NCBI GenBank assembly: GCA_047639165.1
Contig: JBLINH010000002.1
Span: forward strand, 1 to 54,640
Length of the DNA: 54,640 bases
Source of the DNA: Minisyncoccia bacterium
GTDB taxonomy: Bacteria > Patescibacteriota > Minisyncoccia > Phycocordibacterales > JAACPR01
Direction: 5' to 3'
The translations under genes were made by a program, and so were the position numbers. Below the pieces are notes generated by a model. That model saw nothing but the letters and a program-made list of their open reading frames with translations, made no database searches and had not been told where the DNA came from. Positions within the stretch are counted from its first letter, which is position 1, and the number at the start of each line of letters is the position of its first letter. This document shows, piece by piece, positions 1 to 54,640 of this stretch.

Positions 1-53
1 GTTTTTTGAAGAAGCTGTCGAGACACCCGTGGACCATTCCGAGGATCGTTGAA

Positions 54-134
54 ATGACACATTCTACTATCTCCAGAAACCCTTATGGGGCTTGGTATAG
101 AAATTTCCGAGACCGAACAGGCCAGCAAGTTTGA
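54..134 (+). CDS. micro-ORF copy 1, 26 aa (MTHSTISRNPYGAWYRNFRDRTGQQV). The frame is also open back to the window edge, so it may instead be the 3' end of an off-window gene
   Basis: GAGGA lies 7 nt upstream of the ATG. It is colinear with and in the same frame as the paralog at 1739..1918. Three of the six core differences are synonymous third-position changes. Confidence 0.35.
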   Translation: MTHSTISRNPYGAWYRNFRDRTGQQV

Positions 135-173
135 GTGTAGTTCGGAGTCCGAGGTGCATTATAAATTAAAATT

Positions 174-1718
174 ATGTCCAAGAAGTTAGAAAACAAAGAA
201 ATACCTTCAACAGATATCTCTAAACATAAAATAGAAGGCTCAACCCTTAAGCCTCCTTTTAGACAGCTTACTGGAATGAGTCCTTCTTCATGGAAAGATG
301 ATAGGTTGCCAGAAATGCTCTGGGCGGTGGTATTAATTGGAAATCTAAAAAGAGAAGAAGCTCTCGATGTTTTTCGAAAAGTTTCTATATATGTAAGTAA
401 GAAACCTGAATTATCAGATGTTACTCATACAGGAATAGCTGGTTGGTCGAAAAAAAATAGGCTTGGTCTCGTAAATTTACTTAAAGAATCTCATCCTAAT
501 GCAGGAAAAGTTTTACAGTCTCTGGTGATATTTCCTCAACTCCCTGGTCACAGTGAATGGCTTGAAGTTTTGGGTAACCCAAGTGACGAAGGAGAAATGG
601 CAGATTTTCTTTCAAAAGGAGTGGTTGCGACTTTATGGCATCAATCACAAGAAGCGACGGATTGTAGGTGGGTTAGGTTCTTGTGTGAGATGAAGTTTTC
701 TAGTCAGATTGGGGGAATTGATGAAACCTTAAGGGGTGTATTTGAATATCCAAATTATGGAGATTTAAGACATGTCCGACCATTTATACGTGCTTCAGAA
801 ATTGGAATGAATATGCGAGATGAGGGCAAGAAGAATGAGTGGCCAGAAAATTTCTGGAAAGCTTGCATAAACTCAACTCTTTGTGCACCTTTGCCTAGAC
901 AAGAACAGCGAAAAGATAAAATTAGGGTTTGCCATGATCAGGTGAATAAAGTAAGGCATTTGCTTCTTTTACACTATATGAAGACAGATGAATCTTCTGC
1001 TATTGAGTCAAGACACGATTCTATTTTTGGTTTTGGTTTCTACACATTGAGATTGCTCGATGAGGTGGTTGCAACAAATCTTTCTCGCGGGGCAATCGGA
1101 AGAATTGTCCTTAGATCTTTTGTCGAGTCTTATATAACATTGGTCTACTTAATAAAGAAAGACGACCCATCATTGTGGGATGATTTTAGAAATTATGGCA
1201 TCGGTAAGATGAAGCTAAGTTACTTAAAGGCTCGGAATTCAAAAGATAAGCCATCATTTATTGATGAAGAGTTTCTGAAACAAATTACAAACGAAGACAG
1301 GTCAGAAGAATTTTCTGATATTGAGATTGGTCATTGGACAAGTCTTGACTTAAGAAAAATGAGTAAAGAAGTGGGATGTAAAGATCTCTACGATGCTTAT
1401 TATGATTGGACATCTTCCTTTTCACATGGAAATTGGGGAGCAATCCGTGAATCAAGTTTTGTTATGTGTGCAAACCCCTTACACCGCTTACACACTATTC
1501 CCTCAGTCAGTTTGCATCCATTACCTGGTGTATTAAAAGACGTTGTAAAGGTGACAAATCTTATTCTGAATCTAATTGAATCCCAGTACCCCGATTTCAA
1601 GTGTCAAATAACTGACGATCCAAAATCAGAAAAAATACCGTGGTGGAAAGAAATATACAATAGATTTCGTTACCGCAGTAAACAAAAGCTTTTTAACTTT
1701 ATAATCCGAGGTAAGTAA
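174..1718 (+). CDS. hypothetical protein, 514 aa. The helical C-terminal half is tentatively Abi-like/DUF5677-like
   Basis: Long uninterrupted ORF with an ATG start. No catalytic motif recognised. The segment RSFVESYITLVYLIKKDDPSLWDDF...SSFSHGNWG resembles Abi-type helical domains from memory only. Confidence 0.6.
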   Translation: MSKKLENKEIPSTDISKHKIEGSTLKPPFRQLTGMSPSSWKDDRLPEMLWAVVLIGNLKREEALDVFRKVSIYVSKKPELSDVTHTGIAGWSKKNRLGLVNLLKESHPNAGKVLQSLVIFPQLPGHSEWLEVLGNPSDEGEMADFLSKGVVATLWHQSQEATDCRWVRFLCEMKFSSQIGGIDETLRGVFEYPNYGDLRHVRPFIRASEIGMNMRDEGKKNEWPENFWKACINSTLCAPLPRQEQRKDKIRVCHDQVNKVRHLLLLHYMKTDESSAIESRHDSIFGFGFYTLRLLDEVVATNLSRGAIGRIVLRSFVESYITLVYLIKKDDPSLWDDFRNYGIGKMKLSYLKARNSKDKPSFIDEEFLKQITNEDRSEEFSDIEIGHWTSLDLRKMSKEVGCKDLYDAYYDWTSSFSHGNWGAIRESSFVMCANPLHRLHTIPSVSLHPLPGVLKDVVKVTNLILNLIESQYPDFKCQITDDPKSEKIPWWKEIYNRFRYRSKQKLFNFIIRGK

Positions 1719-1738
1719 CTATTCCGAGGTGCGTCAAA

Positions 1739-1918
1739 ATGTTAGAATTTATTTCATTAAAAAAGCCTTACGGGGCCTGGTATGAAAATATCCGAGACCG
1801 AACAGGTCAGCATGCAGAGGGGTATCTACCTAGATACCTAAAATTCAATAAAGCACCGAATTGCAAACCACTTGCACTATTTTTCCTATTTGATATATTA
1901 TGCAAGGTGTTTGCATAA
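1739..1918 (+). CDS. micro-ORF copy 2, 59 aa (MLEFISLKKPYGAWYENIRDRTGQHAEGYLPRYLKFNKAPNCKPLALFFLFDILCKVFA)
   Basis: GAGGTG lies 7 nt upstream of the ATG. Its stop is 1 nt before the Fur-family start codon. It falls below the 60-aa cutoff of the ORF track and shares the PYGAWYxNxRDRTGQ core with 54..134. Confidence 0.4.
   Translation: MLEFISLKKPYGAWYENIRDRTGQHAEGYLPRYLKFNKAPNCKPLALFFLFDILCKVFA
1898..1918. promoter_or_regulatory. inverted repeat TTATGCAA-ggtgt-TTGCATAA, candidate operator
   Basis: Perfect 8-bp arms with a 5-bp spacer, ending 2 nt before the ATG of the Fur-family gene. Confidence 0.4.
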
Positions 1919-1919
1919 T

Positions 1920-2255
1920 ATGAGAACAAATATATACAAAGACAAAATAATAAAACTACTTAAGACAAAACATCTCTTAAGTATTTCTGATATACATAAG
2001 CAAATATCAGATGCAGATTACTCGACTGTGTACAGAAATGTAGAGCAACTAATAAGTCATGGAGATATTAAAAAGGTTGTTATCGACAAAGATAAAATAA
2101 TGTACGAAGTTAATAATGTAGAAAGTCAGCATGACCATTTTGTCTGTACCGAGTGTGGTTCTATCGATGAGTTAGATAGACCTGTCTTAAAATCTTTAAA
2201 AAGCTATGTAATTACAGATATCCTCGTAAGAGGACTTTGTCATAATTGTAATTAA
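1920..2255 (+). CDS. Fur-family metalloregulator, probably Zur given the neighbouring genes
   Basis: HDHFVCTECGSIDEL...GLCHNCN shows the Fur-type metal and CxxC motifs. The first ATG is at 1920; the track start at 1872 is TTG. Confidence 0.8.
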   Translation: MRTNIYKDKIIKLLKTKHLLSISDIHKQISDADYSTVYRNVEQLISHGDIKKVVIDKDKIMYEVNNVESQHDHFVCTECGSIDELDRPVLKSLKSYVITDILVRGLCHNCN

Positions 2256-2273
2256 TAATAATTAACAAATAAT

Positions 2274-3032
2274 ATGTTTTCAATTTACCTATATTCTTTA
2301 CTCAGTGTTATTATCGTTAGTCTGGTATCCCTTGTGGGAGTTTTTACTTTATCTCTAAAGGAAAAAGTGTTGAGGAAGTATGTATTTCTTCTTGTCAGCT
2401 TAGCTGTAGGAGCACTTTTAGGAGATGCTTTCATACACCTTATCCCAGAATCTTTTGAAGTTATTGGAAATGGGACTCATGTATCTCTTGCGGTAATTGC
2501 TGGAATTCTTATATTTTTTATACTTGAGAAATTTTTACATTGGCATCACCACCAAATAGGTCCCGAAGAATCAGAAGTTAAAAAAATCCATCCTGTTGGA
2601 CACATGATATTAATCTCTGATGGAGTTCATAATTTTATTGATGGTCTTATAATTGGTGTTAGTTATTTGGTGAGTATTGAGGTTGGTATTGCAACAACCA
2701 TTGCTGTTATCTTGCATGAGATACCACAGGAAATAAGTGACTTTGGAGTTCTTCTTCATGCTGGATATTCAAAAACTAAGGCACTTTGGATTAACTTCCT
2801 GTCTGCGTTACTTGCTGTTTTAGGAGCAGTAGTTGCTCTTGTGGCTGGAAGTTCTAGTGAAGTGCTGACTGTATGGCTCCTTCCTGTTGCCGCGGGTGGT
2901 TTTATCTACATTGCACTCAGTGACCTTATTCCAGAGATGCATAAAACTAAACATATAAAATATTCAATTCTTCAAGTTGTTGCGGTGCTAGTGGGTATTG
3001 TGGCCATGCTGTTGTTACTTAACTTGGAATAA
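2274..3032 (+). CDS. ZIP-family metal (zinc) transporter
   Basis: Polytopic membrane protein with the HEIPQEISDFGVLL signature and a His-rich loop (HWHHHQ). Confidence 0.85.
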   Translation: MFSIYLYSLLSVIIVSLVSLVGVFTLSLKEKVLRKYVFLLVSLAVGALLGDAFIHLIPESFEVIGNGTHVSLAVIAGILIFFILEKFLHWHHHQIGPEESEVKKIHPVGHMILISDGVHNFIDGLIIGVSYLVSIEVGIATTIAVILHEIPQEISDFGVLLHAGYSKTKALWINFLSALLAVLGAVVALVAGSSSEVLTVWLLPVAAGGFIYIALSDLIPEMHKTKHIKYSILQVVAVLVGIVAMLLLLNLE

Positions 3033-3050
3033 AAAACTATAATTAACTTC

Positions 3051-4169
3051 ATGTCCAACGTATTAAAAACTTTTATAGTAATCGTCTTGTTTCTGTCCAT
3101 TGCACCTATTTTTGCATCGGCGCAAGTTCTCCATAACGATTTTCAGGGCACATTCCATGGCAAAGTTATAGAAGTGTTGGATGAAGAGATGCGTGAGATC
3201 CCTGGCACTGATACAGAACACTTATTCCAGACAATAGAGTTTAAGGTCTTGGATGGTCCTCAAGAGGGTGAGGTTATAACTATTGAAAACGATTATCTTG
3301 AGTTAGACAAGGGAGATAAGTTTTATTTTAATTACAATATATACATTGATGGTAGAGAGAGTTACGGAATTGTAAATATAGATCGTAAAGGTCCTCTTAT
3401 ATTTCTTGTCTTTATATTCATTGCAATTATTATTGCTTTTGGGAGATGGCAAGGAGTAAGATCACTCATTGCTTTGGCTGGTAGTTTCTTAGCAATTATA
3501 TTTATACTACTTCCTGGAATACTTAATGGGTGGAATCCATTACTTGCAAGCTTTTTAGTCGCCGGAGCAATTTTGTTTTTAGCTATATTTTTTACACACG
3601 GTTTTAATCGTGAGTCTCTTGTTGCATACGGAGGAACAATGATTGCTGTTGTATTGGCAGGACTCTTTGCAGTCTTCGCAGTGCATATAACTGATCTCTC
3701 TGGTTTTGCTTCTGATGAAAGTATATATCTTAACTTCAATACTGGTGGAACTCTGAACTTTACAGCTCTCTTGCTTGGAGCGTTTATTATTGGTTTTCTT
3801 GGAGTTCTTGATGATATTGCGGTTACTCAATCTGCCGTTGTATCAGAGTTGTTTAATAGTAATCCTGAAATGAGTAGAAGAGAGGTGTATAAACGAGCTA
3901 TGCGAGTTGGACGTGAGCACGTGGGCGCGTTAGTAAATACACTTGTTCTTGCTTATACAGGAGCAGCCTTACCACTCCTTCTGTATTTCAAACTAGGATC
4001 TGCGAGTTTTACAACTACCGTTAATCTTGAGATATTTGCTACAGAGATCGTACGAATAATTGTTGGTAGTACTGGTTTAATTTTAACTGTACCAATTGTG
4101 ACATTCTTGGCGGTTAAGTATTTGAAGGGTTATAAATCTAAGCATGGTCATTCACATGTGCACCATTAA
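3051..4169 (+). CDS. YibE/F-family membrane protein with a His-rich C-terminal tail
   Basis: Signal/TM segment, soluble N-terminal domain and multi-TM C-terminal half. GVLDDIAVTQSAVVSEL and REHVGALVNTLVLAYTGAALP are typical of YibE/F. The tail is KHGHSHVHH. Confidence 0.7.
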   Translation: MSNVLKTFIVIVLFLSIAPIFASAQVLHNDFQGTFHGKVIEVLDEEMREIPGTDTEHLFQTIEFKVLDGPQEGEVITIENDYLELDKGDKFYFNYNIYIDGRESYGIVNIDRKGPLIFLVFIFIAIIIAFGRWQGVRSLIALAGSFLAIIFILLPGILNGWNPLLASFLVAGAILFLAIFFTHGFNRESLVAYGGTMIAVVLAGLFAVFAVHITDLSGFASDESIYLNFNTGGTLNFTALLLGAFIIGFLGVLDDIAVTQSAVVSELFNSNPEMSRREVYKRAMRVGREHVGALVNTLVLAYTGAALPLLLYFKLGSASFTTTVNLEIFATEIVRIIVGSTGLILTVPIVTFLAVKYLKGYKSKHGHSHVHH

Positions 4170-4209
4170 TTAGTATTTTATCTTTTAAACAAATTTTACT
4201 TTTAATATT

Positions 4210-4514
4210 TTATAATACCTCTAGTTTTTCTAGCACCGGTCCATTTTTGAGTAGATATTTTAAATAATTCCTTACATTAATATCCTTGGTTTTAATTTCT
4301 TTTGTCTCACCACTAGTAACCTCCTGAAACTTTCAAAATCTTTCAATTTCATTTTCTTCTGATGTTTAGTTTTTTTCTGTGCAGATATTCCAGAGCCACA
4401 CGATCCACATTCCATAATTCTAGTGAATGCAAATTCTTTTGATCCTCAGGAGAAGTCATGTTCAGTTCGATCTCGAATAGGGGAAACCAACGACTCTGGT
4501 GGTGGAGGGTTCAC
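4210..4514 (-). pseudogene. decayed remnant of a large serine recombinase (zinc-ribbon region)
   Basis: The minus strand reads KEFAFTRIMECGSCGSGISAQKK, matching the FAFTGxxxCGxCGxxIT pattern of the recombinase zinc beta-ribbon. The reading is split over at least three frames with stops, and no N-terminal resolvase domain is present. Confidence 0.4.
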
Positions 4515-4619
4515 TTTTTAATACTTATTTATTTAGTCCTTTGCTAGTGTTAATGCCAATTACTTAGACCTATTTTTTCTTTCCATTTTATCCGTATTTC
4601 AGTTATAATTCCTACTAAT

Positions 4620-6023
4620 ATGAAACAGCAAAGAACATACTTAAAAGACTTAAAAGACCATTTAGAAAAAGAGGTTGTTATTAAAGGTTGGATTGATGTT
4701 AGAAGAGACCAAGGAAAGCTTATTTTCTTGGATTTTAGAGATGTGACAGGGAAGGCTCAGGGTGTAATTTTACCAAATGCCACAGAAGCAGGTGAGGTTG
4801 GTAGTACTGTTAGACCAGAATGGGTTGTAGAAGTGAGAGGAAAAGTTAACCCTAGACCAGAAAGGAACGTTCAAGCAGACAAACAAAACGGTGATATCGA
4901 AATAGAAATACTAGACATAACAGTTTTGAACGAAGCGACTACTCCTCCTTTTGATATTTCGACTGATGGAAAAGAGATAAACGAAGAGACTCGATTGGAA
5001 AACCGATATATCGATCTCCGAAGGGACAGAATGCAAGAAAATTTCAAAAAAAGACACTTGTCTTCTCAGTTTGTTCGAGATTTTTTTACCAAAGAAAACT
5101 TTGTAGAAATTGAAACTCCTTATCTAACAAAATCAACTCCAGAAGGTTCTAGAGATTATGTTGTTCCTTCTAGAATTTATCCTGGTAAATTCTATGCACT
5201 TCCTCAGTCTCCACAACAATACAAACAAATTTTGATGTCAGCAGGTTTTGAAAAATATTTTCAAATAGCTCGTTGTTTCAGAGATGAAGACACAAGAGGT
5301 GATAGACAGCCAGAATTTACTCAAATTGACATGGAAATGAGCTTTGTTGATCAGGAAGAGGTAATGAACACAAACGAAAGAATGATTATTGAATTGGTTA
5401 AAGAGATTTATCCAGAGAAGAAGATTCAAGAAATTCCTTTCCCGAGAATTTCATATAAGGAGTCTATGGAAAAGTACGATTCAGATTGTCCTGATATTAG
5501 AGAAGACAAAAAAGACCCAAATTTGCTGGCCTTCTGTTGGGTTGTTGACTTCCCGTTTTTTGAAAAAACAGGTAATGGAGGTTGGACTTTTTCTCATAAC
5601 CCCTTTTCTGCTCCGAAGCCAGAATTCATGGAAGACTTAATAAATAAGGATAAAATTGGGGAAATTGTAGCTGCCCAATACGATATTGTATTGAACGGTT
5701 TTGAGATTGGAGGCGGTGGAATTAGAAACCACAAACCAGAGTATCTACGGAAGACTTTTGAGATTATGGGGTATTCAGATGAAAGGATAGAAACGAACTT
5801 TGCTCATATGCTAAAAGCTCTTGGATCAGGAACTCCTCCACATGGAGGGCTAGCTTTTGGTTTTGATCGTATGATGATGATTTTGCAGAATGAACCAAAT
5901 ATTAGAGAGGTGATTGCTTTTGCAAAGACGGGAGAAGGAAGAGATGTAATGATGGAAGCCCCTTCTGAGATTTCAAAAGAACAACAGGATGAATTGGAGA
6001 TTATTCTAAAAGAGAAAAATTAA
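4620..6023 (+). CDS. aspS: aspartyl-tRNA synthetase, bacterial-type motifs but no GAD insertion domain
   Basis: Motif 2 is FRDEDTRGDRQPEFTQIDMEMSF and motif 3 is GGLAFGFDRMMM. An OB-fold N-terminus is present. Confidence 0.95.
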   Translation: MKQQRTYLKDLKDHLEKEVVIKGWIDVRRDQGKLIFLDFRDVTGKAQGVILPNATEAGEVGSTVRPEWVVEVRGKVNPRPERNVQADKQNGDIEIEILDITVLNEATTPPFDISTDGKEINEETRLENRYIDLRRDRMQENFKKRHLSSQFVRDFFTKENFVEIETPYLTKSTPEGSRDYVVPSRIYPGKFYALPQSPQQYKQILMSAGFEKYFQIARCFRDEDTRGDRQPEFTQIDMEMSFVDQEEVMNTNERMIIELVKEIYPEKKIQEIPFPRISYKESMEKYDSDCPDIREDKKDPNLLAFCWVVDFPFFEKTGNGGWTFSHNPFSAPKPEFMEDLINKDKIGEIVAAQYDIVLNGFEIGGGGIRNHKPEYLRKTFEIMGYSDERIETNFAHMLKALGSGTPPHGGLAFGFDRMMMILQNEPNIREVIAFAKTGEGRDVMMEAPSEISKEQQDELEIILKEKN

Positions 6024-6079
6024 AACGATAATGATAACAGTGGATAGTAGTGGGGTAGATGAAGATGTTCTATTGAGAA

Positions 6080-6095
6080 ACACCTATATAGGTGT
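6080..6095. promoter_or_regulatory. perfect 16-bp palindrome ACACCTATATAGGTGT, operator-like
   Basis: Self-complementary sequence read directly, 70 nt upstream of the MauE-like gene. It is followed by the hairpin accagat-aaa-atctggt. Confidence 0.35.
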
Positions 6096-6165
6096 GTAGT
6101 TGACCAGATAAAATCTGGTAAGGAAAAGAATACTGTTGAGGAGGTTATAAAAGTTTAAAAATAAT

Positions 6166-6657
6166 ATGATTAAAGAAAAATATACAATAAAAGATTTTGG
6201 TCCACTTATAGTTATATTTTCTATCATCTTACTTTTTTCAATCGTAAGCAGTGGTAGTAATTGGATGGATGGAATGAGATTGTTCATGGGGGGATTCTTT
6301 TTAATATTCGGTGCTTTGAAACTTATCAAACTAAAAGCATTCGCTGATGCATATCAGATGTATGACATCATCGCTATGCGTTCAAAAGCATATGCGCATG
6401 TGTACCCATTCATTGAAGTGACGTTAGGTATTCTCTTTATTGCTAATGTTAAGCCGCTACTTACTAATTGGATCACTTTGGTAGTAATGCTGGTCAGTGC
6501 TGTTGGTGTATATATAAAGCTTCGTAAGAAAGAAAAAATAATGTGTGCTTGTTTAGGAACTGTGTTCAAGGTCCCTATGACGTGGGTAACTCTATTCGAA
6601 GACCTACTGATGGCCGTTATGGCGATAATTATGATAATAAACCTTAGTATTAAATAA
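6166..6657 (+). CDS. MauE/DoxX-family membrane protein
   Basis: Four TM helices and a CACLG motif typical of MauE-like proteins. Confidence 0.6.
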   Translation: MIKEKYTIKDFGPLIVIFSIILLFSIVSSGSNWMDGMRLFMGGFFLIFGALKLIKLKAFADAYQMYDIIAMRSKAYAHVYPFIEVTLGILFIANVKPLLTNWITLVVMLVSAVGVYIKLRKKEKIMCACLGTVFKVPMTWVTLFEDLLMAVMAIIMIINLSIK

Positions 6658-6662
6658 AAAAT

Positions 6663-7124
6663 ATGAATAAACCAGTAATAGCTATGGTAGTAGTCACATT
6701 AGTAATTCTTTTAGGAGGAGTATGGCTCGTGGGGAGTCCTGAAGATTTAACTGATGATCCAAATAATCCAATACTGAGTACTAATGGAATTCATTACCAC
6801 CCAGAAGTAGAAATCTACATATACGGGGAGAAACAAGATATTCCATCAGACATCGGATTAGTTGGAGGGCACAGTCCAGTACACACACATGATACTGATG
6901 GCATTATTCATCTTGAGTACGGTAGTGGAGTCGTTAGGGGTGATGATACTCGTCTTGGTAATTTTTTCGAGATATGGGGCAAAGAATTTAATAGTAATCA
7001 AATTTTAGATCACGTTTCTGGTTCAGACGGAACAGTAACTATGACAGTTAATAGTGAACTGAATACTGAGTTTGAGAACTACAGAATGAAAGATGGAGAT
7101 AAGATAGAGATTAGATTTAATTAA
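6663..7124 (+). CDS. membrane-anchored secreted protein with His motifs
   Basis: N-terminal TM anchor, plus HYHPEVEIYIYG...GGHSPVHTHDTDGIIHLE. It probably binds metal; function unknown. Confidence 0.55.
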   Translation: MNKPVIAMVVVTLVILLGGVWLVGSPEDLTDDPNNPILSTNGIHYHPEVEIYIYGEKQDIPSDIGLVGGHSPVHTHDTDGIIHLEYGSGVVRGDDTRLGNFFEIWGKEFNSNQILDHVSGSDGTVTMTVNSELNTEFENYRMKDGDKIEIRFN

Positions 7125-7172
7125 GCTCTTCTATATACAATAACTACTTAATGTATTAACATATATATAATT

Positions 7173-8624
7173 ATGTCTAACGATGATATTTACTCAGAAC
7201 GGTTGAAAAAACTAGCATTACTAGAGGAGAAGGGTATTGACCCATATCCTGCACAGTCTTTTAGGACTCATGATAACGCTAGTTTTCTAGAATCTTTTAG
7301 TACTTTCTTTGATTCTCAAGAGAAAGTTGTTCTTGTTGGTAGGGTTATGTCACTTCGAGGACAAGGAGGAATTGTCTTCCTTGATATTTTTGATGGTACA
7401 GCTCGTACTCAAGCTCTTATAAAAAAAGATGATCTGGACGATGAAGTCTTTAACTTATTCGTAGATGCTGTTGGAGTTAGCGATTTCGTAGAAATAACAG
7501 GAACAGCTTTCACTACAAAGAGAGATGTTAATTCGTTACTTGCTACAGACTGGAGAATGCTTTCAAAGAGCTTAAGACAAGTTCCAGATGAATGGTTTGG
7601 TCTTAAAGATGACGATGAACGTTATAGAAAACGATATATAGATATTTTACTTAATCAAGAAACATCTGATCTTGTTAGGAAACGTTCAGTATTCTGGAAT
7701 GCAGTTCGTACTTTTATGTTGGAACGTGATTTTGTGGAGGTTGAAACTCCTGTTCTTGAAACAAAAACTGGAGGAGCAGAAGCTAGACCTTTTGTTACAC
7801 ACCACAACGCTCTTGATATGGATGTCTTTCTAAGGATCTCTACAGAGTTGTGGCATAAGAAACTTATCGTTGGAGGAATTCCAAAAGTGTTTGAAATTGG
7901 TAGGGTCTTTAGAAACGAAGGAATGTCTAGTGAACATGCACAGGACTACACACACTTTGAATTTTACGAAGCATACAAAGATGACCGTGATGGTGTTCCA
8001 ATGATTATTGATCTGTATCGTACTGTTGCTCAAAAAACATTTGGTACCCAACAATTTAAGATTGGAGAGTTTGATGTTGATCTATCTAAAGAATGGGGTA
8101 AGTATGATTTCAATAATCTAATGCAAGAGAACTACGGATTTGATCCTAGAGAAGTAGAGCTAGATGTGGTTAAAGAACAATTAGATAAGGAAGAAATTTC
8201 TTACGATTCTAGTCTTAATCTTGGGAGAGGAGTTGATCTACTTTGGAAAAAGATAAGAAAAACTATCGGTGGCCCAGCTATACTTACTGGAATCCCAGTT
8301 TACCTAGAACCTTTGGCTAAAAAGAACGGAGAAGATCCAAGAGTTGTTGATAGGTTCCAGATATTGTTAGGTGGGAGTGAAGTTGGAAAAGCTTTTAATG
8401 AGCTGAACAATCCAATAGACCAGCGTGAGCGTTTTGAAAAACAGCAAGCACTTCGTGATGCGGGAGATGATGAGGCACAGATGGCTGATTTTGAATATGT
8501 AGAGGCTATGGAATACGGAATGCCACCTATGTTTGGTTTCGGTGTGTCAGAGAGACTGTTTAGTTTCTTATCTAATAAGAGTATTAGAGAGACACAACTT
8601 TTCCCACTTATGCGACCGAAATAA
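7173..8624 (+). CDS. lysS: lysyl-tRNA synthetase, class II
   Basis: RVFRNEG, ELNNPIDQRERFEKQ and GMPPMFGFGVSERL...SIRETQLFPLMRP. Confidence 0.95.
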   Translation: MSNDDIYSERLKKLALLEEKGIDPYPAQSFRTHDNASFLESFSTFFDSQEKVVLVGRVMSLRGQGGIVFLDIFDGTARTQALIKKDDLDDEVFNLFVDAVGVSDFVEITGTAFTTKRDVNSLLATDWRMLSKSLRQVPDEWFGLKDDDERYRKRYIDILLNQETSDLVRKRSVFWNAVRTFMLERDFVEVETPVLETKTGGAEARPFVTHHNALDMDVFLRISTELWHKKLIVGGIPKVFEIGRVFRNEGMSSEHAQDYTHFEFYEAYKDDRDGVPMIIDLYRTVAQKTFGTQQFKIGEFDVDLSKEWGKYDFNNLMQENYGFDPREVELDVVKEQLDKEEISYDSSLNLGRGVDLLWKKIRKTIGGPAILTGIPVYLEPLAKKNGEDPRVVDRFQILLGGSEVGKAFNELNNPIDQRERFEKQQALRDAGDDEAQMADFEYVEAMEYGMPPMFGFGVSERLFSFLSNKSIRETQLFPLMRPK

Positions 8625-8672
8625 AATAAAGTTTGAATCGTCAACAAGTATTACAGTAATTTAAATATAAAA

Positions 8673-9068
8673 ATGAACACAAAAGAAATTAATCAGAAGA
8701 TAACTTTTGAGAATACAGATCCACACTCAGTGTATGAGTTGCTTATGGATTCTAAAAAACATTCAGACTTTACTGGTGAGCCAGCAGATATTAGCCGTGA
8801 GGTGGACGGTAAATGTAATGCTTACGGAGATTGGATAGAAGCTATAAATGTAGAACTCATTCCAGATCAAAAAATCGTACAAAAGTGGCGTGGTGGAGAT
8901 TGGTCTGATGATCATTATTCAGTCGCTACTTTTGAGTTTGAAAGTTTAGGAAATGATACTGTACTAACATTTACTCAAGCAGAAGTTCCTGAAGAAAACC
9001 ACGATGACATCTCTCAAGGATGGCATGATCACTATTGGGACAAGATGAAATCAGCAATCAAGGGTTAG
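8673..9068 (+). CDS. SRPBCC/AHSA1-like domain protein
   Basis: Size and pattern (YELLMDSKKHSDFTG...VQKWR...TFTQ) match the Aha1-like SRPBCC fold. Confidence 0.6.
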   Translation: MNTKEINQKITFENTDPHSVYELLMDSKKHSDFTGEPADISREVDGKCNAYGDWIEAINVELIPDQKIVQKWRGGDWSDDHYSVATFEFESLGNDTVLTFTQAEVPEENHDDISQGWHDHYWDKMKSAIKG

Positions 9069-9096
9069 TTCAAAATAGGATATATACTTAAACTAA

Positions 9097-9126
9097 CTTC
9101 AACATTCTACCGTGTTGAAGTTTTTT
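9097..9126 (+). terminator. rho-independent terminator
   Basis: Hairpin cttcaac...gttgaag followed by a T6 run. Confidence 0.7.
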
Positions 9127-9259
9127 GTATTTCATTGACATTCATAACTTTTTATATAGACTGCTAATTAATAACTATCCATTTAAAAGATTGGGTGGTC
9201 CCGATCTTTAAAAACACAAGTGGAAAATCTATAACTAAAAAAGTATAAAGGATAACATT

Positions 9260-10183
9260 ATGAGACAACAATTTGGAGCCCATTGGCTCATGTCACTAGG
9301 TATATTGAAACCTGGGCAAGGAAAACTTCTCATGAAGGCGGTTTCTGACGCTAAAGCGGAAAAGGCTTCTATTTTTGAGATTATTTGTGGAGTCCTCAAT
9401 TTGATGCCTCCTGAAGAAACAGCAGATGCAATTATTGCAGGAGGGATGGAAGAAGTTTCTATGTGCAGATTCTTTCCCAGTGACGGTGATTGTAATCCGA
9501 TTCTCGATAATAAATTGAAGAATAGCTCTCCTTCTATTATTGCGGTACAAGATGATTTCGCGACAATTCGTGTCCTACAAGACAGAGGAATCGTTGTGAA
9601 TCATTATGTCGGTCCGTCTTGTTTTAAGATTGGACATGACTACAGTAGAATGAGAGAAATTGACTTCATTAATAATGCAATCTCTTTCTACAAAGAACTG
9701 AAAGATGATTTCGAAGAACTTGGCGTTACACCAGCTCTTGAATATCTACGTCCCAGCGAAGATGTGGGTGCTTTGATGGGATTAGACCGCGTTCGTCGTA
9801 TTTGTGAAGCTGATGAACTAGGAGGTCTGGTTAAATGGCATGCTGATCGATTTCACATGCAAGAACGTGAGAAGGATCCTGCAACAGAACTGCGAAGAGG
9901 AGGAGACCTTCTTTCGTATTTTCATGCGCATGGAACCAACCGCGGAGTTGCAGGAAGTGAGAATCTTGACGGAGACCCTTCGGCCACCGATTATACTGAT
10001 TGGAATGATATTAGAAGGGCTCTATATTATATAGGATATATTGGCCCAGTCGTTCCAGAACCGTTCGGACAACAAATAAGAGATATCGCTCCAGAGCTTG
10101 GAGAAGGTCTACCTCCATCAATCGAACCGAACCGTTATTTGCGTCTGACTCATGCTTGTTTCAAAAAGGCTCGTATGGTGTAG
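9260..10183 (+). CDS. xylose-isomerase-like TIM-barrel sugar (phosphate) isomerase/epimerase
   Basis: ALEYLRPSED, HADRFHMQERE, YFHAHGTNRGVAGS and VPEPF resemble ketose 3-epimerase-type metal-ligand motifs. Confidence 0.6.
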   Translation: MRQQFGAHWLMSLGILKPGQGKLLMKAVSDAKAEKASIFEIICGVLNLMPPEETADAIIAGGMEEVSMCRFFPSDGDCNPILDNKLKNSSPSIIAVQDDFATIRVLQDRGIVVNHYVGPSCFKIGHDYSRMREIDFINNAISFYKELKDDFEELGVTPALEYLRPSEDVGALMGLDRVRRICEADELGGLVKWHADRFHMQEREKDPATELRRGGDLLSYFHAHGTNRGVAGSENLDGDPSATDYTDWNDIRRALYYIGYIGPVVPEPFGQQIRDIAPELGEGLPPSIEPNRYLRLTHACFKKARMV

Positions 10184-10230
10184 ATTACCAATGAGTCTGG
10201 TTCAGCAGGTGTATTATCTGCTCAACTAAT

Positions 10231-10264
10231 AACGCCAGTCCTTTTTAAAGGACTGGCGTTTTAT
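10231..10264 (+). terminator. rho-independent terminator
   Basis: Hairpin aacgccagtcc / ggactggcgtt followed by a T-rich stretch. Confidence 0.75.
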
Positions 10265-10324
10265 ATTCTGCCCCTTTTAAATAGTTGCAACCCCGCCCAT
10301 CTCTGTTACACTCTCAACACTATA

Positions 10325-11575
10325 ATGATTCAGAAAACTAAACAAAATATAGAAGTACTAGTAATCGGAGGGGGAGCCTCTGGTCTTATTGCTGCAGGTC
10401 GTGCAGCGGAGCTTGGTAAGAAGGTGGTACTTCTGGAAAAGAACAAAGCGCTTGGTGAGAAGCTTAAAATCACAGGTGGTGGTAGATGTAACATAACCAA
10501 CTCTGAAAAAGACACAAAAAAACTACTTTCACACTATGGTGAAGCAGAGAAGTTTCTCCATTCTCCATTCTCAATCTTTGGTGTGAAAGAAACATTTGAA
10601 TTCTTTGAATCAAGAGGACTACCTATAATGGTAGAGAACAATAACAGAGCATTTCCTAAGTCAGAGAAGGCTATGGATGTATTTAATGTATTAGATCAAT
10701 ATGTAAGGAAAGGTGGAGTCCTTATCCAGTTAGGACATGCTGTAGAGAGAATAGTATATAAAAGTGGAAAGATACAATCAGTTGAAACAGATAAGCATAT
10801 CTTCTTCCCAGAGAAAGTCATCGTAGCAACTGGTGGAGTATCTCATCCTGAAACAGGATCTACAGGAGATGGGTTTAAATGGTTAAAAGATATGGGTCAT
10901 ACAGTTAAAGAACCAACACCAGACATTGTACCTCTATCTGCAAGAGAAACCTGGGTTAAGAATATCAGCGGTGTGGCACTAGATGATGTAAAAATCACAT
11001 TCTATTGTGATGAGGTAAAGAAGTTTAAAAAACAAGGAAGAATGCTTTGTACTCACTTTGGTATATCAGGTCCTATGATATTAAACTCAGCATCAGAAGT
11101 TCGTGACCTACTACATAGTGGACAGGTAACAGCTAAGGTGGATCTTTTTCCCAATACTGATACAGGTTCTCTTGAGAAGGAGCTAGTAGCTTTGTTTGAT
11201 GAGAACAAGAACAAAATGTTAGGAAATATACTTCAAAAGTTTCTACCAGCAGGATTTATGCCTGCATTTAAAGAATTGTTTCAAAATATAGATTTAGAGA
11301 TGCAGGTTAACGCTTTTAAAAAAGAAGACAGGAAGAAGGTTGTACAGAGACTAAAGGAGCTGGATATAACAATAAAAGGACTTATGGGGTTTGAAAGGTC
11401 TGTGGTATCAGACGGGGGTGTACTTCTAAGTGAAATAGATATGAAAACAATGCAGTCAAAGAAATGTGATAATTTATATATTACAGGAGATCTCCTGCAT
11501 ATCAGTCGACCGTCAGGAGGATATTCACTACAGTTGTGTTGGACTACAGGATATATTGCAGGAGGATTTAAGTAG
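10325..11575 (+). CDS. HI0933/BaiN-like FAD-dependent oxidoreductase
   Basis: VLVIGGGASGLIAAGRAAELGKKVVLLEKNKALGEKLKITGGGRCNITN. Confidence 0.85.
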   Translation: MIQKTKQNIEVLVIGGGASGLIAAGRAAELGKKVVLLEKNKALGEKLKITGGGRCNITNSEKDTKKLLSHYGEAEKFLHSPFSIFGVKETFEFFESRGLPIMVENNNRAFPKSEKAMDVFNVLDQYVRKGGVLIQLGHAVERIVYKSGKIQSVETDKHIFFPEKVIVATGGVSHPETGSTGDGFKWLKDMGHTVKEPTPDIVPLSARETWVKNISGVALDDVKITFYCDEVKKFKKQGRMLCTHFGISGPMILNSASEVRDLLHSGQVTAKVDLFPNTDTGSLEKELVALFDENKNKMLGNILQKFLPAGFMPAFKELFQNIDLEMQVNAFKKEDRKKVVQRLKELDITIKGLMGFERSVVSDGGVLLSEIDMKTMQSKKCDNLYITGDLLHISRPSGGYSLQLCWTTGYIAGGFK

Positions 11576-11797
11576 ATATAAAAAGAATTTTCAGTTTGAT
11601 AAAATTGTTATGTATTGTATTTTTTGGTTTGTACTGAACCTTTAAAAAATACTTAAAAACAATAAAAGACCTATCTTATACACTCATATATCCTTATTGG
11701 AAAAGAGCACTCTAGACTCTTAGTAGATGTTTCAAAACCTTGCGAGGTTCCATTTGAAGATGCTAAAAGATTAAAACAATATATTCCTTGTGGCAGT

Positions 11798-12049
11798 ATG
11801 ACTCTCAGTGTTAATAAGATTGACGATGAGTTGTATATAAGTGATGAAAAAGTTGTACTGTGTAGTTTAAAGGGGGAAAATAAAAGAGATATTCGTGTTA
11901 TTTTGGCCACAGATAAATTAGATGGTTCAGATAATTATGGATTTTATCGCTATGGATATTGGGATGATAATCGAGTAAAATCACACTACTGCCTTAGTTA
12001 CACTTTAATATGGACTGATGTTACTGTTGTCGCAGCTCTTGAAAATTAA
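11798..12049 (+). CDS. hypothetical protein, 83 aa
   Basis: The ORF is followed directly by a strong terminator. No recognisable domain. Confidence 0.4.
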   Translation: MTLSVNKIDDELYISDEKVVLCSLKGENKRDIRVILATDKLDGSDNYGFYRYGYWDDNRVKSHYCLSYTLIWTDVTVVAALEN

Positions 12050-12061
12050 GTAAAACAACTA

Positions 12062-12091
12062 ACCTCCCGTGATAGGCACGGGAGGTTTTTC
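12062..12091 (+). terminator. rho-independent terminator
   Basis: Hairpin cctcccgtg / cacgggagg followed by TTTTT. Confidence 0.8.
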
Positions 12092-12132
12092 CATTGCCCC
12101 AATCGATCAAATAATGTAAGCTACATGACACT

Positions 12133-13608
12133 ATGTCAAATAACGGCGCTATCGTTACTTTCAAGGAAGTATCATTTGAATATGGAGAGAATAAACCGAT
12201 TTTAATCGATACTTCTTTTTCTATACGTCGAGGTTCTAAATTCACGCTAATGGGACAAAACGGTGCTGGTAAAAGTACTTTGTTCGGTCTAATCACAGGA
12301 CAGTATAGTGAAGATGATGGATCTATTACCACAGTAGCTAATACAAGTATCGCTATATCAAAGCAAGTAATACCTCGAGAAGACTTGGAACTAACAGTTC
12401 GAGAATTCTTTGAGAAGGTTTTTGATGAGAAAATATACAACATTGATCCAAAGATTGATGATGTACTGGAGGTAGTAAGCCTTTCACAAGGAGACGCCAA
12501 AGAATTCAAAGGAAGAATCATTAAGAGTTTTTCTGGAGGACAACAAGCCAGACTTCTTCTTGCTTCAGCCTTAATACAAAAACCAGATATTCTATTATTG
12601 GATGAGCCTACAAACAATTTAGATAAAGAGGGAATTACTCACCTAACAGATTTCCTTAAAGAATATAACAAGACAGTTGTTGTTATCTCTCATGATGCGA
12701 GTTTTCTTAATGCTTTCACACAAGGAGTCCTATATTTGAATGTTGTAAATCATACAATTGAGAAATATGAAGGTAACTACCTTGACGTGGTAAAGGAGAT
12801 TTCTGCTCAAGTTGAAAAAGAAAAAAGAAAAAATGCTCAACTAGCAAAAGAAATTCAAGCTAATAAAGACAAAGCTAACTTCTTTGCTATGAAAGGAGGA
12901 AATATGAGAATGGTCGCAAAAAGAATGAGAGAGAAGGTTGAAGAGTATGAAGACAACAAAGTAGATGTTCGAAGAGAAGACGTAACTATTCGTCCTTTCA
13001 CTATTCCAAATCAAGACGAAGTACCAACTGAGGTATTAAAGCTTTCATCATACAAAGTGATCATCGATCACAATCCAAAAGATGTTAAATGTAATATATC
13101 TCTAACTAGAAGACAGCACATGCAAATTATTGGTCCAAACGGTATTGGGAAGACAACTCTATTGGAATCTCTTGCGTCAGGTCATGCTAAAGGTGAGCAT
13201 GTCGCCCAAGATGTAGTTATAGGGTATTACCGACAAGACTTTTCAAACTTGGATTTTGAAGAAACCGTCTATCAGTGCCTGATGAAGGTGGCTAACGGAA
13301 AAAATGAGGAAGAAATGAGATCAGCTGCTTCTGGATTTCTAATTAATGGTGAGATTATGAGAACAAAGATAGGTCTTCTTTCAGAAGGTCAAAAGGGATT
13401 GGTAGCATTTGCTAGATTGGTTTTTCTTAAACCAGGACTTTTAATATTAGATGAGCCTACTAACCATATAAACTTCAGACATATACCTGTTATTGCAAAG
13501 GCACTTGATGCATATGAAGGAGCTATGATCTTAGTATCCCATGTCCCAGAGTTTGTGAGTAAGATAAGAGTAGATGAGACTTTAGATTTAGGTAAGAAGA
13601 AAAAATAA
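12133..13608 (+). CDS. ABC-F family ATPase with two ABC domains and no TM domain
   Basis: Two Walker A motifs (GQNGAGKST, GPNGIGKTT) and two signature/Walker B regions (SGGQQARL..LLLDEPTN, SEGQKGLV..LILDEPTN). Confidence 0.9.
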   Translation: MSNNGAIVTFKEVSFEYGENKPILIDTSFSIRRGSKFTLMGQNGAGKSTLFGLITGQYSEDDGSITTVANTSIAISKQVIPREDLELTVREFFEKVFDEKIYNIDPKIDDVLEVVSLSQGDAKEFKGRIIKSFSGGQQARLLLASALIQKPDILLLDEPTNNLDKEGITHLTDFLKEYNKTVVVISHDASFLNAFTQGVLYLNVVNHTIEKYEGNYLDVVKEISAQVEKEKRKNAQLAKEIQANKDKANFFAMKGGNMRMVAKRMREKVEEYEDNKVDVRREDVTIRPFTIPNQDEVPTEVLKLSSYKVIIDHNPKDVKCNISLTRRQHMQIIGPNGIGKTTLLESLASGHAKGEHVAQDVVIGYYRQDFSNLDFEETVYQCLMKVANGKNEEEMRSAASGFLINGEIMRTKIGLLSEGQKGLVAFARLVFLKPGLLILDEPTNHINFRHIPVIAKALDAYEGAMILVSHVPEFVSKIRVDETLDLGKKKK

Positions 13609-13685
13609 GATCTTTCTAAAAAATATATATACTTTAGATAAAAAATATTCATAGAATATGCAACTTTACGTGATTGAATTAACGT

Positions 13686-13898
13686 ATGAAGATATTTTTA
13701 TCAAATCATGCTAAGTATAGATCTACGGAGCGTGGTGTTGATATTAGTATGATAAAAGAAGTTATCAAAAATCCTTTAAAGATTAATGTTCAATCTGAAG
13801 GACAAAAAAGGGTAGAAGGTATGATAAAAGGTAGAAAAACAATAGTAGTTTATCAGGAGAAAGTAAAAGAAAAATTTGTTATCATAACAGTAATATGA
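13686..13898 (+). CDS. DUF4258-like small protein, putative toxin
   Basis: 70 aa with the NHAKYRSTERGV pattern. A 4-nt ATGA overlap joins it to the next ORF. Confidence 0.55.
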   Translation: MKIFLSNHAKYRSTERGVDISMIKEVIKNPLKINVQSEGQKRVEGMIKGRKTIVVYQEKVKEKFVIITVI

Positions 13899-14131
13899 TC
13901 AATATAACCTACGACAAAGCAGTTGATGCTAAATATATATCAATCAAGAAAGGAAAGATTTTTAAAACCAAAATTCTTAAGGATTGGTTAAATTTGGATT
14001 TTAATAAGAAAGGTGATGTTTTAGGTGTAGAAATATTAAATGCATCTAAAAATCCAGTTTTCATTAGAAGAGAATTGAAGAAATATATTGAAATACCTTT
14101 AGAAGTAAGAGAGATTGCTGGCACCATCTAA
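13895..14131 (+). CDS. DUF2283-like small protein, putative antitoxin
   Basis: 78 aa with YDKAVDAKYISIKKG...GDVLGVEILNASK, typical of DUF2283. Confidence 0.55.
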   Translation: MINITYDKAVDAKYISIKKGKIFKTKILKDWLNLDFNKKGDVLGVEILNASKNPVFIRRELKKYIEIPLEVREIAGTI

Positions 14132-14178
14132 GCTTATTTATTGCTTTTTACTCACTTTTATTGTACTCTTAGGCACTT

Positions 14179-15960
14179 ATGGAAATTAGAAACATCGCCA
14201 TCATCGCTCACGTCGATCATGGTAAAACAACTTTAACTGACGAGATTCTAAAACAAACCGGGGCCACAGGCCAAGGTGTTTCTATGGACTCAAATGATTT
14301 GGAGAAAGAGCGAGGAATTACTATTTACGCTAAGAATACTTCAGTATTCTACAAAGATACTAAGATCAACATCCTTGATACACCAGGGCACGCCGATTTC
14401 GGATCAGAAGTAGAGCGAGTTTTACGATCAATCGACTCAGTTCTCCTTATTGTTGATGCTGCTGAAGGACCAATGCCACAAACAAAGTTCGTATTGAAGA
14501 AATCTCTAGAGCTTGGGCTAAAGCCAATTTTGATATTAAACAAGATCGATAAGCCAGCTGCTGATGTAGAAAAAGCACAAGAAGCAGTATATGAACTATT
14601 CTTCGATCTTGGGGCTACTGACGAACAGTTAAATTTTGAAACACTGTATGCTATCGGACGAGATGGTGTAGCTAAAGCAAACATGGAAGATGAAGCTAAA
14701 GATCTTACTCCAATTTTTGATTTGATTCTTGAGAAAGTTCCACCAGCAAATACAGGTATTGATGAACCATTAGAGGCTCAAGTGTTTAATCTTGCATATG
14801 ACAACTTCCTTGGAAGAATGGGTATTTGCCGAATATACAAAGGGAAGATAAAGGATGGAGGAACTTTACATGTTAAAAGTCATACAGGAGAACCATTCAC
14901 AGGAAAGGTTACAAAACTATTTACATTCGAAGGACTTGAAAAGAAACCAGTTGCTGAAGCAGGAGCGGGAGATATTGTAATGGTCGCTGGTCTACCTGAT
15001 ATTTTCATCGGGCAAACTCTTAACGAGACACTTGAAGGAGAACTTCTTCCAGAGATCACAATTGATGAACCAACACTTTCACTTAATGTTTTAGTTAACG
15101 ACTCACCATTTGGAGGAAAGAGTGGAAAGTTCCTAACAGGAAGACAAATTAGAGAGAGGTTAGAAAAAGAACTAGAAGTTAACGTTGGACTTCAAATTGA
15201 GTTTGAAGGAAATGCTATGAAAGTATATGGAAGAGGAGAACTCCATCTTGCGGTTCTATTAGAGAATATGAGAAGAGAAGGATATGAGCTGTCAGTCTCA
15301 CAACCTGAAGTTATTGTAAAAGATATTGATGGAGTGAAGAGTGAGCCTTTTGAAGAGGTTACTATCTTAGTACCAGCGGAATTCTCAGGAAGTGTTATCG
15401 AAAAGATTGGTAATAGAAAGGGTCTTATGATGGGTATGGGTGACGATCACTCTCAAAAAAAGATTACATTCCACGTTCCTACCAGAGGACTTCTTGGTTA
15501 CAGAAATGAATTTATCGTAGATACAAGAGGAGAGGGAATCATGACAAGTGTATTCTTAGCTTTCATGCCATACGCTGGACAGATTACAAAGACAGAATAT
15601 GGATCAATGATTTCTATGGCTACAGGAAAGGCACTAGGATTCTCACTAGGTAACTTACAAGACAGAGGAGTTCTGTACATTGGACCAGGAACTGAAGTAT
15701 ATGAAGGTATGGTTATTGGATACACATCAAAAGGAGAAGACATGGCAGTTAACCCAACTAAGGGAAAACAGCTTACAAACATGAGAGCTTCAGGAACTGA
15801 TGAAAATATAAAGATTGTTCCTCCTTTTGAGCTTACTCTTGAAAGAGCTCTTGGAATAATGAGTGAGGATGAATATCTAGAGGTTACTCCAACTGATATA
15901 AGATTAAGAAAGAGATATAGAACTGAAACAGAGAGAAAGAAGCACGGGTTTAAAGTTTAA
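14179..15960 (+). CDS. typA: translational GTPase TypA/BipA
   Basis: IRNIAIIAHVDHGKTTL, DTPGHADF and NKID motifs, and a BipA-like C-terminus. Confidence 0.95.
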   Translation: MEIRNIAIIAHVDHGKTTLTDEILKQTGATGQGVSMDSNDLEKERGITIYAKNTSVFYKDTKINILDTPGHADFGSEVERVLRSIDSVLLIVDAAEGPMPQTKFVLKKSLELGLKPILILNKIDKPAADVEKAQEAVYELFFDLGATDEQLNFETLYAIGRDGVAKANMEDEAKDLTPIFDLILEKVPPANTGIDEPLEAQVFNLAYDNFLGRMGICRIYKGKIKDGGTLHVKSHTGEPFTGKVTKLFTFEGLEKKPVAEAGAGDIVMVAGLPDIFIGQTLNETLEGELLPEITIDEPTLSLNVLVNDSPFGGKSGKFLTGRQIRERLEKELEVNVGLQIEFEGNAMKVYGRGELHLAVLLENMRREGYELSVSQPEVIVKDIDGVKSEPFEEVTILVPAEFSGSVIEKIGNRKGLMMGMGDDHSQKKITFHVPTRGLLGYRNEFIVDTRGEGIMTSVFLAFMPYAGQITKTEYGSMISMATGKALGFSLGNLQDRGVLYIGPGTEVYEGMVIGYTSKGEDMAVNPTKGKQLTNMRASGTDENIKIVPPFELTLERALGIMSEDEYLEVTPTDIRLRKRYRTETERKKHGFKV

Positions 15961-17053
15961 ATATTTCCTCGTGAGTATCTGCTACGGTACTCCAACTGTT
16001 TTCTAATTTAATATTAGATAAGTCACTTGTGTATTTGTTGTATCCTTCACCTAATACCATCTTTAGCTTTTTAGATATATCTTCAGGAGATGCAGGGTCT
16101 AACATTAAAGGAATTTGGTTCTTTATCGGTAGATATGTTTCTTTTGTTATTAAAAATGGAATGTTTAGAGACAAACATTCATATGCTTGATTAGGAGAGA
16201 TGTCTGTCCAACTTGGGATTACAACTAGTTTTACATTTTTGATCCTCTCGTATAGTTTGTCTCTGTCTAACTTATCTTCAAAAGACACCTTGTCATTAAG
16301 TTCTAATTCTTTAACTAGTTCTTCAATTTCCTTTCTTTGAGGTCCGTTACCAATCAAAGTTAGTTTGGTTTCTATTCCGGACTCTTTGTATCCTCGTATT
16401 AGGTTATTTAAATTCTTCATAGCGATCATTCGTCCAGCAAATACAATCTCGTCGTCTACTCTTGTTCTTGTTGCTTCTATATCGTTAGGTACCGGATTAA
16501 AAACTGTACTAATTTTGTCTTTATCTAAATTAAAAGCTGGAATATAGAACTCAGGTTGTATATCGGTATTAAATATTATGTGTTTAGCATTTTGAAGTAC
16601 GTACCGTATTATAGTGTACATAACTCTGTATTTGTACATTTTGTATAGTTTCTTTTCGTAGAACTCCGTAAGAGACATAGGAGGTTTACCATCTCTTAGG
16701 TATTTCTCCCAGATGTAACCACCTCCTACACGCAGAATGTAGGGGATATTTTTTTTCTTACAAGCAAGTGCCAAAGGTAAACCTAATGTAAACCAGTCTA
16801 GTGAATATACGAGATCGTAGTTTGGGACCTCTTGTTTGAATACCTCGTGTAGTTTTAATAGTGTTTTGAACTTACCATCTCTTTCCACTCTCAAAACAGG
16901 AAATGGATAGTGTTTTCCTTCCTTGCTACTAGAAAGTGTTATCACTTTCACTTCATGACCGAGGTCCTGCAGTTTCTTTGCAATTCTCGGTGCGTATGTA
17001 GCTGGCCCACCTGAATCAGGTTCAAATATACCAGTGGTTATTAGGATTTTCAT
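15950..17053 (-). CDS. glycosyltransferase, GT4 (GT-B fold)
   Basis: N-terminus MKILITTGIFEPDSGGPATYA and C-terminal EX7E-like region (PSWTDISPNQAYECLSLNIPF). Confidence 0.8.
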   Translation of the reverse strand: MKILITTGIFEPDSGGPATYAPRIAKKLQDLGHEVKVITLSSSKEGKHYPFPVLRVERDGKFKTLLKLHEVFKQEVPNYDLVYSLDWFTLGLPLALACKKKNIPYILRVGGGYIWEKYLRDGKPPMSLTEFYEKKLYKMYKYRVMYTIIRYVLQNAKHIIFNTDIQPEFYIPAFNLDKDKISTVFNPVPNDIEATRTRVDDEIVFAGRMIAMKNLNNLIRGYKESGIETKLTLIGNGPQRKEIEELVKELELNDKVSFEDKLDRDKLYERIKNVKLVVIPSWTDISPNQAYECLSLNIPFLITKETYLPIKNQIPLMLDPASPEDISKKLKMVLGEGYNKYTSDLSNIKLENSWSTVADTHEEIFKL

Positions 17054-17118
17054 ATACCCATATTAGCATAAATTAGGCCATATCTTTTCGTTGCTAAAGG
17101 GTATATTTAGGGGTATTA

Positions 17119-18135
17119 TTGCCAATACCAATGATTTCTTTCCTAGACAACAAAGGATCAATACCTATTCTACTTTCCGTGGGAGTACTATTAATTTTCG
17201 GTGTTATTGGAAGTATTGGATATATTGCCATCGATCAATACAGACAAGATCAATTTGATGTGAAAGAAAGAGAAAGATTAGTTAAAGAGATAGAAAAACT
17301 AAAAGTAGGAGGGGATCAAGAGATTGAAAACCTAAAAAAACAACTAGAAGAGATCATAAACGAAAAACCAAATGTTTTGGTTCGTGAAGTTGTCAAACAA
17401 GTTCCATCTTCTCAACCAGATCTTGCAGATGTTGTTGCAGAATGGACTCCTCGTGTGGCAAATATTTCGTGTAGGTTTACACTCCGTGATCCAAAGGCAA
17501 GAGACTTATTTAGAAAATTTAAACTCTCAACAGACCAACAGATTGGTAGCGGATCAGGTTTCCTTATGAACGTTACAAATTCCAATGGAAGTACAAGTGC
17601 AGCTATAATAACAAATGCCCATGTCCTTTCGGGACATAATGGATTTTCCACACCAGATTTTTGTAATGTATACATGCTAGACGGAACTGAATACAATATA
17701 GGCGGTGACTCTGGTGGTATACAGTATTTCGATATTGGAAATGATAGTGACATTGTATTTGTGGATAATATCCCGTACATATCAAGAGACGTCGATGTTG
17801 GTATCCTTGTAGTTCCTTCACCAACAGAAGCTACAAAAGCTAGCGCTTCAGGAGCTTTCCAATGTAGTGAAAAGCCAAGGATAGGGGATGACATTGTGGT
17901 TTTGGGATATCCATCAATCGGTTCATCGCAGTCAATTACAGCTACTGAAGGAATTGTTTCAGGAACTGAAGGAAACTTCTTTGTAACCTCAGCTAAGGTT
18001 GAAAGAGGAAACTCAGGAGGAGCTGCAATCTCACAGAATAATAACTGTTACTTTGGAATTCCGACATTCACTGTATCTGGAGGATTGGAATCTCTAGCTA
18101 GAATTTTAGACATTAAAACAGTTACAGGACAGTAA
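17119..18135 (+). CDS. membrane-anchored trypsin-like serine protease (S1 family)
   Basis: TM anchor and coiled coil, then TNAHV (His) and GNSGGAA (Ser). The track start is TTG, and an ATG lies at 17131. Confidence 0.7.
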   Translation: MPIPMISFLDNKGSIPILLSVGVLLIFGVIGSIGYIAIDQYRQDQFDVKERERLVKEIEKLKVGGDQEIENLKKQLEEIINEKPNVLVREVVKQVPSSQPDLADVVAEWTPRVANISCRFTLRDPKARDLFRKFKLSTDQQIGSGSGFLMNVTNSNGSTSAAIITNAHVLSGHNGFSTPDFCNVYMLDGTEYNIGGDSGGIQYFDIGNDSDIVFVDNIPYISRDVDVGILVVPSPTEATKASASGAFQCSEKPRIGDDIVVLGYPSIGSSQSITATEGIVSGTEGNFFVTSAKVERGNSGGAAISQNNNCYFGIPTFTVSGGLESLARILDIKTVTGQ

Positions 18136-18207
18136 AAGTAGGACAAACAAACTTCTTTACCTTTGTTGCTTGAAATTGTAGTATTGAAAAAGAAAGGAGT
18201 AAAAACT

Positions 18208-18360
18208 ATGAGAAAGAGAACAAAAGGATTTTCTTTGAGTAGGCTTCTCGTCTTAGTAAAAATAGTAGGCATTATAGTAATTATGTTATTGCCTACATGT
18301 AGTAGAATGATGGAGAGGTACGAAGAACAGAAAATCGTAACACCTGCAATAATAAAATAA
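18208..18360 (+). CDS. short, degenerate type IV pilin-like peptide (50 aa)
   Basis: AAAGGAG lies 8 nt before the ATG. MRKRTKGFSLSRLLVLVKIVGIIVIMLLP resembles a class III signal (KGF/hydrophobic helix), but Glu+5 is replaced by Arg. A terminator follows. Confidence 0.35.
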   Translation: MRKRTKGFSLSRLLVLVKIVGIIVIMLLPTCSRMMERYEEQKIVTPAIIK

Positions 18361-18369
18361 TATATAGTT

Positions 18370-18401
18370 GGGGTCGACGTTTTGCGCCGACCCCATTTTT
18401 T
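18370..18401 (+). terminator. rho-independent terminator
   Basis: Hairpin ggggtcg / cgacccc followed by a T-run. Confidence 0.75.
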
Positions 18402-18418
18402 AATGATATAATTTACAA

Positions 18419-19579
18419 ATGCAAAAGTTTGAGTTTCCTAAAGATTTTTTCTGGGGCGCTGCCGCAGCCTCATACCAAGTTGAAGGCGGAATAGAAAATA
18501 ATGATTGGGCCAAAGCTGCTCGTGATGGTTTTGTTCCTGTCGCAGGTACAGGAGCTGATCACTACAACAGATATGAAGAAGATTTTGATATCGCAAAATC
18601 TCTTGGTCATAACTCACACAGACTTTCTATCGAATGGTCTCGTATCGAACCAACAGAAGGATATTTTGATGAGAAAGAAATAGAACACTACAAGAAGGTT
18701 ATTGAAGCACTCAATGCACGAGGATTAACACCCTTCATTACTCTCTGGCACTTCACTCTACCAGATTGGTTTGTAGCAAAAGGAGGATTTACAAAAAGAA
18801 AAAACGTAGAATATTTTACTAAATACTGTACTCGTGTGGTTTCTTCTCTGAAAGATCACTCTGCTCAGTGGGCTACGTTTAATGAACCGATGGTATATGC
18901 ATCGAATGGTTGGGTGAGGGGTTCATGGCCTCCTTTTAAGTTTGGACATTTTGGAAGTATGATCAAAGTTGCAGATAACTTGGCTAAAGCACATAAAGAA
19001 GCATATGATGCTATTAAAAAAGAAGACCCTGATGCTGATGTTGGAATAGTGAAGGATAATATATATTTTCACTCTGATAAGAAACCTTGGAATATTGTGA
19101 GAGCTAAGTTTTTAAATTGGTTTTGGAACCACCGGTTTTTAAACAAAATTGATAATCATTGTGACAACATTGGATTAAATTACTATTTCCACAGTTACTA
19201 TGGAAATAGTTCAAACTATCCAAAGTCAGATATGGGATGGGAACTATACCCTGAAGGTCTGTATCATATGCTCATGGACCTAAAGAGGTATGATAAGCCA
19301 GTGTTTGTGGCAGAAGCTGGTATTGCAGACGAAAAGGATAATAATAGGGCGTGGTATATAAAGGAACTTGTATATAATATGCATAAGGCTATAGAAGATG
19401 GAGTAGACTTGAGGGGATATATGTATTGGTCCTTGCTTGATAACTATGAATGGGCTTTTGGATATCAAAAAAGATTTGGGTTAGTGGAGGTAAACTTTGA
19501 AACTAAAGAAAGAAAGATCAGAGACTCCGCATATGAGTATAGGAAGATTTGTCAGTCTAATACTTTAATTAGAAATTAA
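18419..19579 (+). CDS. glycoside hydrolase family 1 (beta-glucosidase-like), compact form
   Basis: FFWGAAAASYQVEGG and TFNEP (acid/base). The nucleophile region is VAEAG instead of ITENG. Confidence 0.8.
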   Translation: MQKFEFPKDFFWGAAAASYQVEGGIENNDWAKAARDGFVPVAGTGADHYNRYEEDFDIAKSLGHNSHRLSIEWSRIEPTEGYFDEKEIEHYKKVIEALNARGLTPFITLWHFTLPDWFVAKGGFTKRKNVEYFTKYCTRVVSSLKDHSAQWATFNEPMVYASNGWVRGSWPPFKFGHFGSMIKVADNLAKAHKEAYDAIKKEDPDADVGIVKDNIYFHSDKKPWNIVRAKFLNWFWNHRFLNKIDNHCDNIGLNYYFHSYYGNSSNYPKSDMGWELYPEGLYHMLMDLKRYDKPVFVAEAGIADEKDNNRAWYIKELVYNMHKAIEDGVDLRGYMYWSLLDNYEWAFGYQKRFGLVEVNFETKERKIRDSAYEYRKICQSNTLIRN

Positions 19580-19580
19580 T

Positions 19581-20501
19581 ATGTCACAATGGATTGTATT
19601 AGTGGTAATAGCACAGTTTATAAATGCGATAGTTGCTATTATCGATAAGTATTTGGTTTCTTCAAAAAGAGTTGGAAATCCAATTACTTATACTTTCTAT
19701 ATTGGTATACTATCGTCACTTTCAATCTTGGTTTTTCTGTTTGGTTCTATAACAATTCCTTTGATTAGTTTAGATTTACCATCGTTCTCTAATATTGCGT
19801 TCATATCTTTTAAGGAGCTTATATTACTTGTCGTTGTATCGGTGTCATTCCTGGGAGCACTTGTTACATTATTCAGTGCTTTTAGAGATGCAGACACATC
19901 AGATGTTGTTCCTGTTGTTGGTTCAGTTGCGGCCATATTTACTTTAGGATTATCAACTTTGCTTTTAGGTTCAGTTCTTACTGGAGGGTTCATTTGGGGA
20001 TTTATATTACTTATCGTCGGGATGCTCATGGTTTCTCATTTTAGATTCAGTAAGAAGACAGCGATGTATTCTATAATTGCTGGAGCTTTGTTTGGATTGA
20101 ACATAGTGACAATGAAGTTACTATTCTTGGAAACAAACTTTGATAATGCATTTTTCTGGTCTCGAATCGGTATAGCACTGTTTGCTTTACTTCTTTTGTT
20201 TAAAATTCCAAAGAAAACTAAGACTAAAGGAGGAAAAACTTCTAGTTGGGCTATTATTCTTGGAAACAAAGTATTGGCAGGTATCGCTGGTCTTTTAATA
20301 TTGAAAGCCATTGATGTAGGAGATGTTCCAATCGTTCAAGCTCTTGGGGGATTACAATTCCTATTTCTTTTGGTGTTTGCTTTGTTTCTTGGAAACAAAA
20401 CACCGTACTCTTGTGGAGACAACTGTACAAAAAGAGAACTGGTTCAAAAAATAATCTCAGTTATTATTATATCCATAGGGTTTGCCTTCTTATTCATATG
20501 A
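19581..20501 (+). CDS. polytopic membrane protein, DMT/EamA-like
   Basis: About 9-10 predicted TM helices and no catalytic motif. It sits between two glycosidase genes. Confidence 0.45.
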   Translation: MSQWIVLVVIAQFINAIVAIIDKYLVSSKRVGNPITYTFYIGILSSLSILVFLFGSITIPLISLDLPSFSNIAFISFKELILLVVVSVSFLGALVTLFSAFRDADTSDVVPVVGSVAAIFTLGLSTLLLGSVLTGGFIWGFILLIVGMLMVSHFRFSKKTAMYSIIAGALFGLNIVTMKLLFLETNFDNAFFWSRIGIALFALLLLFKIPKKTKTKGGKTSSWAIILGNKVLAGIAGLLILKAIDVGDVPIVQALGGLQFLFLLVFALFLGNKTPYSCGDNCTKRELVQKIISVIIISIGFAFLFI

Positions 20502-21508
20502 AAAATATACTAAAGAAAATATTATACATAGTCGTTTACCTTTTGATAGTTATTGTTCTTTTGTATACATACTTTCAAATGAGATCTACTCCAAACAATA
20601 TTGAGTACGGAGTTTCTTTCAATACGCTATATGCTCGTGAGTTGGGACTCGATCCATATAAAACATATGATGCAATACTGGATGATTTAAATGTAAAACA
20701 TTTAAGATTAGCGGCGCATTGGAATATGGTTGAGCCTGAAGATGACAAATATAACTTTAAGGAGTTAGATTACCAGATAAATAAAGCAGAGGAAGTCGGT
20801 GCTGATGTTATCCTTGGAGTTGGTAGAAGATTGCCACGATGGCCGGAGTGTCACATTCCAGAATGGGCATGGGGATATTCATGGGAAGATCAAAAAATAG
20901 AAATAGAGGAATATATTGAAGCTGTGGTTTTGAGATACAAAGACAGGGAACACATTGTTCAATTCCAGGTAGAGAACGAACCATTTCTATCTGTATTTGC
21001 AGAAGAACATTGTGGAGACTTGGATGTTGATTTTCTTGATAGGGAGATTGAGTTGGTAAAAGAACTTGCTCCTCTTAAGGATATTCTAGTGACCGACAGT
21101 GGAAACTTAGGTACCTGGGCGAAACCATACAGAAGAGGAGATGTATTTGGTACAAGTGTATATGTATATCTTTGGAATCCAGACATAGGACCGTTTAAGT
21201 CATTCCTGCCACCGTCTTTCTATAGAGCTAAGACTTCTCTGATGGAACATTTGTTCGGTAAGAAAGAAAGTATATTGGTAGAACTTTCACTTGAACCATG
21301 GTTACTACAGCCTGTGGCTGAAACTTCAAGAGAGTTGCAACTGGAAAGAATGAACATGGTGAAGTTTAATGAGATTATAGAGTTTGCAAAAGAAACAAAA
21401 TTTGAAAGACAATATTTATGGGGAGCTGAGTGGTGGTACTTTATGAAAGAGGATGGATATGATGATTTCTGGGATAGGGCGAAAGAAGTATTTAACGAGG
21501 AATCATAA
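20498..21508 (+). CDS. TIM-barrel glycoside hydrolase, clan GH-A (GH5/GH42-like), membrane-anchored
   Basis: LRLAAHWNMVEPEDDKYNF and QVENEP. The ATG at 20498 overlaps the upstream stop (ATGA); the track start at 20411 is TTG. Confidence 0.6.
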   Translation: MKNILKKILYIVVYLLIVIVLLYTYFQMRSTPNNIEYGVSFNTLYARELGLDPYKTYDAILDDLNVKHLRLAAHWNMVEPEDDKYNFKELDYQINKAEEVGADVILGVGRRLPRWPECHIPEWAWGYSWEDQKIEIEEYIEAVVLRYKDREHIVQFQVENEPFLSVFAEEHCGDLDVDFLDREIELVKELAPLKDILVTDSGNLGTWAKPYRRGDVFGTSVYVYLWNPDIGPFKSFLPPSFYRAKTSLMEHLFGKKESILVELSLEPWLLQPVAETSRELQLERMNMVKFNEIIEFAKETKFERQYLWGAEWWYFMKEDGYDDFWDRAKEVFNEES

Positions 21509-22253
21509 CAGTAAAAAGTGAGCCATTATTAGGTTCACTTTTTACTTTGATATTTCCTTTTAACTTATTTTCCAATATATACTTTACTGTCGATAGTCCT
21601 ATTCCTGATCCACCACATGATTTTCTTGTTGAGTAGAAAGGTTTAAATATTCTGTTTATATCTTTTCTCTCGATACCTTTCCCGTAGTCTCTGACTGTGA
21701 TGTACGCATACTTATTTTTACATTTAGTTTCAAGTACTATCTTTTTGTTTTTCATATCAACATCTCTGTATGATTCGATTGCATTTGATATTATATTCAT
21801 AAGTACTTGATACAGACTAAGATGATTACATTTCAGTTTTATGTCCTCACTTGTTGCGAATATGAAACTAATATTATTTTTTAAAGCATAGTATTTTACA
21901 AGAAGCATTATGTTTTTTATCGATTCGTTTAGTGACACATCAGATACCTCTTCTGAATTATTTGAATATGCTTTTACTAACATGATTAGATCCTCCATTT
22001 GTTTTCCAGATCGTGTGACTACTTCTAGGTACTTTTTTAAGTCATCTTCAGATCGAACGCTACCGAAGGTGTTAATTGAAAGAAGTAGAGAAGATAGTGG
22101 GTTTAGTATATCGTGTAGTATTCCGGTCGAGAGTTTACCAATTTCTGCGTATTTACCGAGCGCTGTCAGACTGTCTCGTTTTTTTGTTTTAAAAAAAGAA
22201 ATAGGTTTACTATCTCTTTTTGCAACTATGTAATTTTTAATTGTATCTAACAT
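21492..22253 (-). CDS. cytoplasmic histidine kinase (HisKA + HATPase_c, no sensor or TM domain)
   Basis: H-box GILHDILNPLS, N-box ISNAIES and G-box GGSGIGLS. Confidence 0.85.
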   Translation of the reverse strand: MLDTIKNYIVAKRDSKPISFFKTKKRDSLTALGKYAEIGKLSTGILHDILNPLSSLLLSINTFGSVRSEDDLKKYLEVVTRSGKQMEDLIMLVKAYSNNSEEVSDVSLNESIKNIMLLVKYYALKNNISFIFATSEDIKLKCNHLSLYQVLMNIISNAIESYRDVDMKNKKIVLETKCKNKYAYITVRDYGKGIERKDINRIFKPFYSTRKSCGGSGIGLSTVKYILENKLKGNIKVKSEPNNGSLFTVMIPR

Positions 22254-22921
22254 ATTGATTGTGATACTTTATATCCTCTACCAGGGATAGATTTTATAAA
22301 AGTTTTATTACGGTCTCTCAATTTCTTTCGAAGACTCATAATGTGAGCTTCTATAGTATTTGAAAAAGGATTGGCGTTTATATCCCACACATGTTCCATT
22401 ATCTGCCCACGTGAAAGTATTACATCTCTGTTTTTCATAAGGTATTCAAGAAGACTAAATTCTTTTCTTGTTAGGTATATAGGTTTTTTATTCTTAGAAA
22501 CAGTTCCCCTGTCTCTATTAATTTCAATACCTCTTATCGTTATTACTTTCTCTTCAAGTTTCTTAGGTCTCCTCATTAATGTTCGTATTCTTGCTAGAAG
22601 TTCAGTGAAAGAAAATGGTTTAGTCATATAGTCATCTACACCTGTATTTAGGAGATCCACTTTCTCAAGTACTTCTGACTTTACAGACAACATTAGTATT
22701 GGAACTGTTATACCTGCCTCACGAATGTCTTTACAAACATGTCCTCCCTGTTTTTTAGGGAGGACATTATCCAAAAGTATTAAATCATAATCGTTTGTTC
22801 TAGCCATGAATGAGCCTTGCTCACCGTCTTCGGCCTCATCGATCGAGAACGCCTCTGCCTCTAGGCTGAGCCTAAGTACGTTCCTGATTGAGCTGTCGTC
22901 TTCGACAATTAAGATTTTCAT
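22247..22921 (-). CDS. OmpR-family response regulator
   Basis: MKILIVEDD receiver domain and a winged-helix C-terminus (RGYKV). It overlaps the kinase gene by 7 nt. Confidence 0.9.
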   Translation of the reverse strand: MKILIVEDDSSIRNVLRLSLEAEAFSIDEAEDGEQGSFMARTNDYDLILLDNVLPKKQGGHVCKDIREAGITVPILMLSVKSEVLEKVDLLNTGVDDYMTKPFSFTELLARIRTLMRRPKKLEEKVITIRGIEINRDRGTVSKNKKPIYLTRKEFSLLEYLMKNRDVILSRGQIMEHVWDINANPFSNTIEAHIMSLRKKLRDRNKTFIKSIPGRGYKVSQSIC

Positions 22922-23086
22922 TAAGAGTATTTATAATCTAAAGAAGGTTTAGAGTCAACTAAAATTGTGTGCAATTTTCTTCATTTTTTCTTTAGACTAT
23001 ATTTATGGGGATAAATAGACCATAGAATTTTAAGTATGTGTAGTAAGATTAAAGAGTTATTAGTTTTAAATTGATAAAGTATACGT

Positions 23087-23758
23087 ATGCAAGCATATTC
23101 ATTTGCGCAAGTAGTTCAAATATCTCTCCTAGATTTATGGGGAAGAGTAGTTGGAATACTTCCAGACTTGGTGGGAGCTATATTTATCATCTTTATAGGC
23201 CTTTTAGTTGCTCCAATTTTTGGAGGATGTGCTAAGAGACTTGTAGATGTATTGAAAATTGATCAATTGGCAGAGAAGATGGGTATCCATGAGATGGTGA
23301 AGGGATACAGTAATAAGCTCTCTGTCTCAAGAATCGTTGGAAAGTTAGTAAAGTGGTTCTTTATTCTTGCCTTTGTTATGGCAGCAGCAGAAGTGTTGCA
23401 ATGGGATAGGATTACTTCTTTCTTAGAAGAAATTATCTTTTACATTCCAAATGTTCTGATCGCAGTTATAGTATTAGTATTTGGTGTTATTGCAGGTAAG
23501 TTCTTTGAAATAATCGTTGTACGATCACTTCAAGGAGCAGAAGCTCCTGTGAATAATCCAGAGCTATTAGGTAAAATTACAAGATGGTCATTTGTAGTCT
23601 TTGCAGTATCGGCAGCATTGATTCAACTTGGCGTAGCACAATCACTGATAGCAATTCTATTTGCTGGTATAGTGCTTGCTCTTGCTCTAGCTTTCGGGCT
23701 TGGAGGACGAGACCACGCATCAAATCTACTTTCTCACGTTTGTGGGAAGAAGAAGTAG
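23087..23758 (+). CDS. membrane protein with conserved TM-helix repeats
   Basis: Repeated TM segments resembling the conserved-TM-helix family. Low specificity. Confidence 0.45.
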   Translation: MQAYSFAQVVQISLLDLWGRVVGILPDLVGAIFIIFIGLLVAPIFGGCAKRLVDVLKIDQLAEKMGIHEMVKGYSNKLSVSRIVGKLVKWFFILAFVMAAAEVLQWDRITSFLEEIIFYIPNVLIAVIVLVFGVIAGKFFEIIVVRSLQGAEAPVNNPELLGKITRWSFVVFAVSAALIQLGVAQSLIAILFAGIVLALALAFGLGGRDHASNLLSHVCGKKK

Positions 23759-23781
23759 AGGGGGCTGTAATTTAAATCTAG

Positions 23782-23817
23782 AACCTAAAGAGCCACCGAG
23801 AGGTGGTTTTTTAGGTT
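23782..23817 (+). terminator. rho-independent terminator
   Basis: Hairpin aacctaaagagccacc-gaga-ggtgg followed by T6. Confidence 0.75.
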
Positions 23818-23884
23818 GCTGACTAAGAGTTTATTTTTTAAATGTTTCATGATATGTTTACATATGAACCGGTCAATGAGTATT

Positions 23885-24012
23885 GATCCAATCGCGAATT
23901 TAGATTCGCAATCAAAAATCGCTGCGCACCAGGCTTCTCGAGTAACACATTGCATAAGTTATCGAGAAGTAATACCGTCCCACATCCTCTCTGAGGGTGT
24001 GGGACATTTTTT
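23885..24012 (+). ncRNA. candidate structured leader or small RNA with three hairpins, the last a terminator
   Basis: H1 is gcgaat/attcgc (23894-23909). H2 is cttctcga/tcgagaag (23934-23969). H3 is gtcccacatcct/agggtgtgggac plus T6 (23977-24012). It lies between two terminators and ends 19 nt before the glutaredoxin-like ATG. Confidence 0.3.
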
Positions 24013-24030
24013 ATATGCTAAAATACTTCC

Positions 24031-24267
24031 ATGATTATATATACAAAAACAGGGTGCCCATGGTGTAATGAATTAAAAGATTTTTTAAAAGAAAACAAAG
24101 TAGAGTTTGAAGAAAGAAATGTAACAGAGAGTGACGAACTTAGAACTGAAATGGAAGAAAAGTCAGGACAAACAAAAGCTCCTGTTGTTGATATAGAAGG
24201 AGAGATCTTTGCAGATACTGACAAAGATGAGATAGAGAAGGTTTTGAAAGAGAAGGGAATTATTTAG
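24031..24267 (+). CDS. glutaredoxin-like protein (NrdH/YruB type), CPWC
   Basis: 78 aa with TKTGCPWCNELKDFL and VPVV-type motifs. Confidence 0.8.
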   Translation: MIIYTKTGCPWCNELKDFLKENKVEFEERNVTESDELRTEMEEKSGQTKAPVVDIEGEIFADTDKDEIEKVLKEKGII

Positions 24268-25420
24268 TATCTGTTATAGTCAAACTATATCTCAAACCGA
24301 AGAGCATTATAGCTCCGAGTACTACGAATATATACTTGAGGTCAATACTCAATAACAGTAGTGACGCTATTGTAGGAGCTAGTATGTATGCAAAAGGACG
24401 AATGATTCTGAAGAATCCCATTATACTTATATTAGTACTGTTTATTTTCTTAAACAGATATGTTTCAGTCATGACTTCAATCATGCTTGCCCCGACTCTT
24501 GTTACAAAGAGGATGACAGCCCAAAGGATGAAGTTTTTTTCTGTTGTGAAGGTCATCAGAGTAGTTGCTAGTGCAGTTATGATAAAGCCAGCAGTTAGTA
24601 TTTCTTTCTCACCAACATACTTGTCGGCTAGATATCCAAGTGGTGCTTCAAGTAGTACGAAGGCGATAAGGGCAATACCTATAATGAAACTAACTTCACT
24701 GAAACTGAAACCAATATGTTGATGCAAAAATATTGGTGTGTAAATAATCATCCAAGCATAAAAGAATCTCAAGATAAATCCTGAAGAGAATATTGAGTAT
24801 AGATCATGGTTCCTGTATATCTTTTTAGCAGTTTTGAAGAAGTCTATATCCTTGTACTTTGGATCATGGAAGCTCCCCAAGTATCTAACCAAAATGTATA
24901 TAACTGGAAGTAGGAGTATCGCTCCAAGAAGATACACCTTCCAAAAGTCACCATTTGTTAAAACCAAACCTGTCATTAGTGGACCTATGATGAAAGCAGT
25001 GTTTAGACTTGTAAGAAAAACACCTCTGATACTCCCAGTGTCTTTGTTAGTAGATACATTCTCAAGGAATATGTCTATATTAAAAAAGGCTATGGAAGTT
25101 ACCATAAAACTTACGATAAAAGCTGCTATTAGAAGTAGAGGATCTTTATAAAAGGCTAGTGTCAACAATGCGATGAATTCCACCAATACAAGAGCAAGGA
25201 GGGTCTTATAGTTACCATACTTCGATAGTATAGGTCTTATCGCTATAAAGCCGATGATCGTCAAGATAGAGGCAATAGTGTATATGTATCCAACCTGATT
25301 AGCTTTTAGAAACTGCCCAAGGAAACTTGAGTTGATATATATTGCAGGAGTGAAGTGGAGAGTGAAAAGAAATACTAAAATATATATTATAATCTTGTGG
25401 AGTTTTTGATTTCTAACCAT
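24260..25420 (-). CDS. MFS transporter
   Basis: 12-TM pattern and typical length. Confidence 0.7.
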   Translation of the reverse strand: MVRNQKLHKIIIYILVFLFTLHFTPAIYINSSFLGQFLKANQVGYIYTIASILTIIGFIAIRPILSKYGNYKTLLALVLVEFIALLTLAFYKDPLLLIAAFIVSFMVTSIAFFNIDIFLENVSTNKDTGSIRGVFLTSLNTAFIIGPLMTGLVLTNGDFWKVYLLGAILLLPVIYILVRYLGSFHDPKYKDIDFFKTAKKIYRNHDLYSIFSSGFILRFFYAWMIIYTPIFLHQHIGFSFSEVSFIIGIALIAFVLLEAPLGYLADKYVGEKEILTAGFIITALATTLMTFTTEKNFILWAVILFVTRVGASMIEVMTETYLFKKINSTNISIMGFFRIIRPFAYILAPTIASLLLLSIDLKYIFVVLGAIMLFGLRYSLTITDTK

Positions 25421-25441
25421 CTATATATTCTAACTTATAAC

Positions 25442-25474
25442 AAAACACCCTGCGAGAGTATCGCAGGGTGTTTT
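25442..25474 (-). terminator. terminator hairpin downstream of RNase J
   Basis: Hairpin aaaacaccctgcga / tcgcagggtgtttt with flanking A/T runs. Confidence 0.75.
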
Positions 25475-25484
25475 GTTTAAAACT

Positions 25485-27413
25485 TTACACTCCTAGTATA
25501 ACTGGAATGACCAAAGGTTCTTTCGCAGTTTTTTGGAATAGATATTTACTAACTTCGTTTGAAACAACCTTCTTCAAGTTTTCAAAATCAACCTGACTTT
25601 TTCCTTGAATGTTTTTCTCGATAGTGTTCTTTATCAGATTCCTAACTTCATGTAGAAGTTCTTGAGATTCTCTAAGATATACAAATCCTCTTGAGATTAT
25701 ATCCGGAGACTTCTTCAGTTTTCCGAGTCTTGTATTGATGCTTGCAACAATTACAAAGATACCAGCTTCTGAAAGTAATAGCCTGTCTCTCATAACGACT
25801 TCCTGAAGTTCGCTAACTGAAAATCCATCAACGGTAACAACCTCACTAGGTGCTTTAGCTGCAAGAATTTCAATCTTGTTTCCACCGTCACTGATCTCAA
25901 TGATTGATCCGTTGTCTGGGACAACGATGTTTTCTTTCGGAGTTCCAAGAGTTTCTGCTAGTTTTGCATGCATTCGTAGCATGTAATGCTCCCCATGAAC
26001 TGGCATAAAGAACTTGTAGTTGATCTGACTATGGATCCACGACAACTCTTCACGGTTACCGTGACCTGAAGCATGAACATCAGTGTCTAGATAAGTAATG
26101 ATCTCGGCTTTTGTTCGGAATAGCTTACTCTTTAGTCTTGAAACCACAGTAGCGTTTCCTGGAACAATTGATGATGATAGCAAAATAGTATCAGTGTCTC
26201 TGAACTTCAACTGCTTGTGAACACCATTTGCAACCCTACTCAATACAGCAAACTCTTCTCCTTGAGATCCTGTTACAAGGAAAATCAACCTGTCTGGTGG
26301 ATAGTTTTCCGCCTCAGACATAGGGATGATATTTTCTGACTGTAAGATCTTCAACTGTCTAGCAATATCCAAGTTTGTTTTCATAGATCTTCCTTCGATG
26401 ATGATCTTCTTTCCAAGAGTGTCAGCAATTGAAACAATTGCGGCCAATCTTTCAACTTGTGAAGCAAAAGCTCCGATGAAAAGACGCCCCTTTGTTTCTC
26501 TGATGATTTTCTCTAGGTTTTTTGTAACAACCTGTTCTGATAGTGACCAACCTTTCTTTTCGATAGAGGTTGAGTCCATTGTTAGCATTAGAACGTTACT
26601 ATCCTTGAAACGTTTGTACTGGTTTACCTCTTCATCTGTAGGCACTCCTTCCATGTTGTCTACTCGAACGTCTTCGATGAATACAATGTCACCTAAATGA
26701 GTATGGATTACCAATCCCATAGAGTCGGGGATAGTATGTGAGATAGGGAAACTCTCTACTTTCAAATCTTTTGAAATAACAGTAGTTTCATCACCATCTA
26801 ATACCTTGATATCTAGTTTCTTTAAGTGTGGGAATTCAGTTTGTCTTTTCTGTATCATCACAGCACCGAATTCACGAGAATATATTGGTGGGTATCCAAT
26901 CTTTTCAATAAGATGGGGGATAGCACCGATATGGTCTAAGTGACCATGAGTGATGAATATTCCACGGATTCTCTCCTTGTTTTCTTGTAGATATTTTGTG
27001 TTTGGAATAATGAAATCAATACCTGGTGTTAGGTCAGACTTGAATTCAATACCTGCATCAATAACGATTATATCGTTACCAACTTCGATAGCTGTCATGT
27101 TTTGACCAACTTGCTCAACTCCACCAATTGGAATGATTCTAACGTTTTCACCTACTGGAGGGATAACTAATGGTGTAGATGGTTTTCTTGATAGAGGTCT
27201 TGGTGCTCCTCTTCTCATTGGCCGTCTTTGCATTTTTCTACCACCGCCTGAAGAATGTCTTTCGGTACTGTGTGAAGGACTTTTTGGTCCACCTGGACCA
27301 GGTTTTCTGTGGTGTGAAGGCGCACTATTAGTATGCGGTCTTGCAGTATTACTTTGAGGAGTTCTTCCTGCATCCGGTTTAGGTGAAGGAGCTCCTGTAC
27401 TTCTTTCTGTCAT
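25485..27413 (-). CDS. rnj: ribonuclease J with a basic, Pro/Ser/Arg-rich N-terminal extension
   Basis: The metallo-beta-lactamase motif HGHLDHIG, beta-CASP and the RNase J C-terminal domain are present. The first ~80 aa are low-complexity. Confidence 0.9.
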   Translation of the reverse strand: MTERSTGAPSPKPDAGRTPQSNTARPHTNSAPSHHRKPGPGGPKSPSHSTERHSSGGGRKMQRRPMRRGAPRPLSRKPSTPLVIPPVGENVRIIPIGGVEQVGQNMTAIEVGNDIIVIDAGIEFKSDLTPGIDFIIPNTKYLQENKERIRGIFITHGHLDHIGAIPHLIEKIGYPPIYSREFGAVMIQKRQTEFPHLKKLDIKVLDGDETTVISKDLKVESFPISHTIPDSMGLVIHTHLGDIVFIEDVRVDNMEGVPTDEEVNQYKRFKDSNVLMLTMDSTSIEKKGWSLSEQVVTKNLEKIIRETKGRLFIGAFASQVERLAAIVSIADTLGKKIIIEGRSMKTNLDIARQLKILQSENIIPMSEAENYPPDRLIFLVTGSQGEEFAVLSRVANGVHKQLKFRDTDTILLSSSIVPGNATVVSRLKSKLFRTKAEIITYLDTDVHASGHGNREELSWIHSQINYKFFMPVHGEHYMLRMHAKLAETLGTPKENIVVPDNGSIIEISDGGNKIEILAAKAPSEVVTVDGFSVSELQEVVMRDRLLLSEAGIFVIVASINTRLGKLKKSPDIISRGFVYLRESQELLHEVRNLIKNTIEKNIQGKSQVDFENLKKVVSNEVSKYLFQKTAKEPLVIPVILGV

Positions 27414-27485
27414 AATTTTATCTTTTTAATTTAATAATTAGTTTATTACTTCTAGCTTCTAATGTTAAAAGCCAAAATCAAGAAA

Positions 27486-29222
27486 CTAATTCTTTTTAAA
27501 CATACTCCAAACTGTATCTGTAACTAAATACCATTCATTAATGTTCAAGAACCTTTCAGAAGGAGTGGTGATGTTTTCTGTTATCTTTCCTTTAAGTTCC
27601 TCGGGTACAACATAAGTGAAGAATGGTGAGTACAAAAATACTGCAGGGATGTCTTTGATAATATTTTTTTCGATCTCTCTATATGTTTCAATTCTTTCTT
27701 CTTTCTCATCAAGAACTCTAGCTTTTTCTATTAGTTTATCTACATCAATGTTTGCATAATCTGCAATGTTTAATCCTGGATCATTTCTTTGTGATGAATG
27801 CCAAAAAGCATAGAGATCTAAATCACGACCTATTATCTCACCAAAGAGCAGGGCATCATATTTTCTTGCTCTAATTACATTCTGATTTAGATCGTTTGGT
27901 TCGAATACCTTTAATTCTACATCAGCACCGATATCTCTCCAGGATCTAACGATGACTTCAGCTACTTGAATTAATTCAGGTACGTTTGCTGTTGATATTG
28001 AGAAAGACAATATTTCATTTTTCTTCTGCATAACTCCTTCATCATTCAAATCCCATCCATTATCGATCAAGATCTCGATAGCTTCATCGGTGTGGTTTAT
28101 CTCAGTTCCTTCCTCTCCATCTGCTAATGTTTCGTATGGAATGGTACTTGGTGGTATAGGACTGTCTGATATCTGTCCAAACCCCTTGAGAACTTCATCG
28201 ATGAGACTTTGTTTCGATATTGCAGTATTAAGGGCATTTCGTACTCCTTTGTTTGCAAGTACAGGAGCCTGACTTTGATTGAAGAATACTCCAAATATTC
28301 TTGGGAGGGTTACTCTTTCTACTCGGTAATCCTCATCTAATGATAGTGCACTAGACGGAGAAATACTGTGAGCTGATGTGATTATTTCGTCGTCTAGTGC
28401 AAGAAGTAGTTCCTCTTCGTTTTTGAAGAAGTACATTTTTATATCTTCTATATATGGTTTTCCAAGAACGAAATCATCAAAAGCTTTTAGGGAATACTGA
28501 GTAGCGATACCAGTAGAGTTTTCTTTCACACCGTCTACTCTATATGGTCCTGAACCAATTGGTTCAGTGTTGAAGATTGTGAAAGCAAATTCATCACTAG
28601 TTACTTTTTCCCAAAGATGCTTTGGAAGAATACCCATTGTAGTGTTAAAGATGAAAGGTGAATATTGTTGACTTAGTACAAACTTAATCTCCATATCACT
28701 TACTTGTTCAACTATGACACTATCCCAGTTAGCTCTTTTGGGAGATTTGATTGTAGGATCTTGAGTTCTTGAAATTGTGAAAATAATATCTTCCGTAGTT
28801 ACTTTTTCTCCATCATGAAACTTTGCATTTTCTTTTATCTTGAAAGTATATTCCAATCCATCTTCTGAGATACTATATTCTTCTGCAAGATCTGTAATTA
28901 GTTCACCTTCTGGTGTGATTCTCATCAACCCTGAATATACAAGTGTTGAAAGATCTCTATCAGTTTCTGAAAGAGCTAGTACTGGATTTATGAATCGGGG
29001 TGTTCCTATCACTCCTTCTTTGAGTGATCCTCCAAATCTTGGAATTTCTACAAGAAATTGAGCATTTACTTTAAGTAGTGCTGAAAGGGAGGAGATTATG
29101 AAGAGTAGTGCGAATACAGAGAAAATAGCCTTTTCTGTAAGAGAAAGGGACTTAATAATAGAAGCTAGTTTTGCTAACTGTTTTCTAATTTTTTTATTCA
29201 GTAATTTAGAAGTATTCTTCAC
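27486..29222 (-). CDS. ABC transporter substrate-binding protein, family 5 (peptide/nickel type), TM-anchored
   Basis: Length and motifs match the SBP_bac_5 family, with an N-terminal TM anchor. No permease or ATPase genes lie adjacent. Confidence 0.75.
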   Translation of the reverse strand: MKNTSKLLNKKIRKQLAKLASIIKSLSLTEKAIFSVFALLFIISSLSALLKVNAQFLVEIPRFGGSLKEGVIGTPRFINPVLALSETDRDLSTLVYSGLMRITPEGELITDLAEEYSISEDGLEYTFKIKENAKFHDGEKVTTEDIIFTISRTQDPTIKSPKRANWDSVIVEQVSDMEIKFVLSQQYSPFIFNTTMGILPKHLWEKVTSDEFAFTIFNTEPIGSGPYRVDGVKENSTGIATQYSLKAFDDFVLGKPYIEDIKMYFFKNEEELLLALDDEIITSAHSISPSSALSLDEDYRVERVTLPRIFGVFFNQSQAPVLANKGVRNALNTAISKQSLIDEVLKGFGQISDSPIPPSTIPYETLADGEEGTEINHTDEAIEILIDNGWDLNDEGVMQKKNEILSFSISTANVPELIQVAEVIVRSWRDIGADVELKVFEPNDLNQNVIRARKYDALLFGEIIGRDLDLYAFWHSSQRNDPGLNIADYANIDVDKLIEKARVLDEKEERIETYREIEKNIIKDIPAVFLYSPFFTYVVPEELKGKITENITTPSERFLNINEWYLVTDTVWSMFKKN

Positions 29223-29240
29223 GAAATGAAAAGTGATACC

Positions 29241-29468
29241 TTATTGAATAAGGAAAGCGATGAATGAAGAGAGTGTAAACAACACTGCTAAAATTATAGT
29301 ACCGTTGAATAGTATCTTTTCAAATCCTCGTCTTGTGTTAAATCCAGCATCTGGACTATCAGAACCACCAAAAGCTCCACCCAGTCCTGCTGCTGAGGAC
29401 TGGAGTAAAATTGCTATTATTAGAGCCACAGATAGTATTATCTGTATGATTGGCAGGGTTGAAGCCAT
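29241..29468 (-). CDS. secG: preprotein translocase subunit SecG
   Basis: 75 aa with two TM helices and LLQSSAAGLGGAFGG. Confidence 0.85.
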   Translation of the reverse strand: MASTLPIIQIILSVALIIAILLQSSAAGLGGAFGGSDSPDAGFNTRRGFEKILFNGTIILAVLFTLSSFIAFLIQ

Positions 29469-29802
29469 AGTGTTAAAAGATTAACATAGATGAAAATAAA
29501 TGCAATATATATGAAAAACCCCGTACATATCTGGTCTGTAACGGGGCAACTCTGTTTTGAAACAGATGATAAATTATTTTAATAAACTAATTATAAACAA
29601 TATTACTACAAAAATACATCACTAAACTTGTTTATTATATGTGAAGTAATATAGATAAAAAATATGGAGCACTAGCTACATATAATAAGTTAATAAAATG
29701 TGAAAGTATAATTAATAATATCCCTCCACTCATGTCAACCAAACCAAAAGGAACAAAAGTCAATATTGCGGAGAACTCAAGCTCGGTAGATAATGAGTTG
29801 GT

Positions 29803-30417
29803 ATGAGAGAAATAATAGACAGAATAAAAAACGCAGACACACGAGTACAACTCGTGGTTCTGGCGATTATCGTATTAATAGTAATTTTTATCGGGTTTGA
29901 TAGATTTGAAGGGTCAGACGACCAACTTGGTTTAGATAATAACCTTCCAGAAGATATTGATGCTGGACTTGATGGAGCACTTCTTGGAGGTGAAACAAAT
30001 ACATCTGGAAACGTTCCAAATCTAAACAATGGTCGAGTAGTGAAGGTAGCCCTATTAGCTGGGTCTTTTTACGACATTGATTTTGACGGTAAGAAAAGAG
30101 CATGCGACACGGTAGTAATGGTTGATCATAGTATCTCCAATACGAGAGCAGTCCTAAATGGTTCACTTAATGCACTATTTACAGAAGACATTAGAACAGA
30201 TTTCCTTCCAGGAAACTTTATCTCTACTCAAGATAGCTTGAAATTTGATGAAGCCAGGATTGATTCTGGAGTTGCTAAGGTCTTCCTTTCAGGTTCAGCT
30301 GGACCGGTTGCAGGGGAATGTGACGGAGACAGAGCGAAAATTCAAATTGAAGAAACTGCATTACAATTTAATACAGTTACGTCTGTTGAGGTATATCTAA
30401 ATGGTGAGAGAATCTAA
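29803..30417 (+). CDS. membrane-anchored GerMN-like domain protein
   Basis: TM anchor, a linker, and a C-terminal domain pattern similar to GerMN. Tentative. Confidence 0.45.
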   Translation: MREIIDRIKNADTRVQLVVLAIIVLIVIFIGFDRFEGSDDQLGLDNNLPEDIDAGLDGALLGGETNTSGNVPNLNNGRVVKVALLAGSFYDIDFDGKKRACDTVVMVDHSISNTRAVLNGSLNALFTEDIRTDFLPGNFISTQDSLKFDEARIDSGVAKVFLSGSAGPVAGECDGDRAKIQIEETALQFNTVTSVEVYLNGERI

Positions 30418-30489
30418 TTAGAGTCTTCACTTTCTTTGAAAGAGTCTGGTAATTGCCAGGCTCTTTCTTTTTGACTGACTGAAGGTATA

Positions 30490-31080
30490 ATGTGGGTATT
30501 AGAAATAACCTTACCTATAATGACTACAATAATTGTATTAGGAGTAATAGTTGTCGCAATCCTATGGATTGTCGGAGCTTACAACAAATTTATAAAGCTT
30601 ATCAACAGAGCTAAAGAAGCTTGGTCTGATATTGAAGTTCAACTTAAAAGGAGATATGATCTTATCCCAAACCTAATAAGTACAGTTAAGGGATATGCAT
30701 CACATGAGGCTGGAACTCTTCAAAAGGTTACAGAAGCTAGAACAGCTGCTATGGGAGCTCAATCAGTAGAGGAGCACGCTCAAGCTGAGAATATGCTAAC
30801 AGGAGCACTTAAGTCAGTATTCGCTCTATCAGAAGGATACCCAGACCTTAAGGCTAGTGAAAACTTTGTAGAATTACAAAAAGAACTATCAGATACAGAA
30901 AACAAGATTCAAGCATCACGAAGGTTCTACAACACAAACGTTAGAGACCTTAATATCGGTGTGCAGTCATTCCCCGGGAGTATAATCGCAAATGTATTCA
31001 AGTTTGAAGAGATGAACCTATTCGAGCTTTCAGAAGACGAAAGAGAGGTTGCAGAGAAAGCACCTGAGGTAAAGTTCTAA
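30490..31080 (+). CDS. LemA family protein
   Basis: TM anchor plus YNKFIKL...RRYDLIPNL...RRFYN. An alternative start lies at 30520. Confidence 0.9.
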   Translation: MWVLEITLPIMTTIIVLGVIVVAILWIVGAYNKFIKLINRAKEAWSDIEVQLKRRYDLIPNLISTVKGYASHEAGTLQKVTEARTAAMGAQSVEEHAQAENMLTGALKSVFALSEGYPDLKASENFVELQKELSDTENKIQASRRFYNTNVRDLNIGVQSFPGSIIANVFKFEEMNLFELSEDEREVAEKAPEVKF

Positions 31081-31093
31081 TTTATACATATAT

Positions 31094-31417
31094 ATGAAGA
31101 AGATATATAACAAGCTTGTTAGAGATCGAATTCCTGAAATTCTAGAAGGAAAGGAATTAGATTTTGAGGTAAGTAAGTTAAATCAAAAAGACTTCAAATT
31201 GGAGTTGTTGAATAAGTTGGTTGAAGAAGTGAAAGAAGTTAAGGAATCCAAGGATAAAAAAGAGTTAGTCGAGGAACTAGCAGACGTTCAAGAAGTGATG
31301 CTATCAATATATGATGCTTACAAAATTGAATGTAGTGATGTTACTAAACTTGCTCGAAAGAAGAGGAAGGAGAGGGGAGGATTTACTAAAAAAGTTTTCC
31401 TTAAGTACGTGAAATAA
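31094..31417 (+). CDS. MazG-like nucleoside triphosphate pyrophosphohydrolase (small all-alpha type)
   Basis: YNKLVRDRIPEI...EELADVQEV pattern. Confidence 0.65.
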   Translation: MKKIYNKLVRDRIPEILEGKELDFEVSKLNQKDFKLELLNKLVEEVKEVKESKDKKELVEELADVQEVMLSIYDAYKIECSDVTKLARKKRKERGGFTKKVFLKYVK

Positions 31418-31418
31418 T

Positions 31419-32333
31419 ATGGCAGCAAACCTATACACAAATCAAAGTACTAATATGAGAAAGACATGGGTATTAATGTCTATGTTTTTCGTTATAGTCA
31501 TCTTGCTTGGTTGGTTTGTAAGTTATTACTTTCAAAACCCAGGAATACTTTTCTTTGCAGTAATCTTTAGTATCTTTATGAATATTTTCAGTTATTGGTA
31601 TTCAGACAAGATTGTTTTGAAGATGAGTGGAGCAAAGGAAGCTTCAAAAGAAAAATATTGGGACCTTTACACCACAGTTGAAAACCTATCTATCACTGCA
31701 GGACTTCCAATGCCAAAGATATATGTAATAGAGGAACCGGTCCCTAATGCCTTTGCAACAGGAAGAGACAAAGATCATGCGGTGGTTGCTTTTACTACAG
31801 GAATTCTTTCACTTCTGAACAAAACAGAGCTTGAAGGTGTTGTAGCACATGAGCTTTCACATATTGGAAACAGAGATATACTCCTGCAAACAGTAGTAGT
31901 TGTACTTGTTGGTTTCGTTACATTGCTAGCCGATTTCTTTTTAAGAGTGTCATTATATGGTGGAGGAAACAGAAACAGTGAAGGAGGAGGAAAGATGCAG
32001 ATGGTCCTTCTTGTCATAGGAGTAGTGTTTGTACTATTGTCACCGGTAATTGCGACTCTTATACAATTAGCTATTTCAAGAAAGAGAGAATTCTTGGCAG
32101 ATGCATCTGGGGCTATGTTAACAAGATATCCAGAAGGATTAGCTTCTGCACTTGAGAAAATATCGGGACATGGTGGTAAGATGAAGAAGGCTAACCACGC
32201 TACTGCACATCTTTTTATCTCCGACCCATATGGTGGTAAGAAGAAAAAGATATCTTTCCTTCATAAGATCTTTCTTACACATCCTCCAGTTGAAGAAAGA
32301 GTTGGTTCACTTCGTGGTCATAGAAACGCATGA
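31419..32333 (+). CDS. htpX: M48 zinc metalloprotease HtpX
   Basis: HELSHIGNRD (HExxH), four TM helices and EFLAD. Confidence 0.9.
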   Translation: MAANLYTNQSTNMRKTWVLMSMFFVIVILLGWFVSYYFQNPGILFFAVIFSIFMNIFSYWYSDKIVLKMSGAKEASKEKYWDLYTTVENLSITAGLPMPKIYVIEEPVPNAFATGRDKDHAVVAFTTGILSLLNKTELEGVVAHELSHIGNRDILLQTVVVVLVGFVTLLADFFLRVSLYGGGNRNSEGGGKMQMVLLVIGVVFVLLSPVIATLIQLAISRKREFLADASGAMLTRYPEGLASALEKISGHGGKMKKANHATAHLFISDPYGGKKKKISFLHKIFLTHPPVEERVGSLRGHRNA

Positions 32334-32899
32334 ATAAGATAACAATAATTGATAAGGCTATAAAATACACCTTCCTTTGGTTCATCCCAATGAAAGTACA
32401 GCCTAATCATGTCACTATCTTTAGGTTTCTGACTATTCCTTTTGTAATATATTTCATAGTTCTAGAGAACTATGTGATTGGTATACCGCTTTTTGTAATA
32501 TCAGCATTTTCAGATGCAATTGATGGTGCAATGGCAAGAACAAGAGATCAGATAACAGAATGGGGAAGCACCTTCGATCCTGTTGCTGATAAGTTACTGA
32601 TCGGATCTCTTGCAGCTATTTTAGTTTCAAAAGAAATTGATCCTATCTTGGCTTTTGTTATTATCTTTCTTGAAGTACTAATTGTTATGTCTGCAATCTA
32701 CAAGAAGAAGAAATATCAAAGTCCAATTGAAGCCAAAAAAGCAGGGAAAGCTAAAATGATATTCCAATCATTCGGTATTGGTTTTCTTCTCTTGTTCCTT
32801 GCAGTGAGTGCACCGTGGATGTTTCTTTTAGCTAAGAGTTTATTATATGTTTCTGTGGTCTTCGCATTGCTATCTTTATTTGTGTACAAGTCAGCATAG
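32330..32899 (+). CDS. CDP-alcohol phosphatidyltransferase family protein
   Basis: DAIDGAMAR...G..FDPVADK motif. Confidence 0.85.
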   Translation: MNKITIIDKAIKYTFLWFIPMKVQPNHVTIFRFLTIPFVIYFIVLENYVIGIPLFVISAFSDAIDGAMARTRDQITEWGSTFDPVADKLLIGSLAAILVSKEIDPILAFVIIFLEVLIVMSAIYKKKKYQSPIEAKKAGKAKMIFQSFGIGFLLLFLAVSAPWMFLLAKSLLYVSVVFALLSLFVYKSA

Positions 32900-32901
32900 A
32901 T

Positions 32902-33102
32902 ATGAAACTAGGAAAATATAAACACTACAAAGGAAAAGAATATGAGGTTATTAGTGTAGCTAAACATTCAGAGACTTTAGAGGAGCTCGTAGTATATAAA
33001 GCTTTATATAACGACTCTGTCTGGGCTAGACCTCTTGATATGTTTGAAGAGAAAATGGTTGTAGATGGAAAAGAAGTGTATAGATTTGAATATATAGGAT
33101 AA
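32902..33102 (+). CDS. DUF1653 domain protein
   Basis: YKHYKGKEYEVI...HSETLEELVVYKALY...WARPLDMF. Confidence 0.7.
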   Translation: MKLGKYKHYKGKEYEVISVAKHSETLEELVVYKALYNDSVWARPLDMFEEKMVVDGKEVYRFEYIG

Positions 33103-33126
33103 GAGTTTGATACAATATATTTATAT

Positions 33127-33310
33127 ATGAAAAAAAATACTCTCATTAATTCTAGTTTTTTTGGGCTTTCTGCGTGAGCTTATTTTTTTGGTTGGTGTTT
33201 TTGCTATTCCAGAATACGAAGGTTACTATAATAAAAACTACGATTATGATACCGAGTTAGTTTTTGAGGAGTTAGTAAATATTTCAAATATACCAAGAGA
33301 CAGATATTGA
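33127..33310 (+). pseudogene. small membrane-protein gene disrupted at an A8 tract
   Basis: The ATG is followed by A8. As read, the frame stops after 16 codons. One A fewer would give about 60 aa: MKKILSLILVFLGFLRELIFLVGVFAIPEYEGYYNKNYDYDTELVFEELVNISNIPRDRY. Confidence 0.3.
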
Positions 33311-33453
33311 GTCGGCAGTGTTACTATAACTGAAAGGAATCATGATTTTATCTCTTGGACTTCATACCTTTGCAGGTAGAAATAATCATTCAGTAATGAT
33401 ATTGAATGATTTAAAGAAATCATTAATACAAAGATATATAGCAGACCTATACT

Positions 33454-33834
33454 ATGGAAAATAATTGGAAAGAAAAATTAGATGACGAGACATATCATGT
33501 TACCCGAGAAAAAGGAACAGAAGCTCCTTTCACTGGTAAGTATCATGACCATAAAGAAAAAGGAAAGTACACATGTTCAAACTGTGGTAAAGAAATTTTC
33601 TCTTCTAAGAATAAATATGATTCAGGGAGTGGTTGGCCAAGTTTTGATCAGCCTGTAAGTGATGACAATATCAGGTATGTTCCTGATAGTTCAGGTGGTA
33701 TGGAAAGAATGGAAGTAATATGTGAGCATTGTAGTGCTCACTTGGGGCATGTGTTCAGTGATGGTCCTACTGAAACTACGGGTAGGAGATATTGTATAAA
33801 TTCGCTATCATTGGGTTTCAAGAAAGATGAATGA
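33454..33834 (+). CDS. msrB: peptide-methionine (R)-S-oxide reductase MsrB
   Basis: GTEAPFTGKY, CSNCG, GWPSF and CEHCSAHLGHVFSDGP. Confidence 0.95.
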   Translation: MENNWKEKLDDETYHVTREKGTEAPFTGKYHDHKEKGKYTCSNCGKEIFSSKNKYDSGSGWPSFDQPVSDDNIRYVPDSSGGMERMEVICEHCSAHLGHVFSDGPTETTGRRYCINSLSLGFKKDE

Positions 33835-34348
33835 AGAATCACTTACAAACTTAATAGCCCTTCTAGGTATCGCAGCACACATATTTATGCTTGTGGTGGC
33901 TGTTCTTTTGATGACAGGTAAAAAGATTAAGGCATTAGATTTTCTGGGAAAGAATGGAATTATTCTAGCTTTCATAGTTTCTCTAACTGCTATGTTGGGA
34001 AGTTTATATTATTCAGAGATAGTAGGGTATGAACCCTGTACACTTTGTTGGTATCAAAGGATATTCTCATACCCATCTGTATTTATTCTAGCTGTTGCTC
34101 TTTGGAACAGGAAAAAGGATATCATTCCCTATGTAATGTTTCTTTCGGGTATTGGAGCTGTTATCGCTCTATATCATAGCTATATCCAGATTCAGCAAAT
34201 TACGTCTGTTGTTTGTGGAGTTGGGGAGTATGTATCTTGTGAAGAAACATATTTTCTTCTGTACGGATATGTGACTATACCAATACTATCTTTAACCACC
34301 TTTTTATTAACAATGTTATTCCTTCACCTTTCAAAAGAAAATGCTTAG
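33827..34348 (+). CDS. disulfide bond formation protein, DsbB/BdbC type
   Basis: CTLCWYQRIF, a second Cys pair (CGVGEYVSC) and four TM helices. Confidence 0.8.
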   Translation: MNEESLTNLIALLGIAAHIFMLVVAVLLMTGKKIKALDFLGKNGIILAFIVSLTAMLGSLYYSEIVGYEPCTLCWYQRIFSYPSVFILAVALWNRKKDIIPYVMFLSGIGAVIALYHSYIQIQQITSVVCGVGEYVSCEETYFLLYGYVTIPILSLTTFLLTMLFLHLSKENA

Positions 34349-34805
34349 TCTTATTACATGGCCTATAAAGGTTTTTATAAAATTAGTTGTTATATTTTCA
34401 ATTATATTATCTATATTTCTGTACCTTGTATTATCAGGTGGTGATGATTTAAGTTACGCTACAAGAGATATAGGTATCAATGAAAAAACTATAAGTGTTC
34501 AATTATCTGACAATGATGAAAAAAGAACTAAAGGGTTAAGTGGTAGAGAAGAGCTGAGTGGTGGAATGTTGTTTGTTTTCGATAAGGAAGATCTCTACGG
34601 GATCTGGATGAAGGATATGAATTTCTCACTTGATATTATCTGGATGAATGATGATAGAGAAATTGTTCATATTGAAAAAGGTGTAAGTCCTGATACTTTC
34701 CCTAAGGTGTTTAAACCGACTGCAGAATCTTTATATGTTTTAGAGGTTAATAGTGGTTTTGTGGAGGAAGAGGGTATTGAAGTTGGACAGGTGTTTACAT
34801 TTTAA
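34341..34805 (+). CDS. DUF192 domain protein
   Basis: GLSGRE...GMLFVF...IWMKDMNFSLDIIWM pattern. Confidence 0.75.
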   Translation: MLSLITWPIKVFIKLVVIFSIILSIFLYLVLSGGDDLSYATRDIGINEKTISVQLSDNDEKRTKGLSGREELSGGMLFVFDKEDLYGIWMKDMNFSLDIIWMNDDREIVHIEKGVSPDTFPKVFKPTAESLYVLEVNSGFVEEEGIEVGQVFTF

Positions 34806-34829
34806 ATATTTGTTATATAATACTATACG

Positions 34830-35144
34830 AACTACATTGGGTAATCGCTAAGTCTTTGACTTAGAGGAAAGTCCGGACACTCACAATTTAATTGTAGAAG
34901 GGTAGCGGGTAACGCCCGTCCAAAGTGATTTGCGAGGTGCGAGCAGAGACGTCTTAATTTGAAAAGATTAAGAATACCTTCGGGTATAGTCCTAGCGGTA
35001 ACGCTGGGGGTGAAACGGCAAAATCCTTACCTGAGTGCAAGGCCGTGTCCATTTATGGAAGTGCCGCTTGATCTTGCAGGCAACTGTAAAGACAGATAAA
35101 TGATTACTACCTTCGGGTACAGAATCCGGCTTACATATGTAGTT
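34830..35144 (+). ncRNA. rnpB: RNase P RNA, bacterial type, compact (about 315 nt)
   Basis: GAGGAAAGTCCGGAC at 34864-34878 and ACAGAATCCGGCTTA at 35119-35133. P1 pairs aactacat with atgtagtt. Confidence 0.9.
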
Positions 35145-35153
35145 TATTGAATG

Positions 35154-35189
35154 AAAGAATTCCACCTAATAGGTGGAATTCTTTCTTTG
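35154..35189 (+). terminator. rho-independent terminator after rnpB
   Basis: 14-bp stem gaaagaattccacc / ggtggaattctttc followed by a T-rich tail. Confidence 0.8.
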
Positions 35190-35276
35190 TATATAAACAG
35201 ACTCTTGTGTATAATTGTTTTTATAAACACATGAAGTGTTAAGGGAGTTTATTAAAAACAAAGAAACAATAAAAAA

Positions 35277-37688
35277 ATGGATGAATCAAATATAGTTCAA
35301 GAACATTCTAGAGCAGAAGGAAAAAAACTGTTTGGGATAAAGTTACCTAAAATTACTTCAATGCCGGCGTACATAGTTATGCTATTAGCGGTCTTGTTAC
35401 CAATAATATTTTTACCAGTATCAGTAACAGGGTTTCAAACTACAAAGGTATTTGTATTTATGACTCTAACTTTACTAACATTAGGATTTTGGGTATTTAC
35501 TAGATTGAAGAATGATACATTTGTTTTACCTTTCAATCTTCTGACACTTTCTATTATTCTAGTACCACTAGTATATTTAATTACTTCGTTATTCTCAGGT
35601 AATGTCAGCGTATCTATTTTAGGTAAGCTATCAGAGATTGATACAACATTAGTGATTGCAACATTATTCGTCTTAATGGGATTGGTTGCTTCGGTATTCC
35701 AAGACTTAGGGAAAACCTTTAAACTTTATAGTGTTATCCTCATCTCATTTTTGATTGTTTCAGTATTTCATATTCTGAGACTTGTATTTCTTGACTTCAT
35801 GCCAAACTTTGGGTTCTTCGGCTCAGTTACCACAAACACTGTAGGTAAATGGAACGATTTAGCTATATTCTCAGGACTTATCATTGTGATGATTCTTACA
35901 ACTCTTGAATCAATCAAATCTAATAGGAACTTCAAGATAGTTCAGTACTCAGCTATGGTTCTCGCCATTGCACTATTGATTTTAGTTAACTTCACACTAG
36001 TGTGGTATTTGGTAGGAATTTTTGCACTTCTGTTCTTTGTATACTTCTTCTCTGTAAACAGGGCAGGTTCAGCTGAAGAGCAAAAACTCCCAGCTACATC
36101 GCTAGTAGTTCTTTTGATTTCTTTCTTCTTTATCATTAGTGGTAGTACAGTAGGTCCTTTTGTTTCAGGAATGTTTAACATAGACTACACAGAAGTAAGA
36201 CCATCTTGGACAGGAACATTCCAAATTGTAAAGAATGTAATGGTGAGTGATCCAATCACAGGAGTTGGTCCAGCTAGATTCTCATCTGCTTGGCAAGATC
36301 ATAAGCCTAGTAATATAAATCAGACTGATTACTGGAATACAGACTTTAGTTATGGAGTTGGATATATTCCGTCATCATTTGCAACTACTGGTATACCAGG
36401 AGTTCTAGCATGGGCATTCTTCTTTGTTATGTTGATAGGAGCTGGATTCAAAGCTCTATTCCAAGAAACTTCAGGAAGGCAAGGTTCAAGATTCATTCTC
36501 GCATCTTCATTCATTGCTTCTCTATATATGTGGGTAACGATGTTTATGTATGTTCCTAGTATGTCTACGTTAGCTTTGACATTCATATTTACAGGTATAT
36601 TTATTAGTTCTCTGTATCGAGATAATCTGTTACGAACAGTTACTTTGGATTTGAAAAACAATGCAAAGTTCGGTTTCCTATATGTGTTCGCACTGGTTCT
36701 AATCTTAGTTGGAGTAGTCGCTTATGAGTTCGACAATATTAAAAGGTTCGCCTCTTCTTATTACTTCCAACAAGCAAACATTGCTTTGAATGTTAATGGT
36801 GATCTTCCTGGCGCTGATGGATATATTAGACAAGCTCTATCTTTCCATAGGAATGATGCATATTACAGATCTCTTTCAGAGTTGAGTAGAATACAAATTA
36901 ATCAATTGATAGCTGATCAAGAAGGTGACCAAGCTACACTTGCAGCACAATTCAGAAATGCTCTATCAAATGCTGTTGCCGGCGGTCAAGCAGCTTTGGA
37001 TTATGATCCAACAAACTATCTAAACTATGTGATATTGGGTGATATCTATCAAACGATAGTTCCACTTGGTGTTGAAGGAGCATATGAGCAATCTAAAACT
37101 CTATACAACTCAGCTATTGAGATTAACTCAAATAATCCAAGTCTAAACCTTTCACTTGCTAGACTAGAACTTGCAAATGGAAACGCAGACGCAGCAAGAG
37201 AAGAAATTGGAAAAGCACTTTCAAAGAAAGTTGATTACACTGATGCAATATTCCTACTATCACAAATTGATGTTTCTGAAGGAAAGACAAGTGATGCTAT
37301 TGCGAATGTAGAATCTGCAGCTGTTATTAAGCCAAACGATCCAATAGTATTCTTCCAATTAGGACTTCTTAGATATTCTAATGAAGAATTTGAGATAGCT
37401 GTTAGCGCTTTTGAAAGAGCTGTTATCCTAAATCCAGTTTATTCAAATGCTAAGTACTTCCTTGGTCTGAGCTATGATCGAGTAGGTAAAACAGAAGATG
37501 CTATCGCACAGTTCGAAGATCTTCAAATTCTAAACCAAGGTAATGAAGAGGTAAACTTTATACTTGAAAATCTAAAACAAGGTAACACACCATTTACAGG
37601 GGCAGAAGCTCCAATTGATAGTCAGCCTGAAAATAGAGACGAACTACCAGTAGATGAGACAGCTGACACAATAGAAGAAGAGGCGTAA
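35277..37688 (+). CDS. O-antigen-ligase-like (Wzy_C) polytopic membrane protein fused to C-terminal TPR repeats
   Basis: About 12 TM helices with the ITGVGPARF loop motif. The C-terminal ~300 aa form TPR-like repeats. Confidence 0.7.
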   Translation: MDESNIVQEHSRAEGKKLFGIKLPKITSMPAYIVMLLAVLLPIIFLPVSVTGFQTTKVFVFMTLTLLTLGFWVFTRLKNDTFVLPFNLLTLSIILVPLVYLITSLFSGNVSVSILGKLSEIDTTLVIATLFVLMGLVASVFQDLGKTFKLYSVILISFLIVSVFHILRLVFLDFMPNFGFFGSVTTNTVGKWNDLAIFSGLIIVMILTTLESIKSNRNFKIVQYSAMVLAIALLILVNFTLVWYLVGIFALLFFVYFFSVNRAGSAEEQKLPATSLVVLLISFFFIISGSTVGPFVSGMFNIDYTEVRPSWTGTFQIVKNVMVSDPITGVGPARFSSAWQDHKPSNINQTDYWNTDFSYGVGYIPSSFATTGIPGVLAWAFFFVMLIGAGFKALFQETSGRQGSRFILASSFIASLYMWVTMFMYVPSMSTLALTFIFTGIFISSLYRDNLLRTVTLDLKNNAKFGFLYVFALVLILVGVVAYEFDNIKRFASSYYFQQANIALNVNGDLPGADGYIRQALSFHRNDAYYRSLSELSRIQINQLIADQEGDQATLAAQFRNALSNAVAGGQAALDYDPTNYLNYVILGDIYQTIVPLGVEGAYEQSKTLYNSAIEINSNNPSLNLSLARLELANGNADAAREEIGKALSKKVDYTDAIFLLSQIDVSEGKTSDAIANVESAAVIKPNDPIVFFQLGLLRYSNEEFEIAVSAFERAVILNPVYSNAKYFLGLSYDRVGKTEDAIAQFEDLQILNQGNEEVNFILENLKQGNTPFTGAEAPIDSQPENRDELPVDETADTIEEEA

Positions 37689-39367
37689 TGGTTAGCCAAG
37701 TTTTCAAACTTTTAAACAAAGAGATACGTGGACTCCATGAGGCCGCGTATCTTTTGGCGTTATTCGCTTTTACTTCTCAAATATTAGCTCTTGTACGAGA
37801 TAGGGTATTTGCAGGTAGATTCGGTGCTAGTGAAATTCTTGATGTGTACTATGCAGCTTTCAGAGTACCGGATCTTATATTCGTAGCTGTATCATCACTT
37901 GTTTCTGTTTCAGTTCTTGTTCCGTTCCTCACAAAATACCTAGACAAAGGAAAAGAAGAAACAAAAGAATTTATGAACAGTATATTTACTGTTGTTATAT
38001 TTCTTTCTATTCTTCTTAGTACGCTTGCTCTTTTGTTTGCAGAACAAATATTGAATATCTTTGTTCCAGAACTTTTGAGTGGTGAGTACGGTAGGGATCT
38101 TGTTATTCTAACTCAAATAATGTTGTTACAACCTTTCTTCCTTTCATTATCAAACTTGTTTGGAAGTTTGGCTCAGGTATACAAAAAATTCTTTGTGTAT
38201 GCACTTAGTCCAGTTCTCTACAATCTTGGAATATTGGTTGGTTTGTTGTTCTTCTATCCAATCTATGGAATAGCGGGTCTTGCAATAGGAGTTGTCTTGG
38301 GAGCTCTACTTCATCTTTTGATTCAAATTCCAACAGCTTTAAAGACAGGATTGATTCCTAGATTTACCGGTAGGGTAAAAGCAAAGTATATTACTGAAGT
38401 TCTTACACTCTCAGTTCCAAGAACATTTGCACTCACCGCAAATCAGTTGGTACTCATATTCTTAATCTCTCTTGCGGGAACTATGATTCAGGGTTCAATT
38501 TCAATCTTCACATTGTCATTCAATCTTCAAGCGGTACCGCTATCAATTATTGGAGTTAGCTATTCCATAGCTGCTTTTCCTTCTCTTTCCAGATTCTTTG
38601 CAGATGGAAACATGTCATCATTCTTGGAGCACATCGTTCGTGCTACAAAGCATATAATCTTCTGGTCTCTTCCTGTCGCTGTTCTTTTCATTGTTCTTCG
38701 AGCTCAGATTGTTCGTACAGTTCTCGGAGCTGGTGAGTTTAGTTGGACCGACACCAGACTAACTGCCGCAGCTCTAGCTCTTTTTGCAGTATCTATACTG
38801 GCACAAAGTCTCATACTTCTTTTTGTTCGGGGGTACTACTCAGCAGGAGAGACAAAGAAACCACTTTTCTTTGCAACCATCTCAACTCTAGTAACTATCA
38901 TTTCAGCGTATGGATTGGTTTTTGTTTTCAATCATCTAGAATCTTTCAGATTGATCATTGAAAGATTGTTGAAAGTTGATGGTATAGACGGAACTGTCAT
39001 ATTGATGCTCCCTCTTGCATATTCCATTGGACAGATTCTATACGCTTTCCTTCTTTGGGTTTCATTTGATAACAAGTACAAGTGTTTTTCCGAGTCTGTT
39101 TGGAGACCAGCAATACATAGCTTAGGAGCTTCACTCATTATGGGGTATGTGGCATTTCTAATGCTACAAGTTCTGGATGATGTATTCGATCTGGATACTT
39201 TCATGGGTATATTCTTGCAAGGATTCATATCAGGAGTGGCAGGTATAGCAGTTGGTATATTAGTGCTCGTGGTGCTCAAAAATGAGGAGATTAAGACGGT
39301 TTGGGGAACGCTCCATAAGAAAATATGGAAAACTAAGCTTATAGTGGCTGAAAGGGATGAGGTGTAG
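37688..39367 (+). CDS. murJ: lipid II flippase MurJ/MviN
   Basis: AGRFGASEILDVYYAAFRVPDLIF and about 14 TM helices. Confidence 0.85.
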   Translation: MVSQVFKLLNKEIRGLHEAAYLLALFAFTSQILALVRDRVFAGRFGASEILDVYYAAFRVPDLIFVAVSSLVSVSVLVPFLTKYLDKGKEETKEFMNSIFTVVIFLSILLSTLALLFAEQILNIFVPELLSGEYGRDLVILTQIMLLQPFFLSLSNLFGSLAQVYKKFFVYALSPVLYNLGILVGLLFFYPIYGIAGLAIGVVLGALLHLLIQIPTALKTGLIPRFTGRVKAKYITEVLTLSVPRTFALTANQLVLIFLISLAGTMIQGSISIFTLSFNLQAVPLSIIGVSYSIAAFPSLSRFFADGNMSSFLEHIVRATKHIIFWSLPVAVLFIVLRAQIVRTVLGAGEFSWTDTRLTAAALALFAVSILAQSLILLFVRGYYSAGETKKPLFFATISTLVTIISAYGLVFVFNHLESFRLIIERLLKVDGIDGTVILMLPLAYSIGQILYAFLLWVSFDNKYKCFSESVWRPAIHSLGASLIMGYVAFLMLQVLDDVFDLDTFMGIFLQGFISGVAGIAVGILVLVVLKNEEIKTVWGTLHKKIWKTKLIVAERDEV

Positions 39368-39398
39368 TGTTTTTCTTACTTTCTGTTAGTATTTCATC

Positions 39399-41186
39399 AT
39401 GAATCTATCAAACATTAGAAACTTTTCTATCATAGCTCACATAGACCACGGTAAGAGTACTCTTGCTGATAGGATGCTTGAAGTTACTCATACTATTGAG
39501 AAGCGAGATATGAAAGATCGTGTTCTTGATGATATGGAGCTTGAACGTGAAAGGGGGATTACGATAAAGATGAGACCTGTGAGGATGGAGTATGAAGGAT
39601 ACGTTTTGAACCTAATCGATACTCCAGGACACATTGATTTCTCATACGAGGTATCACGTGCGCTGAAAGCCGTTGAAGGATCTATTCTTTTGGTGGACGC
39701 CACACAAGGAGTTCAGGCTCAGACCTTCACAACACTTGATATGGCTCGTGAACTTGGAGTTACTATCATCCCAGTACTTTCAAAAGTGGACTCACCACTT
39801 TCAAGGGTGGAGGAAGTCACAAAAGAAATTTGTGATCTTTTGAAATGTGAGAAAGAAGACATTCTTCTGTCTTCAGGAAAAACTGGTGAAGGTGTAAAAG
39901 AACTAATTGATGAAGTCATCAAGAAAGTTCCTGAACCCAAAACAACATATACAAATCCAAATGATTTTAGAGCTTTGGTTTTTGATTTTCAATACTCAAA
40001 TCACAAAGGTGTGATTGTTTACGTTAGAGTTTTAGATGGAGAGGTAAAAAAGAATAGTACTCTTTTGTTTAAAGAGGCAAATGAAAAGTTCATATCACTA
40101 TCAACAGGAATATTCGAACCTGGAGAAAAAGAAAAAGATGTTCTAACTGCTGGAGAAATTGGATACATTGTGACCGGGATAAAGAGACCTGGCGTCGCTT
40201 CAGTTGGAGATACTATTGTAAATCTAAAGAATCCAATAGATGCTTTTCCTGGATATAATCAACCTAATCCAGTTGTTTGGGCCAGTATTTTCCCTGAGAG
40301 TCAGGATGATTTTGATGTATTGAGACAAGCTCTTTTACGTCTAAAACTTTCAGATTCGTCATATACTTTTGAAGAAGAATCATCAGGAACATTGGGACGT
40401 GGATATAGATGTGGATTCCTTGGAATGCTTCACTTGGAGATCATAACAGAGAGATTGAGAAGGGAATTCAAGCTGGAGTTAGTGGTAACACTTCCAAGTA
40501 TTACGTATATGGTGACTAACAAGAAAGGAGAAGAAACTACAGTTTACTCCCCTACTTTGTTCCCAGAGTACGGAGATATTGCTTCGGTAAAGGAGCCGTG
40601 GGTAAACATTCGGATCATAACTCCAAGTGAATATATGGGTTCTGTAACACAGACACTTTTCAATCATGAAGCAGTTCCTGGGGATATTGAAACTTTTGGT
40701 GACGGACGAAATGCTATACACGCAGAGATGCCACTTCGAGAATTAATGCGAAACTTCTTTGATGAGATAAAAAGTGTTTCATCAGGATATGCATCAATAT
40801 CATATCAACTTGGTGATTTCAGAGATGCTGATGTTTGTAAGTTGGAAGTTTTGGTGGCCGATGAGGAGGTGATAGCTTTTTCAAGAATCGTGGCAAGACA
40901 CAGAGTTCGAGAAGAATCAGAAAGGACAGTAGAGAAGCTGTATAAGGTGTTGCCAAGACAAATGTTTGCTACAAAAATACAAGCCAAAGCTCTTGGAAGA
41001 ATTGTTTCGTCTAAAACTCTTTCAGCTATGAGTAAGAACGTTACCGCTCATCTATACGGTGGGGATATAACAAGAAAAATGAAGCTTCGAGATAAACAAA
41101 AGAAAGGTAAGAAGCGAATGCTTGAACGTGGAAAAGTACATATCTCACACGATGTCTTCCTCAAAATGATGAAGAGTGGAGACTAG
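39399..41186 (+). CDS. lepA: elongation factor 4 (LepA)
   Basis: IRNFSIIAHIDHGKSTLADR, DTPGHIDF and the LepA C-terminal domain (GYASISYQL). Confidence 0.95.
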   Translation: MNLSNIRNFSIIAHIDHGKSTLADRMLEVTHTIEKRDMKDRVLDDMELERERGITIKMRPVRMEYEGYVLNLIDTPGHIDFSYEVSRALKAVEGSILLVDATQGVQAQTFTTLDMARELGVTIIPVLSKVDSPLSRVEEVTKEICDLLKCEKEDILLSSGKTGEGVKELIDEVIKKVPEPKTTYTNPNDFRALVFDFQYSNHKGVIVYVRVLDGEVKKNSTLLFKEANEKFISLSTGIFEPGEKEKDVLTAGEIGYIVTGIKRPGVASVGDTIVNLKNPIDAFPGYNQPNPVVWASIFPESQDDFDVLRQALLRLKLSDSSYTFEEESSGTLGRGYRCGFLGMLHLEIITERLRREFKLELVVTLPSITYMVTNKKGEETTVYSPTLFPEYGDIASVKEPWVNIRIITPSEYMGSVTQTLFNHEAVPGDIETFGDGRNAIHAEMPLRELMRNFFDEIKSVSSGYASISYQLGDFRDADVCKLEVLVADEEVIAFSRIVARHRVREESERTVEKLYKVLPRQMFATKIQAKALGRIVSSKTLSAMSKNVTAHLYGGDITRKMKLRDKQKKGKKRMLERGKVHISHDVFLKMMKSGD

Positions 41187-41187
41187 T

Positions 41188-41304
41188 TTAGAATAGAGAC
41201 ACTATACCTGGTGCATATAACAAGACCATACTTGCAATGATTAGTGATCCAAGAATTATCGATAGCACCCTTATGACTTTCTGTGTTTTCTTATGGAATA
41301 ACAT
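41188..41304 (-). CDS. small hydrophobic peptide, 38 aa (MLFHKKTQKVIRVLSIILGSLIIASMVLLYAPGIVSLF)
   Basis: Hand-translated. It has a basic N-terminus and a single TM helix, and a TATAAT lies 14 nt upstream on the minus strand. It is below the ORF-track cutoff. Confidence 0.3.
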   Translation of the reverse strand: MLFHKKTQKVIRVLSIILGSLIIASMVLLYAPGIVSLF

Positions 41305-41324
41305 ATAGTGTATAATACATTATA

Positions 41325-41711
41325 ATGTCGTATCAATCTAACTTTAGAAAGAAGAATAATATAACAAAGAAGATGTATTCTATTCCTGTGATTATACTCC
41401 TTGTACTTATTCTTGTATTGATAATACGAGGAACTTGGGGAGTCTATCAAAGGGCAAGCATCAGTAGTGATAAACTAGCAGTAGCTCAAGTCAATGTTGG
41501 TAATCTGAACGAAAGACAAGAAAAGATTTCAGGAAAGATTGAAAAACTAAATACTAGTACAGGGATAGAAGAGGAAATCAGAGAGAAATTTAATGTAGTA
41601 AAAGAAGGAGAAGAAATGATCGTTGTAATTAATAAAAATAGTGACAGAGATCTTGATTTAAATGGAAATAAAGGGTCAATATGGAGTAAGTTTTTTCCTT
41701 GGATAAAATAA
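41325..41711 (+). CDS. FtsB/DivIC-like septum formation initiator
   Basis: TM anchor, coiled coil and IEEEIREKFNVVKEGEEMIVV. Confidence 0.55.
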   Translation: MSYQSNFRKKNNITKKMYSIPVIILLVLILVLIIRGTWGVYQRASISSDKLAVAQVNVGNLNERQEKISGKIEKLNTSTGIEEEIREKFNVVKEGEEMIVVINKNSDRDLDLNGNKGSIWSKFFPWIK

Positions 41712-41749
41712 CCTAAAAGTTCTCCCAACCACCCCAAGAAAATACTAAG

Positions 41750-41998
41750 GTGAAGAGAGGTCTAAATACAAAGAAAAACAAGGGTTTTCTTTCTACTATA
41801 GGTACACTAGGAGTTGTAACACTTACAACACTAGCTCTTTCTGTATTTACAATGAACAAAGACTTCTCACCACCAGCTGCTGTAATACAGTTAATACCAG
41901 AGGAAGAAACAGTAGTAGTAGAAGAAGAGATAGATGAGGAACCAGTGAGGGAAGAGATACCAGAAGAAATTGAAGAAGAAGTTATAAAATATCAATAA
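41750..41998 (+). CDS. small membrane-anchored protein with an acidic tail
   Basis: GTG start, a TM helix and a Glu-rich C-terminus. Confidence 0.4.
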   Translation: MKRGLNTKKNKGFLSTIGTLGVVTLTTLALSVFTMNKDFSPPAAVIQLIPEEETVVVEEEIDEEPVREEIPEEIEEEVIKYQ

Positions 41999-42106
41999 AG
42001 TTTTAATACAAAAATAAATTGACTACTCTAACTGTTTTTGATAATATTTAAGGGTTCAAACGAAAAGTCCCCTTTCAGGTTCCGTCCTGCTGGGGTCCTT
42101 TTCATC

Positions 42107-42592
42107 TTATTTTTCAAGTTTACTTTTCAGTTCGTTCATAAAAGATACTTTTTTTCTAGCAAATTTTCTAATTAAAGAAGAGTACCTTTTTGAGTTAGGA
42201 ACAAGTATTATTTTAAACTTATTAACTTTTATTAAATATTCTATTAAACAGTAGAAATCTCCATCTCCAGTAGCTATTATGGCTTTATCAAAATTGTTTA
42301 ATTGTAATATTGTGTGTAAGACTAACTCAGCATCAACATTTCCTTTAATTTTTCCTTCAGAGTCTCTCACTACTGGTTTAAAAATACAAATAAAACCAGA
42401 TCTTCTTAACTTACTGTATAAATTATCGTATTCTTTCATGTATCCAACAAAGATATAGGCATTAGTAACAGAATAGTGTTCTTTTAGATAAATTCTAAAT
42501 TTTGCCCAATCAATTTTCCATCCTAGATCCTTAATTGATCTGTGGACATTTTGCATATCGATAAAAGCATAGTTGTTTTCTTTCTTGTACAT
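42107..42592 (-). CDS. NYN-domain (LabA-like) putative RNase
   Basis: AFIDMQNV...DAELV...ATGDGDF pattern. Confidence 0.75.
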   Translation of the reverse strand: MYKKENNYAFIDMQNVHRSIKDLGWKIDWAKFRIYLKEHYSVTNAYIFVGYMKEYDNLYSKLRRSGFICIFKPVVRDSEGKIKGNVDAELVLHTILQLNNFDKAIIATGDGDFYCLIEYLIKVNKFKIILVPNSKRYSSLIRKFARKKVSFMNELKSKLEK

Positions 42593-42694
42593 AAGTAAGA
42601 AATATTAACATTCTCACCATAAAACCTTCTTCAAAAAATTCTAAATTTACAGTAAATATGATAAAATCATTGTATTAAAATTAAAGATCAAGAT

Positions 42695-42937
42695 ATGGAT
42701 GAATCAAAAAAAGTTGTAATTTACTCAACACCTACATGTACATACTGTAAAATGGCAAAAGAGTTTTTCGGAGCCAACAATGTTGAGTATACAGAGCACG
42801 ATGTATCTGCTGACGATGCAATGAGAACAGAAATGATAGACAAAAGTGGACAGATGGGGGTACCAGTAATTGATGTTAGTGGAGATATTATCGTAGGTTT
42901 TGATGAGCCAAAACTTAGAGAACTACTAGGACTTTAA
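42695..42937 (+). CDS. glutaredoxin-like protein (CTYC), paralog of 24031..24267
   Basis: YSTPTCTYCKMAKEFF...GVPVI. Confidence 0.8.
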   Translation: MDESKKVVIYSTPTCTYCKMAKEFFGANNVEYTEHDVSADDAMRTEMIDKSGQMGVPVIDVSGDIIVGFDEPKLRELLGL

Positions 42938-42946
42938 TATACTTGC

Positions 42947-42980
42947 AAAAGCCCCTAGACGACTCGTCTAGGGGCTTTTG
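42947..42980 (+). terminator. rho-independent terminator
   Basis: Hairpin aaaagcccctagacg / cgtctaggggctttt. Confidence 0.8.
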
Positions 42981-43002
42981 CTATGGTAAGGTAATCTGTA
43001 AT

Positions 43003-43074
43003 GTCCTTGTAGTTTAATGGATAGAACAAGTCCCTCCTAAGGACTAGATGCAGGTTCGATTCCTGCCTGGGACA
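43003..43074 (+). tRNA. tRNA-Arg (anticodon CCU)
   Basis: Hand-folded cloverleaf. The anticodon stem is AGTCC/GGACT with loop CTCCTAA, and the T-arm is GCAGG-TTCGATT-CCTGC. There is one acceptor mismatch. Confidence 0.85.
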
Positions 43075-43121
43075 CAATTAAACTCTTTATCTTTCCTATA
43101 TTTCTGCTAGAATGCTTAGGT

Positions 43122-43403
43122 ATGGACACAGATAAAGAGATACTAAAACTCCAAGAAACAGTAAAGGAGAACAACAGGATGCTTAAGAAGATCCAATCTA
43201 GAATGAGATGGGTAGCATTTAGCTCTATTATTAAGTGGGTTATATATATTGGTATCGCAGTCGGATCATGGTACTATATTCAACCGTTCGTAGATCAACT
43301 AAGAGCTACGATAAGTAGTGTTCAAGAAGCAGGGGGAGCAGTTACAGACTTGAAAAATAGTGCTGAACTAGGACCTTTGTTTGAATACTTCGGAAGAGAG
43401 TAA
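43122..43403 (+). CDS. hypothetical membrane protein, 93 aa
   Basis: ATG start and one TM helix. No recognisable domain. Confidence 0.5.
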   Translation: MDTDKEILKLQETVKENNRMLKKIQSRMRWVAFSSIIKWVIYIGIAVGSWYYIQPFVDQLRATISSVQEAGGAVTDLKNSAELGPLFEYFGRE

Positions 43404-43445
43404 ATAGTTTGGTTATTGGTGCAGCACAAAAGCTAAAAGTTTAAT

Positions 43446-43521
43446 GTCAGGATAGCTCAGTTGGTAGAGCATTCGCTTGAAGAGCGAGGGGTCGGCGGTT
43501 CAAGTCCGCCTCCTGACACCA
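43446..43521 (+). tRNA. tRNA-Phe (anticodon GAA), CCA encoded
   Basis: GTCAGGATAGCTCAGTTGGTAGAGC...TTGAAGA...GGCGGTTCAAGTCCGCCTCCTGACACCA. Confidence 0.95.
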
Positions 43522-43746
43522 GAAAAAGAGTTTATTTGAGGGGCTTTATTGAATGTTATATAATCTCCCCAGATCAAAGGTTCAATACTACTGATCTAAG
43601 ATTAGAAAAAAATAGCATAGAACAAGCAGAGCACAGATCATGAAGAAGAGTTTGCCGTCATATGAAAGCTGAAATGACTCTGGTGAAGTTAGTGATTAAA
43701 GAAAAGCTTGGTGTAGAAGTCTCGATTCAAGGAGTGTAATTATAAA

Positions 43747-43772
43747 GAAAAAACCGGTTTAACCGGTTTTTT
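43747..43772. terminator. bidirectional terminator
   Basis: aaaaaaccggtttaaccggtttttt. Confidence 0.75.
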
Positions 43773-43774
43773 CT

Positions 43775-44281
43775 TTATTTAGTTTTAACTTGAAGCTTTG
43801 TCTTTCTGTTTTTATCTAGCTTAGGTAATCTGATAGTTAGTAACCCATGTTTCTCCATAGCTTCAGCAAGATCAACATCTATTTCTTCTGGAAGAGTTAT
43901 GATTCTTTCAAACGATCCCCAGTAGAGCTCTTTGTGATAGTAGTCATCTTCTGATATTTCATGTATTTCTTCTCTAGTTCCTGAGATAGTAACAGTGTCT
44001 CTTGAAATATCTAAGTCTAAATCACTTGGTTTTACTCCAGCGACCATGGCTTGAATAATGATTTCATCTTCTGTCTGCATCACATCAACGGAAAGCTCCC
44101 CTGCATCATCTGGTTGCGATATGCTGTTTTCTATAACATGATCCTCTTCATGAGAGTTATCCTCCATAGCATCTTCATCCATAAACTCGTCATCTTCGAT
44201 GAACTCATCATCAAAATCATCAACAGTGATACTGCCGGTTAACTTCTCAAAAAAAGATTTCTTTTTCTTCTTTCCAAACAT
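43775..44281 (-). CDS. Hsp20/alpha-crystallin small heat-shock protein with an acidic N-terminal extension
   Basis: ACD pattern: DVMQTEDEIIIQAMVAGVKPSDLDLDI...GSFERIITLPEEID...GLLTIRLPK. Confidence 0.85.
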   Translation of the reverse strand: MFGKKKKKSFFEKLTGSITVDDFDDEFIEDDEFMDEDAMEDNSHEEDHVIENSISQPDDAGELSVDVMQTEDEIIIQAMVAGVKPSDLDLDISRDTVTISGTREEIHEISEDDYYHKELYWGSFERIITLPEEIDVDLAEAMEKHGLLTIRLPKLDKNRKTKLQVKTK

Positions 44282-44283
44282 TT

Positions 44284-45015
44284 TTATTTGATCTTATTAA
44301 GGTGAATTTTTTTAACTTTCTCGAATAAGAGTATTATAGAAACAATTAATATCCAAACGATAGAAAATGCTAATAAAACACTTACATTGGTACTTATTAT
44401 AAAGAAATTAAAAATTGTATGCAACATAATTGATAGGATAATTCCTGTAAGTAAATATTCTTTTCTAGTTCTCTTGTTGTTAAAGTATGAAAATGAAAGA
44501 CATAACCCAATAATAGCTGATGCTCCAACGTGTAGTAGGGTAGCACCTATGAATCTCATGTTTGTAACTATAAAAGCGTTAGCTAAGCTACCATCGATTA
44601 ATGGATTGATTAGAAAGAGAACGTTCTCTCCTGCTGAAAAACCTAATGCTGCTGTGATTAGGTAGATGATAGGATCAATTGGCTCATTGTTGGCCTTTTT
44701 ATCTAACCCACCTTTCTTAGCTGCAAAGTATTTTAATATTTCTTCTATGGAAGCCCAAAGAATGATTACTATAAAAGATGTAAGGCTCAAAAGTGCCACT
44801 TCACTTTCAATAGATGTTTCAATAAAAAGGAAGTCGACTACGTATTCAAGTATAAAAGCCAAAGGAACCATAAGGATACCAAAGAAGAAGGTAAGAAAAA
44901 TTAACCTACCTGGTTCGGGGTGTTTTTCATCTTCTCTCAACCAGAAAAAAAGCCATATTACTGCTGGTGTTATTCCGCCTATGAAAGAGAGTGTCAGTGT
45001 TAGAGTTGGTGTCAT
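44284..45015 (-). CDS. PrsW-family intramembrane metalloprotease
   Basis: EEILKY (EExxK) and HTIFNF (HxxxN) motifs in a polytopic protein. Confidence 0.75.
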   Translation of the reverse strand: MTPTLTLTLSFIGGITPAVIWLFFWLREDEKHPEPGRLIFLTFFFGILMVPLAFILEYVVDFLFIETSIESEVALLSLTSFIVIILWASIEEILKYFAAKKGGLDKKANNEPIDPIIYLITAALGFSAGENVLFLINPLIDGSLANAFIVTNMRFIGATLLHVGASAIIGLCLSFSYFNNKRTRKEYLLTGIILSIMLHTIFNFFIISTNVSVLLAFSIVWILIVSIILLFEKVKKIHLNKIK

Positions 45016-45016
45016 T

Positions 45017-47176
45017 TTAGGTTGGCCACTTTTCTACCATCAGTAGTGACTTCTTATCATTATACGGTAATAGTGACCAAATTTCTTCAGTTATAAAAGG
45101 AGTAAATGGGTGTAATACTTTCAAAAGATTTGTAAGAAGGTAGTACAATGTCCACTTAGCACTGTCGTCCATTCTGTTCTTTGTATCTTCGATGATCACG
45201 TCAGCGAAAGTATGCCAGAAGTAGTGGTACAGTTTCTCGCCAGCAAGATAGAACTTGTATGACTCAATATCTCCAGAAATTTCTTTAAGAACTGTTTCAA
45301 ACTCATCTATATACTTTTGATCTTGTTCATGAAGAGTTGGTTTTTCCTCACTTATACCCTCAGTGTTTTCCACCACGAATCTAGATGCATTCCATATCTT
45401 GTTTGAAAACTTCTTGTAGGCTTTTATCTTTTCTTCTGAAAGGTTGGAATCATTACCAGGACCAATACCTACAATTAGTGAAAGTCGAACTGCGTCAGTT
45501 CCGTATTTTTCAATCATATCTAGGGGATCAACAATGTTTCCAAGAGATTTACTCATCTTCTTTCCTTTTGGATCTTTTACCAAACCATGCAGGTATGTTG
45601 TCTTGAATGGAATTTGTCCTGTGTGGTATGTGCTCATTAGGATCATTCTGGCTACCCAGAAGAATATAATGTCATATCCAGTCTCTAGAATGTTTGTTGG
45701 ATGGTATTTTTTGAAGTCTTCCGTATTCTCAGGCCATCCCAAGGTTGTGAAAGTCCAAAGACCTGAAGAGAACCATGTATCAAGAGTATCTTCATCTTGT
45801 TCCCATCCATCACCACTAGGTTCCTCACCAACGGTAATGTCGTTACCTTTGTACCAAACAGGGATTCTGTGACCGTACCAGATTTGTCTTGAGATGCACC
45901 AGTCTCGAAGATTTTCGATCCAATTGAAATATACTTTTTCAAATCTCTCTGGGATTATATTTATCTGATCACTCTTTATGGTGTGGAGCATTAGTTCTTT
46001 TAGAGTTACTTCTTGCCCTTCTGCAATTCCATTTATTTCAGAATGTTTCATCTTGAATTTTTTGTCCACTGCCACAAACCACTGTCGCATTATCTGTGGT
46101 TCGATGATTCCGCCGGTTCTCTCCGCTGTAGCTAATGAGTGTTCATATTTGTCATCAATCTTTTCAACTAGTCCTTTTGATTCTAGTTTTCCGATTATTT
46201 TTTCTCTGGCTTCTGTAATTTTCATTCCCTCAAACTCCTCTGCTACAGGAAGGAGCTTTCCGTACTTATCGATAATTTGTTCTTTATCTAAACCATGTCT
46301 TTCTGCAATATCAAAGTCAGTAGAATCGTGCCATGGTGTGATTGTCATTACACCAGTACCAAACTCCATATCAATAGATATATCTTTGATTATAGTGGCC
46401 TTAATTGGCCCATTTATCCATTCTAGCTCGATTTCTTGTCCTTCTTTATACTCTGTATACCTTTTGTCTTCAGGATGCATTACGACGTACTTATCACCAA
46501 ACTTTGTTTCAGGTCTTGAGGTACCGATTACAAAAGGACCATACTTTAGATAGTAGAATTTTGTGGTCTCATCAACACGAACAACCTCATCATCAGAGAT
46601 AGTTGTTTGACCTTTTGGATCCCAGTTAACGATTCTATCTCCCTGATATATTAGATCGTCATCATGCATGTCTTTGAAAGCTTTTCGTACAGCTTTACTC
46701 CTTTCATCATCAAGAGTGTATGCCTCACGAGACCAGTCTACAGATGCACCCATTGATCTAATCTGACCAACGATGGTGTTATGACTATCTGACGCAAACT
46801 CTTCGACTTTCTTTAGAAATTTCTCTCGTCCAAGATCTTGTCTCCTTACTTTCTCTTTTGAAAGAAGTTTCTCGACTTTTGATTGTGTGGCGATAGCAGC
46901 ATGATCTGTTCCAGGAATCCAAAGAGTTTGTTTTCCTTTCATTCGATTATATCGAACCATGATGTCTTGTATGGCAAGCATTGAAGCATGTCCCATGTGA
47001 AGATTACCCGTTACGTTTGGTGGGGGAAGAACTATTGAAAAAGTCTCTGCATCATTTGATGTGTGTCCATCTTCGATACATTTATCTGGGTTGAATAGTC
47101 CGCTTTCTTCCCATATTTTATATATTCTACTCTCAGTTTCTTGAGGTTCGTACGGTTTGAGGAATTTGTCATTCAT
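45017..47176 (-). CDS. valS: valyl-tRNA synthetase, short form without the C-terminal coiled coil
   Basis: PPPNVTGNLHMGHA (HIGH) and KMSKSLGN (KMSKS). The first ATG (MNDKFLKPYEP) is at 47176; the track start at 47269 is TTG and reads through a terminator hairpin. Confidence 0.93.
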   Translation of the reverse strand: MNDKFLKPYEPQETESRIYKIWEESGLFNPDKCIEDGHTSNDAETFSIVLPPPNVTGNLHMGHASMLAIQDIMVRYNRMKGKQTLWIPGTDHAAIATQSKVEKLLSKEKVRRQDLGREKFLKKVEEFASDSHNTIVGQIRSMGASVDWSREAYTLDDERSKAVRKAFKDMHDDDLIYQGDRIVNWDPKGQTTISDDEVVRVDETTKFYYLKYGPFVIGTSRPETKFGDKYVVMHPEDKRYTEYKEGQEIELEWINGPIKATIIKDISIDMEFGTGVMTITPWHDSTDFDIAERHGLDKEQIIDKYGKLLPVAEEFEGMKITEAREKIIGKLESKGLVEKIDDKYEHSLATAERTGGIIEPQIMRQWFVAVDKKFKMKHSEINGIAEGQEVTLKELMLHTIKSDQINIIPERFEKVYFNWIENLRDWCISRQIWYGHRIPVWYKGNDITVGEEPSGDGWEQDEDTLDTWFSSGLWTFTTLGWPENTEDFKKYHPTNILETGYDIIFFWVARMILMSTYHTGQIPFKTTYLHGLVKDPKGKKMSKSLGNIVDPLDMIEKYGTDAVRLSLIVGIGPGNDSNLSEEKIKAYKKFSNKIWNASRFVVENTEGISEEKPTLHEQDQKYIDEFETVLKEISGDIESYKFYLAGEKLYHYFWHTFADVIIEDTKNRMDDSAKWTLYYLLTNLLKVLHPFTPFITEEIWSLLPYNDKKSLLMVEKWPT

Positions 47177-47211
47177 AGGGGAAATATTAGCAGAAAATAG
47201 GGGATTGATAA

Positions 47212-47283
47212 AGAAAAAAGCCCGCATAGGATTAAATTGTTCCACGAAGTGCTTGGGGCACTCACACAATTAATCCTATGCGG
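47212..47283 (-). terminator. long hairpin terminator between tsaD and valS
   Basis: 14-bp stem ccgcataggattaa / ttaatcctatgcgg with a 34-nt apical region, then GCTTTTTTC on the minus strand. Confidence 0.7.
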
Positions 47284-47320
47284 ACGGGGGGATATTCTTT
47301 TTTAATAGTACACTATCATT

Positions 47321-48427
47321 CTAAAACTTCAAGTTTCCTTCAGCTTTTATCTCAGGATTAATTTCTCCTTTCTCTTTGTTAAGGTATCCAGCCATTGCGA
47401 TCATAACTCCGTTGTCAGTTGAAAGATCTTTTTCTGGGAAGTATACATTTCCAAGAGTTTTGAGATTTTCTCTAATATAGTCGTTAGCAATTACACCACC
47501 ACCGACAATCAGTGTAGTTGAATTAGATTCTTCTAAAGCTTTTATTGTCTTTTTCATTAAAATATCAACAACCGCTTGTTCAAACTCTTTGGCTATTATT
47601 TTCTTTTTTGTTTCGTCTAGTTCTCCAATTTTTTTTATCGTGTACAAGACTGCGGTTTTCAACCCTGAGAATGAGAAGTTCAAATCTTTCGTATGCAGCA
47701 TTGGACGTGGGAGAGTGATATTTCCATCCATAAGCTTTTCGTCTCTACCTTCTTTTGCAAGTTTTGATATCTCTGGACCTCCAGGGTATGGAAGACCTAT
47801 CATTCTTGCTACTTTGTCATATGCTTCACCGACAGCGTCATCTACCGTTTGTCCCAGCAGATTATATTCTCCCCAGTTAGATATCCTTATTATCTCAGTG
47901 TGCCCGCCAGAGATTAGGAGTGATACAGCGGGGAAGTCTTTTACCTCAGTATTCAAAAGAGCTGAAACCATATGACCTTCCATGTGGTTTACAGGTACAA
48001 GGGGAATATTCCAAGCTGTTGAAAGAGCTTTAGCAAAGTTTATCCCTACCCAAAGTGCTGGTTCAAGACCTGGACCATATGTTACAGCTATGAGATCAAC
48101 ATCAGGTTTTTTGTGAGTTTCTATATACTCCTTAAATATTTCAAAAAGTTCAGGCTCTCTTTCTAGAATATTTTGTATTACGTCCCAATCGATGTTGTTA
48201 GTCTCCTCAGTTCCTTCGATGAGAGAATCAAGAAGAGGAACTAGATTTCTGGCATGCTCTCTTTTGGCAAGAGTAGGGTATACACCACCGTATTCTCTGT
48301 GCAGTTCTATTTGAGAGTTTAATGCTGTGTTCAGTATCTTAAAAGATAGAGAGGTTTTCTCTCCTTCTGCTTCTATTAAAGATAGGGCTGTCTCATCACA
48401 AGATGTTTCGATTCCTAGTATTTTCAT
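47321..48427 (-). CDS. tsaD: tRNA N6-adenosine threonylcarbamoyltransferase TsaD
   Basis: MKILGIETSCDETA, HMEGH and GGGVIAN. Confidence 0.93.
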   Translation of the reverse strand: MKILGIETSCDETALSLIEAEGEKTSLSFKILNTALNSQIELHREYGGVYPTLAKREHARNLVPLLDSLIEGTEETNNIDWDVIQNILEREPELFEIFKEYIETHKKPDVDLIAVTYGPGLEPALWVGINFAKALSTAWNIPLVPVNHMEGHMVSALLNTEVKDFPAVSLLISGGHTEIIRISNWGEYNLLGQTVDDAVGEAYDKVARMIGLPYPGGPEISKLAKEGRDEKLMDGNITLPRPMLHTKDLNFSFSGLKTAVLYTIKKIGELDETKKKIIAKEFEQAVVDILMKKTIKALEESNSTTLIVGGGVIANDYIRENLKTLGNVYFPEKDLSTDNGVMIAMAGYLNKEKGEINPEIKAEGNLKF

Positions 48428-48482
48428 ACATGATTTATATATCACTTGAGTGGTGGTGGCAATAGTGGTAGTTTATATATAA

Positions 48483-48707
48483 ATGAGCACAAAGCAAAAG
48501 CAGGTTATTTGGAGGTGGTTAAATACCTTTCACAATAGGGGGTATTATAACCTTAAAATAGAAGGAGAGATGCATACCACTGATACTGTTGAGGAAGTCT
48601 CTGGAGCATTTGAAGCTATATTAAAAGCTTCACATTGCACTCAACAACACAGATATCAGGAGGCAAAAAGAACACTTAAATATTTTAACAAGAAAGCCAC
48701 CGCTTAA
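48483..48707 (+). CDS. hypothetical protein, 74 aa
   Basis: ATG start. The terminator hairpin (48693-48724) overlaps its stop. Confidence 0.45.
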   Translation: MSTKQKQVIWRWLNTFHNRGYYNLKIEGEMHTTDTVEEVSGAFEAILKASHCTQQHRYQEAKRTLKYFNKKATA

Positions 48708-48728
48708 TGCGGTGGCTTTATTTATATA

Positions 48729-48766
48729 AAAAAGCCCTGTGTGCTAAGTGCACACAGGGCTTTGGA
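48729..48766 (-). terminator. rho-independent terminator for a minus-strand transcript
   Basis: Stem gccctgtgtgc / gcacacagggc with T6 on the minus strand, lying just downstream of the 34-aa minus-strand micro-ORF. Confidence 0.7.
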
Positions 48767-48777
48767 AAAACTTACAA

Positions 48778-48882
48778 TTACTTTATAACAAAGTTATAAA
48801 TAGTATCCTCGAGTATTTCCTGTATCTCTAACACCTCTTTAGTGGGTTCTGGTGAATTATTATTAGTACTATCTAAGCTCAT
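48778..48882 (-). CDS. micro-ORF, 34 aa, acidic (MSLDSTNNNSPEPTKEVLEIQEILEDTIYNFVIK)
   Basis: Hand-translated, with its own downstream terminator. It is divergent from the 45-aa ORF. Confidence 0.3.
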   Translation of the reverse strand: MSLDSTNNNSPEPTKEVLEIQEILEDTIYNFVIK

Positions 48883-48942
48883 ATAAGTAGAGAGTAAAAA
48901 ACATCCACCTTCACCTTTATAATAATCTGGTATTATTACTAA

Positions 48943-49080
48943 ATGACTAAAGAGAAATATTGGAAAAAAAGAGGTGGTCTAGGCTTGTTACATGATCTTC
49001 CTGAAGAAGAAAAACGTATACTTAATTCACTCGTTCTATTTAAAACAATAAAAGAGTATGCGCTTTTAATCAGTATTTAA
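48943..49080 (+). CDS. micro-ORF, 45 aa, helix-turn-helix-like (MTKEKYWKKRGGLGLLHDLPEEEKRILNSLVLFKTIKEYALLISI)
   Basis: Hand-translated, lying 19 nt upstream of the 605-aa gene. LPEEEKRILNSLVLFKTIKEYA parallels LSEKDISILNSYTEFDTIDNFA in the N-terminus of that protein. Confidence 0.35.
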   Translation: MTKEKYWKKRGGLGLLHDLPEEEKRILNSLVLFKTIKEYALLISI

Positions 49081-49099
49081 TAAATGATAGAATATATCA

Positions 49100-50917
49100 A
49101 TGGAAAAATATGTAAAAAATCCTTTCTTGAACTCTTCAAATTTAAATTTATCAGAAAAGGACATAAGTATACTAAACTCCTATACTGAATTTGATACAAT
49201 TGATAATTTTGCCGAAAAATATTGCGAGGAGAAAGAAATAAGTAAATATCTCCATATACTTCTTTACTCAAAAAAATATACCCACCTGTTGATAGCAAAA
49301 ATTGCCAGATTATTGTTATCAAAAATGGTACCAGTAAATAAGCAGGTTGTAGATTCTGTAAAAAAGAAATTAGAGGAATTTAGAGATGAGGAATATTTAG
49401 TTTCAGATAAAGAAGTGGAGACAATTGTATATAAAGAAAAAATAGAGCAGGAAAAAGAAAAGCAAAAAATTGATTATATTTGTATTCCTACAGCAAATAG
49501 ACCTGATAGTCTGAAAGAAGTTTTAGAAAGTTTTTTAAGTTTCGAAAAAAGTAAAGATTATTCCTTTATAATAAGCGACGATAGTACTGATGAAAAAATA
49601 AAAAGTAAAACTATACAAATATTAAAATCTTTTAGAAATAGGTTTAATAAAATATATTATATTGATGAAAAAATAAGATCTGAAGCTGTAAAAAATATTC
49701 ATACAAAAATAAAAAGTAATAAGGAGATTATAGAATTCGGATTATTAAAACATAAAGATATTTTTTCAGTCGGTGCATCGAGAAATTTTCTAACTCTAGC
49801 AACTGCTGGTAAAAAGATTGTAGAAATAGACGATGATGTTATGTCTGGAGATATTAGATCTTTCGCAAAAAAAGATGATGTTCGTTGTACCTATCAGTAT
49901 CCTTTTCAACAAAAAAGATTCTCTAAACTTGAAGATATAAAAGGAGAAAAAATAAAAAAGGATTTTCTGGAAATTTATGAAAGGGTTCTTTCTGAAAAAC
50001 CAAGCTCCATTATAAAAAAAGATAATTTTGTACTTGAGTCATTAAATCAAAATAGTTTAAAAAGCTTACTCGAGGGGAGAGCAACGATAAAGCTTGCTAC
50101 TATGGGACATTTTGGTGATTCAGCAACAAACTCACAAGATCTATTTTTAAAAACTAATTACAAAGAAAGTGACCATATATCGAAACTAAGTGATAAAGAA
50201 TATCTAAGATTAAGAAATGCTGAATATTTCGTAAATCAATCAAAAACAGATCTTTTATACAGTGGAAGCTCTTTCGTTAGTCTAAATTTTGCTCTAGATA
50301 ATAGACAAATTTCTCCGTTTTTTTCTCCACTTGGAAGAGGGGATGAGATCACTTTTTTAAGTTCATTTGAGTTTTGTCATTTTGAGAATATTCAATATTA
50401 CCTCAAAGAGTGCATTCTACACAAAAGACCTGATGGAAAAAATCTGCTCAAAACTAAAATAGAAAAAAGTAAAGTATATCCACCCCTTCTTATCCATAGT
50501 CTAATAACAAATAGTTCAAGTGAGATATTTGAATATGACAGTACTGAAAAAGAAAGATACATTAAAATCGGACAATATCTTGAGGATATAGGAAAGATGA
50601 ACACTGATAACTTTAAGAAGAATTTATTACCTGCTTACAAAAAAATTATTTCAAGTTTATATTATTTTACTGATTTAGCATTTTTCTTAAATAAAGATTG
50701 TAATAAAAGTTATAAAAAAGATCTTAAAAAAGATTATAAAAATTTATCAAAATTTAATACAGATGAATTAAAAGTTGGTTGGCATGAAAAAAGTGAAAAC
50801 ATGGGCATTTATGAAATTAGAGACCTTATATTAAAATTCGGGAAGTTTTATAAAATTTGGCCACAAATGTGGGAACTTTCAAAAGAAGGGGAGATTAAAT
50901 TTATGAGGGAAATATAA
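49100..50917 (+). CDS. 605-aa Lys-rich protein with an N-terminal HTH-like segment, a GT-A (GT2-like) glycosyltransferase core and a large uncharacterised C-terminal region
   Basis: IDYICIPTANRPDSLKEVLESF, FIISDDSTDE and VEIDDDV (DxD) are GT-A hallmarks. The coding sequence is visibly more AT-rich than its neighbours. Confidence 0.6.
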   Translation: MEKYVKNPFLNSSNLNLSEKDISILNSYTEFDTIDNFAEKYCEEKEISKYLHILLYSKKYTHLLIAKIARLLLSKMVPVNKQVVDSVKKKLEEFRDEEYLVSDKEVETIVYKEKIEQEKEKQKIDYICIPTANRPDSLKEVLESFLSFEKSKDYSFIISDDSTDEKIKSKTIQILKSFRNRFNKIYYIDEKIRSEAVKNIHTKIKSNKEIIEFGLLKHKDIFSVGASRNFLTLATAGKKIVEIDDDVMSGDIRSFAKKDDVRCTYQYPFQQKRFSKLEDIKGEKIKKDFLEIYERVLSEKPSSIIKKDNFVLESLNQNSLKSLLEGRATIKLATMGHFGDSATNSQDLFLKTNYKESDHISKLSDKEYLRLRNAEYFVNQSKTDLLYSGSSFVSLNFALDNRQISPFFSPLGRGDEITFLSSFEFCHFENIQYYLKECILHKRPDGKNLLKTKIEKSKVYPPLLIHSLITNSSSEIFEYDSTEKERYIKIGQYLEDIGKMNTDNFKKNLLPAYKKIISSLYYFTDLAFFLNKDCNKSYKKDLKKDYKNLSKFNTDELKVGWHEKSENMGIYEIRDLILKFGKFYKIWPQMWELSKEGEIKFMREI

Positions 50918-50920
50918 ACT

Positions 50921-51264
50921 TTAATCTAATCCGCAAAATCTCCCTCTTGCCCAAGCTCTTTCAACACTACAGAATCCAATCTCATTAACAAGTTTTCCAT
51001 CTTCCTGTAACTCAATTTGCTCTATTACTCCTTCCTTTATTGCTTTAGTCCAAGCTTTTCTAGGTCCTCATTCGTAAATTCTCTTGATAAATAAGCTAAA
51101 CACGTAAAAGACTTGCCTAGCTCCTCTAGGGCAAGTTCCGCCAAACCAAGTGCGATTTGCTTTTGATCGGTATGTATAAGTGAAATAACGCTACTAGTTA
51201 GTGAACCAGCATTTTTAATTGTTGCATCAAAAAGTTTTTCTAGATCAGGTAATTTTTTAGTCAT
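50921..51264 (-). pseudogene. Abi-like (AbiV-type, tentative) gene split by a frameshift
   Basis: MTKKLPDLEKLFDATIKNAGSLTSSVISLIHTDQKQIALGLAELALEELGKSF resembles the AbiV N-terminal helix pair. The frame stops at 51037, and a shifted frame continues KEGVIEQIELQEDGKLVNEIGFCSVERAWARGRFCGLD to 50921. Confidence 0.35.
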
Positions 51265-51422
51265 ATTATTTAACCCCTCTCGAGCACTCACACTACCTCT
51301 CTCTTCTGTGAGCCTTCTCTAGCTCGGACTAAGCAAATTCATTGCAGGGTAAAGCTTTTTTAACTATCATAATGAAATTCAAAACGACCCATCTCGAGCA
51401 CTCGAACTAGTACTCTTCTTTT

Positions 51423-51453
51423 GTGACCCTAAAGTGTGGCTTTCAGAACTTGT
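51423..51453 (-). repeat. inter-cassette element copy C (most degenerate)
   Basis: The plus-strand sequence gtgaccctaaagtgtggctttcagaacttgt matches copy A at 25/31 positions. Confidence 0.6.
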
Positions 51454-51536
51454 ACCGTATAGGGAGTATATCAAATTGAGTGCTGAAACACTGTCAGATA
51501 TGCTCGCTTCAGTATAAATAAAATGCCATAAATCTA

Positions 51537-52226
51537 TTATTTTTGCTTCGTACAATAAGAGATTAGTCGTGAAAGTACATCTATACAGTCAATCACACTG
51601 CCTGTTAAATTGTGTGCTGCGTCTTTTATTTCGCACACAAGCCGTTCTCGGGATGAAGTAGCCCTGGCGATAATTTTATCCTGAGACTCTTTCGGCACTA
51701 CTGTGTCATTTGTGCCTCTGACAAATACGAATGTTCCGCCATAGGATTGCAGTGATGACAAAAGATATTCTTCGCTTGGCATCGTGACAAGTAGTGGTTT
51801 GGTGGTTGTCGGGCTTTTACCACAACCGCTTCCGATCATGATGACCGCTTTAGCTTTTTGTAATAATTCTGGCAATGCAAGCAAGAGCGTTCCGCCGAAT
51901 GAATTACCGACAATAGTGACTTTGTGTTCTTTGGAGATGAGCCCTTCTTGTAAGCAGGCATCAAAACCTTTTTGTATGTCTTCACATTCTTGTTCGAATG
52001 TTTTACCCACAAATGCTTCTAGGGTGTCGGACAGTAAGGCGCCATCTACATCTAATCGGGCAGTGTTGATACATATAAAGTTATACGAGCCCCTGCAGGA
52101 TGAAATGAGTGACATCTCCCACGAATCGGTCGTGCTAGGGTCATGCAATCCATAAATGCCTTTCAAAAATACGACAGTGTTGGTGACTGGACTTGATGAC
52201 TCATACCAAAAAACTTCTATTGGCAA
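51537..52226 (-). CDS. alpha/beta hydrolase (Ser-Asp-His type)
   Basis: Nucleophile elbow VGNSFGG, NDTVVP and AAHNL. The start is TTG, with no ATG nearby. Confidence 0.6.
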   Translation of the reverse strand: MPIEVFWYESSSPVTNTVVFLKGIYGLHDPSTTDSWEMSLISSCRGSYNFICINTARLDVDGALLSDTLEAFVGKTFEQECEDIQKGFDACLQEGLISKEHKVTIVGNSFGGTLLLALPELLQKAKAVIMIGSGCGKSPTTTKPLLVTMPSEEYLLSSLQSYGGTFVFVRGTNDTVVPKESQDKIIARATSSRERLVCEIKDAAHNLTGSVIDCIDVLSRLISYCTKQK

Positions 52227-52328
52227 CGAATGAAAAGACGATGTGAGAGAAAGCTTCTTTACCGCTATCTTCTTCGATACTCTCTTTTTTTTGCGGTATT
52301 TATTTTACTAAATTTTTCTAGACTCATG

Positions 52329-52445
52329 TATGGTATTTATACCATTTGGCTCATATTTTAACTAGTGAGCCTACAGGGTGGCTTTCCGAACTTTTATACT
52401 ACAAAGAGGGGATTAGGGTTTAGTATAGAGAAAATGAAAACACTG
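52329..52445 (-). repeat. inter-cassette element copy B
   Basis: The core gtgagcctacagggtggctttccgaactttt (52366-52396) matches copy A at 28/31 positions. Similarity extends on both sides (tggtat.ttata...ggct and gtttagtatagaga). Confidence 0.65.
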
Positions 52446-52447
52446 CT

Positions 52448-53224
52448 CTAAATCTCATTCATGTCGGTGTCAAAACGAATAGCATATGCAAGTTTATGAC
52501 CAACAAAATTTTGCATAGAATATTTTTTGGAATATTTATCAATATTTTCACTCATTTTTAATACATCTTCTTTATTAAAGTATTTCCACTCACGGTTTTG
52601 TAATCCTATCGAAAGCATGTTTGAGTCATCAGGGGTGGCCTTTATGGCTTCTTCAAAGCTACCGTGTGTTTCTATTTCCTGAGGAAGATTACGACTATAA
52701 CGAAACAAGGCGGAATATTCAGCCAGCAGCTCTTTAATTGCGGCTAGTTCGCTAGAGTATTTTTCTTTAAAACTTTCAAGCCTTGGCTCTTTGTCTTCCC
52801 TTCTTTGTTTTAGTTCTTCATCGTATGATCTGCTATAAGCTGTAAGTGTAAACAGACTTAAAAACAAATCTTTGTCCTGTTCATCAACGATATCTCTTTC
52901 AACTAAATCTTTAAAAATGAAGTTTCTGAGCACACCTCCTATTCTAAAAGCTGAATCGTAACATCTCGCATCAATCAATTGCTTTGGAAATTCATGACCT
53001 CTTTCTTGCATAAAACTTGAGGCTATTGGTTTTCTGTGGATTATACAGTCGCCGTACAAAGAATAGACCTCATCAATATTTTCTAAATGTCTTTCATCCA
53101 CACTCTCTACTTCTCCATCCTTGATAGTAATATCACTTATTAATTTATCTTGTTCTTGCGATAGTATTTCTCCCTCAGCTTCCACTAAATGCTCCCAAAA
53201 ATTATCATCTAAAACATTTTCCAC
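52448..53224 (-). CDS. hypothetical protein, 258 aa
   Basis: Long ORF with a GTG start. No recognisable domain. Confidence 0.5.
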   Translation of the reverse strand: MENVLDDNFWEHLVEAEGEILSQEQDKLISDITIKDGEVESVDERHLENIDEVYSLYGDCIIHRKPIASSFMQERGHEFPKQLIDARCYDSAFRIGGVLRNFIFKDLVERDIVDEQDKDLFLSLFTLTAYSRSYDEELKQRREDKEPRLESFKEKYSSELAAIKELLAEYSALFRYSRNLPQEIETHGSFEEAIKATPDDSNMLSIGLQNREWKYFNKEDVLKMSENIDKYSKKYSMQNFVGHKLAYAIRFDTDMNEI

Positions 53225-53275
53225 ATCTTTTTCAATAAGGCTATTATATACACGCTCAGAAATAGACCTTAAATA

Positions 53276-53473
53276 TTATTTTTGAAAATCATAAATATCG
53301 CCCTGCATTTCTTCTAGCGCAACAAAACCTTTTTCAATTATCTGTTCTTTTAGTCCAGGTATAGCTTCTTCCTCAACCCCTTCTATAATTTCTGGAGTAG
53401 AAGAATCTAGTTCATTTTCGTCTTTATTCTCCTTCGAATTAGCACACATTGCTTCATTTGGTATTTTTTCCAT
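53276..53473 (-). CDS. small acidic protein, 65 aa (MEKIPNEAMCANSKENKDENELDSSTPEIIEGVEEEAIPGLKEQIIEKGFVALEEMQGDIYDFQK)
   Basis: An internal ATG was chosen because the track's longer N-terminus (to 53599) is a translation of the repeat elements. Confidence 0.45.
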   Translation of the reverse strand: MEKIPNEAMCANSKENKDENELDSSTPEIIEGVEEEAIPGLKEQIIEKGFVALEEMQGDIYDFQK

Positions 53474-53494
53474 ATCTATATATCTTATATAAAG

Positions 53495-53530
53495 TTCACA
53501 ACATTCACAACATTCACAAGGTTCACGAAT
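53495..53530. repeat. four tandem 9-mers TTCACAACA / TTCACAACA / TTCACAAGG / TTCACGAAT
   Basis: Read directly. The array abuts the 68-bp direct repeat, and a further TTCACAATG lies at 53681-53689. Confidence 0.8.
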
Positions 53531-53531
53531 A

Positions 53532-53599
53532 GTTCGGAACAAGTTTAGTGGTATGTTTTTATATGGCTTAAATAAAGGCTTAAAAATTTGTGACCCCAC
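53532..53599 (-). repeat. 68-bp direct repeat, distal copy
   Basis: Identical at 67 of 68 positions to 54456..54523. Its last 9 nt (minus sense GTGGGGTCA) equal the tRNA-Glu 3' end. Confidence 0.9.
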
Positions 53600-53668
53600 G
53601 GGGTGGCTTTCCGAACTTTTGGGGTATGGGAAGAGTGTGAGTTTTAGTATGAGAGAGTTGAATGGGGT
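53590..53668 (-). repeat. inter-cassette element copy A
   Basis: Minus sense: ACCCCATTCAACTCTCTCATACTAAAACTC...AAAAGTTCGGAAAGCCACCCCGTGGGGTCAC. Its ends are complementary (ACCCCA/TGGGGT). Confidence 0.7.
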
Positions 53669-53713
53669 AGTTATATAATGTTCACAATGTTAACGTTTAG
53701 TATAAAAGAAAAG

Positions 53714-53750
53714 AACGCCGTACCCGAAGGTCGTGCGTTCTGTTTGAAAG
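53714..53750 (-). terminator. terminator of the 151-aa gene
   Basis: Minus strand: agaacgc-acgaccttcgggtacg-gcgttct followed by TTTTCTTTT. Confidence 0.65.
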
Positions 53751-53798
53751 TTTTAAGAGGATAGAACTCTTTGGTTACTTCACCGAGCAGATGTACTG

Positions 53799-54254
53799 CT
53801 ATTTAAAAAGTTCATGTTCATTCAAGAACTCCTCAGTCGTACTCTCTGTGGTGTAAACCTTAACAGAGTTAGTAAAGATGTCAGGGCTGATTTCTCCTCC
53901 ACTAACACCAACGAGAGAGAATGCTAGAACTCTTTGGTCGAAACCAAAGTTGGTCCATGCTATGTACTCTTTTCCATTCAGTCTCACCACAGACTCCTTT
54001 CCTAATTGGAAGTCGCTAATAACTTCCACGTTGGTTACTGGTGTGACAGGTTCTTCTGAAGGTCTTATGTAAGAGACCCCCCCATTAGGCGCAAATGGTA
54101 CGTGCCACATGTCGCCCTTTATCTGTGCTGGTCTGTGCGTCCCACTTACAGGACAGCGTTCATGAGTCAGAAAGGGGAAATCTTTCCATAAGTCAGATTC
54201 TCCATTAAAACCAACGAGAGAGAAATGTGTGAGTGTAATACGTTTTGTTATCAT
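53799..54254 (-). CDS. hypothetical protein, 151 aa, with an internal FSLVG(F/V)xGxE repeat
   Basis: ATG start with its own promoter and terminator. No recognisable domain. Confidence 0.55.
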   Translation of the reverse strand: MITKRITLTHFSLVGFNGESDLWKDFPFLTHERCPVSGTHRPAQIKGDMWHVPFAPNGGVSYIRPSEEPVTPVTNVEVISDFQLGKESVVRLNGKEYIAWTNFGFDQRVLAFSLVGVSGGEISPDIFTNSVKVYTTESTTEEFLNEHELFK

Positions 54255-54384
54255 GGCGGTAAATTGAGTATGGTTTGAAGGACAATAATCGGTTTAGCTG
54301 ATGCTAAGTTATCAATTACAATCTTTCTTCCAAACTCAATTAACCATTTCTATCCTTTACAAAGAACCTTACTTGACTATCTTA

Positions 54385-54413
54385 AGTATATCATGTTTAG
54401 AGTGTTCTGTCAA
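54385..54413 (-). promoter_or_regulatory. sigma70-type promoter TTGACA-17 nt-TATACT
   Basis: On the minus strand the -35 box TTGACA is at 54413-54408 and the -10 box TATACT at 54390-54385, about 130 nt upstream of the 151-aa gene. Confidence 0.55.
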
Positions 54414-54455
54414 TACCACGTTATGGTTCAATATCTTTGTAATACTTAAGTAAAG

Positions 54456-54523
54456 GTTCGGAACAAGTTTAGGGGTATGTTTTTATATGGCTTAAATAAA
54501 GGCTTAAAAATTTGTGACCCCAC
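54456..54523 (-). repeat. 68-bp direct repeat, tRNA-proximal copy
   Basis: It overlaps the last 9 nt of tRNA-Glu and the 59 nt downstream of it. Confidence 0.9.
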
Positions 54524-54586
54524 AGAGAATCGAACTCTGATTTCAGCCTTGAAAAGGCCGTGTCCTAACCGTTAGACGATGGGGCC
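54515..54586 (-). tRNA. tRNA-Glu (anticodon UUC)
   Basis: Hand-folded: GGCCCCA-TC-GTCT-AACGGTTA-GGAC-A-CGGCC-TTTTCAA-GGCTG-AAAT-CAGAG-TTCGATT-CTCTG-TGGGGTC-A. Confidence 0.9.
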
Positions 54587-54640
54587 AAGACTGGCTTGGC
54601 AGTACGCCAAAATATACCAGTTTTTTGGAAAAAAATCTAG

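Follow-up and report, generated by a model that had tools for sequence, protein, structure and literature searches.

A probable stack of small, recombinase-less islands bounded by large serine recombinase gene tails at tRNA-Glu of a Minisyncoccia bacterium

Comparison with described systems

The closest described system is the ssrA islands of Dehalococcoides (2011, PMC3146451). These are tandem islands downstream of one tDNA, and the tDNA 3' end recurs as a direct repeat at the borders of each island. They include recombinase-less members, and the layout has a large serine recombinase (LSR) ORF overlapping attL. About half of them lack an integration module and were proposed to be cis-mobilisable (PMC3146451). 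We found a similar arrangement in a window of 54,640 nucleotides (the whole stretch analysed) from a Minisyncoccia bacterium. The target here is tRNA-Glu in a patescibacterial host, whereas in Dehalococcoides it is tmRNA in a member of the Chloroflexi. The units here are about 1 kb, single-gene, and recombinase-less, whereas the Dehalococcoides islands are kilobases to tens of kilobases long and carry rdhA operons (PMC3146451). No DsiA, ParB, or Mom module of the Dehalococcoides islands was seen here. The array would thus be a stack of recombinase-less mini-islands, of a kind already known in other bacteria. The units here are unusually small, however, and related strains show that they are still being reshuffled.

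SCCmec and SCC composite islands (CcrAB, CcrC) lie at the 3' end of rlmH and use large serine recombinases. SCC elements are 20 to 60 kb long, have a protein-coding target, and carry the att site outside the ccr ORF. Like the units here, they stack in tandem at a single chromosomal site at the 3' end of a conserved gene, and some members, the pseudo-SCC flanked by att repeats, lack a recombinase (summarized in part in PMC3146451). The host organisms differ.

In integrons, the tyrosine recombinase IntI acts on folded attC sites that have R'' and R' cores. Their cassette arrays resemble this one in having small, mostly single-gene, same-strand units stacked by a fixed site, with a unit order that differs between strains. 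Neither IntI nor a folded attC was found here (folding test and one tyrosine-recombinase query, window). Unlike in integrons, the boundary element is recombinase coding sequence, and many units contain promoter-like sequence of their own.

SSV-type "suicidal" tyrosine integrases of archaeal viruses and plasmids carry attP in the integrase ORF and target tRNA genes (Badel et al. 2020, PMC7253208). Integration splits the gene, inactivates the enzyme, and leaves orphan fragments at the island ends, and fragments of different origins can join again into hybrid genes (PMC7253208). The locus described here is similar in its attP, tRNA target, split gene, and hybrid genes. It differs in having a bacterial serine recombinase, from whose gene no more than the ~30 terminal codons are detached, with all recognised domains staying with the body.

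The LI/A118, Bxb1, and phiC31 integrases have Resolvase and Recombinase domains, Cys-rich zinc-ribbon-like motifs, a short common core, and an outer motif 5 bp farther out in attP, as does the system here (Rutherford et al. 2013, PMC3783163). Their attP is intergenic and their targets are protein-coding or intergenic, whereas here attP lies in the ORF and the target is tRNA-Glu. Strict attP x attB directionality gives them single prophages, in contrast to the arrays here (PMC3783163).

Features of the tRNA-Glu island

Each unit in the window holds one or two cargo genes in the same orientation as the tRNA, and an LSR tail remnant closes it (Table 1). The LSR body is absent from all of them. 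The hydrolase named in the preliminary description was recovered in the Pfam search, and the Abi-like fragment named there was recovered only as a sub-threshold HEPN_AbiV match (E 8e-5). The ORF with this match is the oldest recognisable unit.

The type 1 arm beside the tRNA is probably a degenerate remnant of the ~19 final codons of an LSR body. Its second copy forms an uninterrupted attP-like stretch with copy A. The GTGAAY repeats are likely the -35-type promoter region of unit 2; they also open units in seven other loci (L008, L011, L012, L018, L020, L033, and L040). Junction 4 is degenerate. After its GGCTCAC comes a repeat of the 30-nt sequence found after copy C, and this repeat ends in a Shine-Dalgarno-like GAGGGG. 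This "type 3" sequence also follows motif copies in L025, L037, L095, L104, and L106. The hairpins upstream of tsaD are the probable original downstream flank of tRNA-Glu, hence the far limit of the island. In L015, the sole motif copy sits 87 nt upstream of tsaD.

Table 1. Features of the tRNA-Glu island, with positions in the window
Feature	Position	Strand	Basis or remark
tRNA-Glu(UUC)	54514-54586	-	ARAGORN; Rfam tRNA, 60.7 bits
Putative attB core and B half-site, tRNA-Glu 3' end GTGGGGTCAC	54514-54523		+ strand coordinates
58-nt type 1 arm directly after tRNA, ending GTTCCGAAC	54456-54513	-	Copy 1 of 68-nt repeat
Sigma-70-like promoter, TTGACA-17-TGnTATACT	54385-54413	-	11/12, consensus match only; upstream of 151-aa gene
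Unit 1 cargo, 151-aa ORF	53799-54254	-	No family (Pfam search)
Hairpin and T-run after 151-aa ORF	About 53706-53745		Read from sequence
Copy A, LSR tail remnant CDPTGWLSELLGYGKSVSFSMRELNGVVI and stop	53589-53678	+	Unit 1 end; earlier motif 53590-53620 inside
Type 1 arm, copy 2	About 53532-53588	-	Unit 2 start; 99% identical to copy 1
GTGAAY 9-nt repeats, TTGTGAATG x3	53485-53530	-	Repeat search
Unit 2 cargo, whole extent	52448-53473	-	
Unit 2 cargo, 65-aa acidic ORF	53276-53473	-	No family (Pfam search)
Unit 2 cargo, 258-aa ORF	52448-53224	-	No family (Pfam search)
Copy B, LSR tail remnant SEPTGWLSELLYYKEGIRV and stop	52364-52423	+	Unit 2 end; tblastn E 4e-3 to 1e-2
Unit 3 cargo, 229-aa alpha/beta hydrolase	51537-52226	-	Pfam Abhydrolase_1, E 4e-6
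Copy C, LSR tail remnant ..RALELVLFFCDPKVWLSELVPYREYIKLSAETLSDMLASV and stop, with ~13 upstream codons	51383-51517	+	Unit 3 end; tblastn E 1.5e-2
Junction 4, GGCTCAC (51308-51314) then AGAAGAGAGAGGTAGTGTGAGTGCTCGAGAGGGG	51270-51314	-	Repeats sequence after copy C
84-aa ORF, HEPN_AbiV-like fragment	51037-51291	-	Pfam E 7.8e-5, 23.3 bits, cut-off 27.1 (sub-threshold)
Low-GC 605-aa ORF	49100-50917	+	Between tsaD-side hairpins and units
Two back-to-back terminator hairpins upstream of tsaD	48690-48770		

The repeated element

With up to 3 mismatches allowed, the 54.6-kb window has exactly three occurrences of the motif GGTGGCTTTCCGAACTT (51435, 52377, and 53602). All copies are on the + strand and confined to the island. 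Chance would give 0.12 copies, and three or more were reached in 0 of 100 shuffles. The preliminary description had reported a motif that recurs at the cassette junctions and starts with the tRNA-Glu 3' acceptor sequence, and this holds for the window. A repeat search recovered the three copies in register, with the reported spacings of 942 and 1225 bp, and also the longer match between A and B. From A through B to C, the copies resemble the consensus and the tRNA end less and less, as described.

The same search found two direct copies of a 68-nt sequence, with 99% identity, at positions 53532-53599 and 54456-54523. The repeat consists of the final 10 nt of tRNA-Glu and 58 nt downstream, and it brackets the 151-aa unit. 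This identity argues for a recent event at unit 1.

On the + strand, every motif copy is a fragment of an open reading frame and encodes the final ~20 to 30 codons of an LSR (..CDPxxWLSEL..stop). Like the 68-nt repeat and junction 4, this had been noted only in part in the preliminary description. By homology, the repeated element is the cut-off 3' coding tail of an LSR gene. The motif lies inside intact ORFs of 582 to 603 aa in eight loci (L048, L067, L087, L089, L096, L107, L115, and L124), and these ORFs carry Pfam Resolvase and Recombinase domains. The family has at least 923 homologues, many from Patescibacteria. Tails of the intact LSRs match the window at 53571-53672, 52355-52420, and 51413-51505 (tblastn). 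The match of copy A has an E value of 7e-8 and 53% identity over 34 aa, at residues 547 to 580 of 582. The LSR matches CcrB and CcrC weakly in NCBIfam (E 2e-8 to 2e-11, far below cut-off), and a PDB search found no chain matching at E < 1e-3.

The preliminary description saw no integrase. This is right for the window, where tblastn with intact LSRs found no LSR gene, only the tail remnants and one unrelated fragment. The motif itself, though, is the residue of the integrase gene. The unrelated fragment is an LSR pseudogene piece at 4177-4466.

The preliminary description also likened the element to attC-type folded sites and suggested a cassette-capture system of a kind not described for this lineage. 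Such integron-like capture would use an attC-type site folding as single-stranded DNA and an undescribed recombinase, probably of the tyrosine type. The small, mostly single-gene, same-strand units stacked by a fixed site would fit it. The reported 9-nt inverted arms were found around the core in copy A (AGTTCGGAA, 53531-53539; TTCCGAACT, 53609-53617), and the inverted repeat recurs in 15 junctions. The DNA folding of copy A is at shuffle level (z = -1.4 and -1.3), however, and copy C folds worse than its shuffles. The element has no GTTRRRY core. One tyrosine-recombinase query detected no Xer/IntI-like gene in the window, and the element is demonstrably coding sequence of a serine recombinase. 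We therefore rejected the attC-type site and regard integron-like capture as very improbable. The element is instead an LSR 3' coding tail containing attP. Nor are tandem tDNA islands new, since LSR-driven ones with recombinase-less members are known in Dehalococcoides (PMC3146451).

An intergenic MITE- or REP-like repeat, or a small RNA gene, could also lie near tRNA-Glu by coincidence. The ~110-nt module of motif and type 1 arm does have terminal inverted repeats (AAGTTCKGAA/TTCMGAACTT). The window copies are all within the island, however, and the copies in other genomes lie downstream of tRNA-Glu and point the same way. An Rfam search gave no match to the element, and LSR coding sequence makes up the left part of the module. 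This explanation is extremely improbable.

Integration site and proposed mechanism

The attP site of this LSR family lies within the 3' coding end of the recombinase gene itself (last ~30 codons). The attB site is the 3' end of tRNA-Glu, with the core GGGGTCAC common to both. One locus (L048) is a circular 11.8-kb contig with a 127-nt terminal overlap and an intact LSR gene. Homology of its integrated relatives (L083 and L101) to it stops at GTGACC, 4 to 6 nt inside the motif, and in L101 the break falls 6 nt into the tRNA 3' end. The LSR ORF is convergent into tRNA-Glu in L101, L120, L033, and L125, with the motif 2 to 7 kb off. The + strand across the tRNA-Glu end of the window encodes ..KICDPTENRTLISALKRPCPNR and a stop, a tail also found on integrated LSR homologues. 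Such tRNA-antisense tails (e.g., CDPTENRTLI) end 29 of the 120 best homologues by a strict pattern and about 49 by eye.

Compared with the tRNA T-loop, the motif places AGTTCG 5 bp farther from GTGGGGTCAC. This shift equals the attP versus attB offset of the LI integrase, in which the zinc-ribbon-domain motif lies at bp 16 to 24 of attP and bp 11 to 19 of attB (PMC3783163). The other side of the core has no dyad symmetry with the motif, which counts against this reading. In the fetched DNA (133 loci), 47 motif copies have a tRNA upstream in the same sense, and it is tRNA-Glu for 43 of them, in agreement with the association first described.

We consider it probable that the array is a stack of mini-islands built by an LSR that is split at tRNA-Glu. 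Integration at the tRNA 3' end would cut the LSR ORF in two. The body would land beside tRNA-Glu, convergent with it, and gain a short tail encoded antisense to the tRNA (attL). The LSR's native C-terminal tail (..WLSEL..stop) would stay at the far end of the insert, by the old tRNA flank (attR). Each insertion would restore the tRNA half of attB; later elements could therefore enter there and displace older ones from the tRNA. The outcome in the window would be a stack of at least three units, probably four, each 0.9 to 1.2 kb long. Serial insertion at the tRNA-Glu 3' end, with a repeated element at each junction, was the simplest model of the preliminary description and is supported.

The small units may have moved as blocks. 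They were likely mobilised in trans by an LSR encoded at another place in the genome or brought by an incoming element, and attL may have served again as a target. Canonical LSRs do not accept attL as a substrate (PMC3783163), so repeated insertion would need the tRNA half of attB alone to matter.

Units in related loci

Units without a recombinase are the usual state. Intact LSR genes hold 5 of 119 distinct motif copies. The bounded units (n = 41) have a median length of 942 bp, 36 of them are shorter than 2.5 kb, and their ORFs run 36:8 in the tRNA direction.

The units behave as discrete blocks. Their number and order differ among strains that are 97 to 98.5% identical in their flanks (L080, L040, L109, and L047). 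The contents are [F50], [129aa][F46][F50], and [139aa][F50][129aa]. The units thus turn over, as the preliminary description had raised. A 194-aa unit is 94 to 96% identical across different contexts.

Pure decay is a possible but rather unlikely alternative. Full LSR-carrying elements would have inserted autonomously and then lost the recombinase and most genes, leaving fixed units and no mobilisation in trans. Intermediates exist: L120 is a 2.7-kb minimal autonomous element, L033 and L125 have an N-terminally truncated 315-aa LSR adjoining the tRNA, and L014 and L081 retain a 55-aa remnant. The window copies are more degraded farther from the tRNA, and all contigs of the window's own population have a single arrangement. 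Independent deletions predict random remnant lengths, yet a homologous arm of ~60 nt occurs at 15 junctions and ends at +48 to +52. The central base of this arm agrees with the motif closing the same unit in 11 of 11 units. The variable order and number among near-identical strains and the little-changed 68-nt repeat around unit 1 also argue against decay.

Homologous recombination is unlikely as the whole explanation. LSR-tail remnants (30 to 100 nt of near-identity) would serve as portable homology for RecA-type exchange between strains or with incoming DNA, and genes would be swapped, deleted, or duplicated with no site-specific enzyme currently at work. The motif contains a variable 5-mer that follows neither of the adjoining units consistently in L040, L080, and L109, so part of the events may reflect homologous recombination or gene conversion. 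Some units are flanked by long direct repeats (68 nt in the window and 220 nt in L027), L060 resembles a tandem duplicate, and some unit boundaries fall at GTGAAY repeats that have no core. However, most homology breaks between contexts are within a few nucleotides of the TCAC end of the motif. Between L040 and L080, the break is exactly at the tRNA 3' end, and the tRNA is the partner. This precision exceeds expectation for 20 to 60 nt of homology, and the differing unit orders would need several independent exchanges. Against site-specific movement, no unambiguous excised circle was found; L060 was ambiguous.

Origin of the boundary motif

By translation and alignment, the three motif copies that close units 1, 2, and 3 of the window (A, B, and C) read as orphan coding tails of a large serine recombinase (LSR), the tail being the last 20 to 30 or so codons of the gene. 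ORF clustering of the fetched relatives' loci gave an LSR of up to 603 aa as the widest-spread family, present in 25 loci. Its members L087, L120, L050, and L002 matched Pfam Resolvase (E, 1e-11 to 1e-16) and Recombinase (E, 1e-9 to 1e-13). Elements with an intact motif have the resolvase domain, the Recombinase domain, and the large C-terminal region of an LSR. NCBIfam gave weak, sub-threshold similarity to XisF, CcrB, and CcrC; the CcrB and CcrC matches scored 21 to 43 bits against a cutoff of 900 bits. The family contains at least 923 proteins at E < 1e-20.

The motif lies inside the LSR ORF in L048, L067, L087, L089, L096, L107, L115, and L124, on the strand that corresponds to the plus strand of the window. 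In these ORFs, GTGACCCC...TGGCTTTCMGAACTT encodes ..C-D-P-x-x-W-L-S-E-L.. about 20 to 30 codons upstream of the stop. The window copies translate as CDPTGWLSELLGYGKSVSFSMRELNGVVI (A), SEPTGWLSELLYYKEGIRV (B), and CDPKVWLSELVPYREYIKLSAETLSDMLASV (C), each followed by a stop codon. Intact LSRs detected all three by tblastn (E = 7e-8 for A, 4e-3 for B, and 1.5e-2 for C).

The preliminary description had found no integrase in the window. Pfam and tblastn also found none, but the element itself is the tail of one. In a tblastn search of the window with 14 LSRs, the sole matches were the three tails, the junction at the tRNA, and a pseudogene fragment. No recombinase domain was found by Pfam in the island ORFs, and they do not supply the integrase gene that Islander expects. 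The pseudogene fragment is from an unrelated LSR (tblastn with the L133 LSR; E, 2e-7 and 2e-6). It contains a Cys-rich, zinc-ribbon-like stretch, and there is no tRNA nearby.

Several other readings of the element were rejected. It belongs to no known RNA family: Rfam gave no match to the element in the island at relaxed E values or in 18 related loci at the gathering score. It is not a pseudo-tRNA T-arm with acceptor stem, as its sequence cannot form the T-stem. A candidate outward promoter at TTGATATAAT in the tail coincides with the conserved codons ..RDYIK.., and coding constraint suffices to explain it. The attC-like folded site of the preliminary description, which is among the rejected ALTERNATIVES, has no GTTRRRY R''/R' core. 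Its folding was also unsupported: DNA fold z scores were -1.4 and -1.3 for A, -2.5 and -2.4 for B (unrelated local hairpins), and +1.4 and +1.1 for C.

Distribution of the motif and association with tRNA-Glu

A degenerate 29-nt pattern spanning all three copies was scanned against genome, metagenome, and viral collections. It matched 37 stretches in the one-genome-per-species GTDB set. Nearly all were in MAGs titled as Patescibacteria (Paceibacteria, Nomura-, Kaiser-, Adler-, and Campbellbacteria, and others). The remainder were unclassified "bacterium" MAGs and one contig labeled Gammaproteobacteria. The genomes of Patescibacteria (CPR) are tiny, and gene exchange among these bacteria is poorly documented. 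Metagenome contigs contained 95 matching stretches. IMG/VR viral contigs contained none, giving no evidence for a phage origin.

In the fetched DNA, 47 motif copies have an upstream tRNA in the same orientation. It is tRNA-Glu (UUC or CUC) in 43 of them, at a distance of 0.23 to 8.3 kb. An alignment of all copies contains about 70 conserved nucleotides and stops abruptly at ..GGGTCAC, which is the tRNA end sequence. A dispersed intergenic repeat (REP or MITE) was considered. All three window copies are in the island, and copies in the fetched loci are tied to tRNA-Glu or LSR genes. For the window and these loci this reading was rejected, and the tie to tRNA-Glu proposed in the preliminary description holds.

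One LSR of the family was found in an alphaproteobacterial isolate, Kordiimonas aestuarii (L139, a 1.3-Mb contig; 8001-9731). It is 59% identical to the query and has an intact tail. It adjoins T4SS-like genes (DUF87/TrwB and ArdC), with no tRNA within 8 kb. Its nucleotides TGGCTTTCCGAACTT are identical to those of the CPR copies, which suggests a constraint on the site at the DNA level. An intact tail is not proof of an episome; L136 to L139 contain chromosomal LSRs with intact tails and no tRNA within 8 kb.

A related LSR of 534 aa was found beside the tRNA-Glu array in L121 (12726-14336) and L015 (5474-5776). This LSR converges on tRNA-Val(GAC), which its 3' end overlaps, and apparently represents a sister lineage with another tRNA target.

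Attachment site within the recombinase gene

Comparison of free and integrated elements places attP within the LSR ORF and attB at the tRNA-Glu 3' end, so that integration splits the gene. L048 is an 11.8-kb contig that is circular, as its ends overlap by 127 nt. It encodes an intact 584-aa LSR and a type III restriction-modification pair. Its integrated relatives L083 and L101 are 79 to 83% identical. Homology between L048 and these two spans the recombinase body and ends at GTGACC, 4 to 6 nt into the motif. In L101, it breaks 6 nt into the tRNA-Glu 3' end. The tRNA and motif share a core of 8 to 13 nt, as in small-core attP/attB pairs with hybrid attL and attR.

In L101, L120, L033, and L125, the LSR ORF converges on the tRNA, overlaps attL, and ends in a tail encoded antisense to the tRNA, such as CDPTENRTLI followed by a stop. 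The native tail, now an orphan that constitutes the motif, is found 2.1 to 7.3 kb away. At 2.7 kb, L120 is a minimal autonomous element. The window has no LSR in this position, and the plus strand of its tRNA encodes a tail of the same kind (..KICDPTENRTLISALKRPCPNR and a stop). Among the 120 best homologues, tRNA-antisense tails were found in 29 with a strict pattern and in about 49 by eye. Tails with ..WLSE.. are about as many. Both states are therefore common among these homologues.

AGTTCG, the T-loop sequence of the tRNA, is 23 nt from the TCAC end there and 28 nt from it in the motif. This was seen on the tRNA/tail side only; no symmetric matching motif was recognized in the other half-site. 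In the LI integrase, the zinc-ribbon-domain motif is at bp 16 to 24 in attP and bp 11 to 19 in attB, a 5-bp shift (PMC3783163). The geometry of this one half-site would fit a serine integrase. By analogy, crossover would occur in or beside GTCAC.

Organization of the window array

Coordinates are listed in the table. The 17-mer GGTGGCTTTCCGAACTT with up to 3 mismatches occurs at three sites in the 54.6-kb window, against a chance expectation of 0.12, and none of 100 shuffles gave three. The copies are in register with spacings of 942 and 1,225 bp, as in the preliminary description.

Features of the tRNA-Glu end of the window and other positions on the contig
Feature	Position	Strand	Remarks
Sequence beyond tRNA-Glu 5' end	54587-54640		54 nt, to the contig end
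tRNA-Glu(UUC)	54514-54586	minus
68-nt direct repeat, first copy	54456-54523		Last 10 nt of tRNA and next 58 nt
58-nt arm, first copy	54456-54513
Sequence adjoining the arm	from 54455 downwards		CTTTACTTAAGTATTAC
tRNA 3'-end sequence GTGGGGTCAC	53590-53599		Variants at 52366 and 51423
17-mer, copy A	53602	plus
17-mer, copy B	52377	plus
17-mer, copy C	51435	plus
68-nt direct repeat, second copy	53532-53599		99% identical to first copy
58-nt arm, second copy	53532-53589
GTGAAY 9-nt repeats	53485-53530		TTGTGAATG..
Fourth junction, GGCTCAC	51308-51314		Degenerate; followed by a repeat of the 30 nt found after copy C
605-aa gene	49100-50917	plus	Opposite to units; between AbiV-like fragment and terminators
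Terminator pair	48690-48770		Upstream of tsaD
74-aa ORF	48483-48707	plus	Between tsaD and terminator pair
Unrelated LSR pseudogene fragment	4177-4466	minus	Between ORFs 3051-4169 and 4620-6023

On the minus strand, the tRNA is followed by a 58-nt arm, a promoter-like site, and the 151-aa gene. A hairpin with a T-run, tail A, a second 58-nt arm, and GTGAAY repeats come next. These are followed by the 65-aa and 258-aa genes, tail B, the hydrolase, and tail C. A "type 3" leader, present twice and ending in a Shine-Dalgarno-like GAGGGG, precedes the AbiV-like fragment.

The 68-nt repeat brackets the 151-aa unit. The window thus has an intact tRNA and a displaced direct repeat of its 3' end, which is the Islander criterion for tDNA-integrated genomic islands (PMC4383910). 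CTCACACTCTTCCCATACCCC is part of the unique sequence upstream of copy A. If unit 1 were absent, the tRNA and arm would run straight into TATTCGTGAACC. The 58-nt arm looks like the degenerate last 19 or so codons of the LSR body, the part of the gene before the tail. Serial insertion at the tRNA-Glu 3' end, as proposed earlier, is supported.

GTGAAY repeats are at the start of many units, including those in L017, L029, and L116, and also just upstream of tails. In L040 they are at 130-170. Possible roles for them are as promoter -35 repeats or as recombination hotspots of a second kind.

Units without a recombinase

Units of about 1 kb without a recombinase are the usual state of the motif. Only 5 of 119 distinct motif copies are inside intact LSR ORFs. 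Of the 32 distinct tRNA-Glu junctions, only 5 adjoin an LSR gene or an LSR remnant of 55 aa or more. We found 41 units bounded on both sides by a tRNA or another copy. Their median length is 942 bp, and 36 are shorter than 2.5 kb. The ORFs of small units favor the tRNA direction by 36 to 8. Tandem arrangement was found in the window (three to four units) and in L013, L040, and L109, with two to three motif copies each; the third junction of L109 is degenerate.

A homologous arm of about 60 nt is present at 15 junctions, including both arms of the window. The last bases of this arm are TTCNGAAY in every case and fall at +48 to +52 relative to the core. In 11 of 11 units, the central base of the arm agrees with the variable base of the motif that closes that unit; it agrees with the adjacent motif in 6 of 7. 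The two ends of a unit are therefore inherited together. Pure decay, in which each unit lost its recombinase by independent random deletion, would not produce this pattern. A canonical LSR half-site would lie closer to the core than the TTCNGAAY end does. The far inverted repeat was rejected as such a half-site; it is 48 to 52 bp from the core, whereas the LI integrase contacts bp 16 to 24.

Stacks of units without a recombinase differ between close strains. Four contigs with flanks 97 to 98.5% identical differ in unit content. L080 contains the tRNA, F50 (a 100-aa ORF family), and the flank. L040 contains a 129-aa ORF, F46 (260 aa), F50, and the flank. L109 contains a 139-aa ORF, F50, the 129-aa ORF, and the flank. 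Homology between L040 and L080 breaks exactly where the motif replaces the tRNA end. A 194-aa unit, 94 to 96% identical, is in different contexts in L017, L029, L099, and L116. Homology between contexts usually ends within a few nucleotides of the TCAC end. The left homology boundary of the 194-aa unit is formed by GTGAAY repeats, directly after the stop codon of an unrelated gene. The turnover that the preliminary description had proposed to look for is thus present in other Paceibacteria (L080, L040, and L109). The window's own population showed one array without turnover; the 151-aa and 605-aa proteins were found only on contigs with the same arrangement.

The motif contains a variable 5-mer, the NCNNT of GCCAC-NCNNT-GGGGTCAC, in L040, L080, and L109. 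In these contigs it is always CCTGT beside the chromosomal flank, whichever unit precedes. The 5-mer of one and the same unit varies from strain to strain, and the junctions as a whole fit no single crossover position.

A search for excised circles found terminal overlaps only in L048, which is autonomous, and in L060. L060 is a contig of 1,135 nt with a 123-nt terminal overlap and a 1,012-bp period. The period contains a type 1 arm (the 58-nt stretch that follows the tRNA), a 220-aa ORF, the motif, an X unit, and a chromosomal pseudo 3' end of the tRNA. L060 may be a collapsed tandem duplicate rather than an excised small circle because its repeat unit holds this pseudo 3' end.

X units are stretches of about 150 to 190 nt in L024 (3522-4421), L027 (5728-6457), L060, and L083 (1-122 and 8023-8140). 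They occur behind the tRNA and recur behind the motif. In each, a terminator is combined with an inverted tRNA-like piece and an 18- to 19-nt pseudo 3' end of tRNA-Glu in direct orientation. They supply extra attB-like copies, and the L083 element sits in one.

Proposed mechanism

Each insertion would regenerate the tRNA half of attB, so new elements would enter at the tRNA. Because the downstream flank lacks conservation among genomes, it is probably not recognized. Small units would be moved by an LSR acting in trans, and the swap of tails may affect LSR activity.

Three points count against a purely LSR-driven picture. The 5-mer segregates inconsistently in L040, L080, and L109, some boundaries at GTGAAY repeats have no core, and canonical serine integrases do not act on attL (PMC3783163). 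For these reasons, homologous recombination or gene conversion between the repeated tails probably also contributes.

We tentatively suggest that the 1-kb units without a recombinase may form a serine-recombinase gene-cassette system, a functional analogue of the integron in Patescibacteria. Each unit would retain nothing but an attP module of about 150 nt as its recombination machinery, and an LSR in trans would excise the unit and reinsert it at the tRNA-Glu 3' end. The module would consist of the LSR tail remnant, the core, and the conserved arm of about 60 nt. With such a system, the small-genome CPR bacteria would have a hotspot dedicated to sampling accessory genes one by one.

Comparison with known systems

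The preliminary description had likened the element to attC-type folded recombination sites. The element is instead an orphan recombinase tail, and the recombinase class and the island logic are already known. The closest described system is the ssrA-specific genomic islands of Dehalococcoides, about half of which have no integration module and have been proposed to be cis-mobilizable (PMC3146451). The tandem layout of Dehalococcoides and SCC-type LSR islands is also found in the window, but their targets are ssrA or rlmH rather than tRNA-Glu. A further trait of such islands, an LSR beside attL that converges on the target gene and overlaps attL with its ORF, is shared by the related loci L101, L120, L033, and L125. 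SCCmec composite islands follow a similar logic. Archaeal SSV-type "suicidal" integrases share the attP inside an ORF and the tRNA target (PMC7253208). They are tyrosine recombinases of archaeal hosts, whereas the domains here are those of serine recombinases in Patescibacteria MAGs. A search of the window with one Xer-like tyrosine recombinase query found nothing (best E, 0.03). Unlike an integron, the island showed no IntI up to the contig end, and Pfam found no Phage_integrase domain in its ORFs.

The present case differs from known systems in its tRNA-Glu target and its Patescibacteria host, yet the family has a 59%-identical member in Kordiimonas. Its units are also very small and single-gene, without a recombinase, and they keep a conserved two-armed candidate attP module. 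We found no description of such a system in CPR bacteria in the literature. The LSR survey of Durrant et al. does not mention tRNA targets or attP inside an ORF.

The family is a widespread group of LSRs (at least 923 homologues) that carries its attachment site in its own coding tail and targets tRNA-Glu. It provides concrete candidate attP/attB pairs for uncultivated bacteria. It may also be a source of new serine integrases useful in genome engineering, their target being tRNA-derived and universally conserved. A class of conserved "intergenic" motifs beside tRNA-Glu is explained as well; as orphan gene tails, these would be missed by annotation pipelines. If the units move in trans, they would be a serine-recombinase counterpart of integron cassette arrays. 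They would also be a natural case of integration rewriting the C terminus of a recombinase, which may bear on directionality control.

Cargo and neighboring genes

The hydrolase of the preliminary gene calls is backed by Pfam, but the AbiV call has only a sub-threshold Pfam match, in an 84-aa ORF. The 151-, 65-, and 258-aa ORFs matched no Pfam family. The only homologue found for the 151-aa protein (46% identity) is in an unrelated context. PADLOC detected no defense system among the cargo genes of the window, and four cargo proteins taken from other arrays gave none either.

The interval from tRNA-Glu to tsaD can carry a single unit in other Paceibacteria (L015). In the window it also contains the 605-aa ORF, which has a GC content of 26 to 28% versus about 36% for the window and only a weak GT2 match (E, 2e-4). 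It is probably a separate acquisition. The 74-aa ORF has a sub-threshold match to a fragment of Peptidase_U32 (E, 6e-4) and probably represents what is left of a gene.

An independent JGI contig, L038 (1-54), stops where the window does, 54 nt past the tRNA-Glu 5' end. Related genomes have divergent tRNA-Ser and tRNA-Val genes beyond this point. The assembly therefore probably broke here at a tRNA cluster that is repeated or variable.

Follow-up and report, generated by a model that had tools for sequence, protein, structure and literature searches.

The tRNA-Glu locus and its direct repeat

The window, by which we mean the whole stretch of DNA analyzed (54,640 nucleotides), belongs to a Paceibacteria-like CPR contig whose closest TsaD match is 58% identical. 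One end of it carries an intact tRNA-Glu gene, two copies of a 68-nt repeat, a series of small genes, and short recurring blocks that separate these genes. The features are listed from the tRNA inward.

54514..54586, minus strand: intact tRNA-Glu(UUC) (ARAGORN, anticodon ttc; Rfam 54515-54586, 60.7 bits)
54456..54523, no strand assigned: proximal repeat copy, attL type (repeat search and sequence), made up of the 10-nt core O at 54514-54523, which is the tRNA 3' end GTGGGGTCAC, and the 58-nt P' arm at 54456-54513
54385..54413, minus strand: promoter-like site TTGACA-17-TATACT with a TG-extended -10, 11/12, serving the 151-aa gene
53799..54254, minus strand: cargo gene of 151 aa, a predicted all-beta protein from a small family (~10 representatives)
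53703..53741, minus strand: intrinsic terminator of the 151-aa gene, a hairpin (53741-53712) and then a U-tract
53600..53678, plus strand: integrase C-terminal tail A (P arm), encoding a C-terminus that ends in TGWLSELLGYGKSVSFSMRELNGVVI and a stop, with the invariant block GTGGCTTTCCGAAC
53493-53678, plus strand, open frame: junction A, a contiguous attP-like P-O-P' junction and integrase 3' pseudogene fragment
53532..53599, no strand assigned: distal copy of the repeat, made up of core O (53590-53599) and a 58-nt P' relic (repeat search; L149 alignment)
53491..53518, minus strand: three TGTGAAYNTT boxes in tandem, immediately upstream of gene 2
52448..53474, minus strand: cargo gene 2, two same-frame ORFs split by an in-frame TAA (53276-53278)
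52322..52423, plus strand: junction B, an older integrase tail (ending in YLYHLAHILTSEPTGWLSELLYYKEGIRV and a stop) with core and P' relic; invariant block at 52376-52393
51537..52226, minus strand: cargo gene 3, an alpha/beta-hydrolase fold protein of 229 aa
51353..51517, plus strand: junction C, the oldest recognizable integrase tail (ending in CDPKVWLSELVPYREYIKLSAETLSDMLASV and a stop); block at 51434-51451 with 2 mismatches
51037..51291, minus strand: 84-aa ORF adjoining junction C, with a sub-threshold AbiV/HEPN match

A repeat search returned the two-copy direct repeat of 68 nt at 53532-53599 and 54456-54523, with a start-to-start spacing of 924 bp. The copies agree at 67 of 68 bases (57 of 58 in the P' arms), and the sole mismatch read from the sequence is a T/G difference at repeat position 18; a match of this quality inside 1 kb is far beyond chance. 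A first-pass annotation of this DNA had described the pair with the same single difference, and both the search and the sequence bear it out. ARAGORN and Rfam likewise agree with its placement of the proximal copy over the end of tRNA-Glu; the copy covers the last 9 to 10 nt of the gene and the 58 to 59 nt downstream. Both copies were also present in another assembly, L081 (6,844 bp), from a different JGI sample (JGI 3300054698), which shows 1 mismatch in 6.8 kb, located outside the repeat.

The 151-aa gene has its own expression signals, as had been proposed from the letters alone. Its promoter-like site is the only sigma-70-type match at the 11/12 level in the scanned 3.6-kb region. Its terminator was overlooked by a pattern scan and found by folding: a 28-nt GC-rich hairpin (53741-53712) is followed by UUUUCUUUU, with z = -3.6 over a 106-nt stretch. 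The encoded protein had no match in Pfam or PADLOC. An AlphaFold model built from 10 sequences reached a pLDDT of 82 (a two-sequence model was too poor for use) and had no significant fold match in the PDB or BFVD. The usual neighbor of this protein belongs to the TrmB family. Cargo gene 2 had no family match either, and the 84-aa ORF may be a piece of another cargo gene. A fourth TGTGAAYNTT box lies at 53677-53686; these boxes probably act as a cargo promoter or operator. Repeats resembling them come after the core in five other loci (L225, L226, L229, L230, and L243).

The conserved tail as the end of a large serine recombinase gene

What are the sequences that adjoin the tRNA end in the two copies? 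In the repeat, the 58 nt that lie downstream of the tRNA are what remains of the 3' coding region of a gene for a large serine recombinase (LSR), and the ~80 nt adjoining the distal copy encode the final 26 LSR residues (..CDPTGWLSEL.. up to the stop codon). Tail A matches intact LSRs with tblastn E values of 8e-8 to 2e-6, and residues 527-586 of the L149 protein align to 53523-53660 (tblastn). The block AAGTTCGGAAAGCCAC(CC) occurs 3 times in the window against 0.01 occurrences expected. No full integrase was found in the 54.6-kb contig: five LSRs used in tblastn matched only 53523-53672, 52355-52432, and 51395-51505, and the LSR coding sequence kept in the window is limited to the last ~50 codons. 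The first-pass annotation had overlooked the serine-integrase relic past the tRNA, the identity of the block at copy A as the C-terminal tail of the same protein, and the absence of an integrase from the window.

In metagenome contigs, the tail closes intact LSR genes of ~580 to 590 aa. The opposite strand of the conserved block is there the end of an ORF, with 578, 567, and 439 aa before the conserved W in L223, L149, and L240, respectively; in L232 and L237, the ORF ending in the block spans at least 400 aa, up to the contig edge. Pfam assigns Resolvase, Recombinase, and Zn_ribbon_recom domains to the L223 and L020 proteins and no Phage_integrase domain, which speaks against tyrosine recombinase chemistry. 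A comparison of the LSR sequence with the PDB gave no match. Among 50 distinct copies of the tail, a stop codon within the first 14 codons was seen in 1 copy in the tail frame versus 29 copies in each of the other frames, and the positional entropy of the tail codons was highest at position 3 and lowest at position 2. This combination of stop-codon and entropy patterns is a coding signature.

Read as their reverse complement, the (C)DP codons give the tRNA-Glu 3' end, GGGGTCAC(A), and intact LSR ORFs run through the att core into the tail. Because the tail ends intact LSR genes and its CDP codons are antisense to the tRNA-Glu 3' end, attP lies within the integrase reading frame, and an attP in this position means that the tail is stranded at the far end of the element on integration. 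On the chromosomal (B) side, the attachment site is formed by the T-arm and 3' acceptor strand of tRNA-Glu. The att sites of LSR elements are expected to be short, to share minimal identity between attP and attB, and to have dyad-symmetric half-sites on either side of a 2-bp crossover. In L113, the repeat identity is restricted to 7 nt (GGGTCAC). An attP scan detected weak dyad symmetry centered at GGTCAC|A, seen only in the lineage of L223, L232, and L240. The contigs with an intact attP (L223, L149, L240, L232, L237, and L212) showed no terminal overlaps indicative of circularity.

The tail family comprises 60 copies across 53 related loci. Exact 14- to 16-mers of the block reappear in distant Paceibacteria loci and in 42 metagenome contigs, the latter retrieved in one scan with the invariant 16-mer plus GGTCA. 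Six 16-mer matches in viral contigs were discarded as chance, the extended motif being absent from them. A tRNA-Glu gene (UUC or CUC) lies upstream on the same strand, 0.1 to 8 kb away, in 14 loci, and the order tRNA-Glu, insert, conserved block, and repeat of the tRNA 3' end recurs across many Paceibacteria loci. The integrase gene itself is present inside the element, on the tRNA side, in the relatives L020 and L242. In L020, tRNA-Glu is followed first by the gene for a 574-aa LSR, which terminates in antisense tRNA, then by a Prim-Pol gene and the tail, and last by an 80-nt exact repeat composed of the tRNA end and the integrase 3' end. L242 is a 2.6-kb minimal version in which the integrated integrase gene also ends in antisense tRNA and the tail lies at the far end. 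L113 and L228 have a short P' of the same type as the window, with other cargo. Five other contigs carry arrays with a spacing of 0.67 to 1.9 kb.

An empty and an occupied site could be compared at the family level for a single pair of loci: the flank that follows tRNA-Glu in L012 is the flank that follows the tail in L016, and homology begins at GGTCAC. Between L213 and L216, identity is 99.5% as far as the core, and past it the two sequences are unrelated. An indel near tRNA-Glu that distinguishes L231 from L250 is too complex to serve as evidence. The repeat itself is 19 nt long in L002, 68 nt in the window, and 80 nt in L020; the P' relic in other loci measures 0 to 80 nt.

Origin of the integrase-less modules

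Taken from these sequence comparisons, a very probable reading is that the 68-bp repeats are attachment-site junctions of tRNA-Glu-targeting LSR elements in Paceibacteria-like CPR bacteria and that the 924-bp unit is the newest module of an array. An integrative element encoding the LSR would insert at the 3' end of tRNA-Glu, using an attP inside its own integrase frame, where ~26 codons (GWLSEL...) follow the (C)DP codons of the intact gene. Integration would join most of the integrase gene to the tRNA, forming attL, so that the frame then ends in antisense tRNA, which encodes 21 residues in place of the tail, and the 26-codon tail would stay at the far end as attR. Each repeat copy in the window consists of the 10-nt core and 58 nt of decayed integrase coding sequence (the P' arm). 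With the distal copy directly after tail A, 53493-53678 forms a contiguous attP-like P-O-P' arrangement, and the 924-bp unit comprises P', promoter, 151-aa gene, terminator, and tail. Because the window has three junctions and no integrase, we read this unit as the most recent addition to a tandem array of integrase-less modules; the array would hold at least three such single-gene modules, bounded by junctions A, B, and C. An LSR would have made the junctions, with the modules arriving successively at the tRNA.

The earlier description of an att-like pair next to the tRNA, bracketing a self-contained gene unit, gains comparative backing from these data, but it had missed the integrase origin of the flanks. 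Copies B and C, which it had taken for degraded 68-mers, are better described as older junctions of the same type, sharing with the repeat the tRNA 3' end (in weaker copies than in the 68-nt repeat) and the adjacent integrase-tail block. Its suggestion of a recent event is reasonable, given that 67 of 68 bases agree in the repeat and that divergence is far greater at junctions B and C. How the second copy of O-P' arose is less simple. The P' arms of the two copies are nearly identical, yet tails A and B are only ~65 to 70% alike outside a 20-nt core (an estimate made by eye, not computed), and simple successive integration of unrelated elements falls short of explaining this. The copy may stem from integration in tandem at an attL-type site, from renewed integration beside a scar, or from homologous recombination. 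The partner of attP in canonical LSR recombination is attB rather than attL, so that tandem insertion would need a tolerant B' half-site.

Could the 924-bp unit instead be an active, non-autonomous mini-element with a complete attP, moved in trans by an LSR encoded elsewhere, and the array a serine-recombinase analogue of cassette arrays? The contiguous P-O-P' with its integrase-like frame still open would suit such an element, as would the near-identity of the repeat, the frequency of small single-gene modules and arrays, and the junction polymorphism exactly at the core between L213 and L216. The short P' also ends at the same GTTCCGAAY boundary twice in the window and again in L113 and L228, each time with different cargo. 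However, many modules elsewhere have no P' arm and cannot carry attP, the helper LSR is absent from the window, and neither circular nor empty-site variants were found (two identical assemblies; JGI metagenome contigs). Position in the array would, moreover, have no obvious role for cargo with its own promoter. Because the P' relic varies between 0 and 80 nt elsewhere, decay of full elements fits better than a defined mobile mini-element, and we regard the latter as possible but unlikely. A local duplication or a Campbell-type homologous insertion over 68 bp, with no site-specific recombination and only incidental nearness to the tRNA, would account for the variable repeat length (19, 68, and 80 nt), which is expected if shared homology rather than a fixed core sets it, and for near-identical P' arms next to differing tails. 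This origin is contradicted by the left edge of the repeat, which always falls in the 3' acceptor strand of tRNA-Glu and always abuts the conserved integrase tail, by the 7-nt repeat of L113, by the break at GGTCAC in the empty/occupied comparison, and by the LSR genes on the tRNA side of full elements; we consider it quite improbable.

It seems barely credible that the block at A, B, and C represents a gene for a small RNA or a DNA or RNA element with a regulatory role (a promoter, a leader, or a tRNA-like structure). A TAnACT box does lie ~37 nt upstream, and hairpins with compensatory changes occur in some lineages (GCAAT/ATTGC, TACGG/CCGTA, and AGCCG/CGGCT), but the box coincides with tail codons for a conserved S-(I/V), and Rfam gave no match for the block. 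The block is in frame with intact LSR ORFs and ends them, and it has the stop-codon and codon-position signature and significant tblastn matches to LSR C-termini. We give still less credence to an assembly artefact, whether a chimeric join or a false duplication at a contig end. The repeat lies at most ~1.1 kb from the contig end, and both contigs end at the identical base, pointing to some difficulty in assembly immediately upstream of the tRNA. Against this, two samples yielded both copies in the same structure with 1 mismatch in 6.8 kb, the copies differ by one base, and the unrelated assemblies L020 and L002 have the same architecture. Two further candidates were dropped: an ECF-sigma or sigma-54 promoter in the block, whose spacing was unfit on inspection only, and a transposon-like target-site duplication of 19 to 80 nt, unnecessary once the flank was seen to be integrase coding sequence.

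Returning to decayed LSR elements as the source of the modules, is the 924-bp unit still mobile? Its two repeat copies could recombine, and the module would then be deleted or circularized; excision is plausible from the arrangement of the copies. No deletion or circle junction was seen, the two assemblies being identical. The exact 68-nt repeat had 0 matches in GTDB representative genomes and 0 in JGI metagenome contigs, and neither this search nor TsaD found a sister genome of the window. A more speculative and rather doubtful extension is that an LSR with intragenic attP uses the swap of its last ~26 residues as a directionality or "capture" switch, with short attP-bearing modules of one gene, the 924-bp unit among them, being cassettes that are moved in trans and assemble into arrays of variable genes at tRNA-Glu in hosts with minimal genomes.

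Comparison with known elements

Intragenic attP sites have been described for the Mx8 IntP and SSV-type systems, in which the att core lies within the integrase ORF and overlaps the match to the tRNA gene (PMC6070905, PMC4383910, PMC8371274). Integration there alters the 3' end of the integrase gene in Mx8, and in SSV it splits the gene, a piece of which stays behind at the element's far end (PMC6070905, PMC4383910, PMC8371274), and recombinases that interrupt the gene encoding them have been stated to be known only from archaea (PMC8371274). The tRNA-Glu family likewise has its core in the integrase ORF; here the last ~26 codons end up at attR, and the integrated gene ends in antisense tRNA. 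The Mx8 and SSV enzymes are tyrosine recombinases, whereas this one is a large serine recombinase. SSV-type hosts are archaeal, whereas the hosts here belong to the CPR bacteria; the part of the integrase that is lost is only a short C-terminal tail. Both tRNA-linked islands and intragenic attP are thus known kinds, but all the intragenic-attP precedents that we found are tyrosine recombinases, and an intragenic attP in a large serine recombinase is unusual.

The layout of the window, with tandem accretion linked to a tRNA, is shared with the tycheposons of Prochlorococcus. These lie next to tRNA genes, successive integrations push older elements inward, partial tRNA copies act as separators, degenerated integrases and remnants occur, and a minority use LSRs (bioRxiv 10.1101/2020.12.28.424599). 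In contrast, the window modules are single genes of ~0.9 to 1.1 kb, their separators consist of integrase tail plus core rather than long partial tRNAs, the host phylum is another one, and the target is tRNA-Glu. A Prochlorococcus-type island had been entertained for this locus and was dropped, the contig being Paceibacteria-like CPR.

CIMEs are att-flanked, integrase-less derivatives of tyrosine-recombinase ICEs, such as ICESt3 of Streptococcus thermophilus. Like them, the window modules are bounded by att sites, have no recombination module, stand in tandem with relatives, and might in principle be mobilized by a related integrase. CIMEs derive from tyrosine-recombinase ICEs, and their mobilization has reportedly been demonstrated; the window modules carry LSR relics, and their mobilization is a possibility suggested by sequence.

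Integron cassettes carry attC sites, imperfect palindromes with an inverse core and a core (RYYYAAC...GTTRRRY), and depend on IntI, attI, and Pc. The window resembles them in its single-gene array of one orientation, separated by a conserved element that looks like a recombination site. It differs in showing no IntI among the ORFs next to the array, no attI, and no attC, in separators that are LSR coding relics, and in cargo with its own promoter and terminator. No tyrosine recombinase was found near the array by Pfam among 8 ORFs of 47.3 to 54.3 kb, and an integron attC or Xer/dif-like site was rejected, since the sequence has neither a paired palindromic core nor R''/R' motifs of the attC type.

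The genomes of CPR/Patescibacteria are tiny, and to our knowledge few mobile elements have been described in them. The locus and its relatives reveal tRNA-Glu as a hotspot where insertions recur and can be mapped precisely, and for which the feeding element family is identified. LSRs with compact sites and a defined 10-nt core at a tRNA end are of interest for genome engineering. The 26-codon tail can serve as a molecular fossil with which past integrations are counted and captured genes are located in metagenomes.

The 68-nt repeat pair and the unit it encloses

A repeat search of the window (one contig of 54,640 bp, ∼36% G+C) revealed a 68-nt direct repeat present twice, with a 67/68 match and a spacing of 924 bp. 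The host is a Paceibacteria-like member of the CPR/Patescibacteria whose TsaD is ≤58% identical to that of any GTDB species representative. The tRNA-proximal copy consists of the terminal 10 nt of tRNA-Glu (GTGGGGTCAC) and the 58 nt downstream.

Features of the repeat pair and of the 924-bp unit
53532-53599, distal repeat copy
54456-54523, tRNA-proximal repeat copy
54514-54586, minus strand, tRNA-Glu(UUC)
between the repeat copies, promoter-like TTGACA-17-TATACT with TG before the -10 (score 11/12)
54254-53799, between the repeat copies, 151-aa ORF
between the repeat copies, GC-rich hairpin followed by UUUUCUUUU

The first-pass annotation had described this pair and its overlap with tRNA-Glu, and both were borne out by the repeat search and the tRNA placement; its proposal that the 151-aa gene has its own promoter and terminator agrees with the 11/12 site and the hairpin. 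L081, a contig of 6.8 kb assembled from another JGI sample, differs from the window at only one base, outside the repeat; the repeat structure is therefore not a one-off assembly error. The window and L081 also share their exact end point, 54 nt upstream of tRNA-Glu, which points to a repetitive or strain-variable region. The usual neighbor of tRNA-Glu in relatives is tRNA-Ser(CGA).

The 151-aa protein had no match in Pfam or PADLOC; a search of 5.8 billion proteins gave a single close homologue, and one of 1.8 billion cluster representatives gave ∼10 relatives. Its AlphaFold model (pLDDT 82, pTM 0.77; 10-sequence alignment) predicts an all-beta protein and gave no significant fold match in PDB or BFVD. 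Homologues in three other contigs lie divergent beside a TrmB-family regulator (262 to 267 aa); the window copy is without such a neighbor.

Loci of 151-aa homologues beside a TrmB-family regulator
L082, 6475-6960
L251, 5001-5420
L253, 1598-2017

The conserved block beside the distal copy and its coding frame

On the tRNA-sense strand, the distal copy (copy A) is directly preceded by AAAAGTTCGGAAAGCCACCCC. This block includes the 18-mer AAGTTCGGAAAGCCACCC, of which the window has three instances, compared to 0.01 expected by chance.

Instances of the 18-mer
53601-53618, instance 1
52376-52393, instance 2
51434-51451, instance 3, with two mismatches

Our initial reading of the block as a decayed local repeat was ruled out by exact 14- to 16-mers in other loci. 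These were present in L002, L016, L020, and L022, related loci that had been retrieved solely as encoding distant TsaD homologues (43 to 53% identity), and in additional Paceibacteria MAGs. A metagenome scan yielded 42 contigs matching AAGTTCGGAAAGCCAC-N7-GGTCA, and overall we collected 60 block instances across 53 loci. Six occurrences of the 16-mer on viral contigs were without the extended motif and were discarded as chance matches.

The opposite strand of the block encodes W-L-S-E-L in a frame that stays open for ∼20 more codons and follows the conserved pattern (G/A)WLSEL-x3-R-x2-I-x2-S-I-x-E-L. This tail frame terminates long ORFs in L223, L149, and L240 (578, 567, and 439 residues before the W, respectively), and in L232 and L237 the ORF is cut off by the contig edge after ≥400 residues. 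The L223 and L020 proteins contain Resolvase, Recombinase, and Zn_ribbon_recom domains and are, by this content, large serine recombinases (LSRs); mutual identity among the LSRs is 50 to 72%. The coding signature in the block is clear: a stop within the first 14 codons was found in 1/50 distinct copies in the tail frame versus 29/50 in each other frame, and positional entropy in these copies was highest at the third codon position and lowest at the second. The tRNA-Glu 3' end, GGGGTCAC(A), is the reverse complement of the codons directly before the tail, (TGT) GAC CCC for (C)DP, which places the attachment core within the integrase ORF (int).

Searching the window by tblastn with intact LSRs returned C-terminal matches at three junctions, A to C, and nowhere else.

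LSR C-terminal matches
53523-53672, junction A (E = 8e-8 to 2e-6)
52355-52432, junction B
51395-51505, junction C

The window frame at 53493-53678 translates as SSQHSQHSQGSRIVRNKFSGMFLYGLNKGLKICDPTGWLSELLGYGKSVSFSMRELNGVVI, followed by a stop. Since residues 527 to 586 of the L149 protein align over the 58-nt arm and the tail together, both are int derived. The 58 nt past the tRNA in each repeat copy thus represent decayed int coding sequence (the P' arm), and a detached int tail (the P arm) makes up the ∼80 nt that adjoin the distal copy.

Insertion junctions in relatives and in the window

At 14 loci, the tail is preceded on its own strand, at a distance of 0.1 to 8 kb, by tRNA-Glu (UUC or CUC). 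The order in L020 is tRNA-Glu, an opposite-strand LSR of 574 aa whose terminal ∼21 codons are antisense tRNA, Prim-Pol/PriCT and other genes, the tail, and an 80-nt sequence that exactly repeats the tRNA 3' end and int 3' region. L022, from a sister species, has the same element and tail at a different flank. A minimal version of 2.6 kb, consisting of tRNA-Glu, LSR, a conserved 189-aa gene, and tail, is found in L242. In L113, tRNA-Glu(CUC) is followed by a P' arm with homology to that of the window, one 194-aa gene, and a tail, and the repeat is limited to GGGTCAC.

The gene directly after tRNA-Glu in L012 stands after the tail in L016. From GGTCAC onward these loci are ∼85% identical (an estimate; mean column identity over the whole alignment is 81%), and they are unrelated before it, a clear-cut comparison of an empty site (attB) with an occupied one (attR). 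L213 and L216 are 99.5% identical over 843 nt to GGGGTCAAAA and unrelated beyond (oriented, ∼862 and 843), a natural junction polymorphism exactly at the att core within the same element family.

On the tRNA-sense strand, the window array starts with tRNA-Glu, core, P' (58 nt), promoter, 151-aa gene, and terminator; it continues with tail A, core, P' (58 nt), TGTGAAY boxes, and gene 2, and then with tail B, core, a diverged P' relic (containing YLYHLAHILTSEPTGW), and an alpha/beta-hydrolase gene; it ends with tail C, core, and an AbiV-like 84-aa fragment. Copies B and C, previously taken for degraded repeats, are instead older junctions of the same kind (tail plus core). The 924-bp unit is the youngest module, and the 68-bp pair is the freshest junction of the array. 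No integrase was detected by tblastn with intact LSRs in this unit or elsewhere in the contig. The cores at junctions B and C are TAGGCTCAC and TAGGGTCAC (TAGGGTCAC-type cores at 52376-52402 in B and 51434-51460 in C). Because they carry the tRNA-Glu acceptor variant of other Paceibacteria, the window's own being TGGGGTCAC, there is a hint that these modules may have come from other hosts.

Several further observations concern these loci. Gene 2 (52448-53599, minus strand), which has no family match, comprises two ORFs (107 and 258 aa) in one frame, split by a TAA at 53276-53278 that is also present in L081; this is a case of either two separate genes or a recent pseudogene. All four matches to TGTGAAYNTT in the 54.6-kb window cluster around junction A (53491-53518; 53677-53686), and similar GTGAAC(A/G)TTGTGAA repeats come immediately after the att core in L225, L226, L229, L230, and L243; these boxes may be a common cargo promoter or operator. 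The L242 element (2319-5060, oriented; LSR of 550 aa) is apparently autonomous at ∼2.6 kb. Its 189-aa gene is also in L016, with weak similarity in L020 (30% over 89 aa).

Origin of the modules and known systems

In the best-supported account, integration, a tail left behind, and inward displacement with gene loss would follow one another. LSR-encoding elements would integrate at the 3' end of tRNA-Glu and, with attP inside the gene, each event would leave 26 codons as a tail at the distal end. Subsequent integrations at the same tRNA would shift older modules inward; int and other backbone genes would be lost meanwhile, and captured single genes would remain.

The two copies of core plus P' arm are near-identical; the last event was therefore recent, as the first-pass annotation had proposed, and the incoming DNA and the resident site shared the P' arm. 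Tails A and B, compared by eye, diverge far more than the two P' arms, which simple successive integration of unrelated elements does not explain. One of three routes could have produced the pair: a small attP-bearing circle integrated into an attL-type target, homologous recombination, or re-integration beside the scar of the same element, which is suggested by the exact 80-nt repeat in L020. Two assemblies, GTDB representatives, and JGI metagenome contigs gave neither an excision product of the 151-aa unit nor presence/absence variation for it. Modules of the 924-bp type may be a defined mini-element, as the window, L113, and L228, each with different cargo, share GTTCCGAAY as the end point of the P' arm, and this boundary matches a second (F)SEL codon block of the intact gene. 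The complete absence of the P' arm from many other modules favors products of simple decay.

In the myxophage Mx8, attP is intragenic and integration supplies int with a new 3' end (PMC6070905; also PMC4383910). The SSV-type "suicidal" integrases, called exclusive to archaea in a 2021 review, also have an intragenic attP, and their gene is split at integration (PMC8371274). Both are tyrosine recombinases, whereas the enzyme family here is a serine recombinase. Prochlorococcus tycheposon islands are alike in tandem layout, partial-tRNA separators, and degenerate integrases (bioRxiv 10.1101/2020.12.28.424599). No account of LSR elements of this type from CPR bacteria was found in the literature searched. 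We read the locus as a tRNA-linked island that was put together by serine recombinases with attP inside their own gene. Its tandem layout parallels that of CIMEs, which are integrase-less elements.

Elsewhere, tRNA-Val(GAC) lies immediately upstream of TsaD in relatives (e.g., L012, L013, L016, L017, L019, and L020); the window has no tRNA-Val(GAC) there (48446-49100), just a 74-aa ORF, and the 48- to 50-kb interval has the contig's lowest G+C (0.31). In L020, an Adlerbacteria MAG, a 272-aa ORF (8434-9252) between tRNA-Glu and tRNA-Ser looks, by eye, like a homing-endonuclease-type protein. Shortened RNase P RNA is common in CPR genomes, and the class A bacterial RNase P RNA of the window (34829-35149; 126.8 bits) is shorter than the 367-position model.
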